The notes under the pieces were generated by a model. It searched no databases, was not told where the DNA came from, and worked only from the letters and a program-made list of their open reading frames with translations. From Octopus sinensis (Eukaryota), in the NCBI RefSeq assembly GCF_006345805.1, contig NW_021824399.1, positions 1 to 18,837 on the forward strand: a stretch of 18,837 bases of DNA. Direction: 5' to 3'. Below are positions 1-18,837 of the stretch, piece by piece. The stretch's first letter is position 1; each line of letters starts with the position of its first letter. The translations under genes and the position numbers were made by a program.

Positions 1-216
1 ATTTATGATTTGCCTGAGTTATAGTAGGAGATAGGAAAGGAAAAAGCCAAATGAAATTAAAACAATAAAAAGTAGGAAGATAATCTAACTGACAAGAGAA
101 TGTATGGCAATGTCGATTGGCAAAGATAGTTGCAGGAAATAGTAATATTGAGACATGGTTATGGTTGCTGAAAGGAAGCTGAAAACGGAGACAGAGTTTC
201 TAAGCAAAAATTAATT
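1..216 (+). mobile_element. R4/Dong-like non-LTR retrotransposon fragment (post-RT region), continuing the element at the window's right end
   Basis: Translates with a frameshift as IVAGNSNIETWLWLLKG/KLKTETEFL, resembling the R4-clade 'TWxWLxKGxLKRETE' block. It is cut at about 216 by the junction to a different repeat. Confidence 0.75.
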
Positions 217-234
217 GTAAGGTCGGACTTATAT
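1..234. repeat. Terminal direct repeat, left copy (matches 18610-18837)
   Basis: atttatgatt...gtaaggtcggacttatat is repeated at the far end of the window. The differences are mostly 1-nt indels. Confidence 0.95.
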
Positions 235-627
235 TTCGGAGAGATCTATGAAAATTAACATCCACATCATGTGATGTATTACAATAATGATTGCAGGTGT
301 AGGTTTCAGGACTAATGATTGTCCATTACTTGAACGTTTGCGCTATCAGCCCTATCGTAAGCATTTGAGTCAATGATATTCCATTGTCTCACACCCTACC
401 GTCTTAACCACGGAAGAACACAACACACATTGCGATGTAAGTAAATCGACGGGGATGATCATGACCGAAACGCCTCTGATCATAGTCTTGTCATCATTGA
501 ACAACAAGCTTCTTTACAAATAACTGAAATATATTCTGCGAAACGAGGAAAATTGGCCGGGTTTCCATTTTAGTAACTAGAGCGATGAGGTCATATTTTT
601 GAGCAGATATCGCCATCCCAATAATCG
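217..627. repeat. Dispersed duplicated segment Z, copy 1 (matches 7652-8046)
   Basis: gtaaggtcggacttatatttcgg...gatatcgccatcccaataatcg is present in both places at high identity. The 7652 copy lacks about 25 bp near its end. Confidence 0.9.
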
Positions 628-639
628 GTAAAAACAATG

Positions 640-1170
640 GCGTTTGTTTTAGAAAAGCGACAAGTAGATAAGAATATTCTGTGGGTGTTGTCAGGACATA
701 TGAAAAATAAAGTTTTGGTAATATAATAGAAGTCGAGGACATGAAATCGTGATTAAGGTCGTGATTTCAGATCCTGGGACGAGTGATGTTTTGTGCGCAG
801 AACAATTCATCTTATGTTGCACAGCGACCATTTCAACACTCGACGTGTAGGAATGGTGACTAGCTGGAAAATGGATTTATTTTCCGGATATTAAAGAATT
901 TTAGCCAATCACATACATCAAGAAAAATACTGCCACTCTCGTTTTAAAAATAATTAGAGAATTATTACAACAGGGTATTTCATTCAGTATGCTTTTCGGA
1001 TAGCACCTGGAAGGTTGAGACAAAAAACTTATATGAGGCAATAGAATATTCCGATAAGTGGATAAAACATTTAATTTCTGTCAAAAATTCAAACCGAAGT
1101 CATATTTGGGGCCGGCTCTATAAAGGTAAATCAATTTTTGTTACTTTTCTTTTAAGATTTAACATTTGTA
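640..1170. repeat. Dispersed duplicated segment V, copy 1 (diverged copy at 9505-10070, fragment at 8050-8110)
   Basis: Shared anchors in colinear order: agtagataagaa, ttattttccggatattaaag, atgagg-aatagaa-attc-gataagtggataaa, gaagtcatatttg, gtaaatcaatttttg. Confidence 0.8.
1026..1125 (+). pseudogene. Decayed exon-like segment of an unidentified gene (NLYEAIEYSDKWIKHLISVKNSNRSHIWGRLYK), ending at the donor AAG|GTAAAT
   Basis: The copy at 8062-8088 differs by synonymous changes (gca/gcc, tcc/tca). The copy at 9919-9945 reads EVIENSDKW. The GT donor is at 1126. Confidence 0.35.
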
Positions 1171-1865
1171 TCTACACACACATGTATATATGATTTATTT
1201 TTCCCTCTCTCTCTATCTTTCTATAACTATGCAAATTAATACAATTAAGTTGTTCCTGACGATCATTTGTCGGTGAGATTTTGGTTCCAAGCAACCATAA
1301 CGTTGTTACATGCACTTCAGAATTATTATTCAAACATTTCTTTGTCCTGTTCATCCTATATATAGACTTCTACATAAACACATATGCATAGGCGTGGCTG
1401 TGTGGTAAGAAACATGCTTCACAAGCAGATAGTTCCAGGTTCAGTTTCACTGCATGGCAATTTGGGAAAGTGTCTTCTACTATAACCTCAGACCGACCAA
1501 AGCCTTACGAGTGGATTTGGTAGACGGAAACCGAAAGAAGTGCGTTCTATATGTATCTATATATATTGAAGCATATATGTGTTTGTGTGTTGTGTGTGAG
1601 TTTGTTTTGTTTGTATGTGTGTTTCTGTCTTTGCGACTATGTTTGTTACCCATTCATATCTTGACAGCAAGTTTTTTAAGGCCCCTCCTTAACATTGCGG
1701 TTCGGCAAAAGCGGCCAATAAAATAAGTACTTGGCTTACAAAGAATAAGCTCTGATGTCAATTTATTGGGCTTAAAGGCTTTTGATATGGTGCTCCAGCA
1801 TGACCGTGGGCAAATGACTTCAACACGTAAAGGAATTTAAAGAATAAGAATACACCTTTATATGT
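1127..1865. repeat. Dispersed duplicated segment Y including its SINE (matches 6281-7060)
   Basis: Colinear homology from aaatc...ttttcttttaagatttaacattt through the SINE, which sits at the same position (after atgcata) in both copies. Confidence 0.9.
1391..1850 (+). mobile_element. tRNA-derived SINE, octopus-type family A (head, core, microsatellite, tail module)
   Basis: A-box-like TGGCTGTGTGG at 1395-1405 and B-box-like GGTTCAGTTTC at 1438-1448. Core gtgtcttctactata...gagtggatttggtagacggaaac and tail aataagtac...gtgctccagcatg...caaatgact. Multiple homologous copies occur in the window. Confidence 0.85.
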
Positions 1866-2052
1866 GTGTGTGCGCATGCGTGTGTGTATATATATAAATG
1901 CGTATGAATATATAAATATACTTATATACCTATATAATATATGTGTGTGGTGTGTGTGGTGTGAGTGTTTTGCCTCGTACACATGTGCATGATTTCCAAC
2001 ACACATGTAGACACACGCTCACATATACATTCATATATATATGAATATATAT

Positions 2053-3603
2053 AGACCACAAAGACATTTCGAAAATAAACCGTCGGTCCGTTTGATTAAC
2101 CCCCAAGTCTGACACATCGGATCGTCAGCAAGAAGATCCTGGACAGGATTTTACCAAAAATGCGTGAAGCTTCACCCCTTCCACTCTGGAATAGGACCAC
2201 CGGCAATAACCTGGTTCCGGGATTTACCAGATAAAAGCAACACCCGATTCCTACAACGGGATATCGAGGATTACTACGCCTCTATATCGAGAGCTTGCTG
2301 ATCGATGCGATTAACTTCGCCATAGGTCCTCCACCATCACCGAGGCCGAGCAAGATGTGATCCTCCACGCACGTAAGACTTTTCTTTTCTATGACGGATC
2401 CCACTGGATCAACAAAAAATCTGTGACCCCCTTCGACGTCACATGGGTGCTAACGACTCTGCTGAAATAAGTGACCTAGTGGGCCTTTTCATCCTCCATA
2501 GGCGAAAACCCTATTCACAGGCCTCTCCGGTGGTCTTTACCGAGATGACGCCTTTTCGCCCTCCACAATATAAACCCCGGACCACGGATGGGTTCCGGAA
2601 AAACCTTCACACCTTCTTTAAAAACTTAGGCCTAGGATTACCCTAGAATCCAACTTAACAAAGCTAACTTCCTCGATGTCACCCTCGACCTAAAAACCTC
2701 ACTTTATTACCGTACCACAAACCAATGAATTCCCTTAGATATATAGATATCAATTCCAACCACCCCAAAAATATTAGATAACCTAGTAAAAAGTGTCTCA
2801 ATTAGAATCTCTAGCCTGTCCGCCACGGAAGATATCTTTAAAGCCGCAGCCCCCTATTACAACGAGGCCCTGGCCCGCAGTGGTTTTAAAGATAAGATTA
2901 CCTACACTAGTATAGCCCCACGCCAACCCAGGAAAAATAGACGAAGACACATTAGCTGGTACAACCCCCCTTCAACCGTGAGGTCGCTACACCTGTAGCA
3001 AGATCTTTTCACTCTCCTACAGAACACTTCCACCCAACATAAGTACTACAACTATCCTAAATAAGAACACTATTAGACTCTCCTACTCTACCACGCCAAT
3101 CTAGCCAGGAACCTAGCAACAACATGTGAAAAAAAAACTTAAAATATCTACTTTCCTCCGGGGCCCATCCAACGTCCGATAGCAGTTGCAACTGCCATGA
3201 TAAAACCACATGCCCCTCAACAAACAACTGCCTACAGAGGGACCTAGTATATAAATGCGAGGTAAGATCAGGCCTTGACGATAAAAGTAAATCCTACATT
3301 GGAATGACGTCACAGCTTTTTAAGACCCGCTGGTACGCACATACACACTCGTTCCGGCGACAGGATAAATCCAACCAACTACCCTCGCCGCCCACATCTG
3401 GTACCTTAAAAGAACTCTATCCCCTTCAAGACCAAGTGGAAACTACTACAGAAGGCGCGCTCGTACACAGGAGGACATACCTGCTGTGACCTATGCTATC
3501 AGAGAGCCTAGAGATCTTGTTCGCCAAAGGCCCTCTCCTTAACAAATTTTCAGAACACTCCCCAAATTGCATGCATAAAAGTATGCGAACTACAAGACTA
3601 TAG
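2053..3603 (+). mobile_element. Penelope-like element (PLE), 5'-truncated: reverse transcriptase plus C-terminal GIY-YIG endonuclease, heavily frameshifted
   Basis: Motifs in order: FDVT/MGANDSAEISDLVGLFIL (2432-2496), GLYRDD (YRDD at 2538-2549), NFLDVTLDL (2666), SNHP, WYNPP, CNCHDKTTCPSTNNC (3187-3231), LVY (3244-3252), YIG (3295-3303), FKTRWYAH, CDLC, LLNKFSEHSPNCMH, and stop TAG at 3601-3603. Confidence 0.92.
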
Positions 3604-3704
3604 ACCTACCCGCAACTGATTGATGACAACCCCCCCCACACAAACCCCCCACCCCACTGTTCCCCTAGCACCCCCGATTACCTTTTCTCCTAAGACCTTT
3701 CACA

Positions 3705-3858
3705 TATTGTATGTGCACGCTTGTATATGTGTATCGTATGTATGTATATATGTATAGAAATGCATGGGTACAGTAGGAATATACGCATGTATTATGTGTG
3801 TGTGTGTGTATGTATGCATGTAAAAAAATATATATATGTATATATGTTTGCATATATG

Positions 3859-3897
<39 letters not shown>

Positions 3898-4408
3898 GCT
3901 TGTATGTGTGTGTGTGTGTGTATATATGTATATGTGTTTGTATGTATATGTGTATATACGTGTAAATGTATGTGTTTTTGTATGTGTATGTATGTATAAA
4001 ATATTTATAACTAGGGCTTAGTAAAATAAAATAAATTGCTTTGCCACATGCTAAACTTTCTGGAAATAGCGGCCAATAAGGGGTTTTAGCCTCTTCCACT
4101 ACTTAGAGAATTTTTTCCCTCTAACATTGTTTACTCAAAATAATAATGGTCCCTTTACATACTGAATTCTTGGTGAATCTGATTAATAACTAATTAACTT
4201 TACCCTCCCTTGTTGATACATATATATATATGTGTGTGTGTACATGTATGTATATATATGTGTGTGAGTGTATGTGTGTATGTATGTATTTGTATATGTG
4301 TGTGTGTATATGTATGTGCGCGCGTGAGTGTGTATGCATGTGTATGTATATTTGTATATGTATGTGCATGTGTATGTATATGTGTATGTATGTGTATATG
4401 TATGTATA

Positions 4409-4453
<45 letters not shown>

Positions 4454-4621
4454 ATGTGTATGTGTGTGTATATATGTGTGTGTATATGTGTATTATGTAC
4501 GTATTTATATAGATATGTAATCTTTGTATATATATGTATGTATATGCATCTGTCTGTGTGTGTGTATGTGTATATATGTGTATCATTATTGCGTATGTAT
4601 GCATGTATATGTGTATATGTA

Positions 4622-4656
<35 letters not shown>

Positions 4657-4677
4657 GTATATATGTGGGGGTATATG

Positions 4678-4710
<33 letters not shown>

Positions 4711-5059
4711 GTATATGTATGTAGTGTGTGTATGTATTGTGTATATATGTATATATATATATAATATGTGTGTATATATGTTTGTGTATGTATATATGTG
4801 TGTGTATGTGTGTGTATATATATGGGTGTGTGTGTATGTATGTATATATATCTATATATATATATATATATATGTATGTATAATATGTATATATATAATA
4901 TGTGTATATGTATGTGTGTGTATGTATATATATATATAGGTATGTATCTGTATGTAGGAGTATATATGTGTGTGTGTGTGTGTATTGTATTGTGGTATAT
5001 ATATATTATATAATATATATATATGTATATATATGTATATTTATTGGTGTATATATATA
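3705..5059. repeat. Compound (TA)n/(TG)n microsatellite fields (about 3705-4000 and 4215-5059)
   Basis: Directly visible dinucleotide mosaics. They produce the YI/CV-repeat ORFs in the supplied track. Confidence 0.95.
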
Positions 5060-5359
5060 GACTAGCCTCCTAAAGTGTAGACATGAATCTGTAGGTACGA
5101 GTACGTATGTGTATATACGTGAACGTATGTAGATGTTTGTATGTATGAATATAACGCGTGCGTACGTGTATGTGTATGAGTGTACGAATGGGTGTATGTA
5201 CGTGCTAATGAGTGTGCGTGCGGAACGAGTACTTGCCTTCTAGTAGACAGACAATTGGACATGCTGCCATCGCCAGGATCCTTAGCTCTAGCGATCAAAG
5301 ATACAAAAGTAATAAATGAAGATAATAAAATTAAAATTAGGGATGGGCCTGTATTGGAT

Positions 5360-5610
5360 TGTGTATATATATATGGTGTGTATGTATATATGTGTATATA
5401 TATATATATATATTATATATATATATATAATATATATGTTGTGTATGTGTGTATGTGTAGGTATGTATAGGCACACATGTGTACGTATGTGTGTGTGTGT
5501 ATGTATATGTGTTTATGTATGTATGTGCACACATTTTATTTTTTTTATTTTTTTTTTTATTTTATTTTTTATTTTTTATTATTTTATTATTTTATTATTT
5601 TTTTTTTATT
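5360..5610. repeat. (TA)/(TG) microsatellite followed by a T-rich (TTTTA)n-like tract
   Basis: Directly visible. Confidence 0.9.
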
Positions 5611-5756
5611 TATCTATCCTTCATCTAACTTACCACTGACTCCTTGACCACTCCCCCAAGTATGATATTTTGCGCTATGCCTACCCCCAAAAAGTCCCCA
5701 CCACCACTCCTTTAAACCTGCCTAAATGTATAAATGCTAATACAATTCTTGTTAAT

Positions 5757-5805
5757 AGCTTCCTGAAGATTTCTTGAATGAAACAGTACTAGTCCTGTAG
5801 AAGCT
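5757..5805 (+). ncRNA. Type I hammerhead ribozyme (solitary), predicted cleavage GUA^ after 5799
   Basis: Stem I AGCUUC (5757-62)/GAAGCU (5800-05) is a perfect 6 bp. Core CUGAAGA at 5763-69. Stem II is U.U plus UUC[UU]GAA. GAAA at 5780-83. Stem III is ACAG/CUGU with loop UACUAGUC. Confidence 0.8.
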
Positions 5806-5810
5806 CCTTC

Positions 5811-5829
5811 TATATAATAAATTATATAT

Positions 5830-5863
<34 letters not shown>

Positions 5864-5970
5864 ATATATATATACATATATATACATATATATATTTATA
5901 TATATATATATACATAATATATATTTATATATATATACATATATATATTTATATATATATATATATATAC
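5811..5970. repeat. (TA)n microsatellite immediately downstream of the hammerhead
   Basis: Directly visible. Confidence 0.95.
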
Positions 5971-6056
5971 AAACGAAAATACACACACACTCATATGCGC
6001 ACTCATTCATACACACACACATATTTGTGCGTGTTTGTTTATGTATATATATCCTC

Positions 6057-6279
6057 ATGCATCTTTATATAACCATACATGATTACGTATGACCCCGCGT
6101 AGAAATTCTTCGTCCTAAAGTCCTAGATTGCCGCCTATAAAGTGGTTTCTGGGTTAGGTAGATTGCCAGTGGTTGTGTTTTGTGGGGGAATTGGACAGTC
6201 GACTAATTGGACTTCAGCACCTCTGAGAAATGAAAGGCAAAGGGTAGTTCGACAGGAAAGGAAATCAGAATGCGAATAG
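6057..6279. repeat. Dispersed duplicated segment X, copy 1 (matches 8490-8714)
   Basis: gcatctttatataaccatac...cagtcgactaattggacttcagcacctctgagaaatgaaa...gcgaatag is present in both places. Confidence 0.9.
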
Positions 6280-6544
6280 ATAAATCGAGTTTTGTTATTT
6301 TTCTTTTAAGATTTAACATTTATATACACACACACACATACATATGATTTATTTTTCCATCCCTCTCTATCTTTCTATAACTATGCAACTTAATAGAATA
6401 ACGTTGTTCCTGACAGTGATTTGTCGGTGAGCATTTGGTTCCAAGCAACCATAACGTTGTTACACGCACGTAAGAAATATTAGTTAAACATTTGATCGTC
6501 CTCTTCATCCTGTTTATAGACGTCTACATAAACACACATGCATA

Positions 6545-7047
6545 GGCGTGGCTATGTGGCAAGAAGCTTGCTCCGCAAGCACATAGGTCCAGGTTTCGTT
6601 TCCCTGCTTGGCAACCTGGGAAAGTGTCTTCTACTATAACCTCGGGCCGAGCAAAGACTTGTGAGTGGCTTTAGTAGACGGACCCGAAGGAAATCCGTTA
6701 TATATATATATATATATACATATGTGTGTGTGAGTGTGTCTGTGAGTGTATGTGTGGTGCGCGCGCGCGCGTGTGTGTGTGAGAGCGTGTGTGTGTGTGT
6801 GTTTACCTGTGTGCGTGTGTGTCTGTGTGACTATGTTCACTTCCCGTTCACAGCTTGAGAGCAGTTCTTTTACTCCCGCCTTAACATAGTTGTTCGGCAA
6901 AAGCGACCAATAAAATATGTACCAGGCTTACAAAAACTAAGCCCAACTGTAAATTTCTTCGGCTCTTCGGCTTAAAGGATTTTCAGGTGGTACTCCAGCA
7001 AGGCCGCAGTCAAATGACTTAAACAAGTAAAAGAATTAAAGAGAATA
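6545..7047 (+). mobile_element. tRNA-derived SINE family A, within duplicated segment Y
   Basis: ggcgtggctatgtggcaagaagcttgc head, gtgtcttctactataacctcgggccga core, microsatellite, and tail gtactccagcaaggccgcagtcaaatgac. Confidence 0.85.
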
Positions 7048-7054
7048 CACTATT

Positions 7055-7262
7055 TATATGTGTGTGTAGATCTCTGAATGCGTATGAATATTTTTATATA
7101 TATATATATATACAAATATGTGTGATCGTGTGCGTGTGTGTGTATGTGCATGTGTGTGTATGTGTGTGTATGTTAAAAGCCGAACACTTGTGCATGTACT
7201 CACACACACAGATGCACATAGACGCCCACATATACATTAATATATATATATATACATTAATA

Positions 7263-7311
<49 letters not shown>

Positions 7312-7312
7312 G
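7055..7312. repeat. (TG)/(CA)/(TA)n microsatellite
   Basis: Directly visible. Confidence 0.9.
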
Positions 7313-7651
7313 CGAACGTACTCAGACAATCTAAAGTTTTTTGTGTATATCGAATAATAATAAATTGGTATGCGGATGCTCAAGTGAACAACTTAGGGAA
7401 TTAGTACAGTCTTTAACCTCTAGTACCTACATCTGCTGTGTGAGTCCTGTGGCAAGTTACACAGGGTGAACTGGGCGTCCCTAAACATTCGAGGCTATGT
7501 TTTACTTGAGATAACCCATGTACATGAAGGTTACAATATACTAAACACACATGCAGAGTAAACCACGTAGAATATCACTTTCATTCTTCTGCTAGTAGCA
7601 GAATAATTCAATCCTAGATGTCATTTAATAAATTGATGCTTCATCTTGATA

Positions 7652-8200
7652 GTAAGGTCGGACTTATATTTCGGAAAGATCTATAAAAATTAACATCCAC
7701 ATCATGTGATGTATTAGAATAATGATTGTCGGTGTAGGTTTCAGGACTAGTGAATGTCCATTACTTGAACATTTGCGCTATCAGCCCTATCGTAAGCATT
7801 TGAGACAATGATATTCAATTGTCTCACACCCTACCGATTTAACCAAGGAAAGAACACAACACATATTGTGAAGTAAGTAAATCGACGGGATGATCATGAC
7901 CGAAACGCCTCTGATCATAGCCTTGTCATCAGTGAACAACAAGCATAATTTACAATCAACTGAAATATATTCTGGGAAAGGAGGGAAATTCGTCGGGTTT
8001 GCATTTTAGTAACTAGTGAAATGAGATATCGCCATCCCAATAATCGATGAAAAACTTATATGAGGCCATAGAATATTCAGATAAGTGGAGAAAACTTATT
8101 TAATTTCTGACGATAATTTGTCGGTGAGCATTTGGTTCCAAGCAACCATAACACACCCCCCCCCTTAACATAGCGGATCGGCAAAAGTGACCAATAAAAT
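7652..8200. repeat. Internally deleted copy of the Z-V-Y segment
   Basis: 7652-8046 matches 217-627, 8050-8110 matches 1023-1082, 8107-8152 matches 1256-1300, and 8160-8200 matches 1685-1726. Confidence 0.85.
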
Positions 8201-8239
8201 AACACATAGAAACATATAGACACACACACGCACATACAT

Positions 8240-8300
8240 ATACATATATACGACGGGCTTCTTTAAGTTTCTGTCTACCAAATCCACTCACAGGGCTTTA
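8240..8300 (-). mobile_element. SINE family A core fragment
   Basis: The reverse complement reads taaagccctgtgagtggatttggtagacagaaacttaaagaagcccgtcgtatat. Confidence 0.8.
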
Positions 8301-8489
8301 CGCCTATATAATATATATATATATATATTATATATATAATATATATATACACACACACAATTGCACACTTATATATACACACGTACATAATTGCACACAG
8401 TCACATACACAAGCACACACAGGTACACTTACACACACACACATACACGCAAATATATTTGTGTGTGTTTGTGTATGTATATATCTGGC

Positions 8490-8714
8490 TGCATCTTTAT
8501 ATAACCATACGTGATTACATATGACACCGCGTAGCAATTCTTTGTCCTGAAATCCTAGATTGCCGCTCATATAATGTTGTCTCTGGCTTAGGTAGAATGC
8601 CAGTGGTTGTGTTATTGTGGGGGAAGTGGTCAGTCGACTAATTGGACTTCAGCACCTCTGAGAAATGAAACGCAAAGGGGACTTCAGCGGGAAAGGAACT
8701 CAGAACGCGAATAG
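8490..8714. repeat. Dispersed duplicated segment X, copy 2
   Basis: Homologous to 6057-6279. Confidence 0.9.
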
Positions 8715-9504
8715 CCGACAGAAACGCTGCAAAGCAATTTGTAAATTTGTGTACAGGCATTGTGTACAGACATTGCCGACTATTTTGCTTGGATATTCTT
8801 GTTTAATATTATCTTTTTAATTTAAGCTCTATACTTTTTAACTGTACAACTTATTTTTTCATTCGAAAGTCCTGCGGGGATGGGAAGATGGCGAAGCATT
8901 CAGATCTGAGGTGGTGGAAGCATGTATTTAGTGGTCTACACACAAGTGTCCTATGGGTTTGTGGTTGCATGTGTGCTGAAGCAGTTGAATTCATGGAAAA
9001 TCCTGCTCACCTAGAGACCGGAGACAATGCTATATAACTAAATGGATGGGAAGATGACGACTGGATGTCCTCTGACCATAGCTTTACTCAATCAGGAAAC
9101 ATTGGCTTGTGACGCAGATATGTTTACAATGTTTTCCATCAAACACCTGGAGATACTGCGAAATCTCTTTCCAATCACACACTCTTATTTTAGACAATGG
9201 AGGACATGGTTGCTAATGTTTGAATAAAGATAATTAGTAGGGTATAATTGGAATGCCTTTGTGCAAAATTAGGATCAGTCAGGGCAAACAACAACGTCGA
9301 CAACAACACCCTAAGTAAAACACAAAAAAACAAACAAAGATATGTACCTAAAATTGGCCTCGTTCTCAGACTGTATCACCACATCAAACAACGCAATTTT
9401 CTGCGTCAGACTTTCTATCATTACATGATACAACGCCATATCGTTAGCTGACAAGAGACATCACTTAGGAGTAACGCTCAGATTTTTCTCGGGATCCATG
9501 TAAA

Positions 9505-10070
9505 TTCAGTGGGTGTTGCTTCGGGAAAACGCCTAGTAGATAAGAAGGATTCTGGGATGCTGTCCCACCTATGTCATATAACATGTTAAATAATATAATT
9601 GGTGTCCAAGGCGAATGACCACGCTGTTAACGGTGTTACATTCGCGATAGCGAGATCGCTGTTTCAATTCCCGTAAAGGGAATTGTATTGCGTTCTTAAG
9701 CAAATCACCTCATCTTATATTACTTTGCGTCGTGTAAAAATGGTGAATTTCTTAAAAATGGAATTATTTTCCGGATATTAAAGTACAGCGAATAACATAC
9801 ATCGACAGAAAATACTGACACTGCCGTTAAAAAAACACATAACGGGTTATAAAAAATTTGTACTTCGGTCAGTATTCTTATCCGATAAAAGCCGCAAAAT
9901 GAGACAATAAACTTTCATGAGGTAATAGAAAATTCAGATAAGTGGATAAACCTTTTCTAATTTCTGTAAAAAATTAATACTGAAGTCATATTTGAAACCG
10001 GCATTGTAAATGTAAATCAATTTTTGCTACTTTCCTGTAAATATTTAAAATTGATATTTATACACACACA
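9505..10070. repeat. Diverged copy of segment V
   Basis: Colinear with 640-1170. Confidence 0.75.
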
Positions 10071-10662
10071 TATCTACACTGGCGAGATTAAATTTAAGAC
10101 CGATGATAATAATCCTATTTCTAACAGAATATTTTGTTACTAACACCATACAAATTATTTCTAACTTTTACACTTTATGGAGACTTTATTTCTCTTTGGA
10201 ATGATGCAGACAATAACTATTTTTATACAACTTGAAGAATGCATGAAAGTACTAGTTCAATCAGAGTGGATATTTGATATTCTATCGCTTCATTATGTTA
10301 TCTTATCATATCATATATTATTATAGGATTGTAAATAAATCATGAAAATCAAAGTTGGAATTTCTTACAGTGATATATTCTCCTATACACAATCATACAT
10401 ACCTGTGTATAAGTGCATATATATATATATATATATAGCTAGCTACCCGATAATTTCTTGTTAAGATCCCTTATTAAGAGATTATCCTTAATTGTTAAAC
10501 TTATTCCGAAATACTTTTCATTACCCGACATGCAGTTCGTATAAAGCCCGCCATTTACCGGATATATGATTTATAAACATTCCATGTGCTTGGCCGGAGT
10601 GAACAGTTGTCTGTTCGTCTTCGCTACATAAGGTTGGTTTATTTATGATGTATTCAGAATCA

Positions 10663-10718
10663 GTTCTGCTGACGATCATTAGACGCAAGTTGTATGTGAA
10701 ATCACGGTGATACAGAAC
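10663..10718 (+). ncRNA. Type I hammerhead ribozyme, array unit 1; predicted cleavage AUA^ after 10712
   Basis: Stem I GUUCUG/CAGAAC, extended by GAAU/AUUC beyond an internal loop. Core CUGACGA at 10669-75. Stem II is CAU/AUG plus GAC[GCAA]GUU. GAAA at 10698-701. Stem III is AUCA[CGG]UGAU. Confidence 0.88.
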
Positions 10719-11141
10719 ATAATTCATTTTTAAATGTCTTGCTTTGAAAAACTGCATTTGGGTATGATTAGTATAATTTTTGGTAGTAATGACTTTGTCC
10801 CTCCTAGTGTGAGGCATTTATGTGTAATAATGCCCTTTATACAATATAGATATAATTAATTTGTTCAAAGGAAAAAAATTATTTTCGGATTCTTTTCTTT
10901 TATGAGGTTTTCACGCTAGCTACCCGATAATTTCTTGTTAAGATCCCTTATTAAGAGATTATCCTTAATTGTTAAACTTATTCCGAAATACTTTTCATTA
11001 CTACCGACATGCAGTTCGTATAAAGCCCGCCATTTACCGGATATATGATTTATAAACATTCCATGTGCTTGGCCGGAGTGAACAGTTGTCTGTTCGTCTT
11101 CGCTACATAAGGTTGGTTTATTTATGATGTATTCAGAATCA

Positions 11142-11198
11142 GTTCTGCTGACGATCATTGATACGCAAGTTGTATGTGAAATCACGGTGATACAGAAC
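11142..11198 (+). ncRNA. Type I hammerhead ribozyme, array unit 2; cleavage after 11192
   Basis: Same fold with an intact core. Small variation in distal stem II. Confidence 0.85.
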
Positions 11199-11609
11199 AT
11201 AATTCATTTTTAAATGTCTTGCTTTGAAAAACTGCATTTGGGTATGAATAGTATAATTTTTGGTAGTAATGACTTTGTCCCTCCTAGTGTGAGGCATTAT
11301 GTGTAATATGCCCTTATACAATATAGATATAATTAATTTGTTCAAAAGAAAAAATTATTTTCGGATTCTTTTCTTTTATGAGGTTTTCACGCTAGCTACC
11401 CGATAATTTCTTGTTAAGATCCTTATTAAGAGATTATCCTTAATTTAAACTTATTCCGAAATACTTTTCATTACCCGACATGCAGTTCGTATAAAGCCCG
11501 CCATTTACCGGATATATGATTTATAAACATTCCATGTGCTTGGCCGGAGTGAACCAGTTCTGTTCGTCTTCGCTACATAGGTTGGTTTATTTATGATGTA
11601 TTCAGATCA

Positions 11610-11664
11610 GTTCTGCTGACGATCATTAGACGCAAGTTGTATGTGAATCACGGTGATACAGAAC
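11610..11664 (+). ncRNA. Hammerhead, array unit 3, with GAAA read as GAA
   Basis: Same motif, but one A is missing from the core (gtgaatcac). This is either an inactive copy or a homopolymer error. Confidence 0.65.
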
Positions 11665-12078
11665 ATAATTCATTTTTAAATGTCTTGCTTTGAAAAACTG
11701 CATTTGGGTATGATTAGTATAATTTTTGGTAGTAATGACTTTGTCCCTCCTAGTGTGAGGCATTTATGTGTAATAATGCCCTTTATACAATATAGATATA
11801 ATTAATTTGTTCAAAAGAAAAAATTATTTTCGGATTCTTTTCTTTTATGAGGTTTTCACGCTAGCTACCCATAATTTCTTGTTAAGATCCCTTATTAAGA
11901 GATTATCCTTAATTGTTAACTTATTCCGAATACTTTCATTACCCGACATGCAGTTCGTATAAAGCCCGCCTTTACCGGATATATGATTTATAAACTTCCA
12001 TGTGCTTGGCCGGAGTGAACAGTTGTCTGTTCGTCTTCGCTACATAAGGTTGGTTTATTTATGATGTATTCAGAATCA

Positions 12079-12132
12079 GTTCTGCTGACGATCATTAGAC
12101 GCAAGTTTATGTGAATCACGGTGATACAGAAC
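12079..12132 (+). ncRNA. Hammerhead, array unit 4, with GAAA read as GAA
   Basis: Same motif with one core A and one stem II G missing. Confidence 0.65.
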
Positions 12133-12549
12133 ATAATTCATTTTTAAATGTCTTGCTTTGAAAAACTGCATTTGGGTATGATTAGTATAATTTTTGGTAG
12201 TAATGACTTTGTCCCTCCTAGTGTGAGGCATTTATGTGTAATAATGCCCTTTATACAATATAGATATAATTAATTTGTTCAAAAGAAAAAATTATTTTCG
12301 GATTCTTTTCTTTTATGAGGTTTTCACGCTAGCTACCCGATAATTTCTTGTTAAGATCCCTTATTAAGAGATTATCCTTAATTGTTAACTTATTCCGAAA
12401 TACTTTTCATTACCCGACATGCGTTCGTATAAAGCCCCCATTTACCGGATATATGATTTATATAACATTCCATGTGCTTGCCGGAGTGAACAGTTGTCTG
12501 TTCGTCTTCGCTACATAAGGTTGGTTTATTTATGATGTATTCAGAATCA

Positions 12550-12605
12550 GTTCTGCTGACGATCATTAGACGCAAGTTGTATGTGAAATCACGGTGATAC
12601 AGAAC
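12550..12605 (+). ncRNA. Type I hammerhead ribozyme, array unit 5; cleavage after 12599
   Basis: Identical to the unit 1 motif. Confidence 0.88.
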
Positions 12606-13018
12606 ATAATTCATTTTTAAATGTCGTTGCTTTGAAAAACTGCATTGGGTATGAATAGTATAATTTTTGGTAGTATGACTTTGTCCCCCTAGTGTGAGGC
12701 ATTTATGTGTAATAATGCCCTTTATACAATATAGATATAATTAATTTGTTCAAAAGAAAAATTATTTTCGGATTCTTTTCTTTATGAGGTTTTCACGCTA
12801 GCTACCCGATAATTTCTTGTTAAGATCCCTATTAAGAGATTATCCTTAATTGTTAAACTTATTCCGAAATACTTTTCATTACCCGACATGCAGTCGTATA
12901 AAGCCCCTCCATTTACCGGATAAATAGAGTTATAAACATTCCATGTGCTGGCCGAGTGAACAGTTGTCTGTTCGTCTTCGCTACATAAGGTGGTTTATTT
13001 ATGATGTATTCAGAATCA

Positions 13019-13074
13019 GTTCTGCTGACGATCATTAGACGCAAGTTGTATGTGAAATCACGGTGATACAGAAC
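13019..13074 (+). ncRNA. Type I hammerhead ribozyme, array unit 6; cleavage after 13068
   Basis: Identical to the unit 1 motif. Confidence 0.88.
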
Positions 13075-13331
13075 ATAATTCATTTTTAATGTCTTGCTTT
13101 GAAAAACTGCATTTGGGTATGATTAGTATAATTTTTGGTAGTAATGACTTTGTCCCTCCTAGTGTGAGGCATTTAGGTGTAATAATGCCCTTTATACAAT
13201 ATAGATATAATTAATTTGTTCAAAAGAAAAAATTATTTTCGGATTCTTTTCTTTTATGAGGTTTTCACGCTAGCTACCCGATAATTTCTTGTTAAGATCC
13301 CATTATTAAGAGCTTATCTTAATTGATTAAC

Positions 13332-13343
13332 TATATATATATA

Positions 13344-13387
<44 letters not shown>

Positions 13388-13534
13388 TATATGTATATAA
13401 TATGTATGTATAAGGATATTATTGCTTACAATATTATCAAGTGTCAAGCATGCGTAAAAAAATGCCATAAGGTAGGCATTATTAATTAATGATAAAGTTC
13501 CTACAAGCAGCACCAGCACACTAAAAATAGCATT

Positions 13535-13574
<40 letters not shown>

Positions 13575-13962
13575 AGAGAGAAAGTCACGAAAGAGAGAAA
13601 AAGAGAGAGAAAATGAAAGTGTGGAACGAGAGAGAGGGAAAGAAAAAGAACGAAAGGAGAAAGAGAGAGAGAGAGACAATTCGAAAAATAATTAGACAGA
13701 TAAACAAACAGAAACTTCAATACATAGATTGAACACACACACACCACACACACACTCACTCCACACACACACTACACACACACCACACACATACACACAC
13801 ACACCCTCACACACACACACACATAACATACTTATATAAATGGTAAAAAAAATAGCGCTCTCTTTCCTCAGTCAAGTCCCCACGTCACGACCATCTCGGG
13901 CAGTAACACTTGGAAGGTTCGATCGGTTTGCCCCCCACTAAAAGTCTCTCTCTCTCTCTCTC

Positions 13963-14028
<66 letters not shown>

Positions 14029-14136
14029 CATCTTTTATCCTTACATTTCCACGTGTATTTTTATTTTCTTTCTTTAACCATATTTCTACTATGCTTATAT
14101 ATATATATATACACACACACACACCACACACACCCC

Positions 14137-14199
<63 letters not shown>

Positions 14200-14235
14200 C
14201 ATATATATATACCCACACACACCACACACACAAAC
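13332..14235. repeat. Microsatellite cluster: (TA)n 13332-13382, (GA)n about 13539-13680, (CA)n about 13733-13825, (CT)/(TA)/(CA) 13945-14235
   Basis: Directly visible. Confidence 0.95.
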
Positions 14236-14489
14236 ATATAGTGAGTTGTGTATGTGCGTGTATTCATTCAAACAATTACTAAAATATATAGCTGCACCAA
14301 GTGGGAAATTCCGTTTGTACAATTGTTCCGAGTATAAATTATTTGATAAACAAACCACTTGACAAACAGTAGAAAAGTAGACATTTAATATAAATTTTAA
14401 TACAGAATAAGCAGGATAAGAAGAAAAAGGCGTAGCAGAGAGTCGCTGAGGAGATCACAGTATGTGAGACGAAAGAATTTATACTAATA

Positions 14490-14507
14490 GTAATAATAAT
14501 AATAATG

Positions 14508-14571
<64 letters not shown>

Positions 14572-14578
14572 TAATAAT
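14490..14578. repeat. (AAT)n trinucleotide repeat, probably the tail of the adjacent minus-strand SINE
   Basis: Directly visible. It abuts the 3' end of the SINE at 14585-14790. Confidence 0.9.
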
Positions 14579-14584
14579 AGTCGT

Positions 14585-14790
14585 TCCTACTATAAGCACA
14601 AAGCCTGACATATTCTTGGATGGGGGGAGTTAGTCGATTACATAGCCCCTAGTACTCAACTGGTATTTAATTTATAGACCTCGAAATGTTGAAATGTGAA
14701 GTTGACCTCGGGGGATTTGAACTCAGAAACTAATGATGGATGAAATACTACCAAGCATTTTGCCCGGCGTGCTAACGATTCTGCCAGCTA
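14585..14790 (-). mobile_element. tRNA-derived SINE, octopus-type family B
   Basis: The reverse complement starts agctggcagaatcgttagcacgccgggc (A-box-like), followed by gagttcaaatcc (B-box) and core gaggtcaac...ataaattaaatacc. Confidence 0.85.
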
Positions 14791-14824
14791 AACCTCAAAT
14801 AATAATAATAATAATAATAATTAT

Positions 14825-15196
14825 TATCCTGTCTACTGGAAGCACAAGGACAAGTCCATTACATCGATCCCAGTGTGTAACTGGTACTTAATTTATCGTT
14901 CCCGAAAGGATGAAGGGCAAAGTCGATCTAAGCGGAATTTGAACTCAGAATGTAGTGAGAGACGAAATACTTATCTCTTTACTACCCACAAGGGGCTAAA
15001 CACAGAGAGGACAAACAAGGACAGACACGCTGATTAAGTCGATTATATCGCCTCCAGTGCGTAACTGGTACTTATTTAATCGACTACAAAAGGATGAAAG
15101 GCAATATCGACCTCGGTGGAATTTGGACTCGGTGGAATTTGAACTCAGAACGTAACCGCAGACGAAATACTTCGAACGTTTCGCCCGGCGTACCAA
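14825..15196 (-). mobile_element. Two further SINE family B copies (14825-14970 head-truncated; 14971-15196 with a different tail)
   Basis: Repeated aactggtactta...gaaaggatgaa-ggcaa...ggaatttgaactcagaa...gacgaaatac. Confidence 0.85.
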
Positions 15197-15351
15197 CAAC
15201 AACAACAACACAACAACAATAAAGTGAATATCAAATATATATTGCGCGTTTTTCATTGGCAACAGACGACCATCTCCAAATAGAAGAATTTCTGTTTTAA
15301 CACCCATTTCAAAAATGCATGAACGTAATAATATAAATATTAAGTAGAAAT

Positions 15352-15480
15352 ATTCCGCCGAGGTTGTCTTTGCCTTCTATCCTTTCGGGGTCGATGAAAT
15401 GAATATCAGGTATATACTGGGGTCGATGTAATCAACTTACTCCTCCCCTGAAATTGCTGGTGTTGTGCCAAAATTTGGAA
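15352..15480 (+). mobile_element. SINE family B core fragment, opposite orientation
   Basis: attccgccgaggttgtctttgccttctatcctttcggggtcgatgaaat. Confidence 0.8.
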
Positions 15481-15635
15481 TCAATGTGTAGGAGAAATAA
15501 AACAAACACAGCATCACTCACTAATGGACACCATGTTAATGGTTTTAAAACAATATATAAGTGAACGGCTTGGAGAGTGTTTCATCTTTATGCGTGTTTC
15601 CTTGGATTGAATCTGTGTAGGGGGGCATGTTTAGT

Positions 15636-15787
15636 GCGCGGCTGTGTGGTAAGACGCTTGCTTCCAAATTGGATTCGGGTTCAGTTCCACTGCGTGGCAC
15701 GCTACAAAATGTCTTCTACTGTAGCCATTGGACTCTCAAAATCTTCATATGTGGATTTGGTAGATGGAAACGGAAAGAAGCCTATCG
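15636..15787 (+). mobile_element. SINE family A head and core
   Basis: gcggctgtgtggtaagacgcttgcttcc...gggttcagttccactgcgtggcac...gtggatttggtagatggaaac. Confidence 0.85.
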
Positions 15788-15794
15788 TGACTAT

Positions 15795-16160
15795 TCTTTT
15801 ACTTGTTTCAGTCATTTGACTGCGGCCATGTTGGAGCTCCGCCTTTAGTCGAACAAATCGACCCTAGGACTTAACCTTTGTAATCTGTAGTTATTTATTC
15901 TATCAGTTTCTTTTCCAGAACCGCTATGTTACAGGGACGTAAGCACACACAACATCGGTTGTCAAATGATGGTGGAGGGACAAATATAGACAACACACTA
16001 CACACACAACATACGACGGGCTTATTTGAGTTTCCATCTCTGAAATCCACTCACAGACTATGGTCGGCCCTTGGCTATAGTAGACGACACTCAGCCAAAA
16101 TGTCCTCGCAACGGGGACTGAACACGGAACCATTGTGTTTCATACTCTACGGCCACTTCT
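15795..16160 (-). mobile_element. SINE family A, near full length, minus strand
   Basis: The tail cttttacttgtttcagtcatttgactgcggccatg, core atacgacgggct...aatccactcac and B-box ggactgaacac are all seen in reverse complement. Confidence 0.85.
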
Positions 16161-16169
16161 ATGTCTATA

Positions 16170-16352
16170 TATGTCTGTCTGTATGTATCGGTGTGTGTCT
16201 TTGTGTCAGTGTTTGTCCCACCGCTGGATGACCTGTGTTGGTGTGTTTACGTTCCGGTAACTTAGCGGTTCACCATATATACTCCATAAAATAAGTACAA
16301 GGCTTAAAAAATTAAGTACAGAGAGTCAATTAGTTCGACTCAAAACTTCTCA
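16170..16352 (+). mobile_element. SINE family A tail module fragment
   Basis: gtgtttacgttccggtaacttagcggttc...aaataagtac...aggctta. Confidence 0.7.
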
Positions 16353-16734
16353 AACCAGTGCCATCTCTATATATACACATAATCCTTTCCGAGCCATGTT
16401 CGTTAAAGGATTGTTCGTTACACGAGAAATTGAAATACATACAAATAGAAGAAATCCGTTCATGCCACTCCCCAAAGCCACATAAAAGTATATATTATAC
16501 CTTAGCGTTGATACAATAAAATCATGTAAAAGGTCGTATGTAGTGTGACTGCTCAGTTTGGTTTACCACTAAAACACCCGGCTTGAACGGAAAAATGTGG
16601 TGCAGAAATGGGTATCATGGGTTAAGGTGTGGTTGATCATTGAGCGGAGGACATAAATTATAACAGATTAGGAGCAAGAAAAACATTTAGCCTTTTTCAA
16701 GAACATTCATTTTATAATTTATAATAAAGTATTG

Positions 16735-16945
16735 TGTGTGTGGTGTGTTGTGTGTGAGTTTTTTGTGTCTGTGTCTGTCGACACACCATCGCTTTACAAC
16801 CATGTTGGTGAGTTTACGTCCATGTAAATTAGTGGTTCAGCAAAGGAGACTCATAGAATAAGTACAAGTCTTAAATAATAAGTTCGGTGAAAAAGGCATT
16901 GCTCCAGCATGGCTGCAGTGAAATGGCTGAAACAAATAAAAGAAC
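16735..16945 (+). mobile_element. SINE family A tail module fragment
   Basis: gtttacgtccatgtaaattagtggttcagcaaag...gctccagcatggctgcagtgaaatggctgaaacaaataaaag. Confidence 0.75.
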
Positions 16946-17279
16946 TGTGCAGAGTGGTTACAATATGCACAAAAAAAAGTAAATGCAGAAATGCATAATA
17001 TCCTTAATCGAGGATATTATTCGTTACCAGTCTTTTGGGAAACCATGGAGTTCTCAGATAAATGTGTCTGGTATTTTCGTGATCGAAGAGTTAGTAAAGT
17101 TTCCAGGAAAGTCCCTGGCAAAGGATAATGGAATTAACAGTTGCATCTTTGAATAGAAGTGAATCAGATTTGGAAGGCCTTGGAAGAGTCTATTATGGCG
17201 AATGAGAAATATATGAGAGTATATAGAGATTAGTCTATATAGTGAAGGGGTGTTTGACTTGGGGGTTAAAGGGATGCAT

Positions 17280-17520
17280 GTATAACACCACATACATACA
17301 GAGAGAGACATACACATACACACACGCACTAACATATGCAAACACACACATAACAGACACACACACAGACACACAACACATATGCAGTGGCATATTCCTA
17401 TTGATATACACACAGTCAGATACACACACTTACGCGGACGCGGCCATAATACACATCCATACGTATGAGTTAGAAATGGACAGATAAATGTCTGTTTGTA
17501 CGCACAGACACACCCACATA
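17280..17520. repeat. CA-rich low-complexity tract
   Basis: Directly visible. Confidence 0.8.
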
Positions 17521-17599
17521 AAATTCTCGCATAGTCATCGTAGATAATTATAGAGAGTTAAATTTAATTAAGTTATTAGAGGAGAGAGAGAGAAAGGAG

Positions 17600-18825
17600 C
17601 GAGAGGAGAGTATTGTTTAGTAATTAAGGACGAGTAAAAGCAGATGTATAAACACCTGTCGCCTCATTGTATATTTGACTACCATGTGGGCCAGAGTGAT
17701 TAAATCGCCAAACTGGAAATACCCAGGACCGGATAGCGTACAAGGATATTGGCTGAAAATTTCCCCAGCAGTACACAGAAGAATAGCCAAGCAAATATAT
17801 AAAATGATCAACAACGGGGTACAAATCCCAAAGAGGCTGACCAAAAGTCAACATTCTTTGCCAAAATAATCCCAACAAAGCAATGCAGTGGATAATCACC
17901 GGCCTATCCCTGTCTGCCCCTCATGTGGAAGCTGATGACAGAATAATATCTAATTAGGTGTATGATTTCTGGAAATAAATTACAAAGCACCAGTGGACAG
18001 AAAGGGTACAGAAAGAATAGCAAAGGGACACTTACAGACTAATATGGTTTCAGAACGGAAAATGAAAAGGGAGACAGTGTTTGTAAGCAACCGCACACGA
18101 TCAGGCATTCACTAACTAACTACATAAAATCCCGGCAAATTCCCAATGTAGAGAATTTTACATGAATTCACACCAAAAGGGAGTCAGCAGTGAAGGCCAG
18201 ATAGCAAGAAAGTAATATCACTGAAGGCAGAGAATCATAAGTGCTTCGGAGTATTAGAATCTGAGAGTGTACTAACAATGGAAATGAAAACAAAAATAGC
18301 TAAGGAGTACATCGGAAGGTTGAAGAAGCTAATGAAGGGAAAGCGAAGGGTTCTAATCTAGTAAAGGTTGTAAAAACTTTGGGAAGTGTCGTTACTTCGG
18401 TATTCAGCAGAATTTGTTGTTGGAAAAGATCTGAATTAGCAAATCTAGACAGAAGAACTAGGAAGGAATTCAATACGAATAGAGGACTTCAGCCTCGATT
18501 AGGAAGAGCAAGATTGCACTTACTTAGAATAACGAAGGTGGAAGCGGTTTAATATCAGCAGAAAGTAGGGTAGTGTTAGCTAGAGTTGATATATATAATA
18601 ATGAATAAAATTTATGATTGCCTGAGTTATAGTAGGAGATAGGAAAGAAAAGCCAAATGAAATTAAAACAATAAAAAAAGTAGAGATAATCTAACTGACA
18701 AGAGAATGTATGGCAATGTCGATTGGGAAGATAGTTGCAGGAAATAGTAATATTGAGACATGTTATGGTTTGCTGAAAGGAAGCTGAAAAGGGAGACAGA
18801 GTTCTAAGCAAAAATTAATTGTAAG
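17600..18825 (+). mobile_element. R4/Dong-like non-LTR retrotransposon remnants (rearranged, RT core missing)
   Basis: PNWKYPGPDSVQGYWLK (about 17708-17758), NAVDNHRPI..LPLMWKLMT, RKNSKGT, FGVLESESVLTMEMKTKIAKEYIGRLKKL, LDRRTRK, and TWLWLLKG/LKRETE. I recognise these as R4-clade RT, thumb and post-RT blocks. Confidence 0.82.
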
Positions 18826-18837
18826 TCGGACTTATAT
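18610..18837. repeat. Terminal direct repeat, right copy (matches 1-234)
   Basis: Near-identical to the window start, including the LINE/segment-Z junction. Confidence 0.95.

What the first reader, a model, noticed from the sequence alone, without database searches (positions are those of the whole stretch)
10438..13331. Retrozyme-like array: six ~475 bp tandem units, each with a type I hammerhead ribozyme
Seen in sequence: what looks like a plain satellite carries, once per unit, GUUCUG-CUGACGA-U-CAU(UA)GAC[GCAA]GUU(GU)AUG-U-GAAA-UCA[CGG]UGA-UA^-CAGAAC. It has a perfect 6-bp stem I extended past an internal loop (GAAU/AUUC), a GNRA-capped stem II and both conserved core strands. Predicted cleavages fall after 10712, 11192, 11658, 12126, 12599 and 13068, giving 466-480 nt monomers. 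Established: hammerhead-bearing tandem repeats (newt satellite 2, Schistosoma Sm-alpha, Dolichopoda pDo500, metazoan non-LTR retrozymes) self-process into monomers and circRNAs. Inference: this is such a family in a cephalopod-like genome. I do not recognise it as a described element.
Basis: partly seen in the sequence, partly recalled or inferred. Interest (0 to 1): 0.92.

Follow-up and report, generated by a model that had tools for sequence, protein, structure and literature searches.

The report
Hammerhead-ribozyme tandem repeat (animal retrozyme)
A six-copy, 476-bp tandem repeat carries one self-cleaving "hammerhead" RNA motif per copy, of the type found in Penelope-like jumping genes, which makes it a fairly ordinary new example of an animal "retrozyme", though nobody has yet shown that it cuts itself.

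Summary
The array is real: 10438-13330, 6.1 copies, 476-bp consensus, 33% GC. Each unit holds a type I hammerhead-like motif. The core is intact in units 1, 2, 5 and 6. Units 3 and 4 read GAA instead of GAAA, possibly through assembly error.

The motif is non-canonical, with U·U at 10.1/11.1 and an AUA triplet. Rfam finds nothing and a strict descriptor fails. The same window, however, holds a degraded Penelope-like element (RT/GIY-YIG remnant, 2059-3582) with its own U·U hammerhead at 5756-5806. Among 69 distinct hammerheads flanking relatives of that element in 85 outside loci, U·U is the commonest state (39).

A covariance model built only from outside sequences scores the array at 21.7-22.2 bits (E about 7e-4). 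Noise reaches 13.4 bits at most; family members score 27.7-56.6. Rfam also misses the best family members.

The consensus monomer is unusually self-paired (z = -5). Helix III is a palindrome that favours a double hammerhead. The array sits inside (TA)n, the preferred Penelope target, and the unit encodes nothing.

Verdict: a retrozyme-type non-autonomous element carrying a Penelope-type hammerhead, so a new member of a known kind. Cleavage, circles, copy number and host are untested.

The parts
10438..13331 (+). Tandem array: six full 466-480 bp units plus a 63-nt partial seventh. The consensus unit is 476 nt, GC 0.33, and non-coding.
   Evidence: TRF; unit alignment A1; consensus; no PLE coding similarity
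10657..10725 (+). Unit 1 hammerhead with stem I extension. Core intact; predicted cleavage after 10712.
   Evidence: Relaxed descriptor; R1 21.7 bits, E 7.7e-4
11136..11205 (+). Unit 2 hammerhead. Core intact, distal stem II altered (UAGAC to UGAUAC); predicted cleavage after 11192.
   Evidence: R1 22.2 bits, E 5.6e-4
11605..11671 (+). Unit 3 hammerhead. As assembled, GAAA reads GAA and GAAU reads GAU, so the core is broken or mis-assembled. Nominal cleavage after 11658.
   Evidence: R1 16.7 bits, E 0.019
12073..12139 (+). Unit 4 hammerhead. As assembled, GAAA reads GAA and one G is missing from stem II. Nominal cleavage after 12126.
   Evidence: R1 17.4 bits, E 0.012
12544..12612 (+). Unit 5 hammerhead, identical to the consensus; predicted cleavage after 12599.
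   Evidence: 21.7 bits
13013..13081 (+). Unit 6 hammerhead, identical to the consensus; predicted cleavage after 13068.
   Evidence: 21.7 bits
10415..10437 (.). (TA)n tract abutting the left end of the array.
   Evidence: Sequence
13332..13412 (.). (TA)n tract abutting the right end of the array. With the left tract, it shows the array lies inside a TA microsatellite.
   Evidence: TRF; junction print; (TA)n is a preferred PLE target (PMC8557442)
2059..3582 (+). Degraded Penelope-like element ORF, frameshifted and with stops. [quoted passage not shown]
   Evidence: Stitched query gives homologues at E 1.6e-51; tblastn of those homologues back to the window gives E down to 1e-29; alignment A2
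5756..5806 (+). Solo PLE-type hammerhead, AGCUUC-CUGAAGA-U-UU[CUUG]AA-U-GAA-ACAG[UACUAGUC]CUGU-A^GAAGCU. It lies downstream of the PLE ORF on the same strand and is followed by (TA)n at 5811-5969.
   Evidence: Descriptor; R1 31.8 bits, E 1.3e-6, within the family range

Best explanation
The array is a non-autonomous, non-coding retroelement of the animal 'non-LTR retrozyme' kind, and its once-per-unit ribozyme is a Penelope-like-element (PLE) type I hammerhead.

Proposed cycle:
1. The plus strand is transcribed as a multimer.
2. Helix III (AUCAC-G-GUGAU) is too weak as a hairpin, so hammerheads of two units pair through this palindrome into a double hammerhead.
3. Each cuts after A17 of AUA^C, releasing ~476-nt monomers with 5'-OH and 2',3'-cyclic phosphate ends.
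4. A host RtcB-type tRNA ligase closes them into highly base-paired circles.
5. A PLE reverse transcriptase/GIY-YIG nuclease acting in trans copies the circle more than once around and inserts the multimer into a (TA)n microsatellite. This gives an array whose ends are out of phase with the cleavage site (six units plus 63 nt).

Shown here: the motif and its family resemblance, the predicted folds, the (TA)n flanks, the absence of coding capacity, and a PLE of the same hammerhead type nearby. Inferred, not shown: transcription, cleavage, circularisation and mobilisation.
For: Motif: 4 of 6 units pass a type I descriptor once a 10.1/11.1 mismatch is allowed, against 0 hits in 300 window shuffles and 0 in 40 Mb at the observed quality.

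Independent model: CM R1, built only from 35 outside hammerheads, scores the array units at 21.7-22.2 bits (E about 6-8e-4) and 16.7-17.4 bits for the two damaged units. The next best window hit is 10.7 bits. In 195 kb of outside loci searched on both strands, noise is at most 13.4 bits.

The U·U is natural. Relatives of the window's PLE ORF carry hammerheads on the ORF strand 66-316 nt after the ORF, and on both sides of it at 2.36-2.53 kb spacing. There are 43 descriptor hits against 0.8 expected, 41 of them on the ORF strand. Of 69 distinct model-detected motifs, 39 have U·U and 20 have G-C. Helices I and II covary.

Same window: PLE ORF remnant at 2059-3582 and its U·U hammerhead at 5756-5806 (31.8 bits).

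Folds: the monomer gives z -5.4 linear and -5.0 circular, is 68% paired, and keeps stem I, its extension and stem II; the minus strand gives z -3.1. Sixteen control segments give z from +1.8 to -3.65. Helix III scores -0.2 kcal/mol as a hairpin and -13.9 as a duplex, and the homodimer scores -29.3 against 2 x -9.1.

Context: (TA)n on both sides, which is the reported PLE insertion bias (PMC8557442). The unit has no PLE coding or DNA similarity.

Field criteria are met: units 1-2 and 5-6 are consecutive complete hammerheads, and the fold is -9 to -11.7 kcal/mol. Size and copy number are within reported ranges of 51-972 bp and mostly at most 7 units. PLE hammerhead traits described in PMC4209133 match: an extra nucleotide after A9, a large helix II, a palindromic helix III and action as dimers.
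Against: No Rfam hammerhead hit, even at E<=10. The control shows Rfam also misses the best family members, so this carries little weight.

The isolated motif folds no better than shuffles (z +1.27).

The array's R1 score lies below every bona fide family member (27.7-56.6 bits). It departs from the family at 15.2/16.2 (U-A in the simple register, C-G in 67 of 69) and uses the rare AUA triplet.

G10.1, whose N7 helps bind a catalytic metal in canonical hammerheads (my own knowledge), is absent. PLE minimal hammerheads showed only low activity in vitro (PMC4209133).

Two of six cores are broken as assembled. The hammerhead region is not clearly better conserved than the rest of the unit, at 1.7% against 2.5% differences.

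No second locus of this unit was found anywhere, so there is no covariation or copy-number evidence for this particular family. The unit shows no similarity to the neighbouring PLE.
Confidence: 0.78

Rival explanations
1. Fossil retrozyme. The array did arise from a hammerhead-bearing, PLE-related element, but it is now an inert satellite maintained or expanded by unequal crossing-over, and its ribozyme no longer cleaves. It shares its origin with the best explanation and differs only in present activity.
For: Two of six cores are broken as assembled. There is no extra conservation of the hammerhead region. The features are non-canonical (U·U, AUA) and the score is intermediate. The neighbouring PLE is heavily degraded. 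PLE-type hammerheads have low activity in vitro (PMC4209133).
Against: Four cores are intact and three are identical. Substitutions between units are few, and most differences are 1-nt deletions, 21 of 32 in homopolymers, which looks like long-read assembly error rather than decay. The consensus monomer keeps a strongly non-random fold (z -5), and it is stronger than that of an assembled copy (z -2.8).
Confidence: 0.15
2. An ordinary satellite in which a hammerhead-like string arose by chance. The relaxed motif is a false positive of the kind that minimal descriptors are known to produce.
For: The strict descriptor and Rfam both fail. The motif alone has z +1.27. The relaxed descriptor gives about 0.1 hits per Mb per strand in random sequence, which means hundreds per large genome. 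PMC6155905 warns about relaxed searches.
Against: At the observed stem quality there were 0 hits in 40 Mb, so roughly 2e-5 or less per 476-nt unit. An independently trained model scores the array 8 bits or more above all noise in 390 kb. The unusual traits (U·U, palindromic helix III, A17) are the ones typical of PLE hammerheads. The tandem context, the monomer fold, the (TA)n flanks and the nearby PLE are further independent coincidences.
Confidence: 0.04
3. Not an independent element, but part of an autonomous PLE: tandemly reiterated pLTR or extremely 5'-truncated PLE copies.
For: PLE insertions are often partial tandems with heavy 5' truncation (PMC8557442). The hammerhead is of PLE type. 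Many Xenopus retrozymes are homologous to pLTRs.
Against: There is no coding or DNA similarity between the unit and PLE proteins, the window's PLE or 85 outside PLE loci. The array is bounded on both sides by (TA)n with no adjoining ORF. Outside PLE units are 2.36-2.53 kb, not 0.48 kb.
Confidence: 0.03

Closest known systems
Metazoan non-LTR retrozymes (Cervera & de la Pena 2020, PMC7229834; Li, Clavereau & Pollet 2026 preprint, 10.64898/2026.07.22.740005)
   Same: Head-to-tail repeats of a few hundred bp, low GC, no coding capacity, and one type I hammerhead per unit. The monomer is predicted to be highly self-paired. They co-occur with PLEs. Copy number per locus (at most 7 in most families) and consensus length (51-972 bp) both bracket this array.
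   Different: At 476 nt the unit is above the 170-400 nt range of the experimentally shown circles. The hammerhead is not the canonical form with G10.1-C11.1 and loop-loop contacts; it has U·U, an AUA triplet and a 5-bp palindromic helix III. Expression, circles and multi-locus dispersal are not shown here.
Minimal hammerheads in the pLTRs of Penelope-like elements (Cervera & de la Pena 2014, PMC4209133)
   Same: An unpaired nucleotide directly after A9, a longer than usual helix II, a small palindromic helix III implying action as a dimer, and sequence-variable stems. The array's motif is detected by a model trained on such PLE-linked motifs.
   Different: That paper reports a highly conserved G10.1-C11.1, whereas here and in 39 of 69 outside motifs the position is U·U. 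The array's stem I is longer (6 bp plus an extension), helix II has two internal mismatches and a GNRA cap, and no PLE ORF is attached.
Newt satellite 2, Schistosoma Sm-alpha and Dolichopoda pDo500 hammerhead satellites
   Same: Transcribed tandem satellites with one type I hammerhead per unit. The newt ribozyme also needs a double-hammerhead form because helix III is weak (PMC6155905).
   Different: No sequence relationship was found. Those carry canonical cores recognised by Rfam Hammerhead_1, and this one is not recognised.
Plant LTR retrozymes (PMC4918200)
   Same: Non-autonomous retroelements processed by hammerheads into circular RNAs.
   Different: They have type III hammerheads inside LTRs, a PBS and PPT, 600-1000 nt circles, GC above 55%, and are mobilised by Ty3/gypsy-type elements. 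None of these features is present here.

Membership tests
Hammerhead ribozyme, type I | Conserved core strands C3-U-G-A-N-G-A9, G12-A-A14, A15.1-U16.1 and H17 (not G) | tested here: met
   Present in units 1, 2, 5 and 6. Units 3 and 4 read GAA in place of GAAA as assembled.
Hammerhead ribozyme, type I | Three helices around the core, with helix I open and helices II and III capped | tested here: met
   Stem I is 6 bp plus a 4-bp extension. Helix II is capped by GCAA. Helix III is 4-5 bp. Supported by the descriptor, the CM alignment and the circular minimum-energy fold, which contains stems I and II.
Hammerhead ribozyme, type I | G10.1-C11.1 (or at least a paired 10.1/11.1) | tested here: not met
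   It is U·U and the strict descriptor fails. The same state occurs in 39 of 69 distinct PLE-linked hammerheads, so it is a natural variant rather than a disqualifier.
Hammerhead ribozyme, type I | Match to a curated Rfam hammerhead model | tested here: not met
   No hit at gathering score or at E<=10. As a control, Rfam also misses outside family members that score up to 56.6 bits with R1.
Hammerhead ribozyme, type I | Site-specific self-cleavage | not testable with these tools
   Needs in vitro transcription of monomer and dimer constructs.
PLE-associated hammerhead family (model R1, built here from outside loci) | Significant score with a covariance model trained without the candidate | tested here: met
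   The array scores 21.7-22.2 bits, E about 6-8e-4. Noise is at most 13.4 bits in 390 kb and members score 27.7-56.6 bits. The array is therefore an outlying relative, while the solo motif at 5756-5806 (31.8 bits) is a typical member.
PLE-associated hammerhead family (model R1, built here from outside loci) | C15.2-G16.2 and a GUH triplet | tested here: not met
   The array has AUA. C-G occurs in 67 of 69 outside motifs. The CM accommodates the array by inserting a U-A pair.
Metazoan non-LTR retrozyme | Tandem repeat of a few hundred bp with low GC | tested here: met
   476-bp unit, 6.1 copies, GC 0.33. This is within 51-972 bp and slightly above the 150-450 bp of PMC7229834.
Metazoan non-LTR retrozyme | [quoted passage not shown] | tested here: met
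   Units 1-2 and 5-6 qualify. Motif minimum free energy is -9.1 to -11.7 kcal/mol. Met only with a descriptor that tolerates the 10.1/11.1 mismatch.
Metazoan non-LTR retrozyme | No coding capacity, LTRs, PBS or PPT | tested here: met
   The longest consensus ORF is 98 aa, with no homologue in 5.8 billion proteins. There is no PLE protein similarity.
Metazoan non-LTR retrozyme | Expressed as linear and circular monomer RNAs | not testable with these tools
   Only a prediction is available: the monomer has z -5.0 as a circle.
Metazoan non-LTR retrozyme | Dispersed in many loci of the genome, showing mobility | tested here: inconclusive
   There is no other copy in the window and none in the metagenome, viral or protein collections. 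The host genome is not available here. (TA)n on both flanks is consistent with insertion.
Penelope-like element (for 2059-3582 plus 5756-5806) | One ORF with a reverse transcriptase and a GIY-YIG endonuclease | tested here: met
   Homologues have the YRDDG RT motif, a CNC..CP..C linker and a YIG..FK.R..H..SF nuclease. tblastn back to the window gives E down to 1e-29. Pfam itself recognises only HTH_animal in the homologues and nothing in the degraded frames.
Penelope-like element (for 2059-3582 plus 5756-5806) | Hammerhead in flanking direct repeats (pLTRs) on the ORF strand | tested here: inconclusive
   The downstream hammerhead is present (31.8 bits). No upstream one was found (best 7.1 bits), which is consistent with 5' truncation but not proven.

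The most novel reading that the evidence does not exclude
The U10.1·U11.1 hammerhead is a functional core-adjacent variant that has not been formally described. It would be the majority form in a compact (about 2.4-2.5 kb) Penelope-like clade abundant in marine eukaryote DNA, and it would be shared by this retrozyme. If so, the canonical G10.1 metal-binding contact is dispensable when the ribozyme works as a double hammerhead, and current curated models and strict descriptors are systematically blind to a large class of animal hammerheads and retrozymes.
Probability: 0.25. Interest if true: 0.55.

Novelty: new member of a known kind. Interest (0 to 1): 0.35.

Why it matters
By itself this adds one more family to an already large and widespread class, animal retrozymes. 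It would matter mostly to whoever annotates this genome: the array should be labelled as a ribozyme-bearing retroelement rather than a plain satellite, and its RNA may be an abundant small circle.

The wider point is methodological. The hammerhead is invisible to Rfam and to strict descriptors, and so are dozens of clearly real hammerheads flanking Penelope-like elements in outside loci. The reason is that the pair next to the core is usually U·U in this lineage. This suggests that retrozyme and hammerhead censuses undercount such elements. It also gives a concrete, testable question about how much the 10.1/11.1 pair matters in dimeric hammerheads. [quoted passage not shown]

Tried and rejected
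- **Rfam.** Gathering thresholds on the whole window and E<=10 on the array gave no hammerhead. I first read this as evidence against the motif. I rejected that reading after controls showed Rfam also misses outside PLE hammerheads.
- **Thermodynamics of the isolated motif.** z = +1.27. This is uninformative because helix III is built to pair between molecules.
- **Finding more copies.** All attempts were empty: exact look-ups of two array ORFs, an exact 22-mer in metagenome and viral contigs, and a homology search with the 98-aa spurious ORF of the consensus. There is therefore no covariation test for this particular family.
- **Pfam on the degraded frames at 1900-3700.** Nothing found. The PLE was recovered only through a stitched query.
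- **Similarity between the unit and the rest of the window or the outside PLE loci.** Only chance-level hits. One was a 17-of-21 match between the unit's start and the 5' half of the solo hammerhead (E = 3.6), rejected as not significant.
- **Extra conservation of the hammerhead within the array.** 1.7% against 2.5% differences; six near-identical copies give too little power.
- **tRNA-derived SINE idea.** No tRNAs in the window.
- **Literature search for the motif string.** No paper holds it.
- **Host identification.** No conserved gene lies in the window, so 'cephalopod-like' remains a guess.
- **Infernal default filters.** On the pooled 353-kb search they dropped all window hits. Scores with filters off are the ones used.
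Full report

Tandem Repeats Finder reports a single long-period array at 10438-13330: period 469, 6.1 copies, 96% matches and 3% indels. Units start at 10438, 10915, 11391, 11860, 12328 and 12797, and a 63-nt partial unit starts at 13269. The majority consensus is 476 nt with GC 0.33.

All six quoted cleavage coordinates are correct, as are the 466-480 nt intervals. Two details were missed. First, units 3 and 4 read GAA rather than GAAA, and each has one further deletion in the motif. Second, the position next to the core, 10.1/11.1, is a U·U mismatch rather than the canonical G-C.

Differences between units are biased towards deletions: 32 deletions (21 in homopolymer runs), 7 insertions and 28 substitutions. 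This looks like long-read assembly error, so the two broken cores may not be real. I cannot settle that without reads.

**2.

- Rfam finds no hammerhead at gathering thresholds in the window, or at E<=10 in the 3-kb array.
- The isolated motif folds no better than shuffles (z = +1.27).
- A strict type I descriptor that requires a paired 10.1/11.1 finds nothing. A descriptor that tolerates that mismatch finds units 1, 2, 5 and 6.

Chance is nonetheless low. There were 0 hits in 300 dinucleotide shuffles of the window. In 40 Mb of Markov background there were 4 relaxed hits, and 0 at the observed stem quality. That is below about 0.001 per window and about 2e-5 or less per satellite unit. A gigabase genome would still hold some chance motifs, so independent evidence was needed.

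**3. The surroundings supply that evidence.**

A looser scan found a second hammerhead-like motif at 5756-5806 on the plus strand, also with U·U at 10.1/11.1. The plus-strand frames of about 2000-3700 showed reverse-transcriptase and GIY-YIG signatures. Pfam did not recognise them. A stitched query did find homologues (E = 1.6e-51). Their alignment shows the following:
- the YRDDG motif of reverse transcriptase;
- FLDVT and SNHP motifs;
- a CNC..CP..C knuckle;
- a C-terminal GIY-YIG nuclease.

RT plus GIY-YIG is the Penelope-like element (PLE) architecture. tblastn of those proteins back to the window maps the remnant to 2059-3582 (+), with E down to 1e-29.

About 1.8 kb of microsatellite (3787-5613) now separates the ORF from the solo hammerhead. 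Without it the spacing would be roughly 230 nt, similar to intact relatives.

**4. Comparative test.**

I fetched five contigs encoding those homologues and 80 further loci from metagenome assemblies (266 kb).

The relaxed descriptor gave 43 hits against 0.8 expected. Of these, 41 were on the ORF strand, typically 66-316 nt after the ORF. In several contigs they lay on both sides of the ORF at 2.36-2.53 kb spacing. This is the pLTR/head-to-tail arrangement described for PLEs (PMC4209133; PMC8557442).

An alignment of 35 distinct motifs shows invariant CUGANGA, GAAAC and GU. It also shows covarying helices: 85% of cells paired against 35-44% with slid partners, and changes on both sides at every pair of helices I and II. 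Part of this is circular, because the descriptor demanded pairing. The pairs it did not demand are still 77-94% paired.

Among 69 distinct motifs later collected with the model, 10.1/11.1 is U·U in 39, G-C in 20, A-U in 4, G·U in 4 and A·A in 1. Helix III is a 4-5 bp palindrome around 0-2 central bases.

**5. Independent membership test.**

A covariance model (R1) built only from the 35 outside sequences was run on the window with filters off.

| Target | Score | E-value |
|---|---|---|
| Solo motif 5756-5806 | 31.8 bits | 1.3e-6 |
| Array units 1, 2, 5, 6 | 21.7-22.2 bits | about 6-8e-4 |
| Array units 3, 4 | 16.7-17.4 bits | 0.01-0.02 |
| Best unrelated window hit | 10.7 bits | 0.87 |

For empirical calibration I searched 195 kb of outside loci on both strands. 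True members score 27.7-56.6 bits, one probably degenerate member scores 17.2, and everything else scores 13.4 or less. The array is thus well above noise but below all typical members, so it is a diverged relative.

Its departures are these:
- an AUA rather than GUH triplet; the model inserts a U-A pair into helix III;
- N7 = C, seen in 4 of 69 family members;
- a longer helix II with two internal mismatches and a GCAA cap.

AUA is a known natural triplet in the ELVd hammerhead (PMC1636495 abstract).

As a control on Rfam, it misses all outside motifs at gathering score and the best four loci at E<=10. Its silence on the array therefore says little.

**6. The predicted RNA.**

Cut at AUA^C, the 476-nt consensus monomer has an MFE of -125.3 kcal/mol, against -94.3 ± 5.7 for dinucleotide shuffles (z = -5.4). 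As a circle it gives -119.8 (z = -5.0). It is 68% paired, and stem I, its extension and stem II are all present in the fold. The minus strand gives z = -3.1.

Sixteen other 476-nt segments of the window range from z = +1.8 to -3.65. An assembled copy with its indels gives -2.8. The consensus is therefore the most structured sequence tested, in line with the 'highly self-paired' circles of retrozymes (PMC7229834).

Helix III scores -0.2 kcal/mol as a hairpin and -13.9 as a duplex of two copies. The homodimer folds into a double hammerhead at -29.3, against 2 x -9.1. This is the dimer mechanism known for newt and PLE hammerheads (PMC6155905; PMC4209133).

**7. Insertion context and autonomy.**

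The array is bounded by (TA)n on both sides: 10415-10437 and 13332-13412. The solo PLE hammerhead also abuts (TA)n, at 5811-5969. PLE endonucleases are reported to prefer microsatellites, notably (TA)n (PMC8557442).

The unit has no similarity to PLE proteins, to the window's PLE, or to the 85 outside loci. Its longest ORF has no homologue. It is therefore non-autonomous, not a truncated PLE.

**8. Comparison and verdict.**

The array meets the working definition used in the field: a TRF repeat, a type I hammerhead in at least two consecutive units, and a fold below -5 kcal/mol. It falls within the reported size and copy ranges. It differs from experimentally studied retrozymes in carrying a PLE-type rather than a canonical hammerhead.

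I file it as a new member of a known kind. The best explanation is a retrozyme-type element processed by a double hammerhead and mobilised by a PLE into (TA)n (confidence 0.78). The main rival is that it is now a fossil (0.15). Chance (0.04) and 'part of a PLE' (0.03) are unlikely.

Cleavage, circular RNA, genomic copy number and host identity are untested. Microsatellites make up about 15% of the window, which fits a decapod crustacean as well as a cephalopod. PMC4209133 notes shrimp PLE hammerheads with a palindromic helix III.

Interest is modest (0.35). The most interesting by-product is that U·U hammerheads appear to be common and invisible to curated models.

Noticed in passing
window 2059-3582 (+) and 5756-5806 (+): A degraded Penelope-like element (RT plus GIY-YIG, frameshifted) with a PLE-type U·U hammerhead downstream on the same strand. 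No upstream hammerhead or pLTR was found.
   Followed up: yes
window 3787-5613: About 1.8 kb of TG/TA-type microsatellite lies between the PLE ORF remnant and its hammerhead. This looks like expansion inside the element's 3' region, because intact relatives have only 66-316 nt there.
   Followed up: partly
L006-L085 and L001-L005 (outside loci): These are compact PLE-like units with a hammerhead-to-hammerhead period of 2.36-2.53 kb (for example L024, L025, L030, L050, L059, L061, L062, L063), abundant in marine and other metagenome assemblies (353 relatives). Their hammerheads are mostly U·U at 10.1/11.1, and Rfam detects none of them.
   Followed up: partly
alignment A2 (P0001-P0008), columns about 345-352; window about 3070-3100: The PLE-like proteins share an invariant WFNPP(Y/F) motif between the RT tail and the nuclease. 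It resembles motif IV (N/DPPY/F) of N6-adenine methyltransferases. P0003 gives a weak, sub-threshold Pfam Dam hit (E = 7e-4, 19.7 bits against a cut-off of 28.1).
   Followed up: no
alignment A4 (outside hammerheads): One motif reads UUGAAAA in place of CUGANGA. This is the U3-A8 core covariation reported for Cercyon PLEs in PMC4209133. Another reads UUGAUGA.
   Followed up: no
window 1124-1423 and 6278-6577; 211-415 and 7646-7850: Two pairs of dispersed direct repeats, 86% and 93% identical, of unknown class. ORF fragments at 1454-1726 and 15577-15819 also share a 'VDLVDGN.KK' peptide, which suggests another interspersed repeat.
   Followed up: no
window 10440-10460 against 5756-5776: The first 21 nt of the satellite unit (TAGCTACCCGATAATTTCTTG) match the 5' half of the solo hammerhead (TAGCTTCCTGAAGATTTCTTG) at 17 of 21 positions. 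With E = 3.6 this is not significant, but its position is curious.
   Followed up: partly
window 9500-9975: This segment folds unusually well for the window (z = -3.65). Only short palindromes were found there, so the result is unexplained.
   Followed up: partly
whole window: Microsatellites ((TA)n, (TG)n, (AG)n, (ATA)n, T-rich) cover roughly 15% of the window. No tRNA or conserved gene is present, so the host cannot be identified here and 'cephalopod-like' is unverified.
   Followed up: partly
window, model R1: Infernal's default filters dropped all seven window hammerhead hits, including the 31.8-bit one, when the window was pooled with 335 kb of loci. The filters-off search found them.
   Followed up: yes
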